DNA of 64,000 bases. Source: Gemmatimonadales bacterium (GTDB taxonomy: Bacteria; Gemmatimonadota; Glassbacteria; GWA2-58-10). Location of the stretch: contig JAJRTS010000058.1 in NCBI GenBank assembly GCA_024278175.1, positions 8,693 to 72,692 on the forward strand, in the 5' to 3' direction. A program made the translations under genes and the position numbers. This document shows, piece after piece, positions 1 through 64,000 of the stretch (within the stretch, counting starts at the first letter, position 1; each line of letters begins with the position of its first letter). The notes beneath the pieces are model-generated. The model did no database searches and was not told where the DNA came from. It worked only from the letters and a program-made list of their open reading frames with translations.

Positions 1-681
1 ACCGCGCTCACGGCCCAGAATTCCACGGGCGTCAGCGGTGTATGCAAAGTTTCGGGGGATTTCGTGGCCGCCCAGATGGAAGCCGTGCTGGCCGATATCG
101 GAGCCGATGCGCTCAAGTGCGGGATGCTCTTAAGCGCCGAAGTGGTGAGGGCCGTGGCCGGGGTACTCGCCCGCTACCGGCAGCCGCCGCTCGTGCTGGA
201 CACGGTGCTGGTGGCCAAAAGCGGAGACCCGTTGCTGGAAGAAGACGCCGTGGAGGTCATGGTCGACGAATTATTCCCGCGCGCGGCCCTGATTACGCCC
301 AACACGGTTGAGGCCGGCCGCCTGACCGGAATCGAGGTTACCGGTGAGCGTTCGATGCGCGCGGCGGCCGCGAAGCTTCAAGAGCTGGGCGCGTCCGGTG
401 TGCTGCTCAAGGGTGGACACCTGGAGGGCGATGACCTGCTGGACCTGCTGCTGCTGCCCGATGGACAGAGCAGGTTGTTCACCGGCAAGCGAATTCACAC
501 CAACCACACCCACGGCACGGGCTGCACGCTCTCGGCGGCGATCACCGCCGGGCTGGCGCGCGGGATGGAGTTGACCGCCGCGGTCGGTGCGGCGCGGGAG
601 TACCTGCTGCGCGGGATCGCCAACGCGCACGCCACCGGAGCCGGTTACGGCACCATGCTGCACGAGCCGTTTGAACCGTAA
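1..681 (+). CDS. thiD: hydroxymethylpyrimidine/phosphomethylpyrimidine kinase ThiD, 5'-truncated by window edge
   Basis: Open frame from base 1; ThiD-like C-terminal motifs (GTGCTLSAAITAGLA...); stop TAA 679-681. Confidence 0.8.
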   Translation, partial: TALTAQNSTGVSGVCKVSGDFVAAQMEAVLADIGADALKCGMLLSAEVVRAVAGVLARYRQPPLVLDTVLVAKSGDPLLEEDAVEVMVDELFPRAALITPNTVEAGRLTGIEVTGERSMRAAAAKLQELGASGVLLKGGHLEGDDLLDLLLLPDGQSRLFTGKRIHTNHTHGTGCTLSAAITAGLARGMELTAAVGAAREYLLRGIANAHATGAGYGTMLHEPFEP

Positions 682-768
682 GGCCGGGAGTGGGTGCGGC
701 ATACCGTACCCCTCCTGCTATGGTTGGGAGTGTTAGTAGGGGCTTGCCCTTGTGTTCGCCCGTAGCGC

Positions 769-802
769 AAAAAGGCCGTCCTGTAATCAGGACGGCCTTT
801 TT
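769..802. terminator. bidirectional rho-independent terminator between convergent thiD and AKR
   Basis: AAAAAGGCCGTCCTG-taatc-AGGACGGCCTTTTT perfect hairpin with A/T runs on both sides. Confidence 0.6.
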
Positions 803-823
803 GATTCTTTGCTAGCATCCGCC

Positions 824-1846
824 TCAGACCAGGTGCGCCCGCCAGCCGCCGTCGTCCACGTAATCAGGGTCGAGATAGCTCAGCTCGCCCACGCTCGGGG
901 CCAGCTCCTTGTTCAGCTTCCGCTTCTCTGCTTCCGTCATCGGGATAAAGTTCGCCGACAGCTCGCAGGCGGTGTCAACGTGCTCCACGGTGCTCATGCC
1001 CAGGATTACGCCGTGCACGGGCAGGCTGTACGCGTAACGGATCAGTTCCAGGCCCGGCGCCTTGTGCGGCTCGTTGCCGTGCTGAATCAGCTTCCTCTGA
1101 CCGGTCACCTTGAACGCCCACAGGCCGATACCCTGTTTGTTGGCCAGCGGAATCACTTCTTTCTCGAAACTCCCCGTCACCTTGTCGAATTCGCCGACCC
1201 AATGATATCCCGTGGCATTGGTCGCCACCGATACGGAATCGAACCGGAAGCGCTGCATCGCTTCAAGCAGCGGCGCGGGCTGGTGGGCGGTCGCTCCGAT
1301 GTTTTTTACAACACCTTCTTCTTTCAGCTTAACCAGCGTCTCCAGCGCCCCGGAAGAAAACATAAGTTCCGCGTCCTCGGGTCTGGTCAGCCCGTGCATG
1401 TTGGCGTTGTCAAGGTAGTCCGTTCTCAGGCGCTTCAGCGAGCGCTCGAACGCCTTCATCAGTTCGTCAGGCGCGGTGCCGGGCCCGAACTTGGTGCTGA
1501 TAAAGAGTTCCTTACGGTAAGGCTCCAGCGCCTCGCCGAAACGTTTTTCGCTGGAGCCATCGCCGTAGTGGATGCCGGTATCGTAATAGTTGACTCCCTT
1601 GCGGCGGGCCAGGTCGATCAACGCCAGCGCGTCGTCGTCCTTTTCCACCATCGACAGTGCGCTGCCGCCGCCCATGGCCAGGATCGATACGTTCATCCCG
1701 GTTTTGCCCAGCATCTTTTTGGGTACCACTTCCTCGCCACGGCTGCAACCGGCCGTGCCCACCGCGCTGAATATCGCCGCGCCGGCCGCCGCCGATTTGA
1801 GGAAATCCCGCCTGTTAAGACTGTTTTTATTGCCATTATCGGCCAT
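824..1846 (-). CDS. Tat-exported aldo/keto reductase
   Basis: AKR-like sequence; twin-arginine signal RRDFLKSAAAGAA after ATG at 1846 with GGAGG RBS 8 nt upstream; longer ORF to 1885 is probably not used. Confidence 0.8.
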   Translation of the reverse strand: MADNGNKNSLNRRDFLKSAAAGAAIFSAVGTAGCSRGEEVVPKKMLGKTGMNVSILAMGGGSALSMVEKDDDALALIDLARRKGVNYYDTGIHYGDGSSEKRFGEALEPYRKELFISTKFGPGTAPDELMKAFERSLKRLRTDYLDNANMHGLTRPEDAELMFSSGALETLVKLKEEGVVKNIGATAHQPAPLLEAMQRFRFDSVSVATNATGYHWVGEFDKVTGSFEKEVIPLANKQGIGLWAFKVTGQRKLIQHGNEPHKAPGLELIRYAYSLPVHGVILGMSTVEHVDTACELSANFIPMTEAEKRKLNKELAPSVGELSYLDPDYVDDGGWRAHLV

Positions 1847-1890
1847 CAGGGGCCTCCATGCGTAATTAGACGTAAGGTATATCACATGCT

Positions 1891-2391
1891 TTAAATATCG
1901 GTCGTGTCGCCATCGGCATCCATGTTTTCGAGCTCCGTCAGGTCCATCTTGAGCGCCATCGCGGTGGCGGTCATGATCGACCAGCTTGCGACTGATGCGC
2001 CGGTGACGGTTTCCACCGGTAGTTTCTGCTGCTCAATTATCCGCCGGGGGATAAGCTGTGCCGCCTCGGGACGCACCCAGGCGGTATCGAGCAGTGTAAT
2101 ATCCGTAATCCGGCCTTCCCGGAGCGTTACCTCCAGTTCCACCTTGACCGTGATCTCGTCGTTGACTTTCTCGTCGTACTCGCCGTGGAACACTCCACTG
2201 TTTGTGTCCAGCGCGGAGAGGGACATCAGGTCGAAAGGCTCCTCGGCCACAGCCTCCTGTTGCGCCGGCTCCCGCCCAACCGCGGACGCGGAATCGGATA
2301 CTTTTTCTTTACCATCGCCACAGGCGATAGTTGCGATAAGCAGGCAAATCCCGGCGAGAAAAGAATATGTACGCTGCATACCGTTACGCAT
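1891..2391 (-). CDS. FMN-binding-domain lipoprotein
   Basis: Lipobox LIATIAC-G; C-terminal VTGASVAS motif resembling the FMN_bind (RnfG/NosR-like) domain. Confidence 0.5.
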   Translation of the reverse strand: MRNGMQRTYSFLAGICLLIATIACGDGKEKVSDSASAVGREPAQQEAVAEEPFDLMSLSALDTNSGVFHGEYDEKVNDEITVKVELEVTLREGRITDITLLDTAWVRPEAAQLIPRRIIEQQKLPVETVTGASVASWSIMTATAMALKMDLTELENMDADGDTTDI

Positions 2392-2492
2392 CCTTTGTTA
2401 CAAAGATGATCCGGTGTCGTCAGGGGGAAAGCTATCTTCCTGCATACAGGGAATAAACGGAAAAATATAGTCAAAGTTAACTAAGAGTGAAA

Positions 2493-2546
2493 AAAATATC
2501 AAGATCAGGAATCCGCTGCCCACAGTTGTGAGTGCTCTTGATATTT
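2493..2546. promoter_or_regulatory. 11-bp perfect inverted repeat (AAATATCAAGA...TCTTGATATTT) in the divergent promoter region; candidate operator
   Basis: Seen directly in the AT-rich 2392-2640 intergenic region upstream of the Tat TIM-barrel gene. Confidence 0.3.
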
Positions 2547-2640
2547 GGCCGGATTATTATCATCATGGTGGTATGCCGACGAGCAATAAAAGGTGGGTTT
2601 TCGTGTTGAATTCGTTTAACCGTTAACTGGAGGACGATAG

Positions 2641-3642
2641 ATGAGCGAGCGCAGGATGTACAGAAGAGATTTTCTGCACAGGCTGGGCCTGTCCGCGGCC
2701 ACGGCGGTGGGCATGGGTGGAGCAGCGGCCTGCGGCGGCGGTGGGGCAAACGTGGCGGCCGGGAAAACGGCGAAAAACGCGGCCGGGCAAACGGCGGGAA
2801 GCGCAGCCAAACAGACGACCGGCGCCGGGGCGGGTGGCAGGCGGGGGCCGAAAGTGGCCCTGTGCACGATCGCGTTTCGTGAGCTACCGTTCCGGGACGT
2901 GCTGAGCCTGGCCCGCGAGGCCGGGTTCGACGGGGTGGAGCCGTGGGGCAAGCCCGACCATCTGCCGCTTACGCTTACCGATGACCAGGTCCGTCAGGCG
3001 CGCCGGGCTGCGGAGGATATGGGGCTGGCGATCAGTCATTACGGCTGTTACGTGCGCATAGGCGATGACCTGGAGCACGAGGTGGTCAGCCAGCAACAGA
3101 AAGAAGCCGACATGGCCCGGGCCGTGGAGATCACCGGACTGCTGGGCACGGATATCTGCCGGATCTGGGCCGGCAACAAGGACAGCGAGCTGATGTCGGA
3201 GGCGGACTGGGAGAAGATAGTACGCGACGGGAAAACGTTCTGCTCCCTGGCCGAGGCCGCCGGCGTTACGCTGGCTATCGAGATGCACGGCAGAAGCGTA
3301 ACCAACAAAGCCGCCGCCGCGGTGGACCTGATAGGGAGGGTGGGCAGCCCGGCGCTGAAGCTCAACTACCAGATCCTCAACAACAGCGAAGACCCCTACG
3401 AGCGGGCCAGGATCGCCGGGCCGCACGTGGTGATGGTCCATGCGCAGAATCAGCCCAGGGAAGGCCAGGGCCAGGGACCGATCTGCGGCGGGGTGGTGGA
3501 CTTCCAGAAGGTGTGGGATATCCTCCACGGCGAGTTCGGTTTCGACGGCTACATGGAAGTGGAGTTCGTGGCCGGAGAAACCCCGGAAGAGAAACACACG
3601 GCCCTGGTGGCCGACTGCCAGTGCCTGCAGGCGATAGCGTAA
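2641..3642 (+). CDS. Tat-exported sugar phosphate isomerase/epimerase (xylose isomerase-like TIM barrel)
   Basis: RRDFLHRLGLSAATAVG twin-arginine signal plus Gly/Ala-rich linker; xylose-isomerase-like TIM-barrel body; RBS GGAGG. Confidence 0.8.
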   Translation: MSERRMYRRDFLHRLGLSAATAVGMGGAAACGGGGANVAAGKTAKNAAGQTAGSAAKQTTGAGAGGRRGPKVALCTIAFRELPFRDVLSLAREAGFDGVEPWGKPDHLPLTLTDDQVRQARRAAEDMGLAISHYGCYVRIGDDLEHEVVSQQQKEADMARAVEITGLLGTDICRIWAGNKDSELMSEADWEKIVRDGKTFCSLAEAAGVTLAIEMHGRSVTNKAAAAVDLIGRVGSPALKLNYQILNNSEDPYERARIAGPHVVMVHAQNQPREGQGQGPICGGVVDFQKVWDILHGEFGFDGYMEVEFVAGETPEEKHTALVADCQCLQAIA

Positions 3643-3711
3643 CTGTCCGATCAAATAAAAAAGAGAAAGGGACCGCAAGTCCCTTTCTCTTTTTTGGCTG
3701 TTTGCGCTTTG

Positions 3712-5259
3712 CTAACTGCCCAGTTCGTAGAGCATCCTGGCCCCGCAGGACGGCTTGAGCGCCAGCAGAGGCGAGGCCGATTTCTCGCGGTAGCGAAGGT
3801 GGGCTTCGGGGTAGGCGTGGATCGCGTCCTCGAAGTAACGCTGACGGACCTCGGCCATGAAGCTTTCCAGCTTGTGATCCGCCACCAGGCTCACGGTGCA
3901 GCCCCCGAACCCGGCCCCGGTCAGGCGGCTGCCCGCGGCCCCGGCTTCCAGGGCGATCGCCACCAGGTCGTCGATAGCCGGATGGCTGATCTCGTAGTTG
4001 TCCCGGCAACTGTAATACGACTCGTTCATCAGGCGGCCGAACCACTGTCCGTCGCCGTTATGCAGCGCCTCCAGCGCCTGCTCCACCCGGCCGGTCTCGG
4101 TGACCACGTGACGGGCCCGGGCCAGCAGTTTGTAGCCGCAGTCGGGTTCGGGGATCGTCTCGCCATCGACCGAGCCGCCGAAGCGCTGTTCGAACTGCTC
4201 CAGCGTGATCCCCAGTTCAGCCGCAAGCTCCAGCCTGGAGTAGCCGTGCCATTTGAAATGCTTTTTCATCTCCGTCAGCAGTCGCTCCGGTCCCAACTCG
4301 TAGAAGATATCGCCCAGCCGGCGAATTTTGGTGCTGTCGAGTTCCAGACGGCGGCAGAGCAGCGCGGTGGCCAGTTTACAGACCGTGTGCCTGGTGTTGT
4401 AGGCGATCTTGGCGTTGAGCGTCTTGGCCGCCTCCACCATCGAGTTGGCTACCACCACCGTGTAGTCCGGGGGCAGGGGAGTAGTCTGGACCCGCAACGG
4501 GAAGAAATCGATTTTCAGCGCCATGTCCTTCTCGCCCAGCAGGCTGACCGCCTGATCCATTTCCCCGCAGTCGATCCCGGTGTACTGCTCGGCGCGCGCC
4601 ATCGCGCCGGCCAGCTCCACGGGCTCCATCTCCAGGCCTGCCACCCGCAGGGCTGTCATCCCGGTGGCAACCACCAGGCTGCTGCTGCTCGAAAGCCCCG
4701 CGCTGGTGGGCAGCACTCCGTAAAAGCAGGCGTTGAACCCGCGAGTCACTTTTTTCCGACCAACCGAGTCGATAATCCCCTGCACGCCGGCCACAACGTA
4801 GTTGCCCCAGTCGCCCGAGGAGTAGCGCTCGATTTTCCCGGCCAGCTCGAACTCCCTGTCCGGGAACTCGGGGTTGACAATTTTTACCAGGTTGTCCTCG
4901 CGCGGCGAGAAAGCGACCAGAATATCGTAGTCGATCGCCATCGGCATCACCGGCAGGCCGTTGTAGTCCGTGTGCTCGCCGATCAGGTTCACCCGTCCCG
5001 GGGCGCGCAGCACGCCGACATCGCTCTCACCAGGGAAACGTTCGGCGAACGTGACCAGCAACCGGGTCAGGTGGTCGGTTACCTCGGTGTTGTTGTAGAT
5101 CTCGCCCAGCGGCCCGGTAACCTGGGGGTACCTGTTTTTCAGGCCGTTGAGCACTTCCTGGAGTTTCATTTTTTTGTCCGGGGAAAAATTAAAAAGAGAA
5201 CGCATTGCCTCGTAGCGAGCCGCGGGCAATTTCCACTTACTTTCCGAATGGGCCGCCAA
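3712..5259 (-). CDS. galK: galactokinase-family GHMP kinase (long form)
   Basis: Galactokinase signature GRVNLIGEHTDYNG and GHMP motif PTSAGLSSSSS; start uncertain (TTG at 5259, ATG at 5205 or 5169). Confidence 0.75.
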   Translation of the reverse strand: MAAHSESKWKLPAARYEAMRSLFNFSPDKKMKLQEVLNGLKNRYPQVTGPLGEIYNNTEVTDHLTRLLVTFAERFPGESDVGVLRAPGRVNLIGEHTDYNGLPVMPMAIDYDILVAFSPREDNLVKIVNPEFPDREFELAGKIERYSSGDWGNYVVAGVQGIIDSVGRKKVTRGFNACFYGVLPTSAGLSSSSSLVVATGMTALRVAGLEMEPVELAGAMARAEQYTGIDCGEMDQAVSLLGEKDMALKIDFFPLRVQTTPLPPDYTVVVANSMVEAAKTLNAKIAYNTRHTVCKLATALLCRRLELDSTKIRRLGDIFYELGPERLLTEMKKHFKWHGYSRLELAAELGITLEQFEQRFGGSVDGETIPEPDCGYKLLARARHVVTETGRVEQALEALHNGDGQWFGRLMNESYYSCRDNYEISHPAIDDLVAIALEAGAAGSRLTGAGFGGCTVSLVADHKLESFMAEVRQRYFEDAIHAYPEAHLRYREKSASPLLALKPSCGARMLYELGS

Positions 5260-5395
5260 GAATAAAATATCCTGATTTCAGCTAAATACAAGAGGAGCTT
5301 TATGGCGAATTTTGGTCTGAAGCCGGTGAGCGCCGAAATAAAAAAGGCCGGAGCCTGGCGAGGCTCCGGTTTTCCCGGTAAAAAACACCGCGGGA

Positions 5396-7162
5396 TTACT
5401 CCCCCACCTGCTCCCAGCCGATTTTGCTCAAAATCAGGTACAGGGTCAGCACCATCAGTGCGGCGAACCCAAGCAAGGCCGCGCCCGGGCCATATTCACC
5501 GAGGATAACCTTGCCGAAACCGAACAGTGTGCTGTAGACCAACCCTACGCTGGCCAGCCAACACAGGCACATTGCCCAGTAGCCGCCGTCTGGTTTTACC
5601 TCCGGCACCAGCGCGGCAATTTTGCGCCAGCCCGGTCCGCCGGGGTGCACGCGGCGGTAGAAGTTTTTCAGGTGTTCCTCGGCGGTGGGGCGGGTCAGCA
5701 GGGTGGTCACCAGCCAGACCACGGTGGTAAAGCCCACGATGTAAAACAGGCTGTTCGGGAACTCAATATTAGTGTAGAACTTAAGGTACCCGTAGGCGAT
5801 AAACGGAGCGATCAGCGCGGAGATTTCACTCCAGGCGTTGACCCGCCACCAGAACCAGCGCAGCAGGAATACCAGGCCCACACCCGCGCCGCACTCGACC
5901 AGAAACTGCCAGGCTCCGGAGATAGTCTCCAGCAGGCTGGTGATAATCAGCGCGATCAGCATCATGATCACCGTGGTCACCCGGCTGGCTTTGACATAGT
6001 GTTTCTCGCTGGCTTCTTTGGCCAGGAACCGTTTGTAGAAATCGTTGATCAGGTAGCTGCTGCCCAGGTTGAGCTGGGTGGCGATTGTGGACATGTAGGC
6101 CGCGAAAAAGGCCGCGATCAGCAGGCCGCGCAGGCCGGATGGAAGGTGGTCGCGGATAATCAGCACGAACCCGTCGCCCTTCTCCGAAACTCCCAGGTCG
6201 GGGTAGAGCACCAGCGCCACCAGCGCCACGATAATCCAGGGCCAGGGGCGAAGGCAGTAGTGGCCGACATTGAACCACAGCGTGGCGAACAGGCTGTGCT
6301 TCTCGTCCTTGGCCGACATCATCCGCTGGGCGATATAACCGCCGCCGCCCTGCTCGGCGCCCGGAAACCAGCTCGCCCACCACTGCAGTCCAAGATAGGC
6401 GAACAGTGCCGGCCAGGTCAGTTGCAGCATCCCGACGATGTCGGTGTTGCCGGTTGATTCGGCCACGCTGGGCAGGAAATTGAGGATTTGCGGGTCCAGC
6501 TTCTCCTTCAGTCCGGCAATCCCGCCCACCTCCGGCAGGCCCACGGCGACAAAAGCGAGAATGATACAGCCGGTCATCGCGGTGAGAAAATGCAACGTAT
6601 CGGCCACCGCCGCGCCCCACAGTCCGCTGGCGGCGCTGTAGATCGTCACGATCAGCATGCAGAGGCTGACAACCAGCCACATGTTGTCCCAACCCATCGT
6701 GATCCGCAGGATCTTGAACATCGCCAGGTTGACCCAGGCCATGATCACGCAGTTGATGAATATTCCCAGATAAATCGAGCGGAACCCGCGCAGGAACGCC
6801 GCCGGTTTGCCCGTGTAGCGCAGCTCGATAAACTCGATATCGGTCAGGATCCCGCTCCGTCGCCAGAGACGGCTGAAGAAGAACACGGTCAGGGTGGTGC
6901 CCAGGATGAAGTTCCACCAGAACCAGTTGCCCGCGATCCCGTTTTTGCCCACCAGCTCGGCAACGGCCAGGGGAGTGTCCGCGGCGAACGTGGTGGCGAT
7001 CATACTGGTGCCCGCGATATACCATGGCAGGTTGCGACCGCCGAGGAAGAAATTCTGGATGTTGCGTCCGGCCCGTTTAGCGAAAAAGAAGCAGATCGCC
7101 AGCACTAACACGAAATAACCGAGAAAGATAGTCCAGTCCAGTGCGGTAAATACCATCTGCAA
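5396..7162 (-). CDS. sodium:solute symporter family transporter
   Basis: 588 aa polytopic protein with SSF-like N-terminus (GGRNLPWYIAGTSMIATTFAADT). Confidence 0.85.
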   Translation of the reverse strand: MQMVFTALDWTIFLGYFVLVLAICFFFAKRAGRNIQNFFLGGRNLPWYIAGTSMIATTFAADTPLAVAELVGKNGIAGNWFWWNFILGTTLTVFFFSRLWRRSGILTDIEFIELRYTGKPAAFLRGFRSIYLGIFINCVIMAWVNLAMFKILRITMGWDNMWLVVSLCMLIVTIYSAASGLWGAAVADTLHFLTAMTGCIILAFVAVGLPEVGGIAGLKEKLDPQILNFLPSVAESTGNTDIVGMLQLTWPALFAYLGLQWWASWFPGAEQGGGGYIAQRMMSAKDEKHSLFATLWFNVGHYCLRPWPWIIVALVALVLYPDLGVSEKGDGFVLIIRDHLPSGLRGLLIAAFFAAYMSTIATQLNLGSSYLINDFYKRFLAKEASEKHYVKASRVTTVIMMLIALIITSLLETISGAWQFLVECGAGVGLVFLLRWFWWRVNAWSEISALIAPFIAYGYLKFYTNIEFPNSLFYIVGFTTVVWLVTTLLTRPTAEEHLKNFYRRVHPGGPGWRKIAALVPEVKPDGGYWAMCLCWLASVGLVYSTLFGFGKVILGEYGPGAALLGFAALMVLTLYLILSKIGWEQVGE

Positions 7163-7447
7163 GATCCTCCTCAGGGTGGGTGCGGGCGGCCCGTGGGGCT
7201 GAAGCCGGGTGTGTGATGTAAGTGCTCAGAGAGTTAGTCGTCAGCATAAGATTATAGCCATCGGCGCGGTTGTCAAAAGATAAATCGGCTGCTTGAGCAT
7301 AAAAGCACTTGCCGCCCGGCGGACAAAGCCATAGAATTCCTGGTGATATTATTCGATTATAACAAAGTATGGAGCAGCCGATAACCGATGGAGCGGTAAA
7401 AAGCCGCCCCTGTTCGTGAGGAGTGATATTGACGGGAGGAGCGCCAG

Positions 7448-8284
7448 ATGGCTGAACTGTTATTCGGTACAGGGGGAGTGCCGCACTCGGCCAGGGACAG
7501 GAGCGGGCTGGCGGGAATCCGTCGGATCGCCGAGCTGGGCCTGGGAAACCTGGAAGTGGAGTTTGTCCACGGGGTGCGAACGGGCGAGGAAAAATGCCGT
7601 CTCTACGGGCAGACCGCCCGCGAGCTGGGCGTGGCCCTGACCTGCCACGGGCCCTACTATGTCAACCTTAACTCCAACGAGCCGGAGAAGAAAGAGGCCA
7701 GTATCCGGCGCGTGCTCAACACAGCGCGGGCCGCGTACTGGATGGGCGCGGAGAGCTACACGTTCCACGCCGCCTTTTTCATGAAGCAGGACCCGGAGCA
7801 GGTTTACACCGTGGTGCGCGAGGCCATCGAGCGGATCATGGAGGAGATAGACCGGGAGGGGATAGCCGGTCCGAGACTCAGCCCGGAACTGACCGGCAAG
7901 CCGACCCAGTGGGGCAGCCTCGGGGAGTTGATCCGGCTCTGTCAGGATGTAAAGGGCGTGCATCCCTGTATCGATTTCGCCCACGCCCACGCCCGCAGCG
8001 GCGGAGCGGAGAACAGCTACGATGAGTTCTGCGCCACCCTGGAAGCGATAAAAAGCGAACTGGGCCGGCAGTACCTGGACCGTCTGCACATTCACGTGTC
8101 CGGGATAGAATACGGCCCCAAAGGCGAACGGCACCACCTGGTGCTGCAGGAGAGCGACCTGAAGTACGAGGAGTTGCTCCGGGCCCTGCGAGACTACGAG
8201 GTGGGCGGAACGGTGGTCTGCGAAAGCCCCAGCCTGGAAGAGGACGCCGCGCTGATGAAGGCGGCGTATGAGAAGCTCGGTTAA
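7448..8284 (+). CDS. endonuclease IV (Nfo/AP_endonuc_2) family TIM-barrel protein
   Basis: Nfo-like blocks (YYVNL..., FHAA, HPCIDFAHAHA, HIHVSG...GERHH); RBS GGGAGGAG. Confidence 0.6.
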   Translation: MAELLFGTGGVPHSARDRSGLAGIRRIAELGLGNLEVEFVHGVRTGEEKCRLYGQTARELGVALTCHGPYYVNLNSNEPEKKEASIRRVLNTARAAYWMGAESYTFHAAFFMKQDPEQVYTVVREAIERIMEEIDREGIAGPRLSPELTGKPTQWGSLGELIRLCQDVKGVHPCIDFAHAHARSGGAENSYDEFCATLEAIKSELGRQYLDRLHIHVSGIEYGPKGERHHLVLQESDLKYEELLRALRDYEVGGTVVCESPSLEEDAALMKAAYEKLG

Positions 8285-8324
8285 AACTTGTCCACTGCTA
8301 ACCCTCTGCCGGAAAGGCCGTGCC

Positions 8325-9182
8325 ATGAAACAATATTGGAGTTTTACCGCCATTGCGGGTGCGCTCGCTCTCATTATTGCCGCCGCCTGCGGCCAGAGTC
8401 CCCCGCCGCAACAGCAACAGCAACAGCAGCAGAAGCAGGTGCAGGCGCAGGCTCGGCAAGATGAGCAGCAGGAAGAACAGTGGATCCAGTTGTTCAACGG
8501 TAAAAATCTCTCGGGTTGGAAAGTGAAATTGAGGGGCTACGAGCTGGGGGATAATTTTGGCAACACGTTCCGGGTGGAAGACGGAGCTATGAAAGTCTCC
8601 TACGACCAGTACGAGACTTTCGGCAACACGTTCGGTCATATCTTCTACGAGAAGCCGTTTTCCAACTACGTGCTTCGCGTGGAGTACCGCTTTGTGGGAG
8701 AACAGTGCCCGGGTGGCGAAAGCTGGGCGTTTCGCAACAGCGGGATCATGATCCACGGCCAGAGCCCGGAGAGCATGAGAGTTGAGCAGAAGTTTCCGGT
8801 CAGTATCGAGGTGCAACTGCTGGGCGGCGATGGAGCTACCGAGCGCCCGACCGCCAACCTCTGCACCCCCGGCACGAACGTTGTGATCGGCGGCGAACTC
8901 TGGACACAGCATTGCCTCAATTCCAGCTCCAAAACCTATCACGGCGACCAGTGGGTTAGAGTGGAAGTTGAGGTGCGGGGCAACGAGGTTATCCGTCACA
9001 TTGTGGAAGGCGATACCGTGATGGAGTACACCCGGCCCCAGTTGGACGACTCCGATCAGGACGCGCGCCGTCTGCTGGAAGGTGGGCAGCCGCTGATGCT
9101 TACCGGCGGTTATATCTCGTTGCAGTCCGAGAGCCACCCGATAGAGTTCCGCAAGGTTGAACTGAGGGAGTTGCAGGATTGA
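8325..9182 (+). CDS. DUF1080 (3-keto-disaccharide hydrolase-like) lipoprotein with poly-Q linker
   Basis: Signal peptide plus lipobox AAACG, Q-rich linker, DUF1080-like body (WKV..F...DG); ATG 8325 with GGAAAGG RBS. Confidence 0.75.
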   Translation: MKQYWSFTAIAGALALIIAAACGQSPPPQQQQQQQQKQVQAQARQDEQQEEQWIQLFNGKNLSGWKVKLRGYELGDNFGNTFRVEDGAMKVSYDQYETFGNTFGHIFYEKPFSNYVLRVEYRFVGEQCPGGESWAFRNSGIMIHGQSPESMRVEQKFPVSIEVQLLGGDGATERPTANLCTPGTNVVIGGELWTQHCLNSSSKTYHGDQWVRVEVEVRGNEVIRHIVEGDTVMEYTRPQLDDSDQDARRLLEGGQPLMLTGGYISLQSESHPIEFRKVELRELQD

Positions 9183-10108
9183 AGGGTACGGAGAGCATGG
9201 ACAGGGAAAACCGCGGGTCGCAAAACCTGCTCGGAGCTATCGATCTGGGGGGGACGAAAATCCTGTCGGCGCTGTTTTCTTCCACCGGCGATATTTTCGA
9301 CTTCTGTGCCGAAGCCCCCACGCCGGCCGGACTCAGTGGCGCGCAACTGGTCGGGAGGATCGCGGCCAATCTGCTGGAGACTATCGAAGGTAACGGCAAC
9401 AAGCCGGGAGAGTTATCAGGCGTCGGGATCGGAGTACCCACCACGATCCAGTACGAGCGGGGGCTGATCGACGAGTCTCCCAACCTGCCCAGGTTGAAGG
9501 ATTATCCACTGGCGCGCAAGCTGGCGGACCGTCTGGGCCTGCCGGTTGTCATGGAGAAGGACGCCAACTGTTTCCTGCTCGGAGAGCTGCATTTCGGGGC
9601 AGCGCGGGGCAGCGCGGAGTGCTGCGGGGTCACCCTGGGTACGGGCCTCGGCCTGGGAGTGGTGGTCGGGGGGCGGCTTGTGCGCGGGCATAGCTGCTGT
9701 GCCGGTGAAATCTGGAGGTCCCCCTACCGCGATGGTATCCTCGAGGACTGGGTTTCGGGAACGGCCCTGGCTGCCAGATATTCTCAAGCCGGTGGAGAGA
9801 TACTTAAGGGCGGGGAAATTCATCAACGGGCAATCGAGGGCGAGCCGCTGGCCCGCGGAACTCTGCTGGCGCTGGGCGAGGCCCTGGGTTTCGGTCTCTC
9901 GTACCTGGTGAACGTGCTGAACCCGGAGGTTGTGGTTGTCGGCGGCTCGGTGGCCCGGGCCTGGGATTTTTTCCGTGCGCCCATGTTGGCGGTGGTCGAT
10001 AAGCACAAGGTGAAAAGAAATACGACAAAAATCATTCCCGGCGCTCTGGGCGCAAGGGCCGGCCTGTACGGAGCGATCTCATTGTTGAAAGAATGGAAGA
10101 AGCGATAA
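9179..10108 (+). CDS. ROK family sugar kinase (glucokinase/N-acetylglucosamine kinase-like)
   Basis: LLGAIDLGGTKI N-terminal motif, ROK CxCGxxGC-like cysteine region; TTG start 9179 overlapping upstream stop (ATG alternative at 9197). Confidence 0.8.
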   Translation: MKGTESMDRENRGSQNLLGAIDLGGTKILSALFSSTGDIFDFCAEAPTPAGLSGAQLVGRIAANLLETIEGNGNKPGELSGVGIGVPTTIQYERGLIDESPNLPRLKDYPLARKLADRLGLPVVMEKDANCFLLGELHFGAARGSAECCGVTLGTGLGLGVVVGGRLVRGHSCCAGEIWRSPYRDGILEDWVSGTALAARYSQAGGEILKGGEIHQRAIEGEPLARGTLLALGEALGFGLSYLVNVLNPEVVVVGGSVARAWDFFRAPMLAVVDKHKVKRNTTKIIPGALGARAGLYGAISLLKEWKKR

Positions 10109-10262
10109 AGCTATTGCGACTTCAGCCGCAACAGGCTAATTATCTGTTGTAAGAAAATGCCGTGTTTTAGGTATTGTACTAAACGCCTGCCTGTTCGGCG
10201 CTTACCTGTTTTGATCCGGCGCAAGTCGATTGATTTCATCTTCAACGTACAAGGGACGCGAC

Positions 10263-11429
10263 ATGTATAAGAAGTCGGAGAAAGAGCTGATTAACAGGAG
10301 AATATTTATCGGAAAATCCTTGCTTGGTGTCGCGGCGATTACCGCCGCCGGTTGCTCAGGCGATGGAGGAAAGCAGGAAAAATCCACCGCCGCGCCGCAG
10401 GCCAAACAGGCCGGGATGACTGTCGAAGAGCTGAAAAAGATGGTCAAGATCGATTCCCATACCCATCTCAATGGCCTGAAACCCGAGGAGGAAGCTCCCC
10501 TGTTCGCCACGCTCAAAGAGCACAACATGCGCTGGTTCGATATCTGTACCGGGGGAATGAAACTGGATTATGATAAGATAAAACTTGCCGCCAGCATGCA
10601 CCGCAAGTACGGCCCCTGGGTAAACTGGGCCACCTGTTTCAGCCTGGAAAACTGGGGAGCGGCCGAGTGGCGGCAGGACGCGATCAAGACGATGTGGGAG
10701 GGCTTCGAGGCCGGCGCCGTGGCGGTCAAGGTCTGGAAAGAGATCGGGATGGTGCTCAAGGACCCCGACGGCACGTATGTGATGATCGACGACGAGCGGT
10801 TCGACCCGATATTCGATTACATCGAGAGCAACGGCAAAACCTTGGTGGCGCATATCGGCGAGCCGCGCAACTGCTGGCTTCCGCTGGAGGAGATGACGGT
10901 CAACAACGACCGTTTATATTTTAAGGAGCATCCCCAGTATCACAGCTACCTTCACCCGGAAATCCCCCACTATATCAAGCATATCGAGGCCCGGGACCGC
11001 GTGCTGGACAAACATCCCGGCCTGCGGCTGGTGGGATGCCATCTGGGAAGTCTCGAGTACGATGTCGATGAGCTGGCGAAGCGCTTTGACAAATACCCCA
11101 ATTTCGCTGTCGACCTGGCCGCCAGGATTTGCCACTTCCAGGTACAGGACAGGGACAAGGTGCGGGATTTCTGCATCAGGTACAGTGACCGCATCCTTTA
11201 CGGCACCGACCTGGGCGCGGGCTACAAGTACATGAAAACCGGCATCGACGAGACTATCGAGAAGATCAACACGACCTATGAGAAAGACTACCGCTATTTC
11301 GCCACGGACGAGGAAATGGAAGTCTGGGAGGTCGATGGTTCGTTCAGGGGGCTGGCCCTGCCTAAGAGTGTGCTGAAGAATATGTTCCATGACAACATGC
11401 TCAAGTGGTATCCGGGCATCACGGTCTGA
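10263..11429 (+). CDS. amidohydrolase-family metal-dependent hydrolase, lipoprotein/Tat-like signal
   Basis: RRIFIGKSLLGVAAITAAGC signal; amidohydrolase-2-like TIM-barrel features (DSHTHL...); RBS AAGGGA. Confidence 0.7.
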   Translation: MYKKSEKELINRRIFIGKSLLGVAAITAAGCSGDGGKQEKSTAAPQAKQAGMTVEELKKMVKIDSHTHLNGLKPEEEAPLFATLKEHNMRWFDICTGGMKLDYDKIKLAASMHRKYGPWVNWATCFSLENWGAAEWRQDAIKTMWEGFEAGAVAVKVWKEIGMVLKDPDGTYVMIDDERFDPIFDYIESNGKTLVAHIGEPRNCWLPLEEMTVNNDRLYFKEHPQYHSYLHPEIPHYIKHIEARDRVLDKHPGLRLVGCHLGSLEYDVDELAKRFDKYPNFAVDLAARICHFQVQDRDKVRDFCIRYSDRILYGTDLGAGYKYMKTGIDETIEKINTTYEKDYRYFATDEEMEVWEVDGSFRGLALPKSVLKNMFHDNMLKWYPGITV

Positions 11430-11436
11430 GGATTGA

Positions 11437-11468
11437 TAAAACAGGGGGAGACAATATCCCCCCTTGTG
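11437..11468. terminator. bidirectional terminator after amidohydrolase
   Basis: CAGGGGGAGACAATATCCCCCCTTG hairpin; T-run on minus strand (CTGTTTTATC). Confidence 0.5.
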
Positions 11469-11699
11469 TAATATAGTGTTTCTCTCAAGTTTTGTCTTTT
11501 TGCAAAGGAAAGAAAGTCCTGAGAATGGTACGGAAAAACTTCCGTTGTTCGTAGAATATTGTAAGGGCGAACCTCGTGTTCGCCCGTCAACCTGTGCACC
11601 TGCTGTATTCTTTGCGGGCGAGGTATGCCTCTCCCCTGCGAGGGAAGGAACGGCCCTTCGAAGGATAATCAAGCGGACAATTGTTTCGAGAACTACTCT

Positions 11700-11735
11700 A
11701 TCAAAAAGAGGCAGGCCATCCGGCCTGCCTCTTGT
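11700..11735 (-). terminator. rho-independent terminator of the ychF/rubredoxin-like transcription unit
   Basis: AAGAGGCAGGCC-ggat-GGCCTGCCTCTT followed by TTTTTGAT on minus strand. Confidence 0.5.
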
Positions 11736-11757
11736 CATTCACACTGTTTCGCTGTGC

Positions 11758-11865
11758 TCAAAGCTCAACGAACTTGTCCTTCGGAGCGCCGCAGTCAGGA
11801 CAAATTTCCGGCGGCGTCTCGCCATCGTGACGGTAACCGCAGATGATGCAGACCCATGTTTTCAT
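11758..11865 (-). CDS. 35-aa rubredoxin-like zinc-ribbon protein (rubrerythrin C-terminal-domain type)
   Basis: [35 protein letters not shown]: CxxCG-x14-CPxCG; GGGAG RBS 8 nt upstream of ATG 11865. Confidence 0.5.
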
Positions 11866-11902
11866 TGCCAGGCTCCCGTGATGGGGTGGGGAGTGCTCCG
11901 GC

Positions 11903-12958
11903 TCAGACGTTGAACCGGAAGTTGATGATATCTCCGTCCTGCACAACGTAATTCTTACCTTCAAGTCGCAATTTTCCGCGTTCCTTGAGCTTGACCATGT
12001 CCTTGTCCACGATGTAATCGTCGTAGGCGGCCACCTCGGCGCGGATAAACCCGCGCTGGATGTCCGAGTGGATTTTACCCGCGGCCTCCACGGCCGGGGT
12101 GCCGTCGCTGATCGTCCAGGCCTTCACCTCGTCCTCGCCGACCGTGAAAAAGCTGATCAGCCGCATCAGGCCGTAAGCGGCGCGGATAAACTTGGGACGG
12201 GCCGGCTCGGCAATCTCCATCGCCTCCAGGAACTCCTGCTGCTCCCCGGGCTCCAGCTCGGCGATCTGCTGCTCCACGCTGGCGCAGAACGTAATCGCCC
12301 CGCCGTGCTTGTCACTCACCCCGCCGTCGTCGTCCAGCGCGTCCTCACCCGTGTTGACCAGCAGCAACCGGGGTTTGAGCGAAAGGAACGTGAACCCGGC
12401 CAGCGCCTTGGTATCCTCCCCGCTCAGGCCCACCTCGCGCAGCGGCCTGCCGTCCTCCAGGGCGCTGCGGCATTTGTCGAGCAGCTCGTATTCCCTGGAC
12501 GCTTTCTTGCCTTCCTTGCCCAGGCGCTGCTGACGGGACTCGACCACGATCAGGTCGGCCAGTTGCAACTCCTCCTCTATCCCGGTCACGTCGGCCGCCG
12601 GGTCGATCCGGCCCAGGGGGTGAAGCACGGCTTCGTCCCCGAAAGCGCGCACCACGAAAGCCAGCGCGTCGAGCTGGCGCATCAGGCTCAGCGATTGCGC
12701 GTCGAACCCGCCTCCGCCAGCGCCGGACTCCGCACTGATCCCGGCGAAATCGGCGAAATTAATCTCGGCGAACGTGGTCTTTTTCGGTTTGAATATCTCC
12801 GCCAGCGCCTCGATCCGCTCATCGGGCACCCTGATCAGGCCCACGTTGGCCTGCTTGCCCGCCGAGTGGAAACTGTCCGTGCGGGCGTGAAGGCCGGTGA
12901 GGGTGTTGAACACGGCTGTTTTGCCGGACAATGGATATCCGATAAGTCCTATTTTCAT
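11903..12958 (-). CDS. ychF: YchF/Ola1-like GTPase with C-terminal TGS domain (divergent P-loop region)
   Basis: Global colinearity with YchF (…[12 protein letters not shown]-terminus, TGS); G1 reads GYPLSGKT instead of GLPNVGKS. Confidence 0.7.
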
Positions 12959-13150
12959 GTCTTTTGTCTGGTTTGACTGGTTGGCTGGCCGGCGAGCCGG
13001 GCATAAAAAACCGGGCCGGCGAGCGCAGGTTAACCCTGCCGGTCGGTACGCGGCCCGGTGCGATAAGCGTAATTTTACCGAAGAGACAACGAAAAAAACA
13101 CTGGCCCGGCCCGTATTGCACCACTGGCCCGGCCGGGACTGAAAAATCGC

Positions 13151-13429
13151 TCAGTCCTGGGTGTTCTCCTTCGGGGTTTCCTGGGAGGATGAGTCCTGCG
13201 AATACGAGGCATCCTGCCGGGGCTGGCTCTGGGCCTTGGGCCGCGGGTGCTCTTCCTCAAAATCGTTGTTGCTCGGCAACTCGTCCTGAATGTCCTTGAT
13301 ACTTCTCTTGAACATCTTGATGCTCTTGCCCAGCGAGGAGCCGATTTCCGGCAGACGCTTGGCGCCGAACAGCAGCAGGACCAGGAAGCCGATCAGAATC
13401 ATTTCACCGTAACCGAGATTGCCGAACAT
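13151..13429 (-). CDS. tatA: twin-arginine translocase subunit TatA/E
   Basis: MFGNLGYGEMILIGFLVLLLFGAKRLPEIGSSLGKSIKMFK canonical TatA N-terminus. Confidence 0.85.
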   Translation of the reverse strand: MFGNLGYGEMILIGFLVLLLFGAKRLPEIGSSLGKSIKMFKRSIKDIQDELPSNNDFEEEHPRPKAQSQPRQDASYSQDSSSQETPKENTQD

Positions 13430-13616
13430 TTTGCATCACCTCCATCACCCCGGCAGCCCATGCGGGACCGGTGCGCTGTATCTGGTAGTTGATTTGTGTG
13501 CTGATCAGACAGGGATCGCCTACGCTGCCGGCAAACTTTACCGGCATGTTCCGCCCCAAGTCCACTTGTAAGTTAAGTTATCACTAATGGATTGGAATGT
13601 AAAGGGATTTGTGGTT

Positions 13617-14870
13617 TCAACCCGCCGCTGAGCGATGCAGGGCGCGCCACAGTAACTCGGTGGCCTTGATGGCGCTGCGATGGCGTACCTGGGAGCGGTT
13701 GCCGTTGAAGCTGTAACGCTCGCAACTAATTCCCTCCGGGCCGGCGAGCACGATATAGACCGTGCCGACCGGCTTTTCCTCGCTGCCGCCGCCGGGTCCG
13801 GCGATTCCGGTGATCGCCAGCGACCACTGGGCGATGAATTTTTCTTTCGCCCCGGCCGCCATCGCGGACGCCACCTGTTCGCTGACAGCGCCGTGGTTTT
13901 CGAGCAGAGAGCCGGGTACGCCCAGAATGTCGCGCTTGGAGGCGTTGGAATAGGTGACGGCTCCGCCGGAAAACCAGTTACTCGCTCCGGGGACGCTCGT
14001 GATCATTTCCGCCAGCAGGCCGCCCGTGCAGCTTTCGGCCACCGCCAGCCGCTGACCGTGGCTGAACAGGTATTGAGCGATTACCTCCCAGATGTCCTTT
14101 TCCTCCACGGCGTAAACGTGCTTGTCCAGCACCCGCCGCACGTGGGCGGCCACTTTTTTTACCGCGTCCCCGCTGGCCGGAGCCATCTCGCCCGAGGAGG
14201 CCACCACCACGTCCACGAACCCGCCGTGGGGGTAGTAGTTCAGCAGTTCGCGCTCGCGCTCGTCCAGCTCATCCTCGATCCGCTGGGCGATTATGCTCTC
14301 GCCGATACCCACCGTGCGCACGAGCGCCGAATGGGGAGCGCCGGTAGTAGTGTAGCGCTCGATCAGCCGCGGCAGTACCTGCTCGTCGATCAGGTGCTGC
14401 ATCTCGCGGGGTACGCCGGGCAGCAGGATCAGCGTCCGGCCGCCATCGGCCAGCCACAGCCCCGGCGCGGTGCCCTGGCTGTTGGGCAGCACCTCGGCCC
14501 CCTCGGGCGCCTCGGCCTGTCCGCGGCTGCGCTCGGGCACGCCGTCGTAACCCATCCGCCGGAAAAGGCGCTCAAGATGGTCGTGGTAATCCTTGTCGCA
14601 CACCAGCTTCCGTCCGAAAAAGACGCAGGAGGCCGCCTTGGTGACGTCATCACGCGTAGGGCCCAGCCCGCCGGTGGCGATCACGAAATCCGCCGCACCG
14701 TAACACTCGCCCAGGGCACGGGTAATCAAATCCTCCCCGTCGGCGACAGCGCGCTCCTGCACCACGTTGAACCCGGCCGCGTAGAGCTTGCCGGCAATAT
14801 AAGCCGCGTTGGTGTTGACCGTGCGGCCCTTGAGAATTTCCGAGCCGATAGTAAGGATTACAACATCCAT
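13617..14870 (-). CDS. cinA: CinA-family competence/damage-inducible protein (NMN amidohydrolase PncC-like)
   Basis: MoCF-biosynthesis-like N-domain (ILTIGSEIL) plus CinA C-domain (AVAESCTGGLLA). Confidence 0.85.
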   Translation of the reverse strand: MDVVILTIGSEILKGRTVNTNAAYIAGKLYAAGFNVVQERAVADGEDLITRALGECYGAADFVIATGGLGPTRDDVTKAASCVFFGRKLVCDKDYHDHLERLFRRMGYDGVPERSRGQAEAPEGAEVLPNSQGTAPGLWLADGGRTLILLPGVPREMQHLIDEQVLPRLIERYTTTGAPHSALVRTVGIGESIIAQRIEDELDERERELLNYYPHGGFVDVVVASSGEMAPASGDAVKKVAAHVRRVLDKHVYAVEEKDIWEVIAQYLFSHGQRLAVAESCTGGLLAEMITSVPGASNWFSGGAVTYSNASKRDILGVPGSLLENHGAVSEQVASAMAAGAKEKFIAQWSLAITGIAGPGGGSEEKPVGTVYIVLAGPEGISCERYSFNGNRSQVRHRSAIKATELLWRALHRSAAG

Positions 14871-15307
14871 CGTACAACTCCCCAGAGGATTACCGCTCCC
14901 AGCGCTCCGGCCACCAGATCGTCGGCCATCACGCCCCAGCCGCCGGGCAGGTTCTCGGCGTTACGCACGGGCGGCGGTTTGACTATGTCCAGGGCGCGGA
15001 AGAGGAAAAAGCCGATCAGCACCGTTACCGTGCTGAGCGGCACAAGGCAAAGCGTGAGCCACTGGCCGGCCACTTCGTCAATCACCATCCTGCCGTTGTC
15101 GTGGCCCCAGTAACGCTCGGCCCGGTTGCAGACAAACACGCCGGCCACCGCGGCCAGCAGGGTCAGGACCAGGCCCAGCGAGAGATCCCAGTGGGAGCGG
15201 AGCAGCCACGCCACGGCCGCGGCCAGCGCACTGCCGGCGGTACCGGGAGCTACAGGGCTGAAGCCTGTTCCAAGGCCCGAGGCGATCAGTTTGACGAGAA
15301 ATTTCAT
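14858..15307 (-). CDS. pgpA: phosphatidylglycerophosphatase A
   Basis: PgpA-like 149 aa membrane protein (GLGTGFSPVAPGTAGS). Confidence 0.8.
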   Translation of the reverse strand: MKFLVKLIASGLGTGFSPVAPGTAGSALAAAVAWLLRSHWDLSLGLVLTLLAAVAGVFVCNRAERYWGHDNGRMVIDEVAGQWLTLCLVPLSTVTVLIGFFLFRALDIVKPPPVRNAENLPGGWGVMADDLVAGALGAVILWGVVRWML

Positions 15308-15984
15308 CAGCGGGATTGTTTTACCAGCAGGGGTACGTTACGGGCGATATATTCGACAGCCGAGGCCACCGAGAGGCCAACCACCACCACTATCAGCACC
15401 CAGTTCAGTTTGTAGTGGAACGAGTCGAACCACGCGAACGCCCAGGCGGGATGCTCGGCGATCATTTTGCTGTTGGCCATGTGGGATATCAGCGAGCCGA
15501 TAAAGAACATCTGCAATACGGTTTTGAACTTGGCCAGGCGGCTGGCGCTGAACACTTTGCCGGTCCACATCGAGTAGTAGCGCAGCAGGGTGATCAGCAA
15601 CTCGCGGCCCAGCAGGATAACCAGCACTTCGATCGTTACCATCTTGAACATCGGCACCGTGGCGCTCAGCATGTAGAACGGGATCAGCGTGGCGGCCAGG
15701 ATCAGCTTGTCGGCCACCGGATCGACAAACTTGCCGAACGTGGTGATAGTGCTGTGGCTACGGGCAAGCTGGCCGTCGTAGACATCTGTCATCCCGGCGA
15801 TAACGAACAGGTAGTAAAGCAGTACATACTCCCCGTAGGAGTCCGCTCTCAGGATCATCCAGAACAACACCGGCGCCAACAGGATCCGCAGTATCGTGAG
15901 CGCGTTGGGAAGGTGGCGCATCAACGGGCCGCAGGGGGGGCGGGCCTTATCCGTGGAGTCTCTGTCCGTATCCTGTTTATTCAC
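15307..15984 (-). CDS. pgsA: CDP-diacylglycerol--glycerol-3-phosphate 3-phosphatidyltransferase
   Basis: CDP-alcohol phosphatidyltransferase motif DVYDGQLAR...G...DPVADK; real start possibly ATG at 15921. Confidence 0.8.
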   Translation of the reverse strand: MNKQDTDRDSTDKARPPCGPLMRHLPNALTILRILLAPVLFWMILRADSYGEYVLLYYLFVIAGMTDVYDGQLARSHSTITTFGKFVDPVADKLILAATLIPFYMLSATVPMFKMVTIEVLVILLGRELLITLLRYYSMWTGKVFSASRLAKFKTVLQMFFIGSLISHMANSKMIAEHPAWAFAWFDSFHYKLNWVLIVVVVGLSVASAVEYIARNVPLLVKQSR

Positions 15985-16577
15985 AGGTTGTGCCTTCCAT
16001 GCAGTGCCTGGCTGATAGTCAGCGCGTCCATGTACTCCAGGTGACCGCCGGCGGGCAGACCGCAGGCGATCCGGCTGACCCTGACCTGGCTGCCGTTAAG
16101 CATTTGCTGGATATACAGCGCGGTGGCGTCTCCCTCCACGCTGGGGTTGGTGGCGACAATCAGCTCGTTGATCCTGGGCCGGCTGGTTTCTATTCTCTGT
16201 TGCAGCTTGCCGAACGAGAGCTCGTCCGGGCCCATGCCCTCGAGCGGGCTGAGCCGGCCGCCCAGCACATGGTAGAGTCCGCGATAGCTGCCGCTGGTTT
16301 CGATCGCGCGGATATCCGATGGTTCCTCCACCACGCAGACCACCGTTCGCTCACGGCGCTCATCGCGGCAGATATCGCAGGGGTCTTCCTCGGTGATATT
16401 GCCGCAGCGGGGGCAGAAAAACACGTTGTCGCGGAGCTGCCCGATTGACTCGGCCAACTGGCGGGCCTGCTCATCGGGGCACTTGAGCAGGTGATAGGCC
16501 AGTCTGCCCGCGGTTTTCTCACCGATTCCGGGCAGCCGGCCGAGAGATTTGATAAGCTTTTCGAGACTCCTGCTCAT
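15981..16577 (-). CDS. recR: recombination protein RecR
   Basis: HhH (LPGIGEKTA), C4 zinc finger (CPRCGN...CDIC), Toprim; start at MSRSLEKLI. Confidence 0.9.
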   Translation of the reverse strand: MSRSLEKLIKSLGRLPGIGEKTAGRLAYHLLKCPDEQARQLAESIGQLRDNVFFCPRCGNITEEDPCDICRDERRERTVVCVVEEPSDIRAIETSGSYRGLYHVLGGRLSPLEGMGPDELSFGKLQQRIETSRPRINELIVATNPSVEGDATALYIQQMLNGSQVRVSRIACGLPAGGHLEYMDALTISQALHGRHNL

Positions 16578-16587
16578 AGCGGGCCTG

Positions 16588-16917
16588 TCAACCGCCGAAC
16601 AAATTATTGAAAATACCCGGCAGCTTGACACCGCCGGTGAGCTTGCTCATTTCCTGGCCCACCAGCTCCCGGCTGTTCTCCATCGCCTTGTTCACAGCCG
16701 CGCAGACCAGCTCTTCGAGCATTTCCACGTCCTTGGGGTCCACCACTTCCGGGTCGATCCTCAGCTCCAGCAACTCCTGCCGCCCGTTGACCACCGCGCG
16801 TACCATCCCGCCGCCGGCCGTGGCTTCCACCTGCCTGTTTTCCAGCTCCGACTGCATCTGCTGAAACTGGCCCTGCATCTTCTGGGCCTGTTGTAAAATC
16901 TGGTTCAGATTGTTCAT
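16588..16917 (-). CDS. ybaB: YbaB/EbfC nucleoid-associated protein
   Basis: 109 aa, canonical YbaB sequence; conserved dnaX-ybaB-recR order. Confidence 0.9.
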   Translation of the reverse strand: MNNLNQILQQAQKMQGQFQQMQSELENRQVEATAGGGMVRAVVNGRQELLELRIDPEVVDPKDVEMLEELVCAAVNKAMENSRELVGQEMSKLTGGVKLPGIFNNLFGG

Positions 16918-16983
16918 TGTCGTTTCCTCCCTCCCTCATCGAGGGTGAAATGCCGCCCATCCCTACGGGCTGGCTTACGGAGC

Positions 16984-17553
16984 CTATTGTCCCAGCAGCT
17001 CCGGGTCGAAAAGTTCCTTGATTTTGCCCATCAAGGGGTCTGTTTTGCATAACTGATCGAAACTTCCGGCCGGCAGGTTTTCAGCTTCATCGTTTCCGCT
17101 CCCGGTTTGTTCAACCGGCGGTTTGAAAGTCTCGATCTCGATCTCCACCGCGTCCAGAGAGAATACCTCGCCCACGCACCGGCCGATTTGTCGGCGGGTT
17201 TGCAGGTCCTGCAAGCGGGTGGCGCTGTAGCCCTCGGCCGGTACTCGCAACTTCAACGTCCGCCCATCGTATTGCGCCGGCTCCGCCACGGCGATCTGGG
17301 TTGCCAGCCCCGGCTTGGCCTGCCTGACCGCCGCTGTCACCGCGCTCCAGTTGGAGCGGATCGCCTCGACGTTCAGCGGCCCGTCCAGCTTGAGCGGTGA
17401 TGGCCGGGGCCGCTCAAGCTCTTCCGGCTCAGGTTCCGGCGGCGATGGCGCGCTGTGCCGCGGGGGTGGCTGGGCGGTCAGCCTGGGACCGCCCTCGGGC
17501 GGCCCGCCGGTGGAGCGGGGAGGCTCAGTTACGGCCGCGCTGTTTTTTTTTTA
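16984..17553 (-). CDS. dnaX: DnaX tau-specific C-terminal region (Pro-rich linker plus tau C-terminal domain) in +1/-2 frame relative to upstream dnaX
   Basis: Frame open from stop TAA (17551-53) through the A10 run to TAG at 16984; translation KKNSAAVTEPP...Pro-rich...NWSAMTAAVRQAKPGLATQIAVAEPAQYDGRTLKLRVPAEGYSATRL matches tau C-terminal domain. Confidence 0.55.
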
Positions 17554-18721
17554 GCTGATTCTCCACCGGTTTGCCGGGCGCTGCGGGCGCCGCGTCGCCC
17601 AGGCGGGCCAGAAGGTCAGATATGTTAACGCTTTTCTCCAGCATTGTCAAACGGACCAGCAGCAGTTCCAGCGAGATTTTCTGCTGGCCGCTGAACTTGA
17701 AAATTTCCTCGAACTGGAGGATCAGTTGCAGGGAACGCACCAGGTCGTCCAACTCGAATTTTTCCGCGCACCGGCGGTAGTCATCCTGCCGCGAGCCGGG
17801 GATATCCAGCGCGGCCGGGTCCTTGACTCCCAGCCGGAAGACAATCAGGTTGCGGTAGTGACGGGCCAGCTCGGAGTAAAACTCCTCCAGGTCCACGCCG
17901 CCCGCGACCAGCTTGTCCGCGAACTCCATCGCCCCCAGCGTATCGCCGGCGGTTATCAGGTCGCTGAGCTCAAGCAGCAGGCCGGTGTCGAGCATGCCCA
18001 GCACCTGGGCGGCCCTTTCAACCGTGTAGTCGCCGTCGCAGAAAGCGATCACCTGGTCGGCCAGACTGAGCGCGTCGCGCATGGCGCCCTCGGCCTTACG
18101 GGCCACCATCTCCAGCACCTCGCGACCGATCTCAATATCCTCAGCCTTGCAGACCCGCTCCAGTTGCCCGGTAATGTCCGCGGTGGGCACGGCCTTGAAA
18201 TCGAAGCGCTGGCAGCGGCTGAGGATCGTGGGCGGCACCTTGTGGGGCGCGGTGGTGGCGAACATGAAGATCACGTGCGAGGGCGGCTCCTCCAGGGTTT
18301 TGAGCAGGGCGTTGAACGCCTCGGCGGTGAGCATGTGGACTTCGTCGATGATGTATACCTTGTAGCGGCAGGTGCCGGGGGCGTAGCCCACGCGCTCACG
18401 GAGGTCGCGGATCTCGTCGATCCCGCGGTTACTGGCCCCGTCGATCTCCAGCACGTCCAGCGAGTTGCCGGCCAGGATCGCGCGGCAGTTGTCGCACTGG
18501 TTGCAGGGATCGGCGCCGCCGCCGCCCGTGCAGTTAACGGCGCGGGCCAGCAGCCGGGCGGTGGTGGTTTTGCCCACGCCGCGCGGGCCGCTGAACAGGT
18601 AGCTGTGGCTGATCCTGTCGGCTGTAAGGGCGTTGACCAGGGTGCGTGTCACATGGTCCTGGGCCACTACCTCGCCGAACACAGTCGGCCTGTATTTTCT
18701 TGCAAGTACAATGTAGCTCAT
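17525..18721 (-). CDS. dnaX: DNA polymerase III subunit gamma-like product of dnaX (zero frame, 398 aa)
   Basis: MSYIVLARKYRPTVFGEVVAQ..., Walker A GPRGVGKTT, zinc module CNQCDNC; ends QLKKKQRGRN* four codons after an A10 run. Confidence 0.9.
   Translation of the reverse strand: MSYIVLARKYRPTVFGEVVAQDHVTRTLVNALTADRISHSYLFSGPRGVGKTTTARLLARAVNCTGGGGADPCNQCDNCRAILAGNSLDVLEIDGASNRGIDEIRDLRERVGYAPGTCRYKVYIIDEVHMLTAEAFNALLKTLEEPPSHVIFMFATTAPHKVPPTILSRCQRFDFKAVPTADITGQLERVCKAEDIEIGREVLEMVARKAEGAMRDALSLADQVIAFCDGDYTVERAAQVLGMLDTGLLLELSDLITAGDTLGAMEFADKLVAGGVDLEEFYSELARHYRNLIVFRLGVKDPAALDIPGSRQDDYRRCAEKFELDDLVRSLQLILQFEEIFKFSGQQKISLELLLVRLTMLEKSVNISDLLARLGDAAPAAPGKPVENQLKKKQRGRN
17543..17552 (-). other. 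A10 homopolymer (T10 on plus strand) at the dnaX gamma/tau junction; candidate slippage/frameshift site
   Basis: CUA AAA AAA AAA CAG in mRNA sense; one fewer A (or two more) fuses dnaX to the tau C-terminal frame. Confidence 0.6.
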
Positions 18722-18772
18722 AAGATAGCGTTTCTGATCCGATAGTGAAGAACGAGAATCAACAGTTGGCTA

Positions 18773-18980
18773 GCAGCGTGTTGAAATATTCGAAAGTATG
18801 GGAATATGGTTGTCAAGGGCCGTTTTCCGCTATTACAGCCCGAAATGGCGTGAGCGATGCAACTGCCTGACAAGCATAAGTAACGGGCTCAGCAGAAGAA
18901 ACGGCTTGCCTTGCCCTTGACAACCAACAGCGCAAAATGTTTCATTTGCGTGCGTTGAACGTTTTATTTCAACGCCCCTC
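18773..18980. repeat. MITE-like repeat, copy A (flanked by TA)
   Basis: About 85% identical to 58816-59036; imperfect TIRs (GCAGCGTGTTGAAATA / rc GAGGGGCGTTGAAATA); internal 13-bp inverted repeat GGTTGTCAAGGGC...GCCCTTGACAACC; terminal hairpin GCGTTGAA...TTCAACGC. Confidence 0.55.
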
Positions 18981-19049
18981 TAAAGATAGCGGATCAACGC
19001 TGTTGCCGCAACATCCTCCTGTGCCGGGGGCCGCCACTTCAGCGCCGGG

Positions 19050-20753
19050 TCAGTCGATCACCGGCAGCACGATATACGACGGGTATTTCTGATCGTGATA
19101 GACGGTTTGCGCGGCCTTGACCCAGCCGGTTTCCGTGGCGAAATCGTTGCCCGTGTTCAGGTTGCGGTCGAACCTGGGGAAGCTGCTGCTGGAGATTTCG
19201 ATCCTGACCATGTGCCCCTTTTTGAACAGGTTGGAGGTGGCCCAGAGGTCGATTTCGTACTTGTAGATCCGGCCGGGAACGATATTGGCCGGATCAGTCT
19301 GACCGTTGCGGAAACTGGCGCGGATAATCCCGTCGGCGATCTTGAACGCCCGCCCGTCGGGGTAAACGTCCACCAGCTTGGCGGTGAAATCCGTATTTTT
19401 AGCGCTGCTGGCCGCGTGCAGGATTACCTTGAGCGGGCCGGTGACCTCCAGATTTTTTTTCAGCGGCAAGGTTGTGTACACGAGCACATCCTCCCGGCTC
19501 TCAACCTCCCGCTGATCAGTGGGTTCCATCGGAGCCGAGGGCACCGGGTCCGCCGGGTCGTAGATGAACCGGTCGGGCGGGGAGCCGGCGTCTGCTTTGA
19601 GCTAAATTGCCCCATCGCCGCCCAGGTAGTAGTTGACATAGCGGGTGCGCGCCAGCGGCCACTCGTTTTCGAATCGCCACTGGTTGGCTCCCATCACGAA
19701 TATTTTCACCGGCGGTTCGCTTGCGATTTCGTCCTGCACGTCTTTGAGGTGGTAGTCGAACCAGCTCCGTCTGATTTCGCGGATTTTGAGCACCGACTGT
19801 TCGCCGAAATCGAGTTCGCCCACCCTGGGGCCCCGCGAGACGCCGTGGATCCAGGGGCCGATAATCAGCTTCTGCCTGGCCCTGACCTGTTCGGGGACCA
19901 CCCCGGAGGTCATCCCGATGAAATTTTGCAGAGTGCCCTGCAGGCAGATGTCGAACCAGCCGCCGACATTGCAGGCCGCCGCGGAAATTTTGTTATAGCG
20001 GCCGCGGATGGTGGTCCGGTCCCAGTACCTGTCGCGGGCGGGATGGGAAAGCCAGTCGCGCAGAAAAGGGATACGCCAGCCCAGCAGCCGGTCCTGCCCG
20101 ATCAGGGGCAGGGAGTAGAAAACCTGGTCGCGGGTCGAATCGAGATAATCCTGCGCAACAATGAACGGGGATGACATCTCGTGGCTCCAGCCGCTGAAAA
20201 GCCTCATGCGGAACGCGCCGCCCGAGTAAGCCATGTCGTGCAGGTCGCCGAAGCCCACCACCGGGAACATCGCCGTAACCCCCGGAGCGTTTTCCACCGC
20301 GGTGATCCACTGGGTATAGCCCACGTAGGAGCCGCCGATCGTGCCGATCCGCCCGTTGCACCAGGGCTGTTCTCCCAGCCAGAGCTGCGTATCGTAACCG
20401 TCCGGGCCCTCGTTTTGCATCGCGTCGAATACGCCCTCGCTCTCGAAGCGGCCGCGCACGTCCTGCAGCACCACGGCATAGCCCCGGGAGGCGAAATAGT
20501 GGCCCGTGTCGCTGCCCGGCCCCCCGTTGCCGTAGGGAGTGCGCATCAGCAGGGCCGGGAAGCGTCCCCGGGCATCGGGCCGGTAGATATTGGCCGAGAG
20601 CCGGACGCCGTCGCGAAGTTCCACTTTCACGTCCAGCTCCTCGATAACCGGGTACAGCGAGTCGGCGGCCCCGGCGACTGCGCGCTCGGGCGCAAGAGTC
20701 AGCAGGGGCAGGATAAGACACAGACGGAAAGCAAAACGCAACAGGCGGTTCAT
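19050..20753 (-). pseudogene. CocE/NonD family hydrolase (secreted), interrupted by a single in-frame TAG at 19602-19604; fragments 19602..20753 and 19050..19544
   Basis: N-terminal alpha/beta hydrolase part and C-terminal CocE_NonD domain are in the same frame; translation across the stop reads ...GGDGAI*LKADAGSPPDRFIYDPADPVP... Confidence 0.6.
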
Positions 20754-20815
20754 CCGGGACTCCGTTGGTAATGGTAAAATGAGAAAGGGTACGCGCCCAG
20801 CGCTGTTATTTTTAT

Positions 20816-22294
20816 TCAGCGGTAGATCACGAACTCATTCAGCCCCGGCACGCCGCTGCCGCGCTGACGGGTGATTTCAAGCGTGTGTTTGCCCGGTTCC
20901 AGATCGTAAAACCAGAACAGGGGAGTGCGGCGCCTGCGGTAATCGCCTTCCAGGGTCACCGTTTCGATCACCTTGCCGTCGACCCTGACCTGGCAGCGCG
21001 CCGCTCCCTCGTCGTTCACCATCCGGCCGTTGACGACAAAGCCGCGGCCCTCGAACTCGATTGTCCAGCTTTTTTCCAGTTTGTGGCCGATATCCACCTT
21101 GCTCACCGGTTGCAGGTCCTCGAAAGCGACCTCGAGTGTTTCCGGGGCTTTGGGCTGCTGGACTTCGATTTTCCAGAGGCCATTGTCAACACTGCCCCCG
21201 CCGGCTACCACCAGCTCCCCGGCCAGCCGCATGTTGACCCGGTAGACGTCGGTAAGGCTGTAATCCGAGTAGCTGAACTTGAGGTTTTCCACCTTGTCCA
21301 GCCCGTCCAGCCACTTGGCGGGGATATTGCTCAGGCCGATCATCGCCCCCAGCACGCCGGCAGCGTTGGAGGGGTTGCAGTCGGAGTCGAACCCGCAGCG
21401 GGTGGAGATGTCCACCGTTTTGCCGAAGTCCCCGCCGCCGTAGAGCAGGCCGATAGCGATATAGGCCCCGTTGACCACGGCGTCGATATTGTACGAGTCA
21501 AGCACACCACCGGGACAACCGATGTCAGCGGCGTACTTTTTCTGGACCTGGAACCAGCATTCGCGCCAGTCGTCGGGGTACTGGCGCCACCAGTCCAGCA
21601 CGTCCCGGATGCAGCGGCGGTAGCGGCTGCCCTCGGGAAGGTTGAGCAGCGCTTTTTAGACCACGGTAACGATGTCTGTTTCCACGAAAGCATGGGAGTA
21701 CATCGCGGCCACGAACACGCCGCCGTAGACCCCGTCGCCGTAGTTCATGATATGGCCAACCTTGAGGGCGTAGTCCAGGGCGGTGGCGGGCATACCCGGG
21801 TTGATCAGGCCGATAAAGTCGCTTTCGATCTGGAAGTCGATATCATCGGCGTGGGGGTTGTTTTTCCAGTGCCCGCTCTCCGGCGGCATGATGCCGTTCA
21901 GGATATTCCAGCGCCCGGCCTGGTTGGCGTGCCAGAGGGTGAACCCGGCGTTGGCGTATTTTTTGGCCAATTCTTCAACAGGGGCATCCAGACCCTTATC
22001 GGCCAGCACGGCCAGGAACGCCAGGTCCATGTAGATATCGTCGTAGAGGCCCGGATTATCGGTGTAGTACTCCAGCATCATCTCCCCGTCCCAGCGCAGG
22101 GGGACCGACTGCTGGATCCAGGTCCCGTTCCAGCTGAACTCGGTGGGGCCGCCGTAGGTACAGCCCACCACCTGCCCGACCCAGCCGCCCTTGACCTTGT
22201 CGAGCATGACTTCCTCGCTGATCTCGACAGTACGGGCATTGGCGAGCAGGGGACAGGCCAGGGTAAACACGATCAATATCCCGAAAAATCGCAT
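20816..22294 (-). pseudogene. secreted ADP-ribosylglycohydrolase-family protein with C-terminal beta-domain, interrupted by a single in-frame TAA at 21656-21658; fragments 21656..22294 and 20816..21601
   Basis: Signal peptide; ARH N-half (GGWVGQVVGCTYGGPTEF) and C-half (CGFDSDCNPSNAAGVLGAMIG) in the same frame; ...VTVV*KALLNLPEGSRYRRCIRDVLDWW... Confidence 0.6.
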
Positions 22295-22338
22295 CGGCGC
22301 AACTCCTTGTTATTAATTACGCAAGTGAGCGGCGGAGG

Positions 22339-23418
22339 TCAGCCGACCTTGAGGAAAATCTTGCGCTTGTAAAGCCAGTAGACGAAATACCAGTGGACAG
22401 CCAGTACAAGACACGCGTGAATGATTACGCCGAGATTTCCGGTGGGGCCGAGAACGGGGCCGGTAAAGACCCAGAGCCAGTCTTTTATCGAGCCGTGCAG
22501 CAGTTGGTAGAGCACGTAGATCGCGATCGAGTTCATGCCCACCACCTGGAAGATGAAACTCCAGCGCCGCCAGCCCCTGATCTCGATAATCCAGTAGAAC
22601 GCGGCCAGCAGCAGGTATGCCCAGCCGCCGGCGAACAGTGTCCACGAGGCGGTCCAGATGCGCTTGACCACGGGGATAACCGGGTGCAGGGCAGCTCCGG
22701 CGCCAATCAGGCCGACTCCGGCCAGCATCATCCAGAGCACTTTTTTCTTCTCGGCCGCTTCGCTGCGGATCAGTTCGCCGGCCATGATGCCCAGGATAAC
22801 CGTGGCGATAGAGCTGAAGGCGTTGAAGCTTGTGTAGCCGCCGCTGTTATAGCGGCCGAGCAGGGTGAAATCCAGCCAGGCGGCGAAATTGGCGTTCTTG
22901 GCGTAGACATCGGCGCCGGCGCCGGGGCCGAACTGGAAGAGCAGAGCGTGGACGGCTAGGATGGCCAGCGCGGTAAGACCCTGTACCTTCCAGCCGCGGC
23001 CCAGGACGAAAAAGGCGAAAAAGTAGGCGATAGCGATCTGTTGCAACACGGTGATACAGTTTAAAAACAGCTCGCCCTGATGGATGCAGACAATGCCCAT
23101 GCCCACGACCAGCAGGGTAAGTGAGCGCTTGGCCGCGTGCTTGAGCTGGCTGGCGTGGCTCTCGCCCCGGGCGCTGCGGATAGCGAACGCGAACGGCATG
23201 GCCACCCCGACGATAAAAATAAACGAGGGCTGGATCAGGTCCCAGATCCCGAAGCCTTCCCATTCAACGTGCATGAACTGGTGGGCCCACCACCGCAGGC
23301 CGGGGGTGTCTGCCAGCACGGTGAACCCGAATCCGGCGCTCGCCATCAGGAACATCGTAAATCCCCGGTAGACATCCAGTGACAAAAGTCTTTCACGTTT
23401 GGCAGGGTTAGCATTCAT
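22339..23418 (-). CDS. DUF5009/DUF1624 (HGSNAT-like) polytopic membrane acyltransferase-family protein
   Basis: LSLDVYRGFTMFLM N-terminal motif, multiple TM segments. Confidence 0.65.
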   Translation of the reverse strand: MNANPAKRERLLSLDVYRGFTMFLMASAGFGFTVLADTPGLRWWAHQFMHVEWEGFGIWDLIQPSFIFIVGVAMPFAFAIRSARGESHASQLKHAAKRSLTLLVVGMGIVCIHQGELFLNCITVLQQIAIAYFFAFFVLGRGWKVQGLTALAILAVHALLFQFGPGAGADVYAKNANFAAWLDFTLLGRYNSGGYTSFNAFSSIATVILGIMAGELIRSEAAEKKKVLWMMLAGVGLIGAGAALHPVIPVVKRIWTASWTLFAGGWAYLLLAAFYWIIEIRGWRRWSFIFQVVGMNSIAIYVLYQLLHGSIKDWLWVFTGPVLGPTGNLGVIIHACLVLAVHWYFVYWLYKRKIFLKVG

Positions 23419-23807
23419 TTTTAAGCCGGCTCCGGTATAGAGGGGGAACTCGTTATGGGAGAAAAGAATTGAACCGCGGAAGTGGCGGTAATGCTATATT
23501 TCAGCTAAAGCGTCAGCGGCGCAAGGTTATTGTGGATTTTAGCACTCGAATCATCCGGGAACGGGTTGTTATGCTCTTATGGGCGGTAATATGGGCGGGC
23601 TATGGTTTCCAGTGAGTTATCCGTCGGTCCGGTTATTTTCAGCGGTAAGGTTGAAATCGGTTGAGCAATCGCACTATTATTGATAAGATTGTTTCAAATC
23701 ATCCTGATGGCAATAGTGTCAATATTGTATTCCTGCAACCAATTTTCCAACCGAGCCGCCGGGAGACGGAAGAATCAAAAGGCCGGTTGGCCGCTCAGCC
23801 AGTCCTA

Positions 23808-23885
23808 AGGGAGCGTGTTGATAAAACCGGTCGTCATGGGAAGTAAGCTGTCAAGGGGGCTGTTGAATGTTTTTGCAACGCCCTG
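23808..23885. repeat. internally deleted copy of the MITE-like repeat, overlapping the 5' end of the Na/Pi transporter ORF
   Basis: AGCGTGTTGAtAAA...CATGGGAAGTAA-GCTGTCAAGGGGGC joined to CTGTTGAATGTTTTTGCAACGCCCTG; TA flanks. Confidence 0.4.
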
Positions 23886-23908
23886 TAACCGCATTCAAAA
23901 GGATCGCC

Positions 23909-25798
23909 ATGATGAGTTTCAACTGCCAGTTTAGCCGGCTGTATCTGGAGCGGTATCGTCTGCGTAACGCCATGCTGGTGGTTGGCTTGTTAATTGTTTC
24001 GTCCGCGGCCGGTGCGATGGCGCTGGCCAAAGGAGTGGATGGGGAAACCTCCGGTGCGCTCGATTTGTGGACGATGAGCGTTGGTATGCTCGGCGGACTG
24101 GCGCTTTTCCTCTATGGCATGGAGCAGATGGCCGATGCGCTAAAGGCGCTGGCCGCCGACCGCCTTAAGGATATTCTGAAAAGACTGACTTCCAACCGCT
24201 TTATCGGCGCCATCACCGGCGCGCTGGTCACCGCCGTAATTCAGTCATCCTCGGTGACAACCGTGCTGGTAGTGGGCTTTATCAGCGCGGGTGTGCTCAC
24301 CGTATCGCAGGCCGTGGGGATTATTTTCGGGGCGAATATCGGCAGTACGTTTACCGCTCAGCTTATCGCATTCAAGGTGACCAAGCTGGCGCTGCTGATG
24401 GTTGCGGGCGGTTTTGCGATGCTTTTTATCTCCCGCAAGGATCGGGTAAAGCAATACGGGGCGATGATTATGGGGCTGGGCCTGGTGTTTTTCGGGATGA
24501 GCCTGATGAGCGATGCAATGAAGCCGCTGAGGACTTACAGCCCGTTTATAAATTTGATGACGCGCATGGAGATCCCAGTACTGGGCATCCTGGTCGGGGC
24601 GGTTTTCACTGGAATGATCCAGTCTTCGGCCGCGACAACCGGAGTGGTGATCGCGATGGCGAGCCAGGGACTGATCACCCTGACCGGCGGGATTGCGATC
24701 ATTTTCGGAGCCAATATCGGCACCTGTGCAACGGCGCTGCTGGCTTCGATCGGAAAACCGCGTAACGCTTTGAGGGCCAGTGTTATCCATATTTTGTTCA
24801 ATGTTCTGGGCGTGGTACTGTGGATGGGATTGATCGACAAGCTGGCGGAGCTGGTTAAGATTGTCTCTCCCGTTGCCCAGGGGCTTGCCGGTACGGAAAA
24901 GCTGGCGGCCGAGACGCCGCGCCAGATCGCCAACGCCCATAGTGTTTTCAATGTCGCCAATACGCTGATCTTTCTTCCGTTCGGACCGCTGTTCGCCCGG
25001 TTCGTCAACGTGATTTTACCGGACAAGGAAGTTGAGGTCGACGCCAAGACCGGTCTGGCCGTGGAGTTCAAAACAAAATTTATCGACAGGGATCTGCTGA
25101 CGGTCCCGTCGATAGCCCTCGAACAGGCGCGTAATGAAATAATACAGATGGCGGGGTTGGTCGAGGGGCTGATCAAAGATGTCATCCCCGGTTTTAAGAG
25201 CGGCGACCCGAAAACAGCGGAACTTATGTTGGCCAGAGAAGCGGAAATTAAATATCTGGGCAAGGAACTGGAGCAGTATCTGATCGAAATTTCCCGCTGC
25301 AATTTGAATCAACAGCAATCCGAATTAACCGCCCAGTATATGGATATCAACTCCGACCTGAAACACATCGGTAAAATAGTCAGGAAGGATTTTATAATGC
25401 TGCTTCACCGGAAAGTGGAGGCGGATGAGGTTTTTACAGCGGAAGAACAAGGCAAGATGTTGGAATACAATAAGATAATCATGGATAATTTGTCCAAGGC
25501 GATCCGGGCTTTTTCCGGGGACAACGCGCAACTGGCCAGGGAGGTAATCCGCGCCAAGCCGCTGGTAGTCAAGCAGCTCAGGGACTATCGGGCGCTACGT
25601 TTCGAGCTCTCCAAGGAGGAAAACGGTAAATCGGTCGCCAGCCGGGACGCCCATCTGGACCTGGCCGATTTTCTGCGCCGCGTTTACGCCTACTCGGAGG
25701 CGATCGCTTTTACGATGCTCGAGGGTTACCTGGACGGCAGAAAAGGAGAGGGAGAGCGTCCGGAGAAAAAAGAACTTGCCGTTGCCGAAGCGGTCTAG
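23909..25798 (+). CDS. Na/Pi cotransporter family protein with C-terminal PhoU-like domains
   Basis: Two Na_Pi_cotrans repeats (QSSSVTTVLVVGF / QSSAATTGVVIAMA) and PhoU-like C-terminus; start chosen at ATG 23909 (AAAAGGA RBS) because 23867-23908 lies inside the repeat remnant. Confidence 0.8.
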   Translation: MMSFNCQFSRLYLERYRLRNAMLVVGLLIVSSAAGAMALAKGVDGETSGALDLWTMSVGMLGGLALFLYGMEQMADALKALAADRLKDILKRLTSNRFIGAITGALVTAVIQSSSVTTVLVVGFISAGVLTVSQAVGIIFGANIGSTFTAQLIAFKVTKLALLMVAGGFAMLFISRKDRVKQYGAMIMGLGLVFFGMSLMSDAMKPLRTYSPFINLMTRMEIPVLGILVGAVFTGMIQSSAATTGVVIAMASQGLITLTGGIAIIFGANIGTCATALLASIGKPRNALRASVIHILFNVLGVVLWMGLIDKLAELVKIVSPVAQGLAGTEKLAAETPRQIANAHSVFNVANTLIFLPFGPLFARFVNVILPDKEVEVDAKTGLAVEFKTKFIDRDLLTVPSIALEQARNEIIQMAGLVEGLIKDVIPGFKSGDPKTAELMLAREAEIKYLGKELEQYLIEISRCNLNQQQSELTAQYMDINSDLKHIGKIVRKDFIMLLHRKVEADEVFTAEEQGKMLEYNKIIMDNLSKAIRAFSGDNAQLAREVIRAKPLVVKQLRDYRALRFELSKEENGKSVASRDAHLDLADFLRRVYAYSEAIAFTMLEGYLDGRKGEGERPEKKELAVAEAV

Positions 25799-25995
25799 GC
25801 AGAGATAATCCGGCCTTCGCCACGCAGCAAAACCCGCCGCAAGAGTTTGATCTCTTAAGATGGTGCCGGGAACCGGGAAATCCGGCGGACGGTTTTTGGA
25901 ATAATATTGGTAACAATTTATCACCTAGAGTCCGCAACCGATTCGTCAGCGCAAAAGTCTTCAATTCTCATCACTCCCGGAAGGGAACTGAACTT

Positions 25996-27159
25996 ATGGA
26001 CCGCAGAAAATTCATGGCCCATGGACTGCTGGCCACCGGGGCTCTGTCTGTCGGCAAAGTCAAAGCTGATACAGGTGGAAGTGCAAAAAAAAGTGAATCC
26101 CCGCGGAAAATGAAATACCGCAAGCTGGGCCGCACGGGTCTGATGGTCAGCGAGGTTTCTTTCGGTACCTACGGCTGGCAGCAAACACCGGTGCTGGGAT
26201 TTGCAGTCGAGGCGGGCGTTAACCTGGTCTGCACCTGCGCGGACTACCAGAGCGGGGCTGCCGAGCGGGCGCTGGGACCAGCCCTGGCCAAGTACCGGGA
26301 TAAGGTGTTTGTACTCTCGGGAATCGACTGCAAGCGCAATCCCGATGAGCCGACCATGCTGCGTCGTCTGGACGAGAGCCTGGAGACGATGGGCCTGGAG
26401 TACCTGGATCTCTATGTTCCCCATCAGGCCGACACGGTGGAGAATATCACCAACCCGGCGATCCCCGCCGCGTTCGAAAAAATGAAAGCCGCCGGCAAGG
26501 CTAAGTACCTGGGGATCAGCACCCACAGTGGCCAGTTGGAGCCGATGTTGAACAAGGCGATCGATCTTGGCTACTACGACCTGATCCTCTGCCGCTATAA
26601 TTTCATGGAGTATAAAAGCCAGCAGGAGCTTTTCCGCCGGGCCGCGGAGCACAATATCGGGGTGATCGTATTCAAGGTGCGCGCCGGCGCCCGCGAATCG
26701 GAGGTCAAGGCGCTGGAGGAAAAAGGACTGGAACTCGGCCAGGCGCGGATGAGTTGGGCGCTGTCCAACCCCGACGTAACCTCGGTCTGCGCGCATTTCA
26801 GCAATTTCGGCGCTATCGGCAATTATCTGGAAGCGATAAACACCGGGCTGTCGTTGGACGGCGCCGAATTGCTCGATCAATACCGCCAGGCCTTTGACAG
26901 CAGCTATTGCCGCAACTGCGCATCCTGCACCGAGGCCTGCCCTCACGGGGTAAATGTGGCCGATATCCTGCGTTTCAAGATGTATTTCAACCAATACGGG
27001 TTCGAGAAAGAGGCGATGGCGCGTTATGCGCAGTTGCCGGCCGGCCAACGGCCCACTCAGTGCGAATCCTGCCCCGCTCCCTGCGAAAAGCTCTGTCCCC
27101 ACGGCCTTAACACCCGGGCGCAGTTACTGGAAGCCGCGCAAATACTGGCGCTGGCATAA
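25996..27159 (+). CDS. Tat-exported aldo/keto reductase with C-terminal ferredoxin-like Cys cluster
   Basis: RRKFMAHGLLATGALSVG signal; AKR body; C-terminal CRNCASCTEACP...CESCPAPCEKLCP. Confidence 0.8.
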   Translation: MDRRKFMAHGLLATGALSVGKVKADTGGSAKKSESPRKMKYRKLGRTGLMVSEVSFGTYGWQQTPVLGFAVEAGVNLVCTCADYQSGAAERALGPALAKYRDKVFVLSGIDCKRNPDEPTMLRRLDESLETMGLEYLDLYVPHQADTVENITNPAIPAAFEKMKAAGKAKYLGISTHSGQLEPMLNKAIDLGYYDLILCRYNFMEYKSQQELFRRAAEHNIGVIVFKVRAGARESEVKALEEKGLELGQARMSWALSNPDVTSVCAHFSNFGAIGNYLEAINTGLSLDGAELLDQYRQAFDSSYCRNCASCTEACPHGVNVADILRFKMYFNQYGFEKEAMARYAQLPAGQRPTQCESCPAPCEKLCPHGLNTRAQLLEAAQILALA

Positions 27160-27173
27160 AAGCACGCTGCATC

Positions 27174-27262
27174 CGCGGGCGGGCGGCGCCGGTGCTTGCG
27201 CACCGGCAACCCCGCGGGGTTGCGCGCATAAATGCGCGCGCCGCCCGCCCGCCCGCGCCGGG
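27174..27262. repeat. nested GC-rich palindromic element (REP/BIME-like or complex terminator)
   Basis: GCGGGCGGGCGGCGC...GCGCCGCCCGCCCGCCCGC outer arms enclosing three internal palindromes (CCGGTGC..GCACCGG, AACCCCGCGGGGTT, GCGCGCATAAATGCGCGC); ends GGGTTTTCCC. Confidence 0.4.
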
Positions 27263-27524
27263 TTTTCCCGCGAGATATTCCTCCCATTCGCTTGAATTTT
27301 TAATGATTCCGGCATAAGATTAATCAGGGGCTGATGCTATTTCCTGACATAGTAATCTCCATCGCGCTGCAGGCACGTTGGAAAAAAGACATCTCCTTGG
27401 AATCCCGGCCAGGCTGGCCCCGGCGTCAAACAAGCATTGTGTGTCCGCAATCCAACGCCGGCTATGGGTTAACGACCCGCGTTGGACCTCAGCTACTCCA
27501 ACCCCGGGAGGAAGGAGCCCGCAG

Positions 27525-27989
27525 ATGTCTATCGCTACTCAGTTGCAGGAGTTCATGGTATCCAACGGGGTGGAATACGAGGTGATTGCGCATCCTGTCA
27601 CCTATACCGCTCAGGAGACCGCGGCCAGCGTGCACAGGCCGGGCAGGGAAGTTGTCAAGCCGGTGCTGGTAACCGATGGGGAGAACTACGCCCTGGCGGT
27701 TGTGGACGCGCCCCATCAGGTGGATTTCCACAAGTTCGCCCGCGCCTCCGGGATGGAGGGGGCCGTGCTGGCTGATGAGGCGGTGATGCGCGAGTTGTTC
27801 CCCGACTGCGAGCCGGGGGCCATGCCGCCGTTCGGCAACCTGTACGGAGTCAAGGTTTACTGCGACAGCCATCTGGAGCAGGACGACTCGATCACGTTCA
27901 ATGCCTGCAACCATTACGAGGCGGTGCGGATGAAGTGGGAGGATTTCAAGCGGATTGTCAAGCCCGTGATCGTGGACATCTGCGAATGA
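27525..27989 (+). CDS. YbaK/ProX-like aminoacyl-tRNA deacylase domain protein
   Basis: 154 aa; YbaK-like motifs (HP...T..E, KPVLV); strong RBS GGGAGGAAGGAG before ATG 27525. Confidence 0.65.
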   Translation: MSIATQLQEFMVSNGVEYEVIAHPVTYTAQETAASVHRPGREVVKPVLVTDGENYALAVVDAPHQVDFHKFARASGMEGAVLADEAVMRELFPDCEPGAMPPFGNLYGVKVYCDSHLEQDDSITFNACNHYEAVRMKWEDFKRIVKPVIVDICE

Positions 27990-28068
27990 GGGTGGGGCTC
28001 GTGTGGCAGGGGATCAGGCCGTCCGGATTACGCGATTATCCGGGCGGTTTTTATTTTAAAGACGCCTT

Positions 28069-31000
28069 TCAGAGGGTGGACTTCCGGGACGTGCTGTCCG
28101 AGGTTGCCTGGCTTTGCAGTTCGCGAAGCCTGTTGCGCGCGCTCCTGAGCCAGTCGCTGTTCTGCCCGGCCATCTGCTCAAGCTGACGGTAGGCTTCGAG
28201 AGCCTGTTTGATCAGTCCCATCTGCTCCAGCAGTTGTCCCCGGCGGTAAAGCGCCTCAAGGGCAGGCTCGCTACGCGTTTTGGCCAATGCGACTATTCCG
28301 TCCAGAGCACCCAGAGCCTCTTCCAGGTTACCGGCGGCTCTGTATTGCTCGGCCAACATCAGCCTGGCGCTGGCGGTCAACTCCGGGTTATCGCTCCAGA
28401 ACGCACTCAGCAGATCCAGCGCCTCACTCACCCTGCCGGCGCGCACGGCCGCGCTCGCCCAGAGCTGCACCACCTTGTCGCCACCACTTAACCCGGGCAG
28501 GGCGGCCCACTGGCGGCGACGGAAGTCCAATGCCTGCTCCCAGCGGTTCTGCGCCCCGGCTATCGCGGCCAGAGCTCCCAAATGCTGGTCGGTGCGCAAC
28601 TGGGCGCCCGGTTCCACCGACTCCAGCAGCGTGCGGGCATAATCCACTTTGCCGGCGGCCAGATAGAGGTCCACAAGTTCCATCCGCGCCATCTTGCCGT
28701 AGGTGCTCCAGGGGTATTTTTCGGCCAGGGCTGTCAGGTGACGGTTGGCCTCGGCCACATCGGCGCGTGCACGCGCCAGCCGCCAGCCGATCCAGAGCAT
28801 CCTGTCCTCAGGGTAAACGTCGCCGAACAGCAGATCGAGATCATCGTGCAGGCTGGCGGCTTTCTGCGGATTACCCTCGTCAAGATAACAGGTTATCTCG
28901 TCCAGCATCAGCACCGCCAGCGCGGCACGGCGCTCAGGGTAGCGGCGGCGGAAGTTGTCGCGGGCCCCGGCGGCCTTGTCCGGTTCATCCCCGGCCTCGT
29001 AGCAGGCCATGATGCCCCGGTAGGCCTGGAAAGCCACGTCGATCCGGAAAAACTGGTGGTACGGAGCGTCGCGAAGGTTCTCGAAATCCTTGCGAAGCCG
29101 GTCCAGCGTTTTCCTGTTGCCTCCGTGGCGAAGGCGGGCCTGCAGGGCGAACAACTCCACCAGTTCCTGATAGCCGTCGACATCTATTAGCTGTTCGCGG
29201 TAATGACCGGCCAGTTCCGGACTGCCCGCTGCGTAGTACAACTCGCAGGCCAGCGCCGAGGCGATTCGTTTTGATTCCGGCTCGTGGTAATTATTGCGGA
29301 AGCCAACCAGCCTGGCCGCTGCCCGGCCGTACTCGCCCTGCGCCACCAGAGCCCGAATCCGGTAGGAGTCGAACAACCGGCGTGAGCGGGTGTCAAGCTC
29401 GCCGGGGGACAGATCGTCGATCAGGTTGATCGCCCGGCTGAAACGGCCGGTGAGGAAACTGGCTTCGGCCAGGGCCGTGCGGTAGCGGATATCCGCTGCC
29501 GCGTAGCGATGGCGTGCACCCCAGAGGCTGATCGTGCGGTAGGCCAGGAACTGCCGGTCCTGTTGCAGCAGAATCGCTCCGAGCCGAAGGCCGGCAAGGT
29601 TGCCCCAGCGGCCGTCCGGGTCGTTGTCCGCCAGTTTCTCATACAGTGAGGCCGCACTGTCGCGCGCACCGGCGAACGCCGCGTTCTCCAGTGCATCGGC
29701 CAGGCTGAACATGGCGCTCGCGCCGATACTCCCGCCGCTGGCGAGTTGCGCCGCCTCGTTCCACATCGCCCGGGCGGAATCGGCAAGCACCAGCACGGCC
29801 CTGCCCGTATCGGCTTCGGCGCGAGCGAGATAGCGCCCGGCCAGCCAGTTGAGAATCCCGGCACGGACAATCCCGGGGCCCAGCGAGCCGAGTGTGGCGA
29901 GTAGCTCGTTTTCGGCCCTGCCAAGCTCTCCCGCCGCCAGTGTCGGCGCGATCCGCAGCAGGATCTCGAGATATGTTTCAAGTACCTGTTCGCCGATGGC
30001 GGATTGGTTTTCCGCGCTCGCCAGCACACCGATCTCCCGCCAGGCCTGCGCCAGGCGCTCGTTGCCCTCATAGCTGCCCTGGCGCAGCAGGTTCAGCGCG
30101 CTGAGAAACTTGTAACGGATCAGGCGCAGCCGCTCCGCGCCACCGGGTGGGTTTTCGCGCTGGATGATCGCCAGGGCGCGCTCGTAGTCCTCCAGCTTGT
30201 CCGCGGCGATCTCGGCCAGCAGAGCGCCGGGGACCTGGCCCGCCTGATCGATGTAAATATCCAGCAACTCTGCCGCGGCCTCCGCCGGGCGGGCGGATTC
30301 GAACAGGCGGATTTCCTCCAGCCTGAGAGTAGCCTGGCTCCAGAGCGTGCTGGCGGGGTATTGTTCCACAAGCCGCTCAAGCAGCGCGGCCTCGGCTTGT
30401 ACTCCGCGCACATTGCGCACAACCGCGGAATAGGCCAGCAGCAGGCTGTCCTTGTTGTGCAACGGGTCGCTATCGGCGGCAAGGTAGTCCCGGATCAACG
30501 CCCCGGCCCGCAGGGTGTCGCCGTCTGCCAGGTTGAGCCGGGCGCGCTCCAGGGAAATTCGGGCGGCCAACTTCGGATCGCCGTCGATCGGTCCGGAGTT
30601 TTCGAGTACGGACAGGGCCGAGTCGACTCCGGCGGCGGCCAGCGCGAGCCGCGCGCGCGGCAGCGCCAGGCGGGCGTTTTCGGCCGGGCCCGCAAAGCGC
30701 GAGGCGTAAGCGTTCAGCGCCGGCCGGGCCAGCTCCGGCATTCCGGCCTGCTCACCGGTGGCCACAACGCGCTCGAGCAGCTCGAACGCGCGCTCGCGCT
30801 CACTTTCGAGCTCGATAACCCGCGCGGCTCTCTTGAAGTAAGCACTGAGATCTCCGCGGCGATAGCTGATTTCCATCAATAATCTGTACAACGAATCAGG
30901 CGCAACGCCTTCCCGGGCCAGTGCATCCTTGCCGGCCAGTTCTCCCAGCACGCTGTCCGCGCTGGAGAACTCGTCCCTGGCCAGATGGGCCTGGCCGATC

Positions 31001-31773
31001 AGGAACATCAGCCTTGGCAGGCCCAGCGGCGAGTCACCGGAGTTGCGTCTGATTTCCTCGACCACCCTGAGCGCCGAGTCCGGCATGCCCAGCCCGGTGA
31101 GCGCCCCGATCGCCACCATCTGCAGCGGCAACTCCTGCCGGGCCAGCGGTTTTTTGCTGATTTCGGCGATTTTTTCCAGCAGCATCAGGGCTTCCTCGGC
31201 CCGCCCGCCGGCGACCAGCAACTCCGCAGAACGCCGCAGGGCCACCGCCAGATGCTGTTCGTTATTTTCGCTGCTGAGATACTGGAGGTAGGCCTCCAGC
31301 GCCCGTTGCTTCAGACCCGCGCGGAGAGCCGAATGCCCCAGGCCGATCAGGGCCGTCAGGGTAAAGGCTGAATCGGCATAGCTGCCTGCCACCGGTTCGA
31401 TTACCCGGACGGCGGCCGTGTCCCGTCCCTCGCGGCCCAGGATCAGCCCCAGGAGGGTCAGACTCTGGCCTGTCCAGTCGCTGCCGGGATAGCGAATGAT
31501 CGAGGCGCGCAGGCAGTTTTGCGCACTGTCCGGCTGGCCCAGCCCGTCGAGCAGCATCCCCTTGAGGTAGAGCGCATAGGCTTTGGCGGCTTCCCTTCCG
31601 CCCTGTCCCAGGTAGCGGTCGATCACCTGCAGGGCCGTGGCGGTATCTCCCCGCGAGGCCTGGCGCAGAGCGCCGTTGAGCAGCCGCACATTGTCGTCGG
31701 CCGCGCCAAGTTTGCCCGTCAGGGTGCAGCAACAGATCATCAATGTGCCGATAATACGTTTCCAGTAGTGCAC
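28069..31773 (-). CDS. giant secreted TPR-repeat protein (1234 aa)
   Basis: Signal peptide, then Ala/Leu-rich TPR-like repeats throughout. Confidence 0.8.
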   Translation of the reverse strand: MHYWKRIIGTLMICCCTLTGKLGAADDNVRLLNGALRQASRGDTATALQVIDRYLGQGGREAAKAYALYLKGMLLDGLGQPDSAQNCLRASIIRYPGSDWTGQSLTLLGLILGREGRDTAAVRVIEPVAGSYADSAFTLTALIGLGHSALRAGLKQRALEAYLQYLSSENNEQHLAVALRRSAELLVAGGRAEEALMLLEKIAEISKKPLARQELPLQMVAIGALTGLGMPDSALRVVEEIRRNSGDSPLGLPRLMFLIGQAHLARDEFSSADSVLGELAGKDALAREGVAPDSLYRLLMEISYRRGDLSAYFKRAARVIELESERERAFELLERVVATGEQAGMPELARPALNAYASRFAGPAENARLALPRARLALAAAGVDSALSVLENSGPIDGDPKLAARISLERARLNLADGDTLRAGALIRDYLAADSDPLHNKDSLLLAYSAVVRNVRGVQAEAALLERLVEQYPASTLWSQATLRLEEIRLFESARPAEAAAELLDIYIDQAGQVPGALLAEIAADKLEDYERALAIIQRENPPGGAERLRLIRYKFLSALNLLRQGSYEGNERLAQAWREIGVLASAENQSAIGEQVLETYLEILLRIAPTLAAGELGRAENELLATLGSLGPGIVRAGILNWLAGRYLARAEADTGRAVLVLADSARAMWNEAAQLASGGSIGASAMFSLADALENAAFAGARDSAASLYEKLADNDPDGRWGNLAGLRLGAILLQQDRQFLAYRTISLWGARHRYAAADIRYRTALAEASFLTGRFSRAINLIDDLSPGELDTRSRRLFDSYRIRALVAQGEYGRAAARLVGFRNNYHEPESKRIASALACELYYAAGSPELAGHYREQLIDVDGYQELVELFALQARLRHGGNRKTLDRLRKDFENLRDAPYHQFFRIDVAFQAYRGIMACYEAGDEPDKAAGARDNFRRRYPERRAALAVLMLDEITCYLDEGNPQKAASLHDDLDLLFGDVYPEDRMLWIGWRLARARADVAEANRHLTALAEKYPWSTYGKMARMELVDLYLAAGKVDYARTLLESVEPGAQLRTDQHLGALAAIAGAQNRWEQALDFRRRQWAALPGLSGGDKVVQLWASAAVRAGRVSEALDLLSAFWSDNPELTASARLMLAEQYRAAGNLEEALGALDGIVALAKTRSEPALEALYRRGQLLEQMGLIKQALEAYRQLEQMAGQNSDWLRSARNRLRELQSQATSDSTSRKSTL

Positions 31774-32133
31774 TTGATACTTACTCCCGACAGCTTTTCC
31801 TCACGCGGGTGTTCATCCAGGGCGGAAACACACGGGGTAAAAGCTGACAAAAAGATGACAAATCATTGCCGGAGCAATATATTTGGTAAAATCCGTTCTG
31901 TCGATGGCCGGGTCATATTAATACCCCCGGCTTGCCGGTGGTGTTCTGTCCGGCCCGTCTTCCGGTGCGGGGTGGAACATGCGCTGCGCTCGGCCGGAAG
32001 CGGGATGCACATTATAACATAGTCGACACGTTGCTGTAAACATCAAGTTCTCGTGCAATCAAAACTGGTTAACGATACGGCGGGTCTGCAGGGGTGTGAA
32101 TATCCGCAGCGGCCCGCTCGAGGGGAGGCGGCA

Positions 32134-33120
32134 ATGAAGGTAGCGGTTCTTGCAGGAGGCACCAGCGCTGAGCGCGAGGTGTCGCTCGGCAGCGGCAGGG
32201 CGGTGTGCGATGCTCTTGGCCAGGCGGGCCACGAAGCCGATCTTCTCGATCCGGGCAGCGGCTGGAAAGTTGTCGAACCCGGCAAGGCTCCCGCCCGGGT
32301 CAAGCGTACCTCCTGCGGGCTGCCGGGCAGCGAGGGCACCGCTGTGCTGACCTCCGCGGATATCGTGTTCAACACGCTGCACGGAGGCCAGGGGGAGGAC
32401 GGGACTGTCAACGCGGTGCTGGAACTGCTGGGCGTGCCCTATGCGGGCAGCCGGCCGGCTGCCTGTGCCGCCGCGATGGACAAGGCCGTGAGCAAGATGC
32501 TGTTCAGCCAGGTGGGTGTGCCCACTCCGGACTACGTGCTGCTGGATTCGCGGCGGAAGGGGATCTGGAATGACGCGCTGAAGGAGGCGGTCGGGCGGTT
32601 CGGCCTGCCGTTGATTGTCAAGCCGGCCGAGGAAGGCTCCACGGTGGGGTTGACCAAGGCCGATAGCGCGGGCCAGCTTTACCCCGCGGCCGAAACCGCC
32701 GCCCGGTTCAGCCGCCGGGTGGTGGTGGAGAAGTTCATTGCCGGGCGTGAACTGACAGTGGGCGTACTGGCGGGCGAGGCCCTGCCGTTGCTGGAGATAG
32801 TGGTGCCCGGCGGGTTCTACGATTTCGACGCCAAGTACCGCAGCGACGACAACCAGTACATCTGTCCCGCCGGGGTGGACCCCGAAACAGCGGAGCTGGC
32901 CCGGCAGTACGCCCTGCTCGCGTTCGACGTGCTGGGGCTGCTCGATTACTCCCGGGTCGATTTCCGCCTGGACGAGCAGGGCGGGCTATGGTGCCTGGAA
33001 GCCAACAACCAGCCCGGCATGACCGGCAGCAGCCTGTTCCCCAAGACCGCGGCGGCTGCCGGGATGGATTTGGCGGCGCTGCTGGAGAAGATTATCGCCG
33101 GCGCCCTGTCCCGCCAGTGA
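32134..33120 (+). CDS. ddl: D-alanine--D-alanine ligase
   Basis: MKVAVLAGGTSAEREVSLGSG..., ATP-grasp motifs; GGGGAGG RBS. Confidence 0.9.
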   Translation: MKVAVLAGGTSAEREVSLGSGRAVCDALGQAGHEADLLDPGSGWKVVEPGKAPARVKRTSCGLPGSEGTAVLTSADIVFNTLHGGQGEDGTVNAVLELLGVPYAGSRPAACAAAMDKAVSKMLFSQVGVPTPDYVLLDSRRKGIWNDALKEAVGRFGLPLIVKPAEEGSTVGLTKADSAGQLYPAAETAARFSRRVVVEKFIAGRELTVGVLAGEALPLLEIVVPGGFYDFDAKYRSDDNQYICPAGVDPETAELARQYALLAFDVLGLLDYSRVDFRLDEQGGLWCLEANNQPGMTGSSLFPKTAAAAGMDLAALLEKIIAGALSRQ

Positions 33121-33189
33121 GTGGGGCGCGCGGCATGGCGCTTTCAGCCGTGGATCGCAGTAAATGTATTACGGGAATGAAAGGAAGCC

Positions 33190-34035
33190 GTGATGAAGGG
33201 ATCGATTGAAGCCGGCCGTCGGTCAAAGCACCAGAGGCAGGCTCCCATGCGTGACATCCAGAGCGAAACGGACCACCGGAACCTGGAAATCCAGAAAGTG
33301 GGCGTAAAGGGACTGCGCTACCCGGTTGTGGTCCAGGATCGTGAAAACGGCAGCCAGCATACGGTGGCCGAGATCCAGATGTCGGTTCATCTGCCGCATA
33401 GTTTTCGCGGCACTCACATGAGCCGGTTCCTGGAGGTCCTGAACCGTCACAGGGGCAATATCGCCTCGGGCAATCTCAATGAAATCCTGGGGGAGATGCG
33501 TTCCAGACTTGACGCCGAAGTGGCTCATCTGGAGCTGGAATTTCCCTATTTTATCGAGAAGCAGGCCCCGGTAAGCGGCGCGAAGGGCCTGCAGGAGTAT
33601 CTCTGCAGGTTCGAGGGCTCGCTGGGCGAAATCGAGGCCGACTCGGATTTCGTGCTGGTGGTGAGAGTTCCGGTGACAACGCTCTGCCCGTGCTCGAAGG
33701 AAATATCCAGCCACGGCGCCCATAATCAGCGCGGTATCGTCTCGCTCTCGGTACGCTACGACGGGTTTGTCTGGATAGAGGACCTGGTGGATGTGGCCGA
33801 GAAATCGGCCAGTTGCGCCCTCTACCCGCTGCTCAAGCGCAAGGACGAGAAGTACGTGACCGAGTACGCCTACAATAACCCCCGGTTCGTGGAGGACGTG
33901 GTCCGTGAGTGCGCCCTGCACCTGGAAGCGATGGAGGGCGTTTACTGGTACAGGGTCGAGGCGGAGAACTACGAATCGATCCATAACCATAACGCATACG
34001 CTCTGATCGAAAAGGATACCAACGGGCGGAGCTGA
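33190..34035 (+). CDS. folE2: GTP cyclohydrolase FolE2/MptA family
   Basis: IQKVGVKGLRYPV..., CPCSKEISSHGAHNQR motif typical of FolE2. Confidence 0.8.
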   Translation: MMKGSIEAGRRSKHQRQAPMRDIQSETDHRNLEIQKVGVKGLRYPVVVQDRENGSQHTVAEIQMSVHLPHSFRGTHMSRFLEVLNRHRGNIASGNLNEILGEMRSRLDAEVAHLELEFPYFIEKQAPVSGAKGLQEYLCRFEGSLGEIEADSDFVLVVRVPVTTLCPCSKEISSHGAHNQRGIVSLSVRYDGFVWIEDLVDVAEKSASCALYPLLKRKDEKYVTEYAYNNPRFVEDVVRECALHLEAMEGVYWYRVEAENYESIHNHNAYALIEKDTNGRS

Positions 34036-34203
34036 AAGCCGCCCACTCCCCGCCGGGGGGATATCCTCAAGGGGCTGCGCGCGGCGAAGCGTATTGCGTG
34101 TTTTTCGCATTTATTCTGTTTTGCATCGTATTTCAGGAATCGTCCAGATCTGCTGCTGGCGGGCAATAGCGGTTGGAACAGACTGCTTTTTATGATAATT
34201 TAC

Positions 34204-34232
34204 TTGACACAACAGCTTAGGATAATTAAAAT
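34204..34232 (+). promoter_or_regulatory. sigma70-like promoter TTGACA-N17-TAAAAT upstream of the M23 peptidase
   Basis: Consensus -35 and near-consensus -10 with 17-bp spacing. Confidence 0.4.
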
Positions 34233-34290
34233 TTAATAGCAACGGGCAGTTTTTGCCCGCTGTGTTTCCTGCCCCTTACGGAGAAAGCAA

Positions 34291-35211
34291 ATGCGCCTGA
34301 AAGACTGGACTGTTCTCGTAATCCCCCATGACGAGTTCCAGGCTCACAGGTTTAAAGTCTCCAGATTCATTATTCTCAGCCTGATGCTCCTCGTACTTGG
34401 CAGCGCCGCCGGCGTTTCCTATCTGGTGTTGAGTTCCTCGAGAAAGAATTTCGATTACCTGCGCTACATCAATCTCCAGCGCGAAAACCGGATTCTGACC
34501 CAGAAACTGGGGGATGTTGAGGGTAAGATCGAGAAGATGGACAGCCAGATAAACGGGCTGATGGAGGAGAACCAGCAATTCCGAAGTGTGGCGGGCCTGG
34601 GCTTGCTGGACGAGGAAATTCGCGAAGTGGGTGTCGGAGGTACGTTCATGGGGGCGAGGGAAGAACTCCTGGAGATCAATACCTCGCTGGCGCGCAGGCT
34701 CTACGGCCAGGACGAGCAGGTCGATGTGCTGCTGCGCAAAACGGCCCTGATCCAGCAGAGTCTCGAAGAGGCGATTTCCAGTATCGAGAGCAGCAAGGAA
34801 AAATGGTCCTGTTATCCGTCGATCATGCCCGCCAAAGGTTACATCTCCAGCCATTTCGGCAAGCGCAGTCATCCGATCTACCACGTTTCCCAATATCACA
34901 ACGGGATCGATATTTCCTGCGCCGCCGGTGAACCGATTATCGCTCCGGCCGACGGCAAGGTGGTGCTGGTCAAGCGGCAGATCGGTTACGGGCTGACCGT
35001 GGCGGTCGATCATGGCTATGGGCTGCTGACCAGATTCGCCCACTGCTCCAAGGCCGAGGTGAAAGTGGGACAGCGGGTGAAACGCGGAGATCTGATCGCG
35101 CTGGTGGGCCAGAGCGGAATCACCACCGGACCCAATCTGCACTATGAAGTCTACCTTGATGGGCAGGCGCGTGACCCGATGAAGTTCATCCTGGACAACC
35201 ACGTCCCCTGA
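34291..35211 (+). CDS. M23 family metallopeptidase (EnvC/NlpD-like) with N-terminal coiled coil
   Basis: TM anchor, coiled-coil, HxxxD...H M23 motifs (HNGIDIS...HYEV). Confidence 0.85.
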   Translation: MRLKDWTVLVIPHDEFQAHRFKVSRFIILSLMLLVLGSAAGVSYLVLSSSRKNFDYLRYINLQRENRILTQKLGDVEGKIEKMDSQINGLMEENQQFRSVAGLGLLDEEIREVGVGGTFMGAREELLEINTSLARRLYGQDEQVDVLLRKTALIQQSLEEAISSIESSKEKWSCYPSIMPAKGYISSHFGKRSHPIYHVSQYHNGIDISCAAGEPIIAPADGKVVLVKRQIGYGLTVAVDHGYGLLTRFAHCSKAEVKVGQRVKRGDLIALVGQSGITTGPNLHYEVYLDGQARDPMKFILDNHVP

Positions 35212-35489
35212 AGTCTCATCCTCCTGTGTGCCCATTCGAGTTTTGTTTTTGTCCTCAGTGGCCGGTTGTAGCAGGTGCGTCTTGACATCCGCACGGGCTA
35301 TCGCTTATCTTAAAGGCGTCCCAGGTCCACAGGACAAAAGCTCGCTAACCCCGTCAGGACCGGAAGGTAGCAGCGGTATGCTTGTAGCTTTTGTCGCTGT
35401 GGGAAGCCTGGGACATTTTTTTTCTCCCCTCCGGCTGGTTCCCCCGGCGCTGGTCCGTGCTATTCCAACCTGAACACGGAGAGCACCGG

Positions 35490-36494
35490 ATGTTCATTGT
35501 CGATTCTTACCTCACCGCCGTTTTCATGTGCATCATCACCATGCTTTGCTGGGGGTCCTGGGCCAATACTCAAAAACTGGCCGGCCGTCACTGGCGTTTT
35601 GAGCTCTTTTACTGGGACTACGCCCTGGGAGTGTTACTTTTTTCGGCTCTGCTGGGGCTTACCCTGGGCAGCACGGGTGCTCAGGGCCGTCCGTTTCTTG
35701 CCGATCTGGCCCAGGCGGGCGCGGGTCCGATCAGCTCGGCCGTGCTGGGCGGCGTGATTTTCAACCTCTCGAACATTCTGCTGGTCGCCGCTATCTCGGT
35801 GGCGGGCATGGCCGTGGCTTTTCCGGTGGGAGTGGGCCTGGCGCTGGTTATCGGAGTTGTCACCAGCTACACTGTCAAGCCCGAGGGCGACCTCTCGACT
35901 CTGTTTATCGGCGTCGGGGTGGTAGTGGTTGCGATCGTGCTCGATGCTGCTGCCTACCGTCGCTCCGGGGGCGGTTCCGCGGGCGGGGCCAGGGGCCTGG
36001 CGCTCTCGGTGGCCGCCGGTGTGCTGATGGGTTTTTTCTACCGCTGGGTGGCGGCGTCGATGGCCACGGATTTCGCCTCGCCCGAGGCGGGACTGCTTAC
36101 GCCATACACGGCCGTGTTTTTCTTCTCGGTGGGTCTGTTCGTCAGCAATTTCCTTTGGAATACGCTGGCGATGAAATTCCCGTTCGCGGGTGAGCCGGTC
36201 AAGGCGGGCGACTATTTCCGCGGCGGCATTGGCGTACACCTGACAGGTATTCTGGGGGGGCTGATCTGGAACCTGGGGATGAGTTTCAGCATAATCGCCA
36301 GCGGTCAGGCGGGATTTGCGATCAGTTACGGTCTGGGCCAGGGAGCTACGATGGTGGCCGCGTTCTGGGGCGTGTTCATCTGGAAGGAGTTCGAGGGTGC
36401 GCCGGGCGGGACCGGCAAGCTGCTGGCGGCGATGTTCGCCTGCTACGCGCTGGGCCTTGTCCTGATTGTATATGCCAGGACGGCCGCACTTTGA
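35490..36494 (+). CDS. GRP/DMT-superfamily sugar transporter-like membrane protein
   Basis: 10-TM two-domain membrane protein with Gly-rich linker; ATG 35490. Confidence 0.55.
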   Translation: MFIVDSYLTAVFMCIITMLCWGSWANTQKLAGRHWRFELFYWDYALGVLLFSALLGLTLGSTGAQGRPFLADLAQAGAGPISSAVLGGVIFNLSNILLVAAISVAGMAVAFPVGVGLALVIGVVTSYTVKPEGDLSTLFIGVGVVVVAIVLDAAAYRRSGGGSAGGARGLALSVAAGVLMGFFYRWVAASMATDFASPEAGLLTPYTAVFFFSVGLFVSNFLWNTLAMKFPFAGEPVKAGDYFRGGIGVHLTGILGGLIWNLGMSFSIIASGQAGFAISYGLGQGATMVAAFWGVFIWKEFEGAPGGTGKLLAAMFACYALGLVLIVYARTAAL

Positions 36495-36577
36495 AGTCAA
36501 CCGGCGCAAATGGAGGCGCGCAATACCGTTCCTGTTACGGGAGATAACACGCTAGCCGGAAAAGCCGCAAAAGGGTT

Positions 36578-37495
36578 TCAATTCAGAAAACGGTAGGCCT
36601 GGTCGATAAACTCGGCGCCCACCACCAGGAACTCCTCCTGGCAGGCGGCCAGTTGCTTAAGCGCGGCGTCACGCTTGCTGATACTGGAATACAGCCCGAA
36701 AATCCCGCTTCCGCTGCCCGAGAGCAGCGCCACGGAGGCGCCCGAGTCGCGCAGCATTTCCTTGGCGTCGCGAAATTCGGGATAGTGCGCGTAGACCACC
36801 GGCTCGAAATCGTTGACCATCGTATCAAGCGGCCCCATCGGCCCGATAATCTCTTCCCAGCGCAACGGTCCCCCGTTGAGTTCCATGGTCTCGGTATTGT
36901 TGCCCTCGGCCTGGGCGTTGTCCAGCGCCCGGTAAGCCCAGGAGGTGGAGATCGGGATATGAGGGATAACCACCACCAGCGGGATTGTTTTTTTTACCGG
37001 CAGCCGCAGCATCCTCTCGCCGATACCCCAGGCCAGGGCGCGCCCGCCGCAGAGCATGAACGGCACGTCCGCGCCGACTTTCGCTGCCAGGGCATAGCGG
37101 GTGCTGTCGCCGCCGGGCAGCGTTCCGAACAGGCGTTCGCAGGCGATCATCACCCCGGCGGCGTCGGCGCTGCCTCCACCGAGCCCGGCGTGGGTGGGGA
37201 TGCCTTTCTCGATCCTGATCTCAACGCCGCGGTTTCTGATCCCCAGGCGCTTCAGGCACAGCCGGGCGGCCTTGTGCGCGGTGTTGTCCTCGTCCACGGG
37301 CACATGGGGCGAGTCGCAGTGGATGATTATCTTGCCGGGGGTGGGGGTGATCGTCAGTGTGTCCGAGAGCGACACGTTCTGGAAGACGGTTTCCAGCGAA
37401 TGGTAGCCGCCCTCCAACAGCCCCAGGATGCGAAGGGACAGGTTGATCTTGGCGAAGACTTCGATCTTGAGAGTCGTGTTGTTGACTTCGGGCAT
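36578..37495 (-). CDS. ispE: 4-diphosphocytidyl-2-C-methyl-D-erythritol kinase
   Basis: GHMP kinase motif PTHAGLGGGSADAAG; KINLSLRI N-terminus; ATG 37495 with AAAGGA RBS. Confidence 0.85.
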   Translation of the reverse strand: MPEVNNTTLKIEVFAKINLSLRILGLLEGGYHSLETVFQNVSLSDTLTITPTPGKIIIHCDSPHVPVDEDNTAHKAARLCLKRLGIRNRGVEIRIEKGIPTHAGLGGGSADAAGVMIACERLFGTLPGGDSTRYALAAKVGADVPFMLCGGRALAWGIGERMLRLPVKKTIPLVVVIPHIPISTSWAYRALDNAQAEGNNTETMELNGGPLRWEEIIGPMGPLDTMVNDFEPVVYAHYPEFRDAKEMLRDSGASVALLSGSGSGIFGLYSSISKRDAALKQLAACQEEFLVVGAEFIDQAYRFLN

Positions 37496-37512
37496 AGACG
37501 GTCCTTTCGGGG

Positions 37513-38568
37513 TCATCCGGCCTGCACGGTGAAAGGGGCCGGATCCGGTTTGTCGTCGATATGCTCGGCGCTTCTGCGCAACTGGCCGAGGGTCATGCCT
37601 TCCCTGCCCATCGCAATCAGTCCGCCCACGGTTACCGGGGCCATCATCAGGAGATGCATCACCACGGCGAACGCCGCCGCATCGTCGTTGGGCAGACCAA
37701 AGCCCGAACTGAGTGAATAGACTATCGCCCAGTGCATCGGTCCCACGAAGGCGGGAGCCGAGGGCAGCGCCACGCCCAGGCCTATCATGCCAAGTGTGAA
37801 AAACGGCGCTATCCATGGCAGCGTGTCGAAACTGAAACCGGCGAATGCCAGCCGGTAGCTGAACACTACCATGCCCCAGTGAACGATGCTCAGGACGCTT
37901 ACCTTGAGCAACACGTCCCCGTTGCGCAGGATTTTCATCCCCTCGCTGAACATGCCCATGAAGCTCTGTACTTTGTCCAGAAACCGGGCGGGCATGAACC
38001 AGCCGGTGAACTTGACCACGGCTTTTTCCGCCGAATGGGGAAAACTCCCCAGTACCATTAATACTATTATAAGAAAAAGAAGCGAGCCTGCAAGGGCATA
38101 ATAAAGCGCGCCGGGGATTTTCAGCATCGTGGGCGCGAAACCCGCGCTGAATGTAAACGGTATCATCAGGCACAACAGGATACTGATAGAGTCGAAAATT
38201 CGCTCGATCAGCAATGAAGCCAGGATGTAGCTGATATGTGCGTCCACCTTGCGGCGGGCGACAATTGCGCGGACGGCCTCGCCGATTCTAAGCGGCAGAA
38301 TGTTGTTGGTGGTAAAGCCGATCAGGTTGGCTGTGGCCAAGCCGTTGGTTGTGGCGTGGTGTTCGGGTTTGTAGAGATATTTCCAGCGCCAGCCCCGCAC
38401 CCACATCACGGCCAGGCTGAGAGCGCTGAATCCGGCCAGCGGCAGGATTCTGATCCGCTCTCCGCTGGTGATTATCTGCCAGGCCCTGTCCAGGTCCACG
38501 CCTTTGAAGGCCACATAGAGGCATACCGAGGTTATCAGCAGCGCGACCAGGTATTTCAATATTTTCAT
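37513..38568 (-). CDS. flippase-like/lysylphosphatidylglycerol-synthase TM-domain (UPF0104) membrane protein
   Basis: 351 aa polytopic protein with LPG_synthase_TM-like topology; upstream of ispE in the same operon. Confidence 0.65.
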   Translation of the reverse strand: MKILKYLVALLITSVCLYVAFKGVDLDRAWQIITSGERIRILPLAGFSALSLAVMWVRGWRWKYLYKPEHHATTNGLATANLIGFTTNNILPLRIGEAVRAIVARRKVDAHISYILASLLIERIFDSISILLCLMIPFTFSAGFAPTMLKIPGALYYALAGSLLFLIIVLMVLGSFPHSAEKAVVKFTGWFMPARFLDKVQSFMGMFSEGMKILRNGDVLLKVSVLSIVHWGMVVFSYRLAFAGFSFDTLPWIAPFFTLGMIGLGVALPSAPAFVGPMHWAIVYSLSSGFGLPNDDAAAFAVVMHLLMMAPVTVGGLIAMGREGMTLGQLRRSAEHIDDKPDPAPFTVQAG

Positions 38569-38709
38569 CTGGAATCCTTTTCACACGGTATCTGATTTTA
38601 ATTGTAATCTATTCTCGTCGCGAATCCCTGTCAAAAGAAAACTTCCGCCATGCCATAATGGCGCACTCCATGCCTTAATGGCCAGAAAAGCATGGGCACG
38701 GGAATTGCG

Positions 38710-38740
38710 CTTGACCAATGCATCAGGATAACTCCCCGAC
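38710..38740 (+). promoter_or_regulatory. candidate sigma32-type heat-shock promoter upstream of dnaK
   Basis: CTTGACC-N17-CCCCGAC resembles CTTGAAA...CCCCATnT; no CIRCE element seen. Confidence 0.25.
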
Positions 38741-38817
38741 AGGAGTTTTCTGATGCAGAATCTTATTTGTTCGTTTGTGTCAATACAGTGATTTAAAGAT
38801 AAAAGGAGCGGGTTATC

Positions 38818-40806
38818 ATGAGTAAGGTTATCGGAATCGATCTGGGTACTACCAACAGTTGTGTGGCGGTGATGGAAGGCGGGGACCCGGTGGTTATCCC
38901 TAACGCCGAGGGCAGCCGCACCACGCCGTCGATTGTCGCGTTCAACAAGGAAAACGAGCGGCTGGTGGGCCAGGTGGCCAAGCGTCAGGCAATCACCAAC
39001 CCCGGCAACACCCTGTTCTCGATCAAGCGCTTCATGGGGCGTAAGACCAGCGAAGTGTCCGACGAGCAGCGCAAGGTGCCCTACGAGATCAAGAGTGGCA
39101 AGAACAACGCGGTGGTGGTGCAGGTGCGAGATCAGGATTACAGTCCGCCCGAGATCAGCGCGATGATTCTGCAGAAGATGAAGCAGACCGCCGAGGATTA
39201 TCTGGGAACCAAGGTGGAAAAAGCCGTGGTCACCGTGCCGGCATATTTCAACGACAGCCAGCGTCAGGCCACCAAGGACGCCGGCAAGATCGCCGGCCTG
39301 GATGTGCTGAGGATTATCAACGAGCCCACGGCGGCCAGCCTGGCCTACGGCCTGGACAAGAAAAAGGACGAGCGGATCGCGGTTTATGATCTGGGCGGCG
39401 GCACGTTCGACGTTTCGGTGCTGGAAATCGGCGACGGAGTGTTCGAGGTCAAGAGCACCAACGGCGATACACATCTGGGCGGTGATGATTTCGACCAGCG
39501 GGTGATCGACTGGCTGGTCGAAGAGTTCAAGAAAGATCAGGGGATCGACCTGAGCAAGGACGCGATGGCCCTGCAGCGGCTCAAGGAAGCCGCCGAAAAA
39601 GCCAAATGCGAGCTGAGCAGCACGCCGCAAACCGATATCAACCTGCCGTTTATCACGGCCGACGGCTCGGGGCCCAAGCACCTGAATGTCACGCTCACCC
39701 GCGCCAGGTTCGAGCAGCTTGTCGACGACCTGGTGCAGCGCACGGTGAAACCCTGCCGTAACGCCCTGAAAGATGCCGGGGTGAGCGCAAGCGATATCGA
39801 CGAGGTGATCCTGGTCGGCGGCTCCACCCGCATCCCCAAGGTGCAGGAAGTGGTCAAGGAGTTTTTCGGCAAGGAACCGCACCGCGGGGTCAACCCGGAC
39901 GAGGTGGTGGCCGTGGGCGCGGCGATTCAGGGCGGTGTGCTGGCCGGTGATGTCAAGGACGTGCTGCTGCTCGATGTGACCCCGTTGAGCCTGGGTATCG
40001 AAACCCTGGGTGGCGTGTTCACCAAGCTGATTGAGCGCAACACCACGATCCCGACCCAGAAGAACGAGATTTTCTCAACCGCCGAGAACAGCCAGACAAC
40101 CGTGGAAATCCACGTGTTGCAGGGCGAGCGTGAGATGGCGGTCGACAACCGCACGATCGGCCGGTTCCAGCTCACGGGCCTGCCGCCCGCCCCGCGCGGC
40201 GTGCCGCAGATCGAGGTGGAGTTCGATATCGACGCCAACGGGATCCTGCACGTGGCCGCCAAGGACAAGGCCACCGGCAAGGAGCAGAAAATCCGCATCG
40301 AGGCCTCCAGCGGCCTCAGCGACAGCGAGATCGAAAATATGGTCAAGGACGCCGAGGTCCACGCCTCCGAGGACAAGCAGAAGCGCGAGGAAGTGGAGAC
40401 CCGCAACCGCGCCGACCAGATGGTGTTCGAGACCGAGAAGCAGCTCGGTGAGCTGGGCGACAAGCTGGACGAGGGTGCCAGGGAAAAACTCCAGGAAAAA
40501 CTGGACGCGGCCAGGGAGGCCCTCAAGGGTAGCGACCTGGCGGCGATCAAGAGCAGTCAGGAAGAGCTGACCGCCATCTGGAACGAAACGGCCCAGCAGC
40601 TCTACCAGACCCAGGCGGCTCAGGAAGCGGCAGCCGGCGGAGCCGAAGGCGCCGCCGCTGCTGCGGCAGGCGCGGCAGGCGCCGCGGGTGGTGGAGAACA
40701 ATCCGCAACCAGCTCCACGGACGGGGATGTGGTCGACGCCGACTACGAGGTGGTGGACGATGATGAGAAGGACAAGGGTAAGGGTAAGGGTAAGGACGGG
40801 AAGTAG
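38818..40806 (+). CDS. dnaK: molecular chaperone DnaK (Hsp70)
   Basis: [18 protein letters not shown]..., full Hsp70 motifs, C-terminal Gly/Ala tail. Confidence 0.95.
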
Positions 40807-40815
40807 GCGGCGGAA

Positions 40816-40851
40816 ACAAGCCCCCGCCCGGTTTTCCGAGCGGGGGCTTGG
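40816..40851 (+). terminator. dnaK terminator hairpin
   Basis: AAGCCCCCGC-ccggttttccga-GCGGGGGCTT. Confidence 0.5.
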
Positions 40852-40935
40852 TCAATATAAATCCGCGGAATTGTAATCTAAGACTAACGTGTTTTCTCAT
40901 TATTGTATTTTTCTATACACTGAGGGGAAAAGGAT

Positions 40936-41259
40936 ATGTCGGGATCATTCTCCATTAGCTTTACGCAATCAGAAGTGCTTCTAATCCTTAAAGTATTGAA
41001 GGATTTCAGCTTGGAAGGAAGAGGAAGTATCGATAGTGCATATATTGAAGAAGATGTCTTGGAGAAGTATTTCGATCAATCGGATAAATTCACAGTATTT
41101 AGGAAAATTGTTGAGCCTAAGCAATTATCTAACAAATTACTCAAATTAACGCCTGCAGAGTCCGAGAGACTGGTAGAATTGAGCAATGAATACTCAAAGC
41201 TTTCTGATGGAGTAGACAAGTTAGCTTGGCGGAAAGAGCATTTTAATATTATTGACTAG
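40936..41259 (+). CDS. hypothetical 107-aa protein encoded in an AT-rich islet
   Basis: ORF with GAGGGGAAAAGGA RBS; ~37% GC versus ~65% surroundings; no recognisable domain. Confidence 0.5.
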   Translation: MSGSFSISFTQSEVLLILKVLKDFSLEGRGSIDSAYIEEDVLEKYFDQSDKFTVFRKIVEPKQLSNKLLKLTPAESERLVELSNEYSKLSDGVDKLAWRKEHFNIID

Positions 41260-41362
41260 GATCAGCTAAATAAGTATAACTATTCACTATCTCCATCAAT
41301 ATGGTAGCTATCATAAGAATTGCCGTAGGGCTGCAAAAAACTCTCCGCCTCCCTCCAATCCA

Positions 41363-41392
41363 TTGACACATCACCCCATCCCCTGCTACCAT
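41363..41392 (+). promoter_or_regulatory. sigma70-like promoter TTGACA-N18-TACCAT for the DUF5916 gene
   Basis: Sequence motifs only. Confidence 0.35.
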
Positions 41393-41439
41393 ACACCCAT
41401 CGCTCCCGTAACCCGTTCCATGCAAAAGAGGAAAGCCAT

Positions 41440-43566
41440 TTGCGCCGTTTTTTTATTCTCCCCCTGCTTCTTCTGCTCACAAGCCTGCTTGTCGCCCCAC
41501 CCGCACTGACCGCCCGGCAGTCAGCCCGGCGGACGGCAAAAAATCCCACCCGCTCGATTACCGCTGTCGAAGCCGAGACCCCGCCCACAATCGACGGCCG
41601 TCTGGATGACTCCATCTGGCAGGCGGCTGACTGGCAGGAAAATTTCAGCCAGTTCAAGCCGGACCCCGGCGGAGTCCCTCGCGCCGCCACCCGCGTGGCC
41701 GTGGCCTACGACAACGAGCACATCTACGTGGCTTTCAGGTGTTTTAACCCCACCGGCCCATCGGCCAACAGCACAATAACCGCCCGCGATGGCAACATGG
41801 ACCAGGACAACGCTGTAACGCTCTACCTGGACACCTATTACACCCGCCGCGACTGCTACTATTTCTCCACCAACTCGCTGGGCACCCAGGTGGACGGCCG
41901 GATCGGGCAGGATGGGGCGGCCAACGACAAGAAGTGGGATTGCCCCTGGACCGTGGCCAGCCGGGAGGACAGCGCGGGCTGGAGTTGCGAGATGAAAATC
42001 CCCGTGTCAGAGATGCGTATCCCCAGCGGCGAGGGCCGCGTGTGGGGGATCAATTTCCGCCGCAACTACCCGGAATTTTTCGAGACCAGCTTCTGGCAGC
42101 ACCGGGATGTGGCCTGGCGGATTTCCCAGTCCGGCGACCTGCTGGGCCTGCCCGCGTTCGACAAGCTGTTCTCGGCCACGCTCTACCCGTACGTGGTAGG
42201 CCTGGACTCCGACCCGCCCTCCGCCGGCCGCCGTACCCTGCTCTCATCCGGCGGCAGAGAGCTTGTGGGCGGCGCCGACCTTCGCCTGAAGCTGGGCAAC
42301 TCCGTGGACGGCAATATCACCTATAATCCCGATTTCGCCACTGTCGAGGCCGACCTGACGATTATCAACCTGACTCGCTACGAGACATTTTTCCCGGAGA
42401 AAAGGCTCTATTTCCTCGAGGGCGCCGAACTGTTCAGCCATCCGATCCGCCTGTTTTACAGCCGGCGGATCGGTGATATCGACTGGGGCCTTAAAACCAA
42501 CGGCCGCCTCGGCAAGTTCAACTATGCAGTGCTGGCGGCCGATGAGCGCACGACCGGCGATGACCCGGCGGCCCATACGGAGGCGTTCCGGCTCCAGCGC
42601 GACATTTTCGGTTCCTCGAATATCGGCTTCACCGCTGTCAGCCGCACCTGGAACGGCGGCTATGCCCGTGTGCTCAGCAGCGACGCCACCCTGAACTTCA
42701 GCCCGCGCACCAGAATGCGCGGTCAGTTAGTGGGCAGCTTCCCTTCCGGGGGCGGGGAAGCAACCGGAGCCGGGATGGTCGAGTTGACCCACGACACGGG
42801 TTTGCGCAGCTACACCTTGTCCTACAGGAACCTTGAGCCGGGCTTTATGGACAATGTCAACAGGGTCGGGTTCATCCAGGACGACAACCGCCACGACCTC
42901 TCGGCCCGGGCCGGGGGAGAGATCTGGATCAACCGGGGGATTCTGGATAAACTGAATTACAACCAGAACAACAACGTGGTCTGGGGCTATGATGGCGCGC
43001 TGCGGCGAGTGCAGGTGGGCGGCTGGGTAGGTGTGACTTTCCTGGGCAACCTGATGGTCGGTTTTTCCAAAAACTACGAAACAGAGCTTTTCGAAAAACG
43101 TCTCCGCAACTCGACCCGGCTTGTGGAAGGCGGCTGGAACCAACAAAGCTGGAACAATGTGGGACTGCTTCATGTCTGGGGACGCAATTTCGATCGCGAT
43201 TTTCACCGTACCCGGTTACGGGGTGCTTTCAAACCGCTGGATAATCTTTCACTCAGCGCGGGTGTTACCCGGTTGCGGTTCTCGCCCGACACCACCGGCC
43301 AGGGGACCGATCTCTATAACCTGAGCGCCGATTACAATTTTACCCCCGATCTCTGGCTGCGTCTTACCAGCCAGTACAACTCCAACAACAACAGGCTCTA
43401 TTTCTACGGCCTGTTCGGCTGGCGGTTCAGCCCGCCGTTCGGCGCGCTGTACGTGGCCTACACCGCCGACCGGTTCGAAATGCTCAGCAGCGAACTGAAC
43501 AGGATAACAGGCCGCCGCGACCGGGCGCTGTTTATCAAACTCACCGTGCCCCTCTCGATTTATTGA
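41440..43566 (+). CDS. secreted DUF5916/carbohydrate-binding family 9-like domain protein
   Basis: Signal peptide; CBM9-like N-terminal part then beta-rich DUF5916-like region; TTG start with AGAGGAAAG RBS. Confidence 0.65.
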   Translation: MRRFFILPLLLLLTSLLVAPPALTARQSARRTAKNPTRSITAVEAETPPTIDGRLDDSIWQAADWQENFSQFKPDPGGVPRAATRVAVAYDNEHIYVAFRCFNPTGPSANSTITARDGNMDQDNAVTLYLDTYYTRRDCYYFSTNSLGTQVDGRIGQDGAANDKKWDCPWTVASREDSAGWSCEMKIPVSEMRIPSGEGRVWGINFRRNYPEFFETSFWQHRDVAWRISQSGDLLGLPAFDKLFSATLYPYVVGLDSDPPSAGRRTLLSSGGRELVGGADLRLKLGNSVDGNITYNPDFATVEADLTIINLTRYETFFPEKRLYFLEGAELFSHPIRLFYSRRIGDIDWGLKTNGRLGKFNYAVLAADERTTGDDPAAHTEAFRLQRDIFGSSNIGFTAVSRTWNGGYARVLSSDATLNFSPRTRMRGQLVGSFPSGGGEATGAGMVELTHDTGLRSYTLSYRNLEPGFMDNVNRVGFIQDDNRHDLSARAGGEIWINRGILDKLNYNQNNNVVWGYDGALRRVQVGGWVGVTFLGNLMVGFSKNYETELFEKRLRNSTRLVEGGWNQQSWNNVGLLHVWGRNFDRDFHRTRLRGAFKPLDNLSLSAGVTRLRFSPDTTGQGTDLYNLSADYNFTPDLWLRLTSQYNSNNNRLYFYGLFGWRFSPPFGALYVAYTADRFEMLSSELNRITGRRDRALFIKLTVPLSIY

Positions 43567-43632
43567 GCCTTTTCTGCTATAATCACAGGAACATCAGCCC
43601 TGAATGCCGGGATATTAACCAAGGAGCACCGG

Positions 43633-44646
43633 ATGAAAACGCTGTTACCCCTGTGTCTGCTCGTCGCTCTGCTGGCCGCGGCGCCGCTTGCGGCCAGCTC
43701 GGCCGCCTGGCCGGATTACCGCCTTCGCGGCGCGAATATCGTCACCCGGATTACCCAAGACGACATTGACCACTTCGTCAACGACTGGGGCGGTAACTCG
43801 GTGCGGATTCTGGTAAACAATCTGGTGCCGCCCCCGCCCGCCTGGCCGGACCCGGAAAAAATGGCCGCGCTGTTCCGCACGCTCGATATCTGCCTGGACG
43901 CCGGGCTGTACACGATCCTCTCGTTCAGCGCGGCGTTCGAGGACAACAACGCCTTTTTTAGCGACGAAGCCTACATGGCCGCCTACCTGGATTGCTGGCG
44001 CACGGTGGTGGGCCGCTACGCCGCTGATCCCCGCCCGGTGGCCTGGGACCTGATGAACGAGCCTCATGATAGTTTGGCGAACACTCGTTGGTTGCCGTTT
44101 GCAAAAAAACTCACCGCCGCGGTGCGCGAACTCGACACCCTGCACACGATCGTAATCGAACCGCCGGGCTGGGGTTGGCCCTACGGTTTCGAGCACATGC
44201 GGCCCACGGGCGATAAGAATACGGTCTACAGTTTTCACTTCTACGGACCGATGGATTTCACCCATCAGCGCAACGGCGGGATGCTCAAGGCCACGGAAAA
44301 ACAGTGGCTGGAGCGCGAGTACCCCGGCCATATCCAGGGCGAGTTCTGGGACAGGGCCACAATCCGCCGTCACCTTCAGCCCTCCCTGGACTGGCGCGAC
44401 AAGTACGGGGTCAGGCTCTGGTGCGGAGAGTTCGGCTGCACGCGCTGGGCCGTGGGCGCGGACCAGTGGACAAGGGACATGATCTCGATAGTGGAAGAAG
44501 AGAAGTTGGGTTGGTCGTGGTACGCCTACCGCGAGTGGTACCCGATGGATATCGAGATGGACCCGGCCGCGCGCCTGGAGCGTACCGAACGCACGGAAAC
44601 CGCTCTGGTGAGATATTTCAAGGAACTGTTCCGGCACAAGGACTGA
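43633..44646 (+). CDS. glycoside hydrolase family 5 (cellulase-like) secreted enzyme
   Basis: Signal peptide; NEP catalytic motif (WDLMNEPH), GEFG nucleophile region. Confidence 0.8.
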   Translation: MKTLLPLCLLVALLAAAPLAASSAAWPDYRLRGANIVTRITQDDIDHFVNDWGGNSVRILVNNLVPPPPAWPDPEKMAALFRTLDICLDAGLYTILSFSAAFEDNNAFFSDEAYMAAYLDCWRTVVGRYAADPRPVAWDLMNEPHDSLANTRWLPFAKKLTAAVRELDTLHTIVIEPPGWGWPYGFEHMRPTGDKNTVYSFHFYGPMDFTHQRNGGMLKATEKQWLEREYPGHIQGEFWDRATIRRHLQPSLDWRDKYGVRLWCGEFGCTRWAVGADQWTRDMISIVEEEKLGWSWYAYREWYPMDIEMDPAARLERTERTETALVRYFKELFRHKD

Positions 44647-44648
44647 TA

Positions 44649-45188
44649 ATGGTGGGAAAGCAATCAGTGGGAAAAGGCGGGATAGTGGTCAATCTCGGCT
44701 GCGGCAACACTAAGCAGCCGGGCCAGATCGGCCTGGATCGCTACCGGTCCACCCAGGCCGACCTGCTGGCTGAGCTTGCCGAGGGCCTGCCGCTGGCCGA
44801 TAGCAGCGTGGACGCCGTAGTGGCCGAGCATCTTCTGGAGCATGTGCCTGACCTGGTGCGGCTGATGGAGGAGATCTATCGCGTGCTGGTTCCCGGCGGA
44901 GTGCTGAGTGTCGAGGTACCCTATTTTGCCCATCCCGATGCTTTCCGCGACCCCACGCACGTCCGGTTTTTTACCTTCGGCAGTCTCGATTATTTTGTCG
45001 ATGGGATGAAACCAGCGTCATATACGGATGTAAGATTTAACTACATGAGCAGGGAACTTGGTTTCGGCAAGGGATTTCGCGCCGGAGCGGGCCGGGTGCT
45101 GGCGAGGCTGAACCCTCACGGTTACGAGAAATACTGGGCCCGGTCGTTTCCGGCCAGGGTGCTGCGCGCGGAACTGGAAAAAGTTTAG
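44649..45188 (+). CDS. class I SAM-dependent methyltransferase (Methyltransf_11-like)
   Basis: VNLGCG SAM motif, LPLADSSVDAVVAEH, VLVPGG; ATG 44649 right after the GH5 stop. Confidence 0.75.
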   Translation: MVGKQSVGKGGIVVNLGCGNTKQPGQIGLDRYRSTQADLLAELAEGLPLADSSVDAVVAEHLLEHVPDLVRLMEEIYRVLVPGGVLSVEVPYFAHPDAFRDPTHVRFFTFGSLDYFVDGMKPASYTDVRFNYMSRELGFGKGFRAGAGRVLARLNPHGYEKYWARSFPARVLRAELEKV

Positions 45189-45499
45189 GGACTAACTTGC
45201 AATCCGCCCGGATGGTCAATATCGTAAATAGTAGTGCGGATGAAGCAGTTACCCCGGAAAAAGTTGACTAACTAACAAGCGGGCACTATTTTTTTAGCTG
45301 TAGGAATAGCGGTTATCTAGCGGTTTAACCGAATCTTTTTCCGTAACTGGCGCTGGTATCGTCCATTGGCTTATTCATCGGGCGCAGTTCAGGTTCCGGG
45401 CGCCGGTTTCCTTTGACCAGTCACGCCAACCGTGTCACACCCAGCGGTCCAGCATCCGGGCCGGGGGAAGTATTAATTTTTCTTCAGGAGTTAAGTACT

Positions 45500-45871
45500 A
45501 TGCCTCGCGGAAAAGTCAAATGGTTTAACGACGCCAAAGGCTACGGATTCATCGAGCAGGAATCGGGTAGCGACATTTTTGTTCATTACACTGCAATTAC
45601 CATGGAGGGTTTCAAGACCCTGGCCGAGAACCAGGCTGTCGAGTACGAGGTGGTGGAGGGCCCGCGCGGTCCCCAGGCCGCCAACGTGTCCGCGGCCGAG
45701 GACGATGCCGACGGCGCAGAGTCCGCCGATGACGTCGGACAGTCCGCTGACGAGTCTGAAGCCGAAGCCGAAGAAGATGATGATCAGGACGACGGCGAAG
45801 AAGCAGAAGCAGAAGAAGTAGAAGAAGCAACAGCAGAAGAAGAAGAAGAAGCAACAGAAGAAGAAAGCTAA
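45500..45871 (+). CDS. cold-shock-domain protein with ~57-aa poly-acidic C-terminal tail
   Basis: [20 protein letters not shown]...RNP1/RNP2 motifs, then E/D/A-rich tail; long 5'UTR; CAGGAG RBS. Confidence 0.85.
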
Positions 45872-45894
45872 TAATAATATTTGTTGAGTCTACA

Positions 45895-45939
45895 GAGGCG
45901 GCGGCCGGTGAGTTGATCACTCGCCGCCGCCGTTTTTTT
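45895..45939 (+). terminator. rho-independent terminator after csp
   Basis: GAGGCGGCGGCCGGTG...CTCGCCGCCGCCG plus T8. Confidence 0.55.
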
Positions 45940-46184
45940 ATCCCGCCCGTTGTGCCGCAAATGGGGTATGAATGCCTTATTAGTTCCATCCTCTCCGGCG
46001 TGGCTGTATCGGCCGCTGCTTGCCAACCTCCTTCCGGCAAGGGTCTTTACCGGCGGCAGTGGTTTGGGAAATGCTCTGGCACGGGCCTTGTAAAGGATAA
46101 TTCAGCGGTCCCTGCCGTTACCCGCCCTCCCGGGGGCCCGGCGATGGATTGCACCCCCTCACAACTTGCAGGAGCGGGAACCGG

Positions 46185-47126
46185 ATGATACAACTCGACA
46201 GGGTTAACAAGTTCTACGGTGATCTGCACGCGCTCAAGGACATCACCTTCCGGATTAACAAGGGAGAGATTGTCGGTTTTCTCGGGCCCAACGGTGCGGG
46301 CAAGACCACCACGATGAAAATCCTCAATGGCTTCATGCCCGCCAGCAGCGGCAGCGCCGAGGTCGCCGGCTTCCAGGCGGACAAAGATCCGCTGGAAATA
46401 AAGCGGCGGATTGGATACCTGCCGGAAAATGTGTCGCTCTACATGGACATGACTGTCAACGAATACCTTCGTTTCGTGGCCAGAGCCAAGCGCGTGCCGC
46501 GCCGTGAGTTGCGCGCCAAGGTGGACCGCGTGGCGGGCCAGTGCGGCCTGACCGATGTCACCAACCGGCTGATCGGCAGCCTCAGCAAGGGCTACCGCCA
46601 GCGGGTCGGCCTGGCCCAGTCCATTGTCAGCGACCCGGAAGTGCTGATCATGGACGAGCCCACAACCGGGCTGGACCCGGCCCAGATAGTGGAGATCCGC
46701 AACCTGATCAAATCGTTCGCCGGTGAGCACACGATTATCCTCAGCACCCACATTCTCCAGGAAGTGAGCGCCATCTGCGAGCGCGTGATCATTATCAACG
46801 ACGGCCGGATCGTGACCGAGGACTCGCTGGAAAACCTCACCCGTTCGGCGGACAAGGGCGGCAACGTGCTGGTACGCGTGCAGGGTGATATCGCGGCTCT
46901 GCGTAAGTGCCTCCAGCAGCTCGATGGCGTGACCGGGGTGCGCGAGACCGGGGAAAGGGCCGCCGGGGACGAGTGGGAACTGCTGGTGGCGGCCGACAAG
47001 GACAGCGACATCCGCCGCGCCGTGGCCGAGAGTGTTGTCGGGGCCGGCTGCGGGCTGCTTGAGCTGAGGCCGATCAGGCTCAGCCTGGAGGAGATTTACA
47101 TCCAGACTATCACCCGGAACGCTTAG
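46185..47126 (+). CDS. gldA: gliding-motility-type ABC transporter ATP-binding protein GldA-like
   Basis: Walker A GPNGAGKTT, signature LSKGYRQRV, Walker B LIMDEPT; followed by ABC-2 permease. Confidence 0.8.
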   Translation: MIQLDRVNKFYGDLHALKDITFRINKGEIVGFLGPNGAGKTTTMKILNGFMPASSGSAEVAGFQADKDPLEIKRRIGYLPENVSLYMDMTVNEYLRFVARAKRVPRRELRAKVDRVAGQCGLTDVTNRLIGSLSKGYRQRVGLAQSIVSDPEVLIMDEPTTGLDPAQIVEIRNLIKSFAGEHTIILSTHILQEVSAICERVIIINDGRIVTEDSLENLTRSADKGGNVLVRVQGDIAALRKCLQQLDGVTGVRETGERAAGDEWELLVAADKDSDIRRAVAESVVGAGCGLLELRPIRLSLEEIYIQTITRNA

Positions 47127-47141
47127 GAGAGCCGACGTACG

Positions 47142-47888
47142 ATGAACTTTCTACCTGTATACGTCAGGGAACTGCGCAGCTATTTCACCTCGCCCGTGGC
47201 CTACGTGGTGATGTTGTTCTTCCTGCTGCTGACCGGTGTGTTTTTCATGGTCTTTGTCGGCGATTTCAGCATGGCCTCGATGAATCCGAATCCCTATGGA
47301 GGGGCGCGTTCGCTGAATGTCACCCAGGCCGTGGTGCGGCCGTTGCTGGGCAACATGAGCGTTATCCTGCTGTTCGTCATGCCGCTGATCACGATGAAGC
47401 CGTTCGCCGAGGAGAAAAAGTCAGGCACCGCCGAGTTGCTTTTTACCTTTCCGCTCAGCGACCTGGACCTGCTGCTGGGCAAGTACCTGGCGGCGTTGAG
47501 CCTGTTTGCGGCGATGTTGGCCCTGACGCTGATCTTCCCCATGTTTATCGCCATCTACTCGGAGCCTGAGATGGGCACGCTGATCAGCGGATACCTGGGA
47601 CTGGTGCTGATGAGTATGGCGTTTATCGCCCTGGGCCTGTTTATCTCCTCGCTGACCGAGAACCAGATTATCGCGGCTATCGCCACGTTCGCCATGCTGC
47701 TCATTTTCTGGATTATCCAGTGGACCGGCAATAACCCGGTGCTGCGCCATCTCTCGGTGCTGGAGCATTTCAACAATTTCGCCCAGGGTCTGATCGACAC
47801 GCGCGACGTGGTCTACTACCTCAGCTTCACGCTTTTGTGGATGTTTCTCACGCTACGGGTGCTGGAATCGAAAAAGTGGAGAGGATAG
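47142..47888 (+). CDS. gldF: ABC-2 family permease GldF-like
   Basis: 248 aa 6-TM ABC-2 permease downstream of gldA. Confidence 0.75.
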   Translation: MNFLPVYVRELRSYFTSPVAYVVMLFFLLLTGVFFMVFVGDFSMASMNPNPYGGARSLNVTQAVVRPLLGNMSVILLFVMPLITMKPFAEEKKSGTAELLFTFPLSDLDLLLGKYLAALSLFAAMLALTLIFPMFIAIYSEPEMGTLISGYLGLVLMSMAFIALGLFISSLTENQIIAAIATFAMLLIFWIIQWTGNNPVLRHLSVLEHFNNFAQGLIDTRDVVYYLSFTLLWMFLTLRVLESKKWRG

Positions 47889-47893
47889 CATAA

Positions 47894-49492
47894 ATGGCTG
47901 CCAGTAAATTCGCATTGTTCGTTGCAGGGGTGCTGCTGCTGATCGCCGGCTACATCCTCCAGACAGTTCAGCTTGGGCTGGGTCTCTGGCCCGTGCTGGC
48001 CTACGGCGCGGGAGTGGCCCTGCTGGGTTGGTATGTGGTTGCCAACCGCTCTGAACTGCTGAAGATAATCACCGGGCGCGGAACGCGTTACGGCGCGGCC
48101 AGCCTGGCGATGACGGTCGGCTTTATCGGGATCCTGGTGATGGCTGCCCTGCTCAGTGAAAAACATCACTACCGCCTGGACCTGACCGAGAGCCAGACCC
48201 ACACTATCGCCCTGCAGAGCAGGCAGATGCTCGACAAGCTGGAGCAGGACACCCTTAATCTGAAAATGTACGTGTTCTACCGCGGCGAGTCCGGCCTGCG
48301 CAGCAAGCAGGGCCTGACCGACCTGCTGGACACATATAAATACTACAGCGATCGCTTCAGCTACGAGCTGGTGGATATCGACCGCAACCCGCTGCTGGCC
48401 ATGCAACTGGGGATTACCAGCACCAGCGCGATGATTCTCACCTACGGCGAGCGCCAGGAGAAAATCTACTCCGAGCAGGAAGCCAAGATCACCCAGGCTA
48501 TCGCCGGCCTGCTGGACTCCGGCACGGCGGCGGGCCGGGCCGGGACGATGTTCTACCTCACCGGTCACGGAGAGCCCTCGCTCCAGCCCAGCGAGGGCTA
48601 CAGCATGAGCGAGGCTGCCGCCGCGATCAAAGAACAGCTCGGCCCGGTGAGCAAGCTGGTGCTGGCCGGCGGACAGAGCGTGCCGGACACGGCCGAGGTG
48701 CTGATTGTCGCCGGACCCCGGACCGACCTTCTGCCCGCTGAGTTGAGTGCCATCGAGCGCTATCTCGCAGGCGGCGGCAGCGTGCTGTTCATGGTCGAGC
48801 CGTACATGGCCGATTCGCTGGGCGCGTTCCTGGCCCGCTACGGCGTAGCAGTGGGCAACGATGTGGTGATCGACATGCTCAAGGGTGCGCCGGGCACGCC
48901 GTTCGCATTTCTTGCCGACGACTACCCGGCCCACGATATCACCCGTTTTTTCGAGGTCGGGGCCGTGTTCGACATGGCTCGCTCGGTTAAGCCGGCCGAT
49001 CCGCCGGTAGCGGGGGCCACGGTGAATATCCTGGTGCGCAGCAGCGATAAGAGCGTGGCCGAGAGCGACCCGCAAAAGCTGCAGGCCGATTTCGGCGCGG
49101 TGGTGGACAGCGCGATGAATAACGGCGCGCCCGTGCCGCTGGCCGTGGCGGTAACGCTTTCGGGTAAACCTGGTTCTCCCGCTGACTCGACTGTTGCCGG
49201 TCAGGGTGCGGACGGTAAAAAATCGCGGCTGGTGGTGTTCGGCGACCGTCACCTGTTTATCGACGGCTACCTGGGCCAGCTCGGCAACCGCGACCTTCTG
49301 CTCAACACTCTGCGCTGGCTGGGCGGCCAGGCCGATGAGATCACGATTGCCCCCAAACAGAGCGCCGACACTCCGCTCGTGCTGCGCGAGGGGCAGTTGA
49401 TGCTGATCTCGCTGGTGAGCGTGGTGGTCCTGCCGCTGGTTGTTATTTTCATCGGCGTTTTCGTCTGGCTTCGCAGGAGGGCCAAGCGATGA
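47894..49492 (+). CDS. gldG: GldG-family ABC transporter auxiliary component
   Basis: N- and C-terminal TM anchors with large periplasmic domain; gldA-gldF-gldG order. Confidence 0.75.
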   Translation: MAASKFALFVAGVLLLIAGYILQTVQLGLGLWPVLAYGAGVALLGWYVVANRSELLKIITGRGTRYGAASLAMTVGFIGILVMAALLSEKHHYRLDLTESQTHTIALQSRQMLDKLEQDTLNLKMYVFYRGESGLRSKQGLTDLLDTYKYYSDRFSYELVDIDRNPLLAMQLGITSTSAMILTYGERQEKIYSEQEAKITQAIAGLLDSGTAAGRAGTMFYLTGHGEPSLQPSEGYSMSEAAAAIKEQLGPVSKLVLAGGQSVPDTAEVLIVAGPRTDLLPAELSAIERYLAGGGSVLFMVEPYMADSLGAFLARYGVAVGNDVVIDMLKGAPGTPFAFLADDYPAHDITRFFEVGAVFDMARSVKPADPPVAGATVNILVRSSDKSVAESDPQKLQADFGAVVDSAMNNGAPVPLAVAVTLSGKPGSPADSTVAGQGADGKKSRLVVFGDRHLFIDGYLGQLGNRDLLLNTLRWLGGQADEITIAPKQSADTPLVLREGQLMLISLVSVVVLPLVVIFIGVFVWLRRRAKR

Positions 49493-51276
49493 GTACCGCC
49501 CGCAGGCCGCTGATTTACCTCGGTGTGTTCCTGGCCCTGGCCCTGTTCTACTATTTCTACGAGCACAAGGGTGGGATCGAGCGCGCCGAGCTTGAGCAGC
49601 AGGCGAAAAAAGCCCTGCTCTTCAGCCCGGACAGCGCCGCCGAGCTGAGCATCACCACGGCCAGAGGCACGCTCAGCCTGGAGCGCTCTGGCCAGGGCTG
49701 GGTGCTGCTCTCGCCGGTGCGAGCCGCCGCCGACAGCGAAGCGGTGGCGCGCCTACTGCGCAGCGCAGCGGACGCCGCCCACGACCGCGTGGTGGAAGAC
49801 TCCGCCGCCGATCTCTCCATTTACGGGCTGGACCGGCCGCAACTGACTTTCAGCGTCACTGCGCGCGGCGACAGCGCAGCTCAAATCCTGGAACTGGGTA
49901 ACAAGAACCCCGGCGAAACCTATATTTACGCCCGTAACCTGGAGCGGCCCTCGCGGGTGGTGCTGCTCAACGGCTGGCTGCTGGGCGATCTGGACAGAAC
50001 CGCGTTCCAGTTGCGCGACAAGCGTTTGCTCCGGTTCGATAAGGACGGGATCGAGCGTCTGACAGTAACCGACAAGAATGGGAAGGTGCTGGAGATTGCG
50101 CGCAGTGGTGATCGCTGGAATCTGCGAACACAGCAAAGAACACGGCAAAAATACCGGGCCGACCCGGACAGTGTGGATGCCATGCTGGACAAGCTGGCCG
50201 AAGCCGAGGCCGTGGGTTTTATCGACGAGCCTCCGCAGCAGTGGGAGGAGCTCTACCACCTCGATGAGCCGCTGCTGACAGTGTTGCTGGCCGAGGCCGA
50301 TGGCGGTGCGACACACGTCCTCTTTTTAGGCGCGCGCGATACCAGCGGTAATTATTACGCCGCGCGGCCGGGAGCGATGGATAACGTATTCCTGGCCGAC
50401 GGCGGGTTGTTCGACCTGTTCTCCGGCGACTTCTCACGCCTGCGCAGCATGGCGCTGGTTGGAGTGGAACGTGACAGTATTACGAGTGTCGGTTACAGCG
50501 GTGGCGATGGCAACTGGGCAGCGGTCCGAAGCAGTGCGGGGGAGTGGAGTTTTTCCGAGCCGGCCGGTGAGCGGCTGGACCAGGCCGGGCTGGATAATTT
50601 CCTCTACGACCTGCTGGACGCCCGGGCAGATTCTTTCGTCGGGGGGGAGCCGGGCGGTGAGCGCGGGTTGCCGCACAACCCGGATTTCACGGTCGGTTTT
50701 ACCGCGGGTGGCGCCCAGAGCCGGATCGCGTTCGCCTATGACGGGGGTACCGGAACCTACCGCGCGGCCGGAAATTCATTCGAGGGTATCGCTGTGGTCG
50801 ACAGTGCCGAGTCGGCCAAGCTGAATAAAAAACTCGAACAGATGAAGTATCGCAAGGTGGTGGAATTTGTTACCGGCGCAGTGGACAGGGTTGTTATCGA
50901 GCGGCCGGGCAGCCCCGCGTTGGAACTGGCGGGCGGCGAGGGCCAGTGGCGGGTAACCGCCCCGCGGGAGCTTGCGGCAGCGAGCTGGAAAGTGCAGAAC
51001 CTGCTCTGGAAGCTGATCGACGTCCAGTACGAGCGGGTGCTGAGCGGCAGCGCGGCGGACAACTCCGCCTTCGGGTTCGATTCCCCGTCCGTTGCTCTGA
51101 GCCTCTATCAGGGCGACAGCCTGACCGTGCGGGTGCTGCTGGGCGAACCCGTGGACGGTGGTGGGAATACCAAGCTGGTGGCCCTGCGCACCTCGGCCGA
51201 TACGCGCACTTTCGCTGTCGACGCCGCGATCCTGGCCGAGATTCCGGAGGAGCCCGAGGCTTTTACGGAAAACTGA
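49489..51276 (+). CDS. DUF4340 domain protein (GldG-associated)
   Basis: N-terminal TM anchor, repeated beta-rich modules; overlaps gldG stop (ATGA). Confidence 0.65.
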   Translation: MSTARRPLIYLGVFLALALFYYFYEHKGGIERAELEQQAKKALLFSPDSAAELSITTARGTLSLERSGQGWVLLSPVRAAADSEAVARLLRSAADAAHDRVVEDSAADLSIYGLDRPQLTFSVTARGDSAAQILELGNKNPGETYIYARNLERPSRVVLLNGWLLGDLDRTAFQLRDKRLLRFDKDGIERLTVTDKNGKVLEIARSGDRWNLRTQQRTRQKYRADPDSVDAMLDKLAEAEAVGFIDEPPQQWEELYHLDEPLLTVLLAEADGGATHVLFLGARDTSGNYYAARPGAMDNVFLADGGLFDLFSGDFSRLRSMALVGVERDSITSVGYSGGDGNWAAVRSSAGEWSFSEPAGERLDQAGLDNFLYDLLDARADSFVGGEPGGERGLPHNPDFTVGFTAGGAQSRIAFAYDGGTGTYRAAGNSFEGIAVVDSAESAKLNKKLEQMKYRKVVEFVTGAVDRVVIERPGSPALELAGGEGQWRVTAPRELAAASWKVQNLLWKLIDVQYERVLSGSAADNSAFGFDSPSVALSLYQGDSLTVRVLLGEPVDGGGNTKLVALRTSADTRTFAVDAAILAEIPEEPEAFTEN

Positions 51277-51306
51277 CAGGCGCGGTTACAACAGGCAAGG
51301 TATTAC

Positions 51307-51335
51307 AGGGACACGGCATACCGTGTCCTTTTTTT
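51307..51335 (+). terminator. terminator after the gld cluster
   Basis: AGGGACACGG-cata-CCGTGTCCT plus T7. Confidence 0.5.
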
Positions 51336-51526
51336 CAGAGGATTCAATCCCACTTGTCGGTCCCGGCCACCGGGCCGAAATATTTACCGCTTTTATCAGC
51401 GATCAAGCTCGTCACCGGTCAACCCGGTCAGCGGTCGGCGAGAGAGGATTGTCTTGATCGCGGCCCGGCGGCGGTCTATATTTAGCGCACATCCATCCCC
51501 GCCCTTTTCCGCAAGGAGGCGGCGTC

Positions 51527-51805
51527 ATGTTCGATAACTTTTTGGGGTTGGTCCGCCAGATCGACTGGACGGGTTATCAGGTTTCGGTTTTCGAGATACT
51601 GCTGGTTGTATTCGCCCTGCTGCGGAAGTTCAACGTCCTCTCGCTGCTCATTCTGGGCATCGTGCTGGGCAAGGGTTTTTACGTGGTCCAGCAGAACACC
51701 GATTTCAGCGGCGCACTGATCGATACGACCCCGTTTATCGTCTATTCGGTCTGCTCGCTGATCTTTTTTATTTACGCCGTGGTCAAACTGTTCACGATGG
51801 ATTAA
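51527..51805 (+). CDS. small hypothetical membrane protein (92 aa)
   Basis: AAGGAGG RBS; three hydrophobic segments. Confidence 0.45.
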   Translation: MFDNFLGLVRQIDWTGYQVSVFEILLVVFALLRKFNVLSLLILGIVLGKGFYVVQQNTDFSGALIDTTPFIVYSVCSLIFFIYAVVKLFTMD

Positions 51806-51823
51806 CCGCCGGATGGGCCGGCT

Positions 51824-52312
51824 TTGCCTGGGTGGGTTAATCATCAGTTGCACGAGGGAAGATTGCAGATTAAAAAAATCCTGTTTTTCAGCAATTCGCC
51901 GGATACGGCAGGATTCTGCCGCAGGATACTGGGCGCGGGCTACGAACTGGTCAGTGTGACGATGGAGCAGGATGCTGCTGAAAGCGCCGGAGAACATCAA
52001 CCGAATCTTGTGATTATCGATCTTGAAGCAAGGCGCGAACGGGGATTCGAGCTATGCAGTGAGCTTACCGGCGATGCGCCGGTGATGGTGCTGTTTGACC
52101 GGGACGACCACGACACGGCCGAGAGGGCGCTGGCCCTGGGCGCGGCGGCTTTTTCCTTCAAGCCGGTCATTCCCGCCCTGTTCGCCAAGCGCGTGCAGAC
52201 CGCGATCGAGCGTTTTTCCGCCAGGCAGCCCCGCTGTCCTCGCTGCCGCCGGCCGATGAGGCCGGAGTGGTCGTTCTGCCCGTTCGACGGCAGCGGGCTC
52301 CCGCAAGGGTAA
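51824..52312 (+). CDS. receiver (CheY-like) domain protein with C-terminal C4 zinc ribbon
   Basis: KILFFSNSPD...VIIDLE...KP receiver-like layout; CPRCRRPMRPEWSFCPFDG ribbon; start uncertain. Confidence 0.5.
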   Translation: MPGWVNHQLHEGRLQIKKILFFSNSPDTAGFCRRILGAGYELVSVTMEQDAAESAGEHQPNLVIIDLEARRERGFELCSELTGDAPVMVLFDRDDHDTAERALALGAAAFSFKPVIPALFAKRVQTAIERFSARQPRCPRCRRPMRPEWSFCPFDGSGLPQG

Positions 52313-52337
52313 TTCAGCGTAGAGAATAGCGATTCCC

Positions 52338-52889
52338 GTGATCAAAGAGTTCAGCTTTATCGCTACCTGCCCGGCCTGTGAGGCCAGAAACAGGGTGCGG
52401 CTGAAAACCGGCGGCAGGATTAGAATCCGTTGCGGACGCTGCGGCGAGCCGATCGCCGTGGACCGCCGCCGGATGGTCCTGGCCACGCTCTGGCAGAGTT
52501 GCCGCAAGTTTTTGGGCTACACTCTGCCCGGCTACCTGCTGTGGGTTGTAAACACACTGGTGCGCCTGGCCGGGACGCTGTTGCGTCCGCTGGAGCGGCT
52601 CTGGGGCGCAGTGCTGCCGTGGAAAATACGCAAGAGGCTGGCGTGGGCGGCGCTGGCGGGACTGGTGATGTTCTACTTTTTTACCGAGGGGACTATCCAG
52701 CTCTCCTCGCTGCTGCTGCTGGCCCTGCTGCTTGTGCTGGCCACACTGGCGGTGGTTGCCGCCGCCGGCGGGCCAGCGGCCCTGCGTGAGCTGCGCCGGA
52801 AACTGGGTGGCGTCTTTCTGCGCCGTTGCCCTGGTTGCGGTCATCGTTACTTTGGATGGGTCAAGAACTGTCCCAACTGCGGCCGCTGA
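52338..52889 (+). CDS. membrane protein with N- and C-terminal zinc ribbons
   Basis: CPACEARNRV...CGRCGEP and CPGCGHRYFGWVKNCPNCG flanking hydrophobic segments; GTG start. Confidence 0.5.
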   Translation: MIKEFSFIATCPACEARNRVRLKTGGRIRIRCGRCGEPIAVDRRRMVLATLWQSCRKFLGYTLPGYLLWVVNTLVRLAGTLLRPLERLWGAVLPWKIRKRLAWAALAGLVMFYFFTEGTIQLSSLLLLALLLVLATLAVVAAAGGPAALRELRRKLGGVFLRRCPGCGHRYFGWVKNCPNCGR

Positions 52890-52908
52890 GATACACCTGA
52901 ACGGACAT

Positions 52909-52948
52909 CAAAAAAGCGCCGCCGGATAAAGCCGGCGGCGCTTTTTTT
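52909..52948. terminator. bidirectional terminator
   Basis: AAAAAAGCGCCGCCGG-ataaa-GCCGGCGGCGCTTTTTTT. Confidence 0.55.
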
Positions 52949-53021
52949 ACGACCTGAAACATGGCCGCTCAAAGAAACATCCAACGGCCGGTGAAATCTA
53001 ATTTATTTTTCAACGCCCCTG

Positions 53022-54953
53022 TTAAAAATAAGACCAGATCGTGTTGTAGTCGTTCGTGTCTTCGCCGTCGGCCTGCAGGCGGTGAAGGTAGTCAAAAATC
53101 GGCGAGTCGGTAAACAGGTAAGGCGAGGCCAGCACCAGCATCGACTCCCACGGGTAGAACCTGTAGACCCGGCTGCCATCGGGCAGAATCTGTACGATCT
53201 CGTGGTCCTGCCAGCTCTGCAGGTAGCTTTTGCCCAGGGTCGGCACGTTGAACACCGGCGAATCGGTACGGACCAGGCCCGGAGCCAGGCGGGCTTCCTC
53301 GGTCCATTCCTGCAGCAGCCGGGCAATCGGTACCCGGTAGTCGCTGGTTTCTTCCTTGCCCTTGGTGTTGAAAGTGTAATATGGGTCCACGCCGCAGCGT
53401 TTGAGCAGCTTGCGCAGATAGAATGTCTCGAACTTGCGGCTGTTATAGTAGGTGAACACCTGCTGGTTATAGATGCTGATACCGGCGTTGCGCACCTTGC
53501 GCAGGGCTTCCAGCGCTTCCGGCGTCATTTCCAGCCCCGTCTCGAAATGCGTAACGATGCAGATTTCCCTGCGGCCCCACTGCTGGTAACCCTTCAGCAT
53601 CTCAACCAGCTTGTCGGTGATCCGGCTGGGCATGGCGACCAGCGTGCGCGTGCCGATCCTGATTCTTTGTACGTGGGGTATCGCGGCCACCCGGTCCAGC
53701 ACCAGGCGCAGGGTCTCATCGGGCAGGGTAAGCGGATCGCCGCCGGTGACCAGCACTTCCTCGATATTCTCGTTGTGTTCTATCCATTGCAGGGCGTTTT
53801 CAAGATCGGCGCGGTTGACCCGGCAATCGTCGAGTTCCTTGATCTCCCAGTTGCGCTGGCAGTAGACGCAAATCTGCGGGCAACTGTCGAACGGCTTGAG
53901 GATCAGGATCTGTGCGTAGCGGCGGGTGACTCCCTGGATCGGGCTGGTGGAGGCCTCACCCATGAAATCCATTGTTTTCCCGCTGGCCTGGGCTTCCACC
54001 ACGCTCATCACGTAGCGCGGGCTGGGCAGTACCTGTGCCCGCACGGCCCGGTCCAGGGTGGTGTTGGCCTCGGGATGGAACAGGCTCAGATAGTAGGGGG
54101 TGATCTGCATGGGGATGTTGTGCCTGTGGGCCAGGTCCAGCCCCTCGCGCTCAAGGTCGGTCAACTCCACCAGTTGCTCGATCTGGTCTTTGCGGGTGAT
54201 GATATGGTCGAGCTGCCAGCGGTAATCGTTCCATTGGGTTTCGCCCGCGCCGAAATGCCGCATGATCCTGCGCCGCTGCTTGCGGTGGATGCGCACCACG
54301 TCCTCGTCCAGTCCGCAGTGGTAGCGGCTGACGAAGTTCTTGATCTGCGCCGCGTAGCGATCCAGGAGCATCGAGCGGCGCACTCCGGCATCCTGCTCGG
54401 AAGTGGCCGCTGGTTCCGGTGCGGTTTTGTGGCGGTTGCAGGCGAACTTGCCGTTAATCCCCAACGAAAGGAAAATCATCTCGCACAGAAAGCCCTCGCC
54501 GACCTCGGAGAGCGCCCTGGGCTGGCGGCGGGCTATTTTCCACAGCAGAGTCAGTGAGCTGGCATGGGCCAGTTTTTCGTTTTCGCTGCGGATGATATTC
54601 TTAAATACGCGCACGCACCATTTGGCCTGTTTTTTTTCGAGGTCGTGAAGCTCGCTGAGCCGGTGGTCCACATAAATGTTGAAATAGATGCGTTCAAGTT
54701 CGTTCAGGTAATTGAACATATTGTTGCGCGCCTGCTGGACATTTTCGCTTTCGGTCAGCAGGCGGTGCATCCTGGGCTCTGTTTCCCACAGCAACTCGAT
54801 CATTTCGAGCTTGCTCATCCTCAACAGGTCGTCCAACAACAGGTTGGCCGGATTGTGGTGGGCGCTCTGACGTGATTTGCCCGGTGGAAACACCACCGGC
54901 GACAGGCCGTCCTCGGCCGGTCCGAATCCCGGTGCCTGGAAATGAAGGTTCAT
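53022..54953 (-). CDS. KamA-family radical SAM aminomutase-like protein with ~290-aa N-terminal extension
   Basis: CPQICVYCQRN (CxxxCxxC), ITPYYLSL, KamA-like PLP region; N-terminal extension has no recognised domain; ATG 54953 with GGGGG RBS (TTG at 54971 possible). Confidence 0.75.
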   Translation of the reverse strand: MNLHFQAPGFGPAEDGLSPVVFPPGKSRQSAHHNPANLLLDDLLRMSKLEMIELLWETEPRMHRLLTESENVQQARNNMFNYLNELERIYFNIYVDHRLSELHDLEKKQAKWCVRVFKNIIRSENEKLAHASSLTLLWKIARRQPRALSEVGEGFLCEMIFLSLGINGKFACNRHKTAPEPAATSEQDAGVRRSMLLDRYAAQIKNFVSRYHCGLDEDVVRIHRKQRRRIMRHFGAGETQWNDYRWQLDHIITRKDQIEQLVELTDLEREGLDLAHRHNIPMQITPYYLSLFHPEANTTLDRAVRAQVLPSPRYVMSVVEAQASGKTMDFMGEASTSPIQGVTRRYAQILILKPFDSCPQICVYCQRNWEIKELDDCRVNRADLENALQWIEHNENIEEVLVTGGDPLTLPDETLRLVLDRVAAIPHVQRIRIGTRTLVAMPSRITDKLVEMLKGYQQWGRREICIVTHFETGLEMTPEALEALRKVRNAGISIYNQQVFTYYNSRKFETFYLRKLLKRCGVDPYYTFNTKGKEETSDYRVPIARLLQEWTEEARLAPGLVRTDSPVFNVPTLGKSYLQSWQDHEIVQILPDGSRVYRFYPWESMLVLASPYLFTDSPIFDYLHRLQADGEDTNDYNTIWSYF

Positions 54954-55491
54954 TTGTTGCCCCCGATACAATTTTCATCCGCGAATTTTTTTTGTGCCAG
55001 AGGTAGAATGTAGAGACAGTACGGCCCTGGCCCAGATCATGAAGATTTTTACTGGTTGTAGCGGGCGCCGCGCCCGCGTTCTTTCCGGCAGCTTTCAAAC
55101 TGTAAAGTTCTGAAACCTCGCGCTGCATCAAATAGGAGGGAATAGCCCAGGCGCAAAACTGAAATGAAAGCTGTACTTAAAGATAGCAATCCTGCGACCC
55201 ATGTCAAGAAAAACCGGATGAGATAAAATGGGGATAGCCCGCAAAGACATACCATCCTTTGTTTTAAGCCAGGTTGGCGGAAATTGTTTGCCAGGGAGCC
55301 CGGGCTGCCGACTTGACATTTTTCGCCGCGATGAATAACATTCGACCACCTTTTAAGTTAATCGAAAAGAACTCCTCGCGGCTTGCCGCAGGGCAAGCTG
55401 TTGCATTTACAAGACGAGAAGCTGAAATCCCCCTTTTAAAAAGGGGGGATTGAGGGGGATTTTTTCAATTGCAACCGGCTATGACTGGAAG

Positions 55492-57030
55492 ATGAGATTA
55501 AAAGTGAGCAACAGGCTTTGCAGATATCTGACCGCGCTGGCGGCGGGGTTGCTGCTGGCGGCCCCGGCCGGGCGCTGCAGCGACAACGCTCCGGCCAATC
55601 CCCGTCTGGAGAAGAGGGTGCTGGCTGTTCTGGAGCGCTATGGCGAGGACCCGGCCGGTTGGGGGGTGCAGGTCAGGTCACTGGAGCGGGGCGACGACCT
55701 GGTGCATCTGAACAGGGGACGGCGCTACATGCCGGCCAGCAACCTCAAGCTGTTGGTCACGGCCGTGGCGCTCGACCGTCTGGGCGCCGATTACCGCTGG
55801 CGGACCACGGTGATGGCCGACGGAGCGGTGGACACCGCCGGTGTGCTCGACGGAGACCTGGTGCTGCGCGGCAGCGGCGACCCGTCAATCTCCAACCGTT
55901 TCTGGCCCGAGGTCCAGTCCGCCTGGGACAGCCTGGCCGCCCAGGTGGCCGCCGCCGGGATCAGCCGGGTGAGCGGCTCTCTGCTGGCGGACAACTCGTT
56001 GTTCAAGCCCCCCTTTCTGGCCAAAGGCTGGGGCTGGGAGGACCTGGCCTGGTGGTACGCCGCCCCGGCCAGCGCCCTGAGCTACAACGACAACACGATC
56101 GACGTACAGGTGTGGCCCGCCCGTGGCGTGGGTAAAAAACCGCGGGTGGAGATCAAACCCGCTAACTCGCTGTTCACGATCGCCAACAGGGCTGTCACCG
56201 TGGCCCGCAGAATCGACAGCCGTCTGGAGATCAGCCGCGAGACCCCCGGCGGATAAATCTCGCTGGGCGGAGGCATTTACCGCGGTAGCCTGGGTTATCT
56301 GGAACACGTGGCGGTCGATGACCCCGGCAGGTTCGCCGCTGATGCGCTGGCCGATGCGCTGGCCCGGCGCGGGATCAGGATCGACGGGTCGGTGCGGGTG
56401 CTGGGTTATGAGGATGGCGCTCCGGCCTATCTCGACCGCTCGCCATCGCTGGTCGGGCAGATCTCAAGCCCGCCGCTGACCGAGATCGTGAAGGTGATCA
56501 ACAAACGCAGCCACAATTTTTACGCGGAGCAACTGCTGTTTACCTTGGGAGCGGTGGCGGGGAGCGAGGGCAGTTTCGCGGGCGGGATCGACGTGGAGCG
56601 GCGGGTGCTCACACGCCTGGGCGTGGATACGCGCCAGATTCGCCTGGAGGACGGCTCGGGCCTCTCGCGGCTCAACCTGGTGACAACCGAGATGTTCGTG
56701 CGGTTGCTGGCCTGGATGGACACTCACCAGTTGCGCGAGCAGTTTGTCGCCAGTCTGCCGGTGGCGGGCCGCGACAACGGGGTGCGCCGCTTGCGCGACA
56801 CGCGGGCCGCCGGGCGGCTGTTCGCCAAGACCGGCTATATTACATCCGTAATGGCGCTCTCGGGATATACCTGGACCGGCGACGGTGATAAAGTGGCGTT
56901 CTCGCTGCTGGGGAACAACTGGTTGATGCCCAAAGCCAGGGCGAGGCGGATTATCAGGGACCTTTGTCTGGAAATAGTGCGGTCACGGCGACCGGTGGGG
57001 ATTTCGGACGAGCTGGAACTCAGGCCATGA
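55492..57030 (+). pseudogene. dacB: D-alanyl-D-alanine carboxypeptidase/endopeptidase DacB (peptidase S13, PBP4), interrupted by a single in-frame TAA at 56254-56256
   Basis: N-part PASNLKL (SxN-K-like) and C-part KTGYITSVMALSGY (KTG) in the same frame; ...ETPGG*ISLGGGIYRGSLGYLEHVAVDDPGRF... Confidence 0.6.
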
Positions 57031-57349
57031 GGTCGATGTTCCCGCCGCGGCCCTGGCGGAAGAGATTGTAATTTTCCCCGTACAGCCTGACGGACGTCCG
57101 GCGCGGCGCCGCGGTGGGGTTCGGCCGCTGACTGGCCTCGGCCCTGGCCTGCCCGTGAGCCGCCCGGGCCTTGACCATTGTCGAGTCGGGGTGCATTTGC
57201 AGGTCCTGGTGCGCCCGCTCGGCGAAATATACCTGCTGGATGACAGTTACGTGGCTCAGTGGCATGGGCATGGTCAGCTACCGCCTGGTCGTGTTACCGG
57301 TTATCCTGCCGCTGTCTTATTATCTTTTCTTTCAGCCCGCCAGTCAAGT

Positions 57350-57865
57350 TTATTTGCACAGCTTGCCGAAGCGCACCAGTTGCTCGTCCGGCGCATCGGC
57401 GTCCCACTGCGCCGCTACCTCGTCGATAATCATCCCGCACTTCACCAGGATGGCCTGCTGAGCCTTGTCCAGTTCGGGGAGCTCCGCGTCCCATACCGGC
57501 TCCAGGTAGTTGTCCACCATCCTGAGCTGGCCCTCGCCCAGCATCCTGCGCAGGATAAACGTCAGCCGGCCGCTGGCCAGAGACCCCTTGCGCGCGTTGA
57601 ACTTGAACCCGGGCATCTCCACCGCGTGCCTGGCGGCCACCCGCCCGGCCACAAAAATAAAGTAGTAGGTCTCCGAGGCGCTGACCCTGCCGCCGCCTCT
57701 GCCCTCCGAGAGCGTACGCAGCGCCAGACTGACCACATGCACCATCAGGCTGCGGACCCTGCGCGCCTTGGCCAGACGCGTTTTTCTGGCCTTGATCACC
57801 AACTGGCCGCTCACTGCCAGTGAGCCGCCGGCCAGCAGGGAAAGTAACAATTTGCCGAATCTCAT
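57350..57865 (-). CDS. hypothetical secreted protein
   Basis: Signal peptide MRFGKLLLSLLAGGSLAVSG; no recognised domain. Confidence 0.35.
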   Translation of the reverse strand: MRFGKLLLSLLAGGSLAVSGQLVIKARKTRLAKARRVRSLMVHVVSLALRTLSEGRGGGRVSASETYYFIFVAGRVAARHAVEMPGFKFNARKGSLASGRLTFILRRMLGEGQLRMVDNYLEPVWDAELPELDKAQQAILVKCGMIIDEVAAQWDADAPDEQLVRFGKLCK

Positions 57866-58174
57866 CCCGTACCTCAATTGAATGACAGCTATTGAGTTTC
57901 ACAGCGCACCACATCCGCCTTAAAATACTAATAAGCTGCTTTCCTGTAAATATATCTATCGTTTCATTAATGCTGGACACAACCGGGGAAATAAGTGTAG
58001 AATAATGTTGGCAGGCGAGATACAGGATGCGTCGCGGTTGGTTATCTCCCCATGAAACAGAAAAATTTCTGAGAATAGACTGCCCCCGCGGCAAGCTGCG
58101 GGAAGTTTTTTTAATTAAATCAGAAGGTCTCTTTTTTAGTGGTTGCACGGATCATTAATATTCGACGGAGTTCG

Positions 58175-58816
58175 ATGAAAATGGAAAACATTCTGGTCCA
58201 CGCGGTAACCGTATTTACGGGGTTCTTCGCCATCATGAACCCTATCGCCAACGTTCCGATATTCCTTAGCCTTACAGCGTCCGATGACAAACAGACGAAG
58301 AAAGCCGTGGCTTTACGATCATTGCTGCTGGCGTTATTGATCATTACTTTATTTTCCGTTGCAGGAAAGGTGGTTTTCGAGCTATTTGGAATTACGTTGC
58401 CCTCTTTTCGGATTACCGGTGGGCTGCTCGTCTTTCTTATCGGCTTTCATATGCTGCAGGGCAATCAATCAAGCGTTCATCAGCTTAACGAAAAAGATAA
58501 CCAGCAGTGTCGTGAAGCCGCACTCAGTGTCGCCACCTTCCCCTTCGCGATGCCGATCCTTGCCGGTCCGGGTACAATCGCGACGGCAATGATTTTCGCA
58601 GCGAAGGGCGGTCTTTGGGGGATGGTGGTGACCATTGCTGCATTCGCCGTACTCTGTGCAATCACCTATTTGTTTTTTATTTTCGGTGATAAGTTTGTGG
58701 CCTTCATCGGAGTGGGCGCCCTGGGAGTAATCACGCGTATTATGGGATTAGTCCTCGCTGTGGTTGGGACACAAATGGTGATCGAAGGAGTGCGGGGCGT
58801 GCTGAAGCTTGCCTAG
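58175..58816 (+). CDS. marC: MarC-family (UPF0056) membrane protein
   Basis: MarC-like 6-TM layout; stop TAG whose G is the first base of the repeat. Confidence 0.75.
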   Translation: MKMENILVHAVTVFTGFFAIMNPIANVPIFLSLTASDDKQTKKAVALRSLLLALLIITLFSVAGKVVFELFGITLPSFRITGGLLVFLIGFHMLQGNQSSVHQLNEKDNQQCREAALSVATFPFAMPILAGPGTIATAMIFAAKGGLWGMVVTIAAFAVLCAITYLFFIFGDKFVAFIGVGALGVITRIMGLVLAVVGTQMVIEGVRGVLKLA

Positions 58817-59036
58817 CAGCGTGTTGAAGTATTCGAAAGTATGGGAGTAAAGGTTGTCAAGGGCCGTTTCCAGCCAGGCCGGTCCAAAACAGCTTGAGCG
58901 ACGCAACGGCTTGATATAACACAAGTAACAGGATCAGCAAAAGAAACGGCTTGTCTTGCCCTTGACAACCGAACAAACGAAATTTTTCACCATAGGGCGT
59001 TGAATGTCTTTATTTCAACGCCCCTCTAGTGCGAAA
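58816..59036. repeat. MITE-like repeat, copy B (flanked by TA)
   Basis: Same family as 18773-18980; TA/TA flanks; internal 13-bp inverted repeat; terminal hairpin GGGCGTTGAA...TTCAACGCCC. Confidence 0.55.
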
Positions 59037-59332
59037 AGATGAGTCCCCTGTCAGGGTTTTGCAGTGCTTATATTTCAAGGAAGCAGCAACGCCGCCGGCG
59101 ATTACCACGGATGCTCCATCTAAGGACTTGAAATCAGGCATACGACTGGACCTCCATGGGCAGGGGTATGAGTTGACCCAAAACACAGACCCGTGTAAGT
59201 TGACCCAATAATGACGGACGGCAAAAATTCGCGTTAACTTAAGCGTTGTCCCGGGGGCACGAACAGTTTACTTTAGAGCCTGTCAGGCCTGCCAATAAAT
59301 GCTTATTATCCTGCGACCGGAATTCTGAAAAG

Positions 59333-60607
59333 ATGAAAACGGGAAAGATATTCGGTTTGAAACCAATCGGAGCAATCCTGGCGCTGTTGCTGATCGCCCC
59401 GGTACAGGCCGCCGCGCAGATGGACCGTCCGTTCCAGACCGTGCCCAGCACCTACGAGGATGCCTACGACGACATGACCCGCATGCCCACGATCAAGCTG
59501 GAGCAGGGCGAGGCCGTGCCGCTGGAGGGGCCGGTGGACCGCGAGACGTATCTCCTGGGTCCGGGCGACCATGTCGACGTCTCGGTCTGGGGAGTAGAAC
59601 CGCCGATCAACAACGATCTGTACGTAAGCGCCGAGGGCAGGCTGCTGGTGTCGCCCGTGGGCGCGGTGGAAGTGGGGGGGATTTCGCTGGCCGAGGCCGA
59701 GCGCAAGGTGGTGGACGCGCTGAGGGAATACTACGGCTCGCGGATGCGGATCACACTGACCCTGGTTGGCCCGCGCAAGTTTCGCGCCTACGCCGCCGGC
59801 GCTGTCAAGTTCCCCGGCGCCTACAAGCTGACCGCGCTCGACAGGGTCAACGCTCTGCTGCGCGCCGCCGGAGGGATCAGGTCCGGGGCCAGCCGCCGCA
59901 GGGTGAAACTCTACGACAGGGACCGGGTACTGATCAGGGAAGTGGACCTGCTGCAATACCAGGCACTGGGGCTGCAGGAAGACAATCCGCGGGTTCCCGA
60001 CGGGGGGATCGTGGAAGTGCCGGCGATCGGAGATTACGTGATTTTCAGCGGCAAGTTTCCTCAGATCTACGGCATGGATTCGGTAAAAATCCGCAACTAC
60101 CAGACAGAACCGAAGACCCAGTTCATGGTCGAGTTCAAGGAAGACGAAACCCTGCTCGACCTGCTCAGGCTCACCGGGGCTCCGGAGATGCCCGATACCG
60201 CGCTGATCGGTAACGTGACTGTCAGCAGCGGCGTCCCCGGCAAGGGCAAGGCAGTGGCGCTGACCAGCCGGATGCTGGAAGAGCCGCTGATCAAGGGCCG
60301 GTTTTTCGAGTTCCCGCTGCGGGACAACTGGGTGTTTGTCACGGGCTCCACCAATGCGTGGGGACGTTTTCAGTACAGGCCGGGCTGGGTTGTGCAGGAT
60401 TATCTGGGCCAGGCGGGCGGACCTAACTGGAACGGCAGCAAGAAGATTTATCTGCGCCGCAAGGACGGCAAGCAAGTCAGGGCTAGCGCTGTTGATCCGG
60501 TATATCCGGGTGATGTGATCTATGTGCCGGAGAAATTTCGGATAGAGCGATATTGGGCGGCCGGTGTCAGTTTGCTGGGCACGGTGCTGATCATTGTAAC
60601 AAGATGA
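59333..60607 (+). CDS. wza: polysaccharide export protein Wza-like (Poly_export plus SLBB domains)
   Basis: Signal peptide, LGPGDHVDVSVWG Poly_export motif, repeated SLBB-like modules. Confidence 0.8.
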   Translation: MKTGKIFGLKPIGAILALLLIAPVQAAAQMDRPFQTVPSTYEDAYDDMTRMPTIKLEQGEAVPLEGPVDRETYLLGPGDHVDVSVWGVEPPINNDLYVSAEGRLLVSPVGAVEVGGISLAEAERKVVDALREYYGSRMRITLTLVGPRKFRAYAAGAVKFPGAYKLTALDRVNALLRAAGGIRSGASRRRVKLYDRDRVLIREVDLLQYQALGLQEDNPRVPDGGIVEVPAIGDYVIFSGKFPQIYGMDSVKIRNYQTEPKTQFMVEFKEDETLLDLLRLTGAPEMPDTALIGNVTVSSGVPGKGKAVALTSRMLEEPLIKGRFFEFPLRDNWVFVTGSTNAWGRFQYRPGWVVQDYLGQAGGPNWNGSKKIYLRRKDGKQVRASAVDPVYPGDVIYVPEKFRIERYWAAGVSLLGTVLIIVTR

Positions 60608-61761
60608 GCTTTGGAGTAACGCCGATGGCCGAAAGAGACTGGCAGCCGATGCAGACGCTGGCCCTGCTGATCAGGCGCTGGAAATTGATTCTCGTGGTGT
60701 GCCTGCTTACCGGGTCCGGCGCGGCCGCGCTGAATTTTTTCGTCCTGCCGCACTGGTACCGCTCCACGGCCGTGATTATGCCGCCCCAGGATAACTCGTC
60801 GTTCAGCGGGTTGGGGATGCTGCTCTCGCGTGTCCCCGACCTTCCCGGCGGTATCAGCAGGATCGCCAGCGGGATGGGCGCGATGAGCCAGTCGCAGTAC
60901 CTGTTCGTGGTGATCCTCAACAGCCAGACTGTCGCCGACTCGCTGATGGATAAGTTCGACCTCCTGAAGGTTTACGACGAGGAGTATCGCTTCCTGGCCC
61001 GTAAAGAGCTGCGCAACCACACCTGGATTGATTTCCCGCCGGAGGGGCAGGTGGTGATTACCGTGGAAGCTAAGGAAGACCCCGCCCTGGCCCGTGATAT
61101 GGCGCTGGAATATTATATCCAGCTCAATAACATTGTCACCGACAGGATGATCAACGCGGCCAGCACCAAGCGTAAATTTCTGGCCGGGCGGATTGCCGAG
61201 ACAAAAGCGCGGTTGACCGTTGTCGAGGACAGTCTGGTCAGTTTCCAGCGGGAGCGTGACGTGGTGGTGCCGGCCGATGAGCCGGGGGGAGTGGGCGAAC
61301 TGCTGACTCTGCCGGTGCAGGGCAACCTGGAGATTCTGGCCCAGATCGAGGTGGAGCGGGAAGCTAAATCCATCGAGCTGAGGGTCAAGCAGTCGTTTTA
61401 CCGGCCGAATCATCCGGATATCATGATGCTCAAGAAACAGATCAAGGAACTCGACCGCACTATTACCAGGATCGAGAGCCAGATGCCGCAAATATCGCTG
61501 GATTTCGTCCGGCTCTACAGGTCACTGAAAGTTCAGGAGGAACTCCTGCTGCTGCTGACCGCCCAGTACGAGGAAGCCCGGATCAACGAGGCCGACAACT
61601 CTCCCACGGCCGTGCTGCTCGACACCCCGGAGTTGCCCGAATACAAGTACCGCCCCAAACGGTTGCTCAACACTTTGATCGCCACCGTGGGCGCGATGCT
61701 GCTGGTCTGTATCGTGGTCGTGCTGACCGAGCGCTACCGCGAACAGAACCGGATGGTTTGA
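60604..61761 (+). CDS. wzz: polysaccharide chain-length determinant (Wzz/PCP family) protein
   Basis: N- and C-terminal TM segments with coiled-coil periplasmic domain; ATGA overlap with wza. Confidence 0.7.
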   Translation: MSFGVTPMAERDWQPMQTLALLIRRWKLILVVCLLTGSGAAALNFFVLPHWYRSTAVIMPPQDNSSFSGLGMLLSRVPDLPGGISRIASGMGAMSQSQYLFVVILNSQTVADSLMDKFDLLKVYDEEYRFLARKELRNHTWIDFPPEGQVVITVEAKEDPALARDMALEYYIQLNNIVTDRMINAASTKRKFLAGRIAETKARLTVVEDSLVSFQRERDVVVPADEPGGVGELLTLPVQGNLEILAQIEVEREAKSIELRVKQSFYRPNHPDIMMLKKQIKELDRTITRIESQMPQISLDFVRLYRSLKVQEELLLLLTAQYEEARINEADNSPTAVLLDTPELPEYKYRPKRLLNTLIATVGAMLLVCIVVVLTERYREQNRMV

Positions 61762-62193
61762 GCCGCAAGCCGCCGCAGTCTGCTCCCTTTCCAGGCCGTG
61801 CTTTTTCTTCTATAGTCGTGCTTCTCCTGTCTCGCGGCGCGGGTTCCCCCTGCTGATTCCCGGTATTTCAACTGCTTTTGACTCCACTCCCCCCCGCAGG
61901 CTGATCGGGCGCCCGCAGCCGCGTATTATTTACCCCTGCCGGATTGGCATGACGCCCCGGCCGGATTCGGCAAGATTGCCGGCTGGGACGCAACGCCTGT
62001 AAGTGCCGTATCTTTCGTGTCCGCAGGTGGTTGGGCTGGCCTGCCTGTCTCGTTCTCGTAAATTGGCACGGAATTTCCCTTAATACTACGGGTATGTGGA
62101 GCCGATGTATTTTGCGGTTGGCATAAAAGCCGGGCAGGGGAAGGTTGTTAATAAACCGGAATATTGTTTATCAAGCAAGTGAGGTGGGTGGAA

Positions 62194-64000
62194 ATGATCA
62201 GGATGGACAGGTTTACACTCAAGGCCCAGGAGGCCGTGGCCGGAGCCGCAACGCTGGCCCGGGATGCACGCGCGCCGGAGCAGGGGCCGCAGCACCTGCT
62301 GCTGGCCCTGCTCGATGACGGCGAGGGGATTGTCGCGCCGTTGCTGCAGAAGCTGGAGGTGCCGCTGGAGGTGTTGCGCGCAAGGGTCCGCGAGCTGGTC
62401 GAGGGCGGGGTTAAAACCAGCGGGCGGACTCTGGAAGTGGCTCCCGGACCGGCGTTGCGGCGTGTGCTGGAGCAGGCTGTCGACGAGGCGGGCGAGATGG
62501 AGGACGAGTATGTCAGCACGGAGCACCTGCTGCTGGCTCTGGCGCAGTCCGCCGATCAGACCGGGAAACTGTTGTCCGGCATGGGCGCGGGCCGCGAGTC
62601 ACTGGTCAAGGCCCTGGCGACTCTTCGCGATGGGCAGCGTGTTACTGACCAGAACCCCGAAGACAAGTTTCAGGCCCTGAAGCGTTTTACCCGCGACCTG
62701 GTGGCCGATGCGCGCAAGGGCAAACTGGACCCGGTGATCGGGCGCGACAGCGAGATCCGGCGGGTGATACAGGTGCTCAGCCGTCGCACGAAAAACAATC
62801 CCGTGTTGATCGGTGAGCCGGGGGTGGGCAAGACCGCGATAGTCGAGGGGCTGGCCCAGCGGATTGCCGATGGCGACGTGCCGGAGGGCCTTAAACGCCG
62901 CAAGCTGCTGGGTCTGGACCTGGGGCTGATGTTGGCCGGGGCCAAGTTCCGCGGCGAATTCGAGGAGCGGATGAAGGCGGTCCTGCGCGAGATCGAGCAG
63001 GCGGAGGGCGGGATAGTGCTCTTTATCGACGAGTTACACACGCTGGTGGGGACCGGTGCGGCCGAGGGCGCGGTTGACGCCTCCAACATGCTCAAACCGG
63101 CGCTCGCCCGCGGAGACCTTCGCTGCGTGGGAGCCACCACACTCAACGAATACCGGAAATATATCGAGAAAGACGCCGCCCTTGAGCGGCGCTTCCAGCA
63201 GGTCTATGTCGGTGAGCCCACAGTGGAGGACACGGTTTCCATCCTGCGCGGGCTTAAGGAACGCTACGAGGTGCATCACGGCGTGCGCATCCAGGACTCG
63301 GCGATTATCGCCGCCGCCACGCTGAGCGAGCGCTATATCACCGACCGCCAGTTGCCGGACAAGGCTATAGACCTGATAGACGAGGCAGCCAGCAGTCTGC
63401 GCGTGGAGATCGACTCCATGCCCGCCGAGATCGACTCCGTGCAGCGGCGGATCACCCGCTTGCAGATCGAACGGGAGGCGCTGAAAAAGGAGCGCGACAA
63501 AGCCAGCCGTCAGCGGCTGGGTGAGCTGGAGCAGGAACTCTCCGGTCTTGAGGAGGAGATGCGCTCGCTGCGCCTGCACTGGGAAAACGAGAAGAGCCAG
63601 ATCACCCGTATCCGCGAGCTGACCGAGACCGTGGAGCAACTCCGCCGCCAGGCCGCCGAGGCCGAGAAAGAGGGCGACCTCAGCCTGGCCGCCGAACTTC
63701 GCTACGGCCGTCTGACTGCGATGGAGAAAGAGATCGAAGAGGCCAGGGCGCGCCTCGCCGACCTTCAGCGGGAGAAGAAAATCCTCAGCGAGGAGATCGA
63801 GGACGGGGATATCGCCGCGGTGGTGGCCCGCTGGACCGGCGTACCAGTGGACAAGTTGCTCGAGGGTGAGCGGGATAAGCTGCTGAAAATGGAGGACCGG
63901 CTCAGGAACCGGGTGGTGGGCCAGGACCACGCGGTGGAACTTGTGGCCGACGCGATCCGCCGGGGGCGGGCCGGGCTCACCACCGGCCATCACCCCATCG
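62194..64000 (+). CDS. clpB: ATP-dependent chaperone ClpB, 3'-truncated by window edge
   Basis: [15 protein letters not shown]..., Walker [10 protein letters not shown], middle coiled-coil domain; frame verified open to position 64000 (not in ORF track because no stop within window). Confidence 0.9.

Follow-up and report, generated by a model that had tools for sequence, protein, structure and literature searches.

The window, by which we mean the whole 64-kb stretch of DNA analysed here, comes from a Candidatus Glassbacteria (Glassiibacteriota) MAG whose genome has 60% GC, and its dnaX gene is interrupted at a run of ten A residues: the frame in which the gene begins ends shortly after the run with a gamma-like product, and the part specific to tau lies in another frame. 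Are tau and gamma both made from this gene by slippage at the run, and is the one A that sets the two parts out of frame a real feature of the genome or a miscount? The features of the locus that bear on these questions are listed below.

17525 to 18721, minus strand: dnaX zero-frame ORF, 398 aa, gamma-like, with DnaX domains I-III only (from the ORF list and Pfam).
17543 to 17552, minus strand: run of ten As in the coding strand (T10 in the plus strand), the proposed site of RNA polymerase slippage; frame 0 reads it as CUA AAA AAA AAA C.
17551 to 17553, minus strand: TAA that closes the +1 (tau) frame directly 5' of the A-run, its As being the first two of the run.
17525 to 17527, minus strand: TGA, the frame-0 stop, which ends A10 and A13 transcripts after ...KKKQRGRN.
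17529 to 17531, minus strand: TAA, the -1-frame stop, which ends A11 and A8 transcripts after ...KKKTARP.
16984 to 17550, minus strand: 188 codons of the +1 frame that encode the part specific to tau, with a Pro-rich linker, a DnaX_C-like domain and a conserved DPLMGKIKELFDPELL tail.
Predicted junction peptides: for tau, LKKNSAAVTEPPR or LKKKNSAAV; for the short forms, LKKKQR or LKKKTARP. The two expected DnaX forms would have about 64 kDa and about 43 kDa.
16588 to 16917, minus strand: ybaB/ebfC, the next gene (Pfam PF02575).
15981 to 16631, minus strand: recR (Pfam RecR domains).

As described in the initial annotation of this DNA, the 398-aa zero frame (18721-17525, minus strand), with the C-terminal end ...ENQLKKKQRGRN followed by the stop, closes 4 codons past the A10 run (17552-17543), and another frame is open for 188 codons from the TAA at the 5' edge of the run down to 16984. 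This tau-specific +1 frame reads KKNSAAVTEPPRST...DPELLGQ and ends at a TAG (16986-16984); translated across the upstream TAA, it gives ...RWRIS(stop)KKNSAAV. Run-length variants constructed in silico agree with the earlier claim that the two parts are fused when one A is removed or two are added, the fusions having 578 and 579 aa, respectively. A single additional A gives a short product of 397 aa, again as proposed, although its end is ...LKKKTARP and not KKKKTARP, which has one K too many. The TAA and the TGA that close the two short frames together form the motif TAACTGA, which is common to the window and to three of the relatives considered below (L004, L001 and L002).

Annotation splits the window dnaX into two ORFs, P0004 and P0121, and the annotated pieces have 385 aa and 118 aa. 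Exact-sequence look-ups with the 398-aa ORF, both annotated pieces and ybaB found no independent record of the same strain. Separate translation of the 118-aa C-terminal ORF, as a split tau, was considered and rejected: such a protein would have no covalent link to the clamp-loader domains, and the arrangement is found in no relative. The gene order dnaX-ybaB-recR is conserved in relatives, and since the recR of relatives has 198 aa, the true start of recR in the window is probably an internal ATG. A Peptidase_S15 gene near dnaX carries an in-frame TAG in the window.

Pfam matches of the 398-aa ORF are to PF13177 (E=2e-46), PF22608 (E=8e-16) and PF12169 (E=2e-15). The last of these, which represents domain III, ends at residue 367 of the ORF, and the A-run therefore lies at the gamma/tau boundary. 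The fused window dnaX is 75-82% identical to full-length DnaX proteins over 100% of the fused sequence, and its C-terminal 291 residues are ~92% identical to P0122. It is this homology to full-length DnaX that supports the tau C-terminal domain recognised in the initial annotation; taken alone, the C-terminal part of the window dnaX reaches only E=0.2 for DnaX_C (PF20964), with 12 bits for a cut-off of 26.2. Two more distant full-length homologues, P0007 and P0011, reach 26.8 and 28.0 bits in the corresponding region, above the cut-off. The AlphaFold model of the C-terminal domain shows a confident alpha/beta core (residues 160-250 of alignment A1) at a mean pLDDT of 56.7; comparison with PDB structures gave no match at E <=0.001, the closest hits, to DnaA domain I and DciA DUF721, having E values of 0.013 at best, and a profile search of PDB sequences with the domain returned nothing relevant. 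The tau-specific part of the window dnaX is under no relaxed constraint, its dN/dS of 0.39 in the comparison with L004 being similar to that of other pairs in the clade.

The A10 run is the only homopolymer of more than 8 nt in the window, and hence its longest. In a stretch of 64 kb, an A10 run is too likely to arise by chance for its mere presence to be significant; at least two A9 matches occur in 9 of 100 dinucleotide shuffles of the window. Its significance stems from its position and its conservation in relatives, and not from length alone. Six independent loci were compared, namely the window and L004, L007, L001, L002 and L011; L003 is a second assembly of the L002 sequence and not an independent locus. 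Scans of genome contigs and of metagenome contigs added only L007 and L011 to the close relatives of use here, their other matches being distant Glassbacteria with no A-run, and Glassbacteria with <=63% identity have no K-run at the gamma/tau site. Synonymous divergence among the six loci is up to about 1. The codon that precedes the run ends in A at every locus (CTA, TTA, CAA or GTA), despite the change in amino acid; in the window, CTA accounts for 1.2% of Leu codons, and AAA for only 43% of Lys codons. In the linker that flanks the run, conservation is weak upstream of it. Stops are found in both non-tau frames 1-5 codons past the run in all six loci, the background density of stops in these frames being ~3% per codon, and their identity has turned over, with TAACTGA in four loci, TAG and TAA in L007, and two TGAs in L011.

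The length of the run at this site is A10 in the window and in L001, A9 in L004, L007 and L002, and A8 in L011, a 1.8-kb contig, possibly of low coverage. Tau is in one frame through the A9 or A10 run in L004, L007, L001 and L002, and it is also in frame in P0001, which is known as protein only (82% identity; ...PQKKNSTV...). In L011, one A too few places the tau part in the -1 frame, and one more A would restore tau. All three frame relations, 0, +1 and -1, are seen directly within the clade, as are the anatomy of the site and its conservation. With its A8, L011 is a second allele off frame, in the direction opposite to that of the window, which shows that members of the clade differ in frame relation, unless the run has been miscalled repeatedly. 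The usual state in this clade is tau in one frame and not the inverted arrangement. The initial annotation had called the layout inverted with respect to Thermus, and this describes the window as written, with gamma in frame 0 and tau in +1; the clade, however, is mostly single-ORF, and a layout with gamma in frame 0 and tau by recoding is not new (Antonov et al., 2013; PMC3711429). The dnaX of L004 is 96% identical to that of the window at the nucleotide level, and the sole indel in the 1.7-kb gene is the one A. Over the ~16 kb aligned to L004 this A is the only uncompensated 1-nt coding indel, and the other 7-8-nt homopolymers within genes of the window all leave the ORFs intact. L007 has the same context as the window, CAG CTA A9 C. 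Relatives with A9 and an intact tau ORF had been regarded beforehand as a sign of error in the window; L004 has both, but since it is 92-95% identical to the window over 16 kb, and therefore a different genome, its A9 does not prove that the window is wrong.

Conservation across the six loci, the rare codons ending in A, and the double stops with their turnover all support a slippage site, and the run, placed where it is and closely followed by stops, is very probably a programmed one, of the Thermus-like kind suggested in the initial annotation. Our preferred reading is that the run is an RNA-polymerase slippage site conserved in one Candidatus Glassbacteria subclade and that the extra A of the window is a real length variant, a combination for which we see the chances as evenly balanced. 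The nascent RNA would realign while the T-run of the template is transcribed, producing, by analogy with Thermus thermophilus dnaX, an mRNA pool with variable numbers of As. Transcripts that place the downstream part in the tau frame would be translated into full-length tau, and the remaining transcripts would stop 1-5 codons later, giving gamma-like proteins with domains I-III. In most members of the clade the templated length itself encodes tau, which is the Thermus layout. The window allele is one A longer: its templated A10 message would direct synthesis of the 398-aa gamma-like protein, A11 and A8 transcripts would give a 397/396-aa variant, and tau (578/579 aa) would come solely from transcripts with 9 or 12 As. 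The extra A would be fixed or dominant in the sampled population, and it could persist without harm, all three frames being available from the slippage site in any case. We infer slippage (from the anatomy of the site), the ratio of the products and the authenticity of the extra A. In published reporter work, slippage of bacterial RNA polymerase on A-runs leads to insertions more readily than to deletions; as the +1 relation calls for a 1-nt deletion or a 2-nt insertion, the window allele is expected to be a poor producer of tau. We also entertain, tentatively, a broader proposal in which the length of the run is naturally polymorphic in the subclade and tau may lie in any frame (four genomes have 0, the window +1 and L011 -1), which would be workable because slippage by RNA polymerase supplies all three. 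Mixed directions of frameshifting were a criterion for transcriptional over ribosomal recoding in the study of Antonov et al. (2013; PMC3711429).

A homopolymer indel was rightly named in the initial annotation as the alternative. The extra A would then be a miscount, introduced by sequencing, by polishing or in the consensus of a mixed population, and the true gene would have A9 (CTA AAA AAA AAC), as L004 and L007 do, and be of the Thermus type usual in the clade, its unslipped message encoding tau and slipped ones the gamma-like products. This must be taken seriously, even if we find it somewhat doubtful. The pattern among relatives looks like that of a miscall and argues against a real variant, in that dnaX is in frame in the four with complete dnaX DNA and in P0001, and in that the 96%-identical L004 differs in the length of the gene by just this one A; the A9 in the identical context of L007 points the same way. 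Moreover, the protein predicted from A9 (...QLKKNSAAVTEPPRSTGG...) matches P0122 and P0001 at every junction residue, the run, as the longest homopolymer in the window, is its most error-prone site, and +1 is the less favourable direction for rescue. However, no other frame-breaking homopolymer indel is found in the ~16 kb compared with L004 or at the 7-8-nt genic runs, and we count this, together with the lack of relaxed constraint, as evidence that the extra A is real. The miscount is also at odds with the second off-frame allele, that of L011, which deviates in the opposite direction, and with the nature of the sister assemblies, which, with contigs of 18-23 kb, resemble fragmented short-read MAGs; in assemblies of that kind the consensus is seldom wrong at A10. 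In any event, we lean towards a real length variant.

Ribosomal frameshifting, and not slippage of the polymerase, could be the main source of both products, with -1 shifts on A_AAA_AAA or A_AAA_AAC leading to gamma in the relatives and +1 or -2 shifts leading to tau in the window, but we judge this improbable. There are X_XXY_YYZ heptamers within the run, and the GGAG found 10-13 nt 5' of it in the window, L004 and L007 recalls the Shine-Dalgarno-like stimulator of E. coli dnaX; this GGAG, however, is absent from L001, L002 and L011. No stem-loop lies within a few nt 3' of the run, fold energies are like those of shuffles (z -0.01 to -1.5), and a stimulatory RNA structure, sought by folding 50 nt upstream and 90 nt downstream in the six loci, was neither significant nor conserved; a hairpin lies directly 5' of the run in L004 and in L002, and none does in the window. 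The run lengths of 8-10 surpass what a heptamer requires, and homopolymers of at least 8 were taken as a mark of transcriptional realignment by Antonov et al. (2013; PMC3711429). It also counts against ribosomal shifting that A_AAA_AAA and A_AAA_AAC are, in published work, much less shifty than A_AAA_AAG in E. coli, and that an efficient +1 or -2 shift on an A-run before the common codon CAG would seem to have no obvious driver. Finally, the run may have no programmed role and be just an A-rich Lys linker, the window dnaX being truly frameshifted, in a decaying genome or as a population variant, with no functional tau. The in-frame TAG in the neighbouring Peptidase_S15 gene would fit, as it indicates real gene defects nearby, but we give this account very little credence. 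Tau is required for coupling the polymerase to the clamp loader, its region in the window is open for 188 codons with a dN/dS like that of intact relatives, and the run, the rare flanking codons and the double stops have been kept, with turnover, across the clade, unlike a chance linker. A pseudogene reading of the window dnaX was rejected on the open tau frame, the constraint and the conservation in the clade.

If the run is the slippage site that we propose, a candidate phylum would join the short list of lineages in which dnaX gives both tau and gamma through a homopolymer slippage site, and the site would have arisen inside a narrow subclade, since more distant Glassbacteria are without the run. 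If the off-frame alleles are real, close relatives would show directly how a single nucleotide decides which of the two products depends on slippage, a point made in principle only by Atkins et al. (2016). Should the length of the run be polymorphic, an essential replication gene would be protected from the effect of +/-1 indels in the very run at which it is recoded, the number of As would determine the tau:gamma ratio or make it phase-variable, and the dnaX of the window would be the first whose tau lies in the +1 frame. Annotation pipelines would call such a dnaX broken or split it into two ORFs, as with P0004 and P0121, and quality checks of MAGs may score the split as a frameshift error.

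In E. coli, dnaX is decoded with a -1 programmed ribosomal frameshift at A_AAA_AAG, together with a Shine-Dalgarno-like element and a stem-loop. The gene, the boundary and the formation of two products from one gene are the same here, but there is no conserved heptamer ending in AAG (AAG is found in L002 alone), no conserved Shine-Dalgarno-like element and no downstream stem-loop. In Blochmannia, dnaX and, among endosymbionts, other genes are frameshifted within poly-A tracts, and rescue by transcriptional slippage has been proposed (PMC3017870). As we propose for the window, an essential replication gene carries a real 1-nt indel in a homopolymer, there within the tau-specific part; those genomes, however, are AT-rich and decaying, they have many such tracts, and no conserved site of recoding is involved, whereas the present genome has 60% GC and a conserved run at the gamma/tau boundary. 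In tssM1 of Citrobacter rodentium, the frame that leads to the full-length product past an A11 run is +1 and is reached through transcriptional frameshifting; transcripts with 10-15 As were detected, and full-length protein made up 20-25% of the product (PMC4256274). In the window, too, the complete protein requires the +1 frame downstream of a long A-run, and the tssM1 result means that this direction can be served by slippage of RNA polymerase, although gene and organism differ, and tssM1 was shown experimentally, whereas the case of the window is inferred.

Recoding is likewise required for tau in 17 two-ORF dnaX genes from 12 genera, nine of these genes having A10 (Antonov et al., 2013, NAR 41:6514; PMC3711429). 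The genera include Chlorobium, Flavobacterium, Cytophaga and Coraliomargarita, from Chlorobi, Bacteroidetes and Verrucomicrobia, and such genes occur in finished genomes (PMC3711429). As in the window, a gamma-like frame 0 ends just past the poly-A, the tau C-terminal part lies in another frame, and transcriptional realignment is the proposed mechanism. In contrast to the window, which is +1 (one A fewer or two more), all 17 are -1 at the DNA level, with one extra A restoring tau, and their layout is fixed across genera, whereas the split of the window is not conserved, its four closest DNA-verified relatives being single-ORF; L011, with A8, does fit the -1 type. In Thermus thermophilus, RNA polymerase slips on an A9 run of dnaX (Larsen et al., 2000, cited after PMC1088944 and PMC5009743), and both this site and that of E. 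coli follow domain III (PMC1088944). The window shares with Thermus the 9-10 As directly after DnaX domain III, the close stops in both alternative frames and a high genomic GC content, against which a run of this kind stands out. It differs in that its templated length would specify the short product and leave tau to a slipped transcript, and in that the site belongs to an unrelated candidate phylum and is predicted from its sequence; L004, L007, L001 and L002 have exactly the Thermus layout, with tau in one ORF.

dnaX lies on the minus strand and is divided at a run of ten A residues, with the following anatomy in the window:

18721 (ATG) to TGA 17527-17525, minus strand: dnaX frame 0, 398 aa in the ORF listing
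17552-17543, coding strand minus: the A10 run, the longest homopolymer of the window
to 16984, minus strand: +1 frame with the tau part, closed by a TAA overlapping the start of the run and then open for 188 codons
17531-17529, minus strand: TAA, the stop of the -1 frame (frame translation)

At the run the coding strand reads ...GAG AAU CAG CUA AAA AAA AAA CAG CGC GGC CGU AAC UGA. Pfam finds DnaX domains I-III in the 398-aa product and ends them at residue 367, so that the A10 run falls at the boundary between gamma, the short product consisting of these domains, and the part found only in full-length tau. When the length of the run is varied in silico, A9 and A12 give fused products of 578 and 579 aa, A10 and A13 give 398 and 399 aa ending in ...KKKQRGRN and a stop, and A8 and A11 give 396 and 397 aa ending in ...KKKTARP and a stop. 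The initial annotation had described the run, the 398-aa frame and a tau part in another frame, to be fused by one A fewer or two more, and this description is exact save for one Lys too many in the end (KKKKTARP) that it predicted for one added A.

The fused 578-aa sequence is 75-82% identical, over 100% of its length, to full-length DnaX of Candidatus Glassbacteria (P0001-P0003; the phylum is named Candidatus Glassiibacteriota at NCBI). In the source NCBI contig, dnaX is annotated as two pieces, P0004, which starts from the GTG of codon 14 and has 385 aa, and P0121, of 118 aa. The two share one 90% cluster with P0122, an intact 565-aa DnaX from another assembly, which bridges the non-overlapping N- and C-terminal pieces; the cluster representative is a truncated piece, and split genes of this sort can therefore be hidden in searches of representatives only.

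The site in the window and in relatives, with the identity of each to the window, is as follows:

Window (NCBI contig): CAG CTA AAA AAA AAA CAG; A10; tau in frame +1
L004 (GCA_054474455.1; 96% nt over dnaX, 92-95% over 16 kb): CGG TTA AAA AAA AAC AGC; A9; tau in frame 0, intact
L007 (SDBV01000033.1; 70% aa over the C-terminal 291 residues): CAG CTA AAA AAA AAC AGT; A9; tau in frame 0, intact
L001 (GCA_054474335.1; 80% aa): GCG CAA AAA AAA AAC AGT; A10; tau in frame 0, intact
L002 and L003 (GCA_019456185.1 and Logan SRR8799001; 75% aa): GAA CTA AAA AAA AAG AGC; A9; tau in frame 0, intact
L011 (JGI, 1.8-kb contig; up to 53% aa in the best segment of a tblastn match split between frames): GGT GTA AAA AAA AGG TGA; A8; tau in frame -1, with an immediate stop in frame 0

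The sequence of L002 recurs in L003, another assembly, which leaves five independent relatives. In the comparison of run and frame among related genomes that the initial annotation proposed, the run is kept in all five (A8-A10), and tau lies in frame 0 in L004, L007, L001 and L002. One A is the sole indel between L004 and the window across the whole of dnaX. In L011 the A8 run (422-429 of Ga0124853_1097352) would need one further A to reach the tau frame, and frame 0 halts immediately after it (VKKR and a stop). At the protein level, P0001 has PQKKNS at the site. No K-run is found there in Glassbacteria of 63% identity or less, in which tau is encoded in one frame.

The C-terminal region consists of a disordered Pro-rich linker and a folded alpha/beta core (AlphaFold model, pLDDT 70-88, residues 160-250 of alignment A1). 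The window sequence matches Pfam DnaX_C weakly, homologues aligning over the full length exceed the cut-off, and the best fold matches, to DnaA domain I and the DUF721 of DciA, are weak (E no better than 0.013); the region is assigned as tau-specific by homology to full-length DnaX, not by a direct domain match. Directly after the putative slip site, one peptide of the otherwise variable linker, TEPPRxTGxxPxGGPRLTAQP, is strongly conserved (about 17470-17527 of the window, minus strand; also in L001, L002, L004 and L007). Its PPxGGP codons fold into a small hairpin, CCGCC-N4-GGCGG, some 45 nt past the run, and either the peptide or the RNA may be what is conserved.

On its own, an A-run in the window is not very improbable, at least two A9 matches being found in 9 of 100 dinucleotide shuffles. 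Four observations, however, make the run look selected and not accidental. It persists among genomes whose synonymous divergence in that part of dnaX is 0.75-1.1, and the linker just upstream is hardly alignable among the loci. Rare codons are used: the codon before the run always ends in A while its residue varies (Leu, Leu, Gln, Val), in the window CTA accounts for only 1.2% of Leu codons, and AAA is the minority Lys codon (43%). Moreover, in every locus both non-tau frames are closed 1-5 codons past the run, whereas stops in those frames have a background frequency of about 3% per codon. The stops themselves differ (four loci share TAACTGA, L007 has TAG and TAA, and L011 has two TGAs) and have been replaced over time, not simply handed down.

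That the extra A is a genuine allele of a slippage site is the reading to which we lean, at about even odds; that it is a miscall at the same site is a lesser, though serious, possibility. For a miscall, the difference amounts to a single A in the longest homopolymer of the window, it is absent from the 96%-identical L004 and from all other relatives with complete dnaX DNA, and +1 is the direction less well served by slippage. Against a miscall, no other uncompensated 1-nt indel falls within coding sequence over the approximately 16 kb aligned to L004, where the remaining homopolymer differences are intergenic; the other genic runs of 7-8 nt in the window leave their ORFs intact; the tau-specific part, compared with L004, has a dN/dS of 0.39, in or close to the range of intact pairs (0.27-0.38); and L011 provides a second off-frame allele. 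The sister assemblies also resemble fragmented short-read MAGs, and in data of that kind the consensus is seldom wrong at A10. Exact look-ups of the 398-aa ORF, the 385- and 118-aa pieces and ybaB found no independent assembly of the same strain. With either a real allele or a miscall, the object of interest is unchanged, namely a conserved, putative slippage site. The initial observation is upheld and its interpretation supported in part.

The predicted mechanism that we favour at the run is slippage of RNA polymerase, because no significant or conserved structure adjoins it in folds of the six loci (z -0.01 to -1.5 against shuffles), an upstream GGAG is not conserved, the runs are 8-10 nt long and tau is found in all three frame relations within the clade; long homopolymers and mixed frame relations are among the criteria of Antonov et al. 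(PMC3711429) for transcriptional realignment. A contribution of ribosomal frameshifting would be in keeping with the GGAG that precedes the run in three loci, but not with its absence from the other three, nor with the fold energies, run lengths and frame relations; it shares the small remaining likelihood with a chance or pseudogene reading of the run. A 6-bp hairpin (AACCGG...CCGGTT) abuts the run in L004 (about 7611-7629), and one of 8-9 bp (GCCGGCTGC/GCAGCCGGC) ends 5 nt upstream of it in L002 (about 4138-4156); no comparable upstream hairpin is found in the window or L001. Since upstream hairpins stimulate transcriptional slippage in some IS elements, they may tune its efficiency lineage by lineage.

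Downstream of dnaX lie ybaB and then recR, in the same order as in relatives. As called from a GTG start, the recR ORF (15981-16631, minus strand; 216 aa) shares 44 nt with ybaB; because RecR has 198 aa in relatives, its true start is probably an internal ATG (MSRSLEKL...). The adjoining Peptidase_S15/PepX gene (19050-20753, minus strand) has an in-frame TAG at 19602-19604 where L004 has GCG, that is, two substitutions and not a homopolymer indel. It is read as ORFs of 383 and 164 aa in the window, as one 576-aa gene in L004 and L001, and survives as a 63-aa remnant in L002; the gene is probably being lost from this lineage, with the window copy a true pseudogene. The small bacterial SRP RNA (RF00169, 60.7 bits; 35319-35416, plus strand) is directly followed by a T8 run (35416-35423) that probably belongs to its terminator. 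Its gene adjoins dnaX in some other phyla; it does not in the window.

In Thermus thermophilus, according to the passages on dnaX in PMC1088944 and PMC5009743, the polymerase slips on a T9 template and makes mRNAs that differ in their number of As, and close stops in both other frames yield gamma; the Glassbacteria site has the same anatomy of a run with early stops in both other frames. The "inverted Thermus" layout proposed by the initial annotation is present in the window, but it is of a known kind, as Antonov et al. (PMC3711429) list 17 two-ORF dnaX genes in 12 genera; every one is -1 at the DNA level, and nine have A10 (in Chlorobium, Flavobacterium, Cytophaga, Capnocytophaga, Coraliomargarita, Prosthecochloris and Pelodictyon). 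L011 shares their direction, whereas the window differs from them in its +1 direction and in having unsplit closest relatives. An experimental precedent for +1 is tssM1 of C. rodentium (PMC4256274), in which the full-length product lies in the +1 frame of an A11 run, mRNAs carrying 10-15 As were observed and full-length protein made up 20-25% of the product; in the window, slippage is predicted from the sequence. The dnaX run would be a putative recoding site of a known kind, in a candidate phylum where it was previously unnoted.

Follow-up and report, generated by a model that had tools for sequence, protein, structure and literature searches.

What kind of repeat lies at positions 18773 to 18980, between the genes pepX and dnaX, and did it reach this place by transposition? 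The window, by which we mean the whole stretch of 64,000 nucleotides that was analysed, holds two full copies of the repeat, one internally deleted copy, and one end remnant. The analysis indicates, with a probability of roughly three in four, that these copies belong to a family of non-coding MITEs (non-autonomous elements with inverted-repeat ends) that is mobile and resides in the intergenic DNA of an uncultured Glassbacteria genome. This MITE family was previously undescribed, and the lineage itself is poorly known. It is ordinary in kind, apart from a near-invariant internal hairpin sequence.

The first full copy, copy A, is located at 18773..18980 on the + strand, with 208 bp between its flanking TA dinucleotides, and scored 170.7 bits with a covariance model built from 11 copies. 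It occupies the spacer that separates the 3′-end of pepX (−) from the start of dnaX (−, ATG at 18721), 52 bp upstream of dnaX, and runs opposite to both genes. The second, copy B, is located at 58816..59026 (+), with 211 bp between the TAs and a score of 185.1 bits. Its insertion point is the CTAG in which the marC stop codon lies, upstream of a Poly_export gene, and it has the same orientation as both genes. The two copies aligned end to end with a mean column identity of 87% (MAFFT), or 79% when gaps were counted in the covariance-model alignment. The original prediction had placed them at 18773-18980 and 58816-59036; the full-length alignment bears out both copies, and the end of copy B is at 59026, which makes it 10 nt shorter than claimed. 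A 29-nt left-end pattern occurred exactly twice in the window and 0 times in shuffles. The element is approximately 206–211 bp long, and its loop region is indel-variable and has no conserved ORF, which agrees with the size (< ~500 bp) and the non-coding nature expected of a MITE. The GC content of the elements is 47–49%, compared with 60% in the window.

The order of parts is the same in each copy: terminal inverted repeats, a long interrupted internal hairpin, and an extra direct copy of the left terminus beside the right terminus. The terminal inverted repeats are imperfect, with 11/16 positions matching between GCAGCGTGTTGAAATA and the reverse complement of GAGGGGCGTTGAAATA. In copy A, the left repeat CAGCGTGTTGAAATA is located at 18774..18788 (+; 58817-58831 in copy B), and the right repeat TATTTCAACGCCCCT, which is also the 3′ arm of the terminal hairpin, at 18965..18979 (+). 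Across copies, the left terminus nAGCGTGTTGAAAT and the right terminus ATTTCAACGCCCCT are conserved over 13–16 bp and are complementary at only ~9/13 to 11/16 positions. The terminal hairpin of 8–10 bp is made of the right terminus and the nearby direct copy of the left-terminus motif. Its 5′ arm in copy A is GCGTTGAA (18952-18959), and its arms in copy B are at 58994-59003 and 59014-59025. The internal hairpin is based on a perfect 13-bp inverted repeat, GGTTGTCAAGGGC...GCCCTTGACAACC, which is extended by CGTTT(T)CC/GGAAACG across an 8-nt bulge. The near-invariant left arm (GGTTGTCAAGGGC+CGTTTTCC) is located at 18808..18828 (+) in copy A and 58852-58871 in copy B. The right arm (GAAACGG-CTTGCCTT-GCCCTTGACAACC, with the invariant 8-nt bulge) is located at 18898..18925 (+) and 58943-58970, respectively. 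TA is present on both sides of copies A and B. The terminal repeats, 13-bp internal repeat, terminal hairpin, and flanking TA described in the original prediction are all present.

Two close relatives of the window organism were recovered through the proteins that flank the copies. L022 (GCA_054474455.1) has a MarC 99% identical to that of the window, and L024 (GCA_054474335.1) has a DnaX 90% identical. At the dnaX site, L024 carries the empty sequence CAGTCGCT-TA-AAGATAGC with a single TA. It reads ...AACAACAGTCGCT-TA-AAGATAGCGGATC..., whereas the window reads ...ATCAACAGTTGGC-TA-[208 bp]-TA-AAGATAGCGGATC..., so the two form an exact filled/empty pair. At the marC site, L022 has one CTAG and no element (CTTGCCGGCTAGTTATT), and CTTGCC-GGC-TAG-TTATT in L022 corresponds to CTTGCC-TAG-[element]-CTAG-TGCG in the window; the absence at this site is approximate, since the intergenic DNA also differs by another indel of ~90 nt. 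The mobility of the family, for which empty sites in related strains had been proposed as one check, is borne out by relatives without a copy at both full-copy sites, exactly at dnaX and approximately at marC.

The spacers at both sites showed further differences. Positions 59030-59120 of the window (~90 nt directly downstream of copy B) have no counterpart in the marC-to-Poly_export spacer of L022. The pepX-dnaX spacer is 122 bp when empty (L024) and 328 bp when filled (window). A 208,856-bp contig from JGI sample 3300072015, whose DnaX is 88% identical, has a spacer of 257 bp, between these two lengths, which may hold a partial copy.

The internally deleted copy is located at 23808..23885 (+), is ~76–78 bp long, and is flanked by CTAA and GTAA. 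The alignment to copies A and B confirmed that a ~78-bp deletion derivative joins the left end directly to the right-end hairpin. Both termini are kept: the left part runs through ...TGTCAAGGG, and a GGG microhomology marks its junction with GG(C)TGTTGAATG... of the right hairpin. The short copy alone scored weakly with the covariance model (E = 0.68), yet it is an insertion relative to the orthologous locus of L024, which lacks it and reads CAGCCAGTC-TTCAGAA-CCACAATC there. The longest ORF of the Na/Pi transporter starts at an ATG inside the short copy (23867), and the copy had been described as lying exactly over the 5′ end of this gene. The L024 orthologue starts at a conserved ATGATG, which corresponds to position 23909 of the window, and the protein is then 629 aa in both. 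The short copy therefore ends ~22 nt upstream of the probable true ATG at 23909, just before the ribosome-binding site.

The right-end fragment reported after the KamA-like gene was also present. It is a solo right-end remnant (TTTATTTTTCAACGCCCCT) at 53001..53020 (+), just downstream of the stop codon of the radical-SAM (KamA-like) gene. Positions 53009-53020 match the right end exactly over 12 nt, and the match to the consensus of the copies in a Glassbacteria MAG described below extends to 16 nt when the T-rich lead-in is included. L022 carries this fragment too, at the orthologous position (4445-4464), which marks it as an old remnant and not a recent event. Decaying transposons are expected to leave such derivatives, namely internally deleted copies and solo ends. 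Another solo right-end hairpin, GGAGGGGTTTCGAGGTGTTTTTCAACGCCCCT, was seen on the MAG contig L006 at 2840-2880 (−). It abuts the left end of a full copy at 2620-2843 (−), with the shared junction CTGT. This arrangement reflects a tandem insertion, a nested one, or a remnant.

A second insertion of MITE-like form adjoins the old right-end remnant in L022 and is unrelated to the family. It is ~350 bp long (L022 4465-4815) and ends in CAGTGGGGTCCGG / CAGTGCTGTCCGG, with a duplication of 9 bp, AACGCCC(C/A)T; the window has no such insertion at the corresponding point, between 53020 and 53021. Similar termini occur on an IS of another Glassbacteria genome (L025 15353-16648; DDE_Tnp_1 + DUF4372, termini CAGTAGTGTCCGGTTAAAAT).

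A search for further copies was positive. The covariance model detected 12 full copies on 9 contigs of the MAG JAFGTO01, 'Candidatus Glassbacteria bacterium Zod_Metabat.976', and this count is to be read as at least 12. A scan of a genome collection (one genome per species) for the two termini with a 165–195 nt gap returned 20 stretches, of which 10 were on different contigs of this single MAG. The other 10 stretches were chance matches in unrelated sequence and gave no score with the covariance model. The pattern that recovered nine of the MAG copies required exact termini, so the conservation of the termini is overestimated. Scanning metagenomes with the core pattern of the internal hairpin gave only 1 contig, which carries a partial copy at its end, and the family thus looks narrow. 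The core pattern was absent from viral contigs, and plasmid and phage records gave no blastn match to the element and no detectable similarity to its termini. The loci L022–L027 of relatives (~90 kb) held no family copy; a model match at L024 15058-15135 (E = 0.036) was an ordinary terminator hairpin and was rejected. The window DnaX is closest to proteins labelled Candidatus Glassbacteria by their sources, and its identity to such proteins is 75–84%. The window organism is related to the MAG organism, and the family is, on present evidence, multi-copy and confined to the Glassbacteria lineage.

The MAG copies lie beside housekeeping genes that are unrelated to one another, including amidohydrolase, M14 peptidase, TPR, BrkB, and FapA genes and others. 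Equal-length ORFs of 377 aa in L006 and L016 looked like a repeated gene and were rejected, because they encode unrelated enzymes. The orientation to the neighbouring genes also varies, copy A being antiparallel and copy B parallel. Presence and absence among relatives, unrelated neighbours, and varying orientation together point to a transposable element and not to a gene-linked RNA or regulatory site.

The MAG copies are 73–97% alike among themselves, and the window copies are 58–65% alike to them. The MAG copies are mosaic: two left-spacer variants and two loop variants occur in all four combinations, which suggests recombination or gene conversion among copies. The MAG contig L016 carries three copies within 6.4 kb, at 61-284 (+), 708-932 (+), and 6224-6447 (−). 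Two of these are inverted relative to each other and bracket ~5.3 kb with transglutaminase-like, enolase-superfamily, and M14 peptidase genes. We do not take this pair for a composite transposon, since the copy at 708 is itself flanked by matching 4-mers (CTAT/CTAT).

The flanks of 14 copies were aligned to fixed anchors, using the 4 bases before the left anchor (with one variable base allowed) and, on the right, the 4 bases after CCCCT. The insertions were at YTAN, mostly CTAG, TTAA, CTAA, and CTAT, and the site was duplicated. The flanking pairs included CTAG/CTAG (twice), TTAA/TTAA, CTAT/CTAT, and CTAC/CTAC, and several pairs differed at one position. The duplicated 4-mers seen were CTAG, TTAA, CTAT, CTAC, and CTAA, and TTAG was also among the flanks. 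The fourth base, which follows TA, varied among G, T, A, and C, yet it was the same on the left and the right in 11/14 copies (permutation p = 3e-5). Both outer bases of the 4-mer matched in 8/14 copies (p = 5e-4), and the first base alone was uninformative (p = 0.11). As a control, the next base outward matched in only 4/13 copies, which is random (p = 0.76). The match of the fourth base between the flanks indicates a duplication of at least TAN (3–4 bp), most simply YTAN. With a 4-bp duplication, copy A proper would span 18774-18979, flanked by CTAG (18770-18773) and CTAA (18980-18983), and copy B proper would span 58817-59025, flanked by CTAG (58813-58816) and CTAG (59026-59029).

The original prediction had assigned the family to IS630/Tc1 by its flanking TA. 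According to this explanation, the elements are Stowaway-like MITEs moved by an IS630/Tc1-mariner transposase that duplicates only TA and prefers CTAG-like sites, and the outer bases of the 4-mers are the element termini (G...C). IS630 prefers CTAG, and this preference agrees with the sites seen here; TA is central on both sides in most copies, and the most frequent terminal bases, G at the start and C at the end, are complementary. At the empty dnaX site (TTAA in L024, CTAG/CTAA in the window), a 2-bp TA duplication also requires one substitution fewer than a 4-bp duplication. However, in 7 copies the left TA is followed by a base other than G (T, C, or A), and the right TA of each is followed by the same base; the overall agreement in 11/14 copies is unexpected if this base belonged to the element. 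An IS630-type transposase was found neither among the window ORFs nor beside the MAG copies. We consider the assignment to IS630/Tc1 unlikely, and its basis, a duplication of TA alone, does not agree with the duplicated base after TA. The same duplication bears on the statement that copy B supplies the G of the marC TAG stop codon. If the duplication is 4 bp, the G belongs to the target and not to the element, and L022 indeed has GGC TAG at its empty site.

The IS5 of E. coli duplicates a 4-bp target of the form 5′-(C/T)TA(A/G)-3′, that is, YTAR (PMC5009759). From the flanking bases we infer a 4-bp duplication and, with moderate confidence, an IS5-type assignment, a pattern unlike the 2-bp TA duplication of IS630/Tc1. 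The confidence is only moderate because the dnaX pair alone slightly favours TA and because 3/14 copies have a fourth base of G on the left and A on the right. We propose that the copies would have been moved in trans by a DDE transposase with a 4-bp staggered cut at YTAR, and that their parent would be an IS5-type element encoded elsewhere in the genome. Pfam searches found no transposase among 51 long ORFs of the window or among 10 ORFs beside the MAG copies, and a transposase with matching termini was found neither in the window nor beside the MAG copies. The only DDE_Tnp_1-type IS seen, the one in L025 (15353-16648), has unrelated termini (CAGTAGTGTCCGG...).

Two other transposase types were considered and rejected. 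IS110-type elements with a bridge RNA have a sequence-specific target of ~10 nt or more common to their insertions and no terminal inverted repeats. Here YTAN is all that the flanks have in common, and the element does have terminal inverted repeats. An IS200/IS605-type origin was rejected since the aligned left ends had no conserved hairpin on inspection and a target duplication is present.

Compared with the IS5 family and its MITE derivatives, the Glassbacteria element has the same 4-bp YTAR-type sites (CTAG, CTAA, TTAA, and TTAG) as those measured for IS5 in E. coli (PMC5009759). As in that family, its terminal inverted repeats are short and imperfect, its body is non-coding, and its insertions are intergenic. 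It differs in that a few of its duplications end in Y (CTAT, CTAC) and not R, and in that an IS5-type transposase or full-length partner with the termini of the family was not found in the window or beside the MAG copies. The IS5 group belongs to a superfamily that includes the eukaryotic PIF/Harbinger 'Tourist' MITEs. To our knowledge, the invariant internal palindrome has no counterpart in the IS5 family.

The core is a 49-nt interrupted palindrome, GGYTGTCAAGGGCCGTTTCC ... GGAAACGG-CTTGCCTT-GCCCTTGACARCC, comprising a 20-nt left arm and a 29-nt right arm that includes the unpaired CTTGCCTT. It is essentially identical in all window and MAG copies. The MAG copies showed 2 singleton changes in the 49 core columns, compared with 87 in the 160 other columns of the element (p = 2e-8). 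The termini are less conserved than the core, although nine copies were selected for exact termini. Three copies found without this selection had several terminal substitutions and one core change only. A core stricter than the termini is not predicted by the plain MITE model. Only one core difference is fixed between the two genomes, and it is compensatory (T-A in one, C-G in the other). Such a change is predicted by base-pairing and equally by two copies of one protein-binding site changing in concert.

In the reading we prefer, mobilisation depends in cis chiefly on the core, and active lineages gave rise to much of the variation between copies; the mosaic MAG copies support this reading. 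In mechanistic terms, the palindrome could act as subterminal transposase-binding sites or as a DNA hairpin. It is doubtful, although conceivable, that the core is under its own selection as a functional hairpin or protein-binding module, such as a structured RNA or a regulatory DNA site, in which case the family would be a mobile functional cassette.

As single strands, the copies are predicted to fold into a closing helix in which the left terminus pairs with TTTCA(N)CAC, a long interrupted hairpin, and the terminal hairpin. The folding energy was 2.5–5 sd below that of shuffles (z −2.5 to −5.0), and a low folding energy is as in any element built of inverted repeats. The covariation was weak. 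Although 94% of the cells were paired, most pairs never vary, and 5 pairs showed a double change, a number reached by 15/500 shuffles (slid controls 0–4). The covariation score was 0.083, compared with 0.034–0.046 in slid controls, with most pairs invariant. Rfam gave no credible match for a window copy or a MAG copy at gathering or relaxed thresholds. At the gathering threshold, the only Rfam match in the window was a bacterial small SRP RNA at 35319-35416 (+; 60.7 bits).

These results also bear on whether the repeat is a structured non-coding RNA gene or module that is only incidentally mobile, with its function in the invariant interrupted hairpin and the 8-nt bulge. Such an RNA would account for a core that is near-invariant in two genomes whose copies are otherwise 58–65% alike, for the compensatory difference between them, for the conserved unpaired bulge, and for the folding energies below shuffles. 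The weak covariation in mostly invariant pairs speaks against it, as do the missing promoter or terminator consensus and Rfam match, the varying orientation, and the lack of a constant partner gene; the two arms would be just as likely to change together if they were two copies of one protein-binding site. We regard an RNA of this kind as very unlikely. The original prediction had named a structured ncRNA gene family with covariation, or the lack of further copies, as what would speak against a MITE. Further copies were found in the MAG, the covariation was weak, and Rfam gave no match.

The TTGACA boxes and the terminal hairpin had also been proposed as a portable promoter or terminator. In a consensus scan, neither outward TTGACA box had a −10 partner at 16–18 nt (promoters of this lineage are uncharacterised), and the terminal hairpin had no T tract on either strand. 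The consensus scans thus give no support to this idea. It would be one form of a more general explanation, in which the host has recruited the elements for regulation or architecture, as with REP, ERIC, or Correia elements, and host selection keeps them as promoters, as mRNA-stabilising or RNase III-cleaved hairpins, or as a site for a host protein. The conservation of the core beyond that of the termini, even where the termini have decayed, would suit such a use, and so would the position of copies beside gene starts and stops (dnaX, the Na/Pi transporter, and marC). However, close relatives manage without copies at the same loci, the neighbouring genes share no function, and neither the boxes nor the hairpin have the partners expected of a promoter or terminator. 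Recruitment by the host is, in our judgement, highly improbable.

Known families of small intergenic repeats resemble the Glassbacteria element in part. MITEs derived from IS630/Tc1-mariner, such as Correia in Neisseria and RUP in Streptococcus pneumoniae, are ~100–200 bp long and duplicate only TA. They share with the Glassbacteria element the size class, the central TA, an intergenic location near gene starts and stops, and a long hairpin if transcribed. The Glassbacteria element differs from them in that the base after TA is also duplicated, and there is no sequence similarity; the functional promoters and IHF sites of Correia have no detectable equivalent in it. REP/BIME and ERIC sequences are likewise intergenic palindromic repeats and also occur as solo hairpin units, as seen at 53001-53020 of the window and at 2840-2880 of L006. 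In contrast to the Glassbacteria element, they have no bounding target duplications and no clean filled/empty alleles. REPs are ~35 bp long and tied to RAYT transposases, whereas the Glassbacteria unit is ~210 bp long and has terminal inverted repeats and a duplicated target.

Several genes of the window are interrupted compared with intact orthologues in L024 and L022, at 19602-19604 (−), 56254-56256 (+), 55363-55429, and 17590-17600 and 17551-17553 (−). The interrupted pepX has an in-frame TAG, the S13 peptidase gene has an in-frame TAA and a frame change near its start, and dnaX has a frame change followed by TAA, beside an A10 run. Since the stop codons are of more than one kind, assembly errors or pseudogenes are more likely than recoding.

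For the mobile MITE family proposed here, the effects on neighbouring genes would be incidental, whether at the marC stop codon, 52 bp upstream of dnaX, or ~22 nt upstream of the Na/Pi transporter start. The insertions at these sensitive places (the CTAG of the marC stop, dnaX, and the Na/Pi transporter) are natural test cases for effects on expression. Strains can be told apart by their clean filled and empty alleles, which also provide evidence of recent transposition. Only the core palindrome is of wider interest: a function beyond mobilisation, if true, would be worth following up.

Follow-up and report, generated by a model that had tools for sequence, protein, structure and literature searches.

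A secreted CocE/NonD hydrolase gene whose frame stays open beyond a single in-frame TAG raises the question of whether the gene was inactivated very recently, has been mis-assembled, or is read through. The gene lies in a 64,000-nt stretch of DNA (the window) from an uncultured Glassbacteria/Gemmatimonadota-like bacterium, and the original prediction left these three options side by side. Of the three, very recent inactivation is the best supported, with intact orthologues, low dN/dS and a deletion in its favor, while read-through by codon reassignment is excluded. We consider it probable that the locus once encoded a secreted CocE/NonD serine hydrolase and is now a true pseudogene, formed recently in evolutionary terms. 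The coordinates on which the argument draws are collected in the table.

Table. Features of the disrupted CocE/NonD gene and of the other interrupted or frame-broken genes (positions refer to the window)
Feature	Position	Strand	Basis or remark
CocE/NonD (peptidase S15) hydrolase gene, disrupted	19050..20753	-	567 aa in conceptual translation; intact orthologues have 576 aa
Probable Sec signal peptide, MNRLLRFAFRLCLILPLLTLAPERAVA/GA	20673..20753	-	read from the translation
Peptidase_S15 alpha/beta-hydrolase catalytic domain	19842..20612	-	Pfam, aa 48-304, E 7.8e-58
Candidate catalytic triad: Ser142; Asp268; His303	20328-20330; 19950-19952; 19845-19847	-	within the Peptidase_S15 domain
PepX_C / CocE domain-III jelly-roll	19071..19724	-	Pfam, aa 344-561, E 1.1e-49
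Junction of 27-nt (9-codon) in-frame deletion	19617..19625	-	DNA alignment with L001-L003
Premature TAG, codon 384	19602..19604	-	between ...YYLGGDGAI and LKADAGSPPDRFIYDPADPVP... (also given as LKADAGSPPDRF...)
ADP_ribosyl_GH gene, secreted; TAA at 21656-21658 (Glu GAA to TAA)	20816..22294	-	orthologues intact, 492 aa
Peptidase_S13 gene (PBP4/DacB-type D-Ala-D-Ala carboxypeptidase); TAA at 56254-56256 (Gln CAA to TAA)	55492..57030	+	orthologue P0127 intact, 546 aa
dnaX A10 run at frame break	17543-17552	-	site with following sequence, 17525-17552

Translated as a whole, the disrupted gene comprises 567 sense codons, interrupted by one stop and closed by a TGA (19050-19052), and homology is continuous on both sides of the TAG, which upholds the prediction of one CocE/NonD frame broken only at that codon. 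The conceptual translation is recognized as a full-length member of the family: its match to TIGR00976 (CocE_NonD, NCBIfam) reaches 431.5 bits, where the cutoff is 66.3, and extends over positions 1-548 of the 550 in the model; both Pfam domains, PF02129 and PF08530, are present. As called, the ORF (P0002, 383 aa) spans only positions 1-346 of the 550 in TIGR00976, and the window thus holds no uninterrupted ORF with both the catalytic and the C-terminal jelly-roll domain, as a functional CocE/NonD member would have. Within the catalytic domain, the Ser142 of GGSYVG (the GxSxG serine), the Asp268 of GGWFD, and the His303 of GPWIH are invariant in our homologue alignment and align to the matching CocE motifs, giving the gene the Ser/Asp/His triad of a CocE/NonD hydrolase. 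The N terminus of the product carries a probable Sec signal peptide, as judged from the translation. With the 90%-identical intact orthologue P0121 as query, the closest solved structure is that of the Rhodococcus cocaine esterase (1JU3/3IDA), to which it aligns from end to end with an E value of about 1e-112.

Intact 576-aa orthologues are found at three related loci, at 79-92% nucleotide identity and in the gene order of the window. These are L001 (GCA_054474335.1; 79% nucleotide identity), whose 576-aa orthologue P0001 is 77% identical, L002 (GCA_054474455.1), with 92% nucleotide identity at the CocE/NonD gene, and L003, a Logan assembly of SRR33956860. The order common to the three loci runs from a membrane protein through ADP-ribosylglycohydrolase, CocE/NonD, dnaX, ybaB, and recR onward, and the genes that are interrupted in the window are intact at all three. 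P0121 itself (576 aa, from GCA_054474455.1 and Logan SRR33956860) belongs to the 90% cluster of the window's 383-aa fragment. Among the GTDB r232 representatives scanned, there is no close relative, the best matches reaching 58-59% in Prolixibacteraceae and Gemmatimonadales MAGs; the lineage is absent from that set of representatives. By the similarity of its DnaK, the organism falls close to Candidatus Glassbacteria / Gemmatimonadota. The related loci also differ in content around a Na/Pi cotransporter gene at 23867-25798(+), which the window shares with the more distant L001. The closest, L002, lacks it and has about 200 nt in place of about 2.1 kb of the window (23683-25820).

The original prediction placed the stop between the two domains of the protein. 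The domain boundaries instead put the TAG about 40 residues inside PepX_C. The downstream frame is open as described, but its length was understated: 183 codons follow the TAG, and the 164 given earlier count from the first GTG. In the DNA alignment, the TAG column holds GCG (Ala) in L002 and L003 and ACG (Thr) in L001; the stop is two substitutions from either codon, and no intermediate is seen. Across 120 homologues, the residue replaced by the stop falls in a variable, polar column (D in 67, N in 20, and S in 19). The codons just past the TAG differ densely from those of the relatives, in a loop that is variable throughout the family. A templated or complex-event origin for this cluster of substitutions was considered and rejected, as searching the window with the 64-nt region by short-word BLAST gave chance matches only.

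The same alignment reveals a second lesion that the earlier reading had missed. Five codons ahead of the TAG lies the junction of a 27-nt in-frame deletion, which takes out the initial S-x-G-x-A-N-T-L-x segment of the beta domain. This block is kept in all 120 homologues, with G in 115, A in 119, N in 117, and T or S in 115 of them. The ends of the deletion have a CGGCG microhomology in common, and the junction can be placed only to within a few bases. Both lesions sit near the N-terminal end of PepX_C, leaving about 180 residues of that domain untranslated.

Two further genes in the window have internal stops, which confirms the predicted total of three interrupted genes. The first encodes a secreted ADP-ribosylglycohydrolase and adjoins the CocE/NonD gene upstream in the same orientation. 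The outgroup L001 fixes GAA as the ancestral codon at its stop, and the substitutions clustered around this stop are mostly changes on the L002 branch, the window agreeing with L001. The second encodes the PBP4-type carboxypeptidase; here, the 30 nt on each side of the TAA are identical to those of the intact 546-aa orthologue. A single substitution in the ancestral codon accounts for each of the two TAA stops. The original prediction called this number unusually many for 64 kb, which holds only mildly. Three nonsense-interrupted genes in about 55 lie at the upper end of normal and are not extraordinary, pseudogenes typically making up about 1-5% of genes in free-living bacteria.

To date the interruptions, dN/dS was computed between the window and its closest relative. 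For the CocE/NonD gene, the ratio is 0.19 over the 383 codons before the TAG and 0.24 over the 183 after it, in agreement with the earlier statement that the downstream part is well conserved. On the two sides of their stops, the ADP-ribosylglycohydrolase gene has ratios of 0.25 and 0.30 and the PBP4 gene 0.22 and 0.17, while intact neighbors range from 0.04 to 0.30 in 20 of 21 cases. Such low ratios imply that purifying selection acted on the downstream parts through almost the whole period since the lineages diverged, and any inactivation is therefore recent. The CocE/NonD gene has one stop, no frameshift, and a functional-like dN/dS downstream; it shows no accumulated decay, and its disabling lesion is missing from the orthologues of close relatives, which is the pattern of a recent (unitary) pseudogene. 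Low downstream dN/dS would also fit a gene that is still translated in full, a point to which we return below. The one neighbor outside the range is a DUF4340 gene at 49489-51276(+), with a dN/dS of 0.41 and 72% amino acid identity to its orthologue over an alignment with 24 gap columns; its neighbors in the same ABC-transporter-like cluster are 93-98% identical, and the gene is fast-evolving or recombined.

Broken genes were sought across the window in two ways: by tblastn with about 38 orthologous proteins from relatives, and by a window-wide scan for stops flanked on both sides by coding-type codon composition. Among the approximately 38 genes covered by tblastn, no internal stop or frameshift appears beyond the three stop-broken genes and the frame change in dnaX. 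The composition scan yields the three interrupted genes, one true gene pair, and antisense shadows. Several apparent breaks proved to be something else. The overlapping ORFs at 36578-38173 and 37513-38568, a candidate frameshift, are separate genes for a GHMP kinase and an LPG_synthase_TM protein. The ORFs at 46101-47126 and 47127-47888, which form one frame across a TAG, are likewise two genes, one for an ABC ATPase and one for its permease. The frame change seen at 51527-51840, in a gene for a small membrane protein, is a lesion of the relative: in the related MAG GCA_054474455.1 (L004, 5876-6190), a 1-nt insertion shifts the frame of a gene that is intact in the window, so lesions or errors occur in the assemblies of the relatives as well. 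Finally, the short match of a cold-shock-like gene at 45500-45871(+) reflects only a difference in the length of its acidic tail. This cold-shock-domain protein has a long Glu/Asp-rich tail, which is about 60 residues shorter than that of its counterpart at L064 9740-10300, a difference that is a repeat-length polymorphism.

How far the consensus can be trusted decides the first alternative, namely that the gene is intact and that the TAG, perhaps with both TAAs, reflects errors of base calling or polishing, or else a variant of a minority strain that entered the MAG consensus. We judge such an assembly or consensus artefact unlikely, although it has several points in its favor. The window comes from a single NCBI contig of 90,490 bp from an uncultured organism, for which no independent copy was found. 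There are no exact protein matches on record for the 383-aa fragment (P0002), the neighboring 359-aa gene, or the 212-aa ADP-ribosylglycohydrolase fragment; patterns of the CocE and PBP4 flanks with NNN in place of the stop have 0 exact matches in the JGI metagenome contigs scanned; and the window's own fragments occur in the protein collection solely as products of that contig. The A10 run of dnaX, where relatives have A9, is a homopolymer difference of the kind that assemblers get wrong, and the apparent 1-nt frameshift in L004 indicates that the assembly batch is not error-free. Also counting against a recent pseudogene are that the TAG is read from a single consensus sequence, that the intermediate between GCG or ACG and TAG is unobserved, and that three nonsense changes with zero frameshift pseudogenes are a slightly odd mix for natural decay.

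Against these points stands the rarity of errors elsewhere. A random substitution in coding sequence generates a stop in only about 4-5% of cases, and three stops would imply dozens of substitution errors in 64 kb together with many indels, whereas the approximately 38 genes align to their orthologues without another stop or frameshift. Because neither these alignments nor the composition scan contains any other break, random sequencing error is an unlikely source of the three stops. The microhomology at the ends of the 27-nt deletion is a biological signature, unlike a base-calling error, and the three stops fall in exported, dispensable genes, two of them neighbors, while none of the many core genes is hit. 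We infer that the cells themselves carry the CocE/NonD stop, and that it is more than a feature of the consensus.

A second alternative accepts the stop and supposes that the gene is still expressed in full, whether by read-through, a suppressor tRNA, pyrrolysine at TAG, partial reassignment of TAA and TAG, or as two separate halves. This we regard as very improbable. It would account for the open frame and low dN/dS over the 183 codons past the TAG, and for the use of only TAA or TAG as internal stops in three genes that each terminate in TGA. TGA is, however, the commonest stop in the window, ending 21 of 32 genes with orthologue-matched C-termini (against 6 for TAA and 5 for TAG), so three TGA terminators are unremarkable. 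Global or partial reassignment of TAA and TAG is excluded because TAA (6) and TAG (5) stop genes exactly where their orthologues end; neither codon is unused at conserved gene ends, and 11 such ends use one or the other. Nor would a single amino acid serve, as the TAG corresponds to Ala or Thr (D, N, or S family-wide) and the TAAs to Glu and Gln. The 64-kb window contains no tRNA genes, suppressor tRNAs included. The reassignment version can be taken as largely refuted already. Read-through of the TAG would yield a product still without the conserved GxANT segment, and in the version with two halves the second would have no obvious initiation, since no Shine-Dalgarno-like sequence with a start codon follows the TAG in the window sequence.

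Very improbable, too, is that the three interrupted genes remain alive through conditional low-level or regulated stop suppression, for which a suppressor tRNA or leaky release factor 1 elsewhere in the Glassbacteria-like genome could be the source and which, if true, would let the cell gate its production of periplasmic enzymes, or that the cluster marks early genome erosion.

Under the recent-pseudogene reading, two lesions within about 20 nt disable the gene at the start of the C-terminal jelly-roll domain. A 27-nt deletion between short CGGCG direct repeats, in the pattern of replication slippage, would have removed the family-wide motif, and the TAG nonsense codon stands five codons further on. 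Read with the standard code, the gene would yield an exported protein of 383 aa, ended by the stop at codon 384. The signal peptide and the Ser-Asp-His catalytic domain would be retained and the beta (jelly-roll) domain lost. In the CocE structure, the jelly-roll or beta domain packs against the catalytic domain. The truncated product would most likely be unstable or misfolded, and degraded or inactive. Independent single-base nonsense changes would have disabled the adjacent ADP-ribosylglycohydrolase gene and the PBP4-type carboxypeptidase gene, 35 kb away. All three genes encode exported, dispensable enzymes, and two are adjacent in one transcription unit; hits in such genes are as expected, because random mutations are tolerated only in non-essential genes.

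The frame break in dnaX, which had been counted as a further case of interruption, is a distinct phenomenon, a conserved slippery-run site. The run lies just after DnaX domain III and consists of nine As in L001, L002 (at about 7640), and L003, against ten in the window. The sequence that follows it, CGTAACTGA, is conserved in an otherwise variable linker and contains overlapping TAA and TGA; in CAGCGCGGCCGTAACTGA, conserved after A9, the TAA and TGA close both alternative frames within 4-5 codons. Translated in silico, nine As give a tau-like product of 578 aa, ten As a product of 398 aa, and eleven As one of 397 aa. A long A run past domain III, nearby stops in the alternative frames, and conservation among relatives are what characterizes a site of the Thermus type, and transcriptional slippage at an A9 run in dnaX of Thermus thermophilus was reportedly described by Larsen et al. 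in 2000. From its sequence, the site looks like a tau/gamma transcriptional-slippage site of this type, conserved in the Glassbacteria-like lineage. Production of tau from the window's dnaX would then depend on slippage, barring an assembly error as the source of the extra A; the A10 may be a feature of the lineage, with tau made from slipped transcripts, or a homopolymer error. The dnaX break is no evidence of poor assembly or of genome decay.

Taken together, these results point most probably to an ordinary pseudogene of recent origin in a known enzyme family, rather than to a novel feature or a case of unusual decoding. Protein databases now list the CocE/NonD locus as two hydrolase ORFs of 383 and 164 aa (P0002 and P0122); it should be annotated as a CocE/NonD-family pseudogene with an internal stop and an in-frame deletion. 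Pseudogenes with an "internal stop" are a class flagged by NCBI PGAP. An altered genetic code, a tempting wrong reading of the locus, is removed. If all three stops are real, the MAG documents the recent loss of a few periplasmic hydrolases in one Glassbacteria-like lineage, which would be a minor point for the comparative genomics of the group and of little import beyond annotation.

The closest characterized counterpart of the protein is CocE of Rhodococcus sp. MB1 (TIGR00976; MEROPS S15), with which it shares an alpha/beta-hydrolase domain bearing the GxSxG serine, the aspartate, and the histidine, followed by a PepX_C jelly-roll; the CocE triad is numbered Ser117/Asp259/His287. Unlike CocE, the window copy has a stop at codon 384 and lacks nine residues of the GxANT segment, which CocE itself keeps as GSGAANTST. 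The signal peptide of the window's protein is a further difference from CocE, and nothing points to cocaine esterase activity specifically. The dnaX site resembles that of T. thermophilus, whose tau and gamma arise by transcriptional slippage at nine As (PMC1088944), in the relatives' A9 after domain III and in the stops that close both alternative frames. It differs in the window's A10, with which standard decoding would give the short, gamma-like product. With ordinary nonsense pseudogenes, the CocE/NonD locus shares one premature stop in a conserved frame, intact copies in close relatives, a dispensable function, and the absence of long decay; it does not differ from them in kind, and the local density of three in about 55 genes, two of them adjacent, is high but within the normal range.

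What the first reader, a model, noticed from the sequence alone, without database searches (positions are those of the whole stretch)
40807..41439. AT-rich islet (~37% GC in a ~65% GC genome) directly after dnaK, carrying an orphan 107-aa ORF where grpE/dnaJ would be expected
dnaK ends at 40806 with a strong terminator hairpin. The next ~600 bp are compositionally foreign. They contain a 107-aa ORF with a good RBS and no recognisable domain (MSGSFSISFTQSEVLLILKVLKDFSLEGRGSID…). A short convergent 27-codon ORF (MDWREAESFLQPYGNSYDSYHIDGDSE) also sits in the islet, as does an outward TTGACA-N18-TACCAT promoter for the downstream CBM9/DUF5916 gene. No grpE or dnaJ flanks dnaK. A low-GC insertion next to a highly conserved chaperone gene suggests horizontally acquired cargo. 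Candidates are a small co-chaperone-like or regulator-like protein, an immunity/antitoxin-like protein, or a novel small protein.
Basis: seen in the sequence. Interest (0 to 1): 0.6.

Follow-up and report, generated by a model that had tools for sequence, protein, structure and literature searches.

The report
Foreign orphan gene behind dnaK
A half-kilobase piece of foreign, AT-rich DNA carrying one real but functionally unknown small gene sits at a spot behind the chaperone gene dnaK where related uncultured bacteria hold other small imported genes, several of them anti-phage or nuclease genes.

Summary
The window is 60% GC, not 65%. The AT-rich core (40850-~41330) is 36% GC, the lowest in the window. 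The 107-aa ORF (40936-41259) has GC3 of 0.39, against 0.82 for dnaK.

The ORF is a real gene. One homologue exists among about 15 billion proteins (105 aa, 44% identity, E 1.4e-18). The pair shows a protein-level selection signature. No known domain or fold matches.

The organism is a Candidatus Glassbacteria (Gemmatimonadota) MAG. Its closest relative (L001, about 91% nucleotide identity) is colinear on both sides and lacks the islet. Only window 40815-41350 fails to align.

In other relatives the same position, directly after the dnaK hairpin, holds different low-GC cargo:
- an AbiTii/AbiTi abortive-infection gene plus a 96-aa ORF;
- PIN-like genes;
- an HNH nuclease;
- a mini CRISPR-like array.

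This is a small accessory or defence-type hotspot, and ORF107 is its occupant here.

The TTGACA-N18-TACCAT promoter is native DNA conserved in relatives, not islet DNA. Absence of grpE/dnaJ next to dnaK is lineage-wide. A co-chaperone role has no support.

ORF107's function is inferred only from context. Its sole homologue sits just upstream of an HNH nuclease gene.

The parts
38818..40806 (+). dnaK, the conserved left anchor of the variable site
   Evidence: Pfam HSP70, E 1.2e-273. It is 73-97% identical to Glassbacteria and Gemmatimonadota DnaK proteins.
40817..40850 (+). dnaK 3' hairpin, 'type B' allele, with no U-tract after it
   Evidence: 15-nt arms, 93% complementary, 4-nt loop. Folds at -37.6 kcal/mol, z -4.45. 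Shared only with L085. Unique within the window. Not called as a terminator.
40815..41350 (.). Segment with no counterpart in the closest relative L001, replacing L001 5329-5602 (536 bp against 274 bp)
   Evidence: blastn of window against L001 gives 94.7% identity up to 40814 and 87.5% from 41351, with nothing between.
40850..41330 (.). Low-GC foreign core (36% GC)
   Evidence: It is the lowest-GC stretch of the window. No flanking direct repeats or terminal inverted repeats were found.
40936..41259 (+). ORF107, a real protein-coding gene of a two-member orphan family. Predicted all-helical, pI 5.1.
   Evidence: Homologue P0122: 44% identity over 100 aa, E 1.4e-18 in an exhaustive phmmer search and 2e-29 by BLASTP. 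Nucleotide identity by codon position is 0.62/0.76/0.47, and 21 of 46 identical residues use different codons. AF2 pLDDT 65-68, six helices. No family hits.
41280..41363 (-).
   Evidence: It is an internal ATG of the antisense ORF 41280-41690. Its start codon overlaps the conserved -35 hexamer.
41351..41439 (+). Native upstream region of the DUF5916 gene, with promoter-like TTGACA (41363-41368) and TACCAT (41387-41392)
   Evidence: Promoter scan scores 10 of 12. Conserved in L001 (90%) and L002, both of which lack ORF107.
41440..43566 (+). DUF5916/CBM9 gene, the conserved right anchor in the closer relatives
   Evidence: Pfam DUF5916 (3.3e-15) and CBM9_1 (8.8e-06). Synteny seen in L001, L002 and the P0006 contig.

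Best explanation
SHOWN: The islet is about 0.5 kb of foreign, un-ameliorated low-GC DNA. It has replaced the native spacer between the dnaK 3' hairpin and the promoter of the DUF5916 gene. In Candidatus Glassbacteria this site is a recurrent landing place for very small low-GC cargo of 0.5-1.9 kb, carrying one or two genes. In sister genomes the cargo is an AbiTii/AbiTi abortive-infection gene, PIN-like genes, an HNH nuclease or a mini CRISPR-like array. In this genome the cargo is a single, genuinely protein-coding orphan gene, ORF107.

INFERRED:
(a) Turnover of the cargo most likely goes through homologous recombination anchored in the conserved flanks. There is no recombinase, target-site duplication or terminal repeat.
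(b) ORF107 is probably transcribed at least partly by read-through from dnaK. The hairpin lacks a U-tract, no consensus promoter precedes the ORF, and no terminator follows it.
(c) ORF107 most likely works as a small helical partner protein (inhibitor or regulator) of a nuclease-type defence or toxin module. Its only homologue sits 93 bp upstream of, and co-oriented with, a 132-aa HNH endonuclease gene inside a shared low-GC segment. Here it would be an orphan partner without its nuclease.

My confidence is about 0.9 for 'horizontally acquired cargo in a hotspot', about 0.9 for 'real gene', and about 0.25 for the HNH-partner role.
For: FOREIGN ORIGIN AND SHARP BOUNDARIES
- GC and GC3 values.
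- L001 is colinear at 94.7% and 87.5% on the two sides. Only window 40815-41350 fails to align.

HOTSPOT
- The left flank (IspE, LPG synthase, dnaK) is the same in all eight related Glassbacteria contexts.
- L002 holds AbiTii (Pfam 1e-41; PADLOC AbiTii 2.2e-46 plus AbiTi 1.1e-08) and a 96-aa ORF, at about 37% GC.
- L085 holds a 270-aa PIN-like ORF at about 33% GC.
- L115 holds a PIN-like 292-aa ORF, whose N-terminus is homologous to the L085 protein (4e-09), plus an HNH 274-aa gene, at about 30% GC.
- L116-118 hold a 271-aa ORF and three 36-nt repeats with 30-nt spacers.
- Cargo starts right after the hairpin in each occupied genome.

REAL GENE
-.

NUCLEASE LINK
- In L003 the homologue and the HNH gene share one strand, 93 bp apart, inside a 37% GC segment flanked by 45-49% GC.
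- The HNH assignment comes from PHROG families (1e-07, 3e-06).
- ORF107 is acidic (pI 5.1) and the HNH protein is basic (pI 9.2).

READ-THROUGH
-.

PRECEDENT
- Core-gene-flanked defence hotspots are known. In P. aeruginosa, 29% (cDHS1) and 47% (cDHS2) of sites have no detectable mobile gene (PMC10250203).
Against: - ORF107 matches no defence, toxin-antitoxin or immunity family and no solved or viral fold.
- The structure model is only of moderate confidence.
- The nuclease link rests on a single 5.5-kb contig. It could reflect a free-standing homing HNH that landed beside the gene.
- The homologue is not acidic (pI 7.85).
- No nuclease partner exists next to ORF107, and no HNH relative occurs in the window.
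- Two relatives (L001, L086) have no low-GC cargo at the site, and L114 has ordinary-GC genes there. 'Defence hotspot' is thus a tendency seen in a handful of MAGs.
- Expression is untested.
- The two hairpin alleles do not follow dnaK relatedness. Plain flank-guided recombination does not specifically predict that.
Confidence: 0.55

Rival explanations
1. The islet is a decaying remnant of a phage or other mobile element. ORF107 would be a leftover mobile-element gene (a moron or early gene) with no role for the host. The HNH neighbour of its homologue would be a homing endonuclease that inserted beside it by chance.
For: - Low GC, a single gene and an orphan family.
- The islet is tiny and has neither a promoter nor a terminator of its own.
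- Small free-standing HNH genes are typical of phage genomes, and the L003 HNH matches only PHROG HNH families.
Against: - Neither family member matches phage records, plasmid records or IMG/VR contigs.
- The L003 neighbours also find nothing viral.
- The ORF is intact, with start and stop conserved against a 44%-identical homologue, and it shows a purifying-selection pattern.
- No integrase, att site or structural gene is present in the window or in L003.
Confidence: 0.2
2. ORF107 is a DnaK-linked factor (co-chaperone, regulator or client adaptor), placed behind dnaK so that it is co-expressed under heat shock.
For: - It lies directly behind dnaK, on the same strand.
- The hairpin has no U-tract, so read-through is plausible.
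Against: - It is absent from the closest relative and from all eight related dnaK loci.
- There is no J-domain or GrpE similarity.
- Its composition is foreign.
- The only homologue lies next to an HNH gene, not a chaperone gene.
- Unrelated cargo occupies the same slot elsewhere.
Confidence: 0.04
3. The islet is a non-coding AT-rich spacer and the 107-codon ORF is a chance reading frame.
For: - No domain or fold match.
- Only two family members.
- 12 of 5000 shuffles reach the ORF's length.
Against: - A full-length homologue of nearly equal length has an aligned start codon and E 1.4e-18 against 1.8 billion representative proteins.
- Identity by codon position follows position 2 > 1 > 3, and 21 of 46 identical residues differ synonymously.
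- No Rfam family reaches threshold.
Confidence: 0.03
4. The islet is an assembly artefact, a chimeric join in a metagenome-assembled genome.
For: - The source is a MAG contig of 90,490 bp.
- The composition jump is sharp.
Against: - Both flanks continue in the same order and orientation as in L001. A chimera would not put 0.5 kb back into perfect synteny.
- Independent assemblies of four other lineages show low-GC cargo at exactly this position.
Confidence: 0.02

Closest known systems
Core-gene-flanked defence hotspots (cDHS1/cDHS2 of Pseudomonas aeruginosa, PMC10250203; E. coli defence-island hotspots, PMC10121019)
   Same: - Conserved core genes bracket a site whose content differs between related genomes.
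- Occupants include recognised anti-phage genes, here AbiTii/AbiTi, HNH, PIN-like genes and a CRISPR-like array in relatives.
- Many occupants have unknown function.
- A substantial share of such sites carry no detectable mobility gene (29% and 47%).
   Different: - The scale is much smaller: 0.5-1.9 kb with one or two genes, against medians of 6-26 kb.
- The anchor is the dnaK terminator, not a tRNA or tmRNA.
- The evidence comes from nine MAG or metagenome contexts (window included) of an uncultured lineage, not hundreds of isolates.
- The occupant in this window matches no known defence family.
AbiT-type abortive infection genes (Pfam PF18864 AbiTii; PADLOC AbiTii/AbiTi)
   Same: An AbiTii/AbiTi-type gene occupies the same slot, with the same low GC, in relative L002.
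   Different: ORF107 has no similarity to it. BLASTP E is 0.8, the hhalign probability is 1.6%, and there is no Pfam or PADLOC hit.
Small inhibitor partners of nucleases: type II antitoxins and HNH-toxin immunity proteins such as colicin E9/Im9 (from general knowledge)
   Same: - It is a small (about 105 aa) helical protein.
- In L003 it is encoded next to, and co-oriented with, an HNH nuclease gene.
- The window copy is acidic.
- Orphan immunity or antitoxin genes without their toxin are a known phenomenon.
   Different: - No sequence or fold relation to any antitoxin or immunity family.
- The homologue is not acidic.
- The 93-bp gap and gene order are not diagnostic.
- No partner is present in the window.
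- Neutralisation is untested.
Site-specific insertion just downstream of a conserved housekeeping gene's terminator, e.g. Tn7 at attTn7 behind glmS (from general knowledge)
   Same: Cargo begins within a few nucleotides of the 3' foot of the terminator hairpin of a highly conserved gene, in several lineages.
   Different: No transposase or Tns genes, no element ends, and no target-site duplication. Cargo is replaced rather than added: 536 bp against 274 bp in L001.

Membership tests
Core-gene-flanked accessory/defence hotspot | The same conserved core genes flank the site in related genomes | tested here: met
   IspE, LPG synthase and dnaK lie on the left in all eight related Glassbacteria contexts. 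DUF5916 and GH5 lie on the right in L001, L002 and the P0006 contig.
Core-gene-flanked accessory/defence hotspot | The content of the site varies between related genomes | tested here: met
   Six different contents appear among eight contexts with DNA (window included): ORF107; none, with REP-like palindromes; AbiT plus a 96-aa ORF; PIN-like; PIN-like plus HNH; a 271-aa ORF plus a CRISPR-like array.
Core-gene-flanked accessory/defence hotspot | Occupants include recognised defence systems | tested here: inconclusive
   Met for relative L002 (PADLOC AbiTii 2.2e-46) and suggestive for L115 and L116 (HNH, CRISPR-like array). Not met for the occupant in this window, which has no PADLOC hit at E <= 10.
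Mobile element (IS, MITE, transposon, integrative element) | Terminal inverted repeats, target-site duplication, or a recombinase/transposase gene | tested here: not met
   No flanking direct or inverted repeats bound 40815-41350. The only ORF has no family hit. There is no tRNA in the window.
Integron gene cassette | An attC-like imperfect palindrome at the 3' end of the cassette | tested here: not met
   The 3' region 41255-41350 folds no better than shuffles (z +1.22).
Integron gene cassette | A nearby integron integrase (intI) | not tested
   No integrase was seen among the genes called around dnaK in relatives. The window was not specifically screened for intI.
DnaK co-chaperones (DnaJ / GrpE) | A J-domain with an HPD motif, or a GrpE fold, with conserved association with dnaK | tested here: not met
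   No Pfam DnaJ or GrpE hit at E <= 1. There is no HPD tripeptide in the sequence. The gene is absent from all related dnaK loci.
Type II antitoxin / nuclease immunity protein | Adjacent cognate toxin gene | tested here: inconclusive
   Not met in the window: there is no neighbouring gene inside the islet and no HNH relative in the window. It is met for the only homologue, which has an HNH gene 93 bp downstream.
Type II antitoxin / nuclease immunity protein | Membership of a recognised antitoxin or immunity fold or family | tested here: not met
   No Pfam, NCBIfam or PADLOC hit. The PDB profile search gives only noise. Foldseek against PDB and BFVD gives E >= 1.
Type II antitoxin / nuclease immunity protein | Binds and neutralises the toxin | not testable with these tools
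   This needs co-expression or binding experiments, or multimer structure prediction.
AbiTii (PF18864) | Significant match to the family profile | tested here: not met
   No Pfam or PADLOC hit. hhalign against the L002 AbiTii protein gives probability 1.6%.

The most novel reading that the evidence does not exclude
ORF107 and its homologue found a new family of small helical partner proteins of HNH nucleases, a previously undescribed two-gene toxin-antitoxin or defence module. In addition, the dnaK 3' hairpin in Glassbacteria would serve as a hairpin-directed landing pad where such mini-cassettes are swapped without any resident recombinase.
Probability: 0.12. Interest if true: 0.55.

Novelty: new member of a known kind. 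Interest (0 to 1): 0.35.

Why it matters
If the reading is right, the slot behind dnaK is a compact, easily recognised place to look for new anti-phage or toxin-type genes in an uncultured lineage, Glassbacteria within Gemmatimonadota, whose immune repertoire is essentially unstudied. Each occupant is only one or two genes, so candidate systems come pre-delimited. ORF107 itself is a bona fide orphan protein family with two members among about 15 billion proteins. Its only contextual clue points to HNH nucleases, which makes it a cheap candidate for a toxicity and neutralisation test. By itself, an orphan gene in a variable intergenic hotspot is a common kind of finding.

Tried and rejected
FUNCTION OF ORF107 (nothing usable)
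- Pfam, PHROG, PADLOC and NCBIfam scans of ORF107.
- For the homologue, only noise: PADLOC BilC at 15 bits and Pfam PheRS_DBD3 at E 0.24.

FAMILY SIZE
- Word-indexed search, exhaustive phmmer and a profile of the two members found two true members only.
- The third phmmer hit, P0123, is a YSIRK/Rib-repeat surface protein that matches through a 36-residue motif repeated three times. I treated it as spurious.
- Back-translated scans of IMG/VR and JGI metagenomes found nothing.
- tblastn of both members against phage and plasmid records found no match.

STRUCTURE
- AF2 with one and with two sequences gave pLDDT 65-68.
- Foldseek against PDB and BFVD gave no hit with E < 1.
- The PDB sequence-profile search gave noise.

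RELATIONSHIP TO OTHER HOTSPOT CARGO
- BLASTP and hhalign found none.

MORE EXAMPLES OF THE HOTSPOT
- A metagenome scan with the conserved promoter 18-mer returned 26 chance hits without dnaK or DUF5916.
- The genome-contig scan with the DUF5916 protein returned only distant paralogues or orthologues without dnaK upstream.

OTHER CHECKS
- The hairpin is not a dispersed repeat.
- REP-like palindromes seen in relatives' spacers are absent from the islet.
- Rfam searches of the islet found nothing above threshold.
- L003 neighbours were searched in PDB, NCBIfam, phage records and IMG/VR. Nothing beyond the HNH assignment emerged.
Full report
WHAT IS IN THE SEQUENCE

dnaK occupies 38818-40806 (Pfam HSP70, E 1.2e-273). 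It is followed by an inverted repeat at 40817-40850 with 15-nt arms and a 4-nt loop. This folds strongly: -37.6 kcal/mol in a 71-nt context, z -4.45. The sequence after it is GGTCAATAT rather than a U-tract, and the terminator scan did not call it.

GC then collapses. The window as a whole is 60.1% GC. Over 300-bp windows the mean is 0.600 with sd 0.058. The stretch 40850-41330 is 36.0% and holds the window minimum of 0.34.

The 107-aa ORF is at 40936-41259. Its GC3 is 0.39, against 0.82 for dnaK and 0.78 for the downstream DUF5916 gene. The genome figure of 65% is too high, and the boundaries need adjusting.

IS ORF107 A GENE?

It has no hit in Pfam, PHROGs or PADLOC, and only noise in NCBIfam. 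The word-indexed search of 5.8 billion clusters found only the protein itself. The exhaustive phmmer search of 1.84 billion representatives found one true relative, P0122 (105 aa, E 1.4e-18). BLASTP gives 44% identity and 69% positives over 100 residues, E 2e-29.

The two proteins align from their start methionines to within three codons of their stops. At the DNA level, identity by codon position is 0.62/0.76/0.47, and 21 of the 46 identical residues are encoded by different codons. That is the pattern expected for selection on a protein. A 107-codon ATG-ORF arises in only 12 of 5000 shuffles of the islet.

A third hit, P0123, is a YSIRK/Rib-repeat surface protein that matches through a short thrice-repeated motif. 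I regard it as spurious. A profile of the two members, scans of IMG/VR and JGI metagenomes, and tblastn against phage and plasmid records found no further member.

AF2 predicts six helices with moderate confidence: pLDDT 68 with one sequence and 65 with two, pTM about 0.6. Foldseek against PDB and BFVD, and a PDB profile search, give nothing significant. ORF107 is a real gene of a two-member orphan family.

WHOSE GENOME, AND WHAT DO RELATIVES HAVE HERE?

The best DnaK matches are Candidatus Glassbacteria and Gemmatimonadota MAG proteins. I recovered eight related dnaK contexts in Glassbacteria. In every one, dnaK stands alone downstream of a divergent LPG-synthase/IspE pair, without grpE or dnaJ. 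A more distant Gemmatimonadales dnaK (L087) has different neighbours and also lacks grpE and dnaJ. A solitary dnaK is therefore a lineage trait, unrelated to the islet.

The closest relative, L001 (GCA_054474455.1; DnaK 97% identical), aligns colinearly with the window. Identity is 94.7% from 35465 to 40814 and 87.5% from 41351 to 45851. The only piece that does not align is window 40815-41350 (536 bp), which faces L001 5329-5602 (274 bp). L001's spacer is about 55% GC and contains GC-rich REP-like palindromes but no ORF.

Homology on the right resumes in the stretch that contains TTGACA-N18-TACCAT. This stretch is also conserved in L002. The 27-codon convergent ORF starts inside that conserved -35 hexamer and is an internal ATG of an antisense ORF. 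Nothing supports it as a gene.

THE SITE IS A HOTSPOT

| Genome | DnaK identity | Content directly after the dnaK hairpin |
|---|---|---|
| L002 | 88% | 1.3-kb segment at about 37% GC with a 300-aa AbiTii/AbiTi protein (Pfam AbiTii 1e-41; PADLOC AbiTii 2.2e-46 and AbiTi 1.1e-08) and a 96-aa ORF; then REP-like elements and the conserved DUF5916 promoter |
| L085 | 88% | 0.85 kb at about 33% GC with a 270-aa ORF whose N-terminus (MIYFDTSVW...) is PIN-like |
| L115 | 80%; contig named after Glassbacteria GWA2_58_10 | 1.9 kb at about 30% GC with a 292-aa protein (faint Pfam PIN; N-terminus homologous to the L085 protein, 4e-09) and a convergent 274-aa HNH protein |
| L116-118 | 80% | A reduced-GC stretch with a 271-aa ORF, then three identical 36-nt repeats separated by 30-nt unique spacers, i.e. 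a mini CRISPR-like array |
| L086 | 91% | No low-GC cargo in the 318 bp before the contig ends |
| L114 | 84% | Ordinary-GC genes |
| P0006 contig | 90% | An 834-bp gap with only a 48-aa call; no DNA available |

None of these occupants resembles ORF107.

The pattern is conserved core flanks, different small un-ameliorated low-GC cargo in different lineages, and several occupants of the abortive-infection, nuclease or CRISPR kind. This matches the known concept of core-gene-flanked defence or accessory hotspots (PMC10250203, PMC10121019), though at a much smaller scale. In P. aeruginosa, 29% of cDHS1 and 47% of cDHS2 sites likewise have no detectable mobility gene.

HOW DID IT GET THERE?

There is no integrase, transposase, tRNA, target-site duplication or terminal inverted repeat. 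The islet's 3' end has no attC-like structure. Relative to L001 the spacer was replaced, not simply interrupted. I therefore infer flank-guided homologous exchange of alternative spacer alleles, with dnaK as an unusually well-conserved anchor.

One detail does not follow from this simply. The window's hairpin (type B) is shared only with the distant L085, whereas the much closer L001 has type A, as do L086 and L002. In all occupied genomes the cargo begins at the foot of the hairpin. A hairpin-directed insertion mechanism is not excluded, but there is no positive evidence for it.

WHAT DOES ORF107 DO?

Homology and fold give nothing, so only context is left. The single homologue lies on a 5.5-kb Logan contig (L003). 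There it is followed after 93 bp, on the same strand, by a 132-aa protein with a C-x2-C...DH...C-x2-C-N HNH motif (read from the translation). That protein matches PHROG HNH endonuclease families at 1e-07 and 3e-06.

The pair occupies a 37% GC segment between flanks of 45-49% GC. In that genome too they look like an imported two-gene unit, with the same base composition as the window's islet. ORF107 is acidic (pI 5.1) and the HNH protein is basic (pI 9.2), but the homologue itself is near neutral (pI 7.85).

My best guess, at about 0.25, is that the family encodes a small helical partner (inhibitor or regulator) of an HNH nuclease, and that the window copy is an orphan without its nuclease. 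The main alternative, at about 0.2, is that the islet is a leftover of a mobile element and the HNH adjacency is the accident of a homing endonuclease. The remaining probability goes to 'some other accessory function'.

A DnaK-related role is very unlikely. There is no J-domain or GrpE similarity, the gene is absent from the closest relative, and unrelated cargo sits in the same slot elsewhere.

Expression is untested. The missing U-tract, the lack of a consensus promoter upstream of the ORF, and the absence of a terminator downstream make read-through from dnaK the simplest inferred route.

VERDICT

Its central interpretation, horizontally acquired cargo, is supported. Three side claims are not supported: that grpE/dnaJ would be expected here, that the promoter lies in the islet, and that the 27-codon ORF is meaningful.

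The finding is a new member of a known kind: a small accessory or defence-type hotspot between core genes, occupied here by a genuine orphan gene of unknown function. It is of moderate-to-low general interest. It has some practical value as a pre-delimited place to look for new small defence or toxin modules in an unstudied lineage.

Noticed in passing
L116 8312-8480 (also L117, L118): About 1.3 kb downstream of dnaK in a Glassbacteria relative lie three identical 36-nt repeats (GCTGGGGCTTGTAGAGTTTTTCAAGTTGAATTAAAT) at a 66-nt period with 30-nt unique spacers, i.e. a mini CRISPR-like array. No cas genes are visible because the contigs end about 130 bp later.
   Followed up: partly
L001 5480-5560; L002 9400-9530; L085 8890-9270; L086 6900-7000: GC-rich REP-like palindromic elements (e.g. 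CCCCTCTAtCAAGAGGGG...GGGGTGTGT and GGGCGAACACgaGGTTCGCCCCTAC) fill the dnaK-downstream spacers of relatives. They are absent from the window's islet. One copy of the second type occurs at window 11563-11585.
   Followed up: partly
window 40817-40850 versus L001 5340-5377, L085 7996-8027: There are two alleles of the dnaK terminator hairpin, and they do not follow dnaK relatedness. The window shares its allele with the distant L085, not with the close L001. The window allele lacks the U-tract that the other allele has.
   Followed up: partly
window 57800-58500: This is the second-lowest GC stretch of the window (43-46%). It covers the upstream region and start of a 225-aa multi-pass membrane ORF at 58139-58816.
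   Followed up: no
L003 4227-5315 and 2639-3982: The contig carrying the only ORF107 homologue also encodes a 362-aa protein with a sub-threshold OGG-like glycosylase N-terminal match (Pfam 1.1e-05) and a 447-aa protein with no known domain. The neighbourhood may itself be a defence-type island.
   Followed up: partly
L085 8055-8867 and L115 7003-7881: Two hotspot occupants share a PIN-like N-terminus ([IL]xxDT[SN]VW...; BLASTP 4e-09). Otherwise they match no Pfam, PADLOC or NCBIfam model above threshold. They may form a separate uncharacterised family recurring at this site.
   Followed up: partly
window 35319-35416: A bacterial small SRP RNA gene (Rfam RF00169, 60.7 bits) lies upstream of the IspE/LPG-synthase/dnaK block. 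It is conserved at the same relative position in L085.
   Followed up: no
L087 5779-8199: A Gemmatimonadales MAG encodes an 806-aa DnaK with a duplicated HSP70 segment: tblastn matches query residues 3-331 and 150-596 in tandem. This is either a real internal duplication or an assembly artefact.
   Followed up: no
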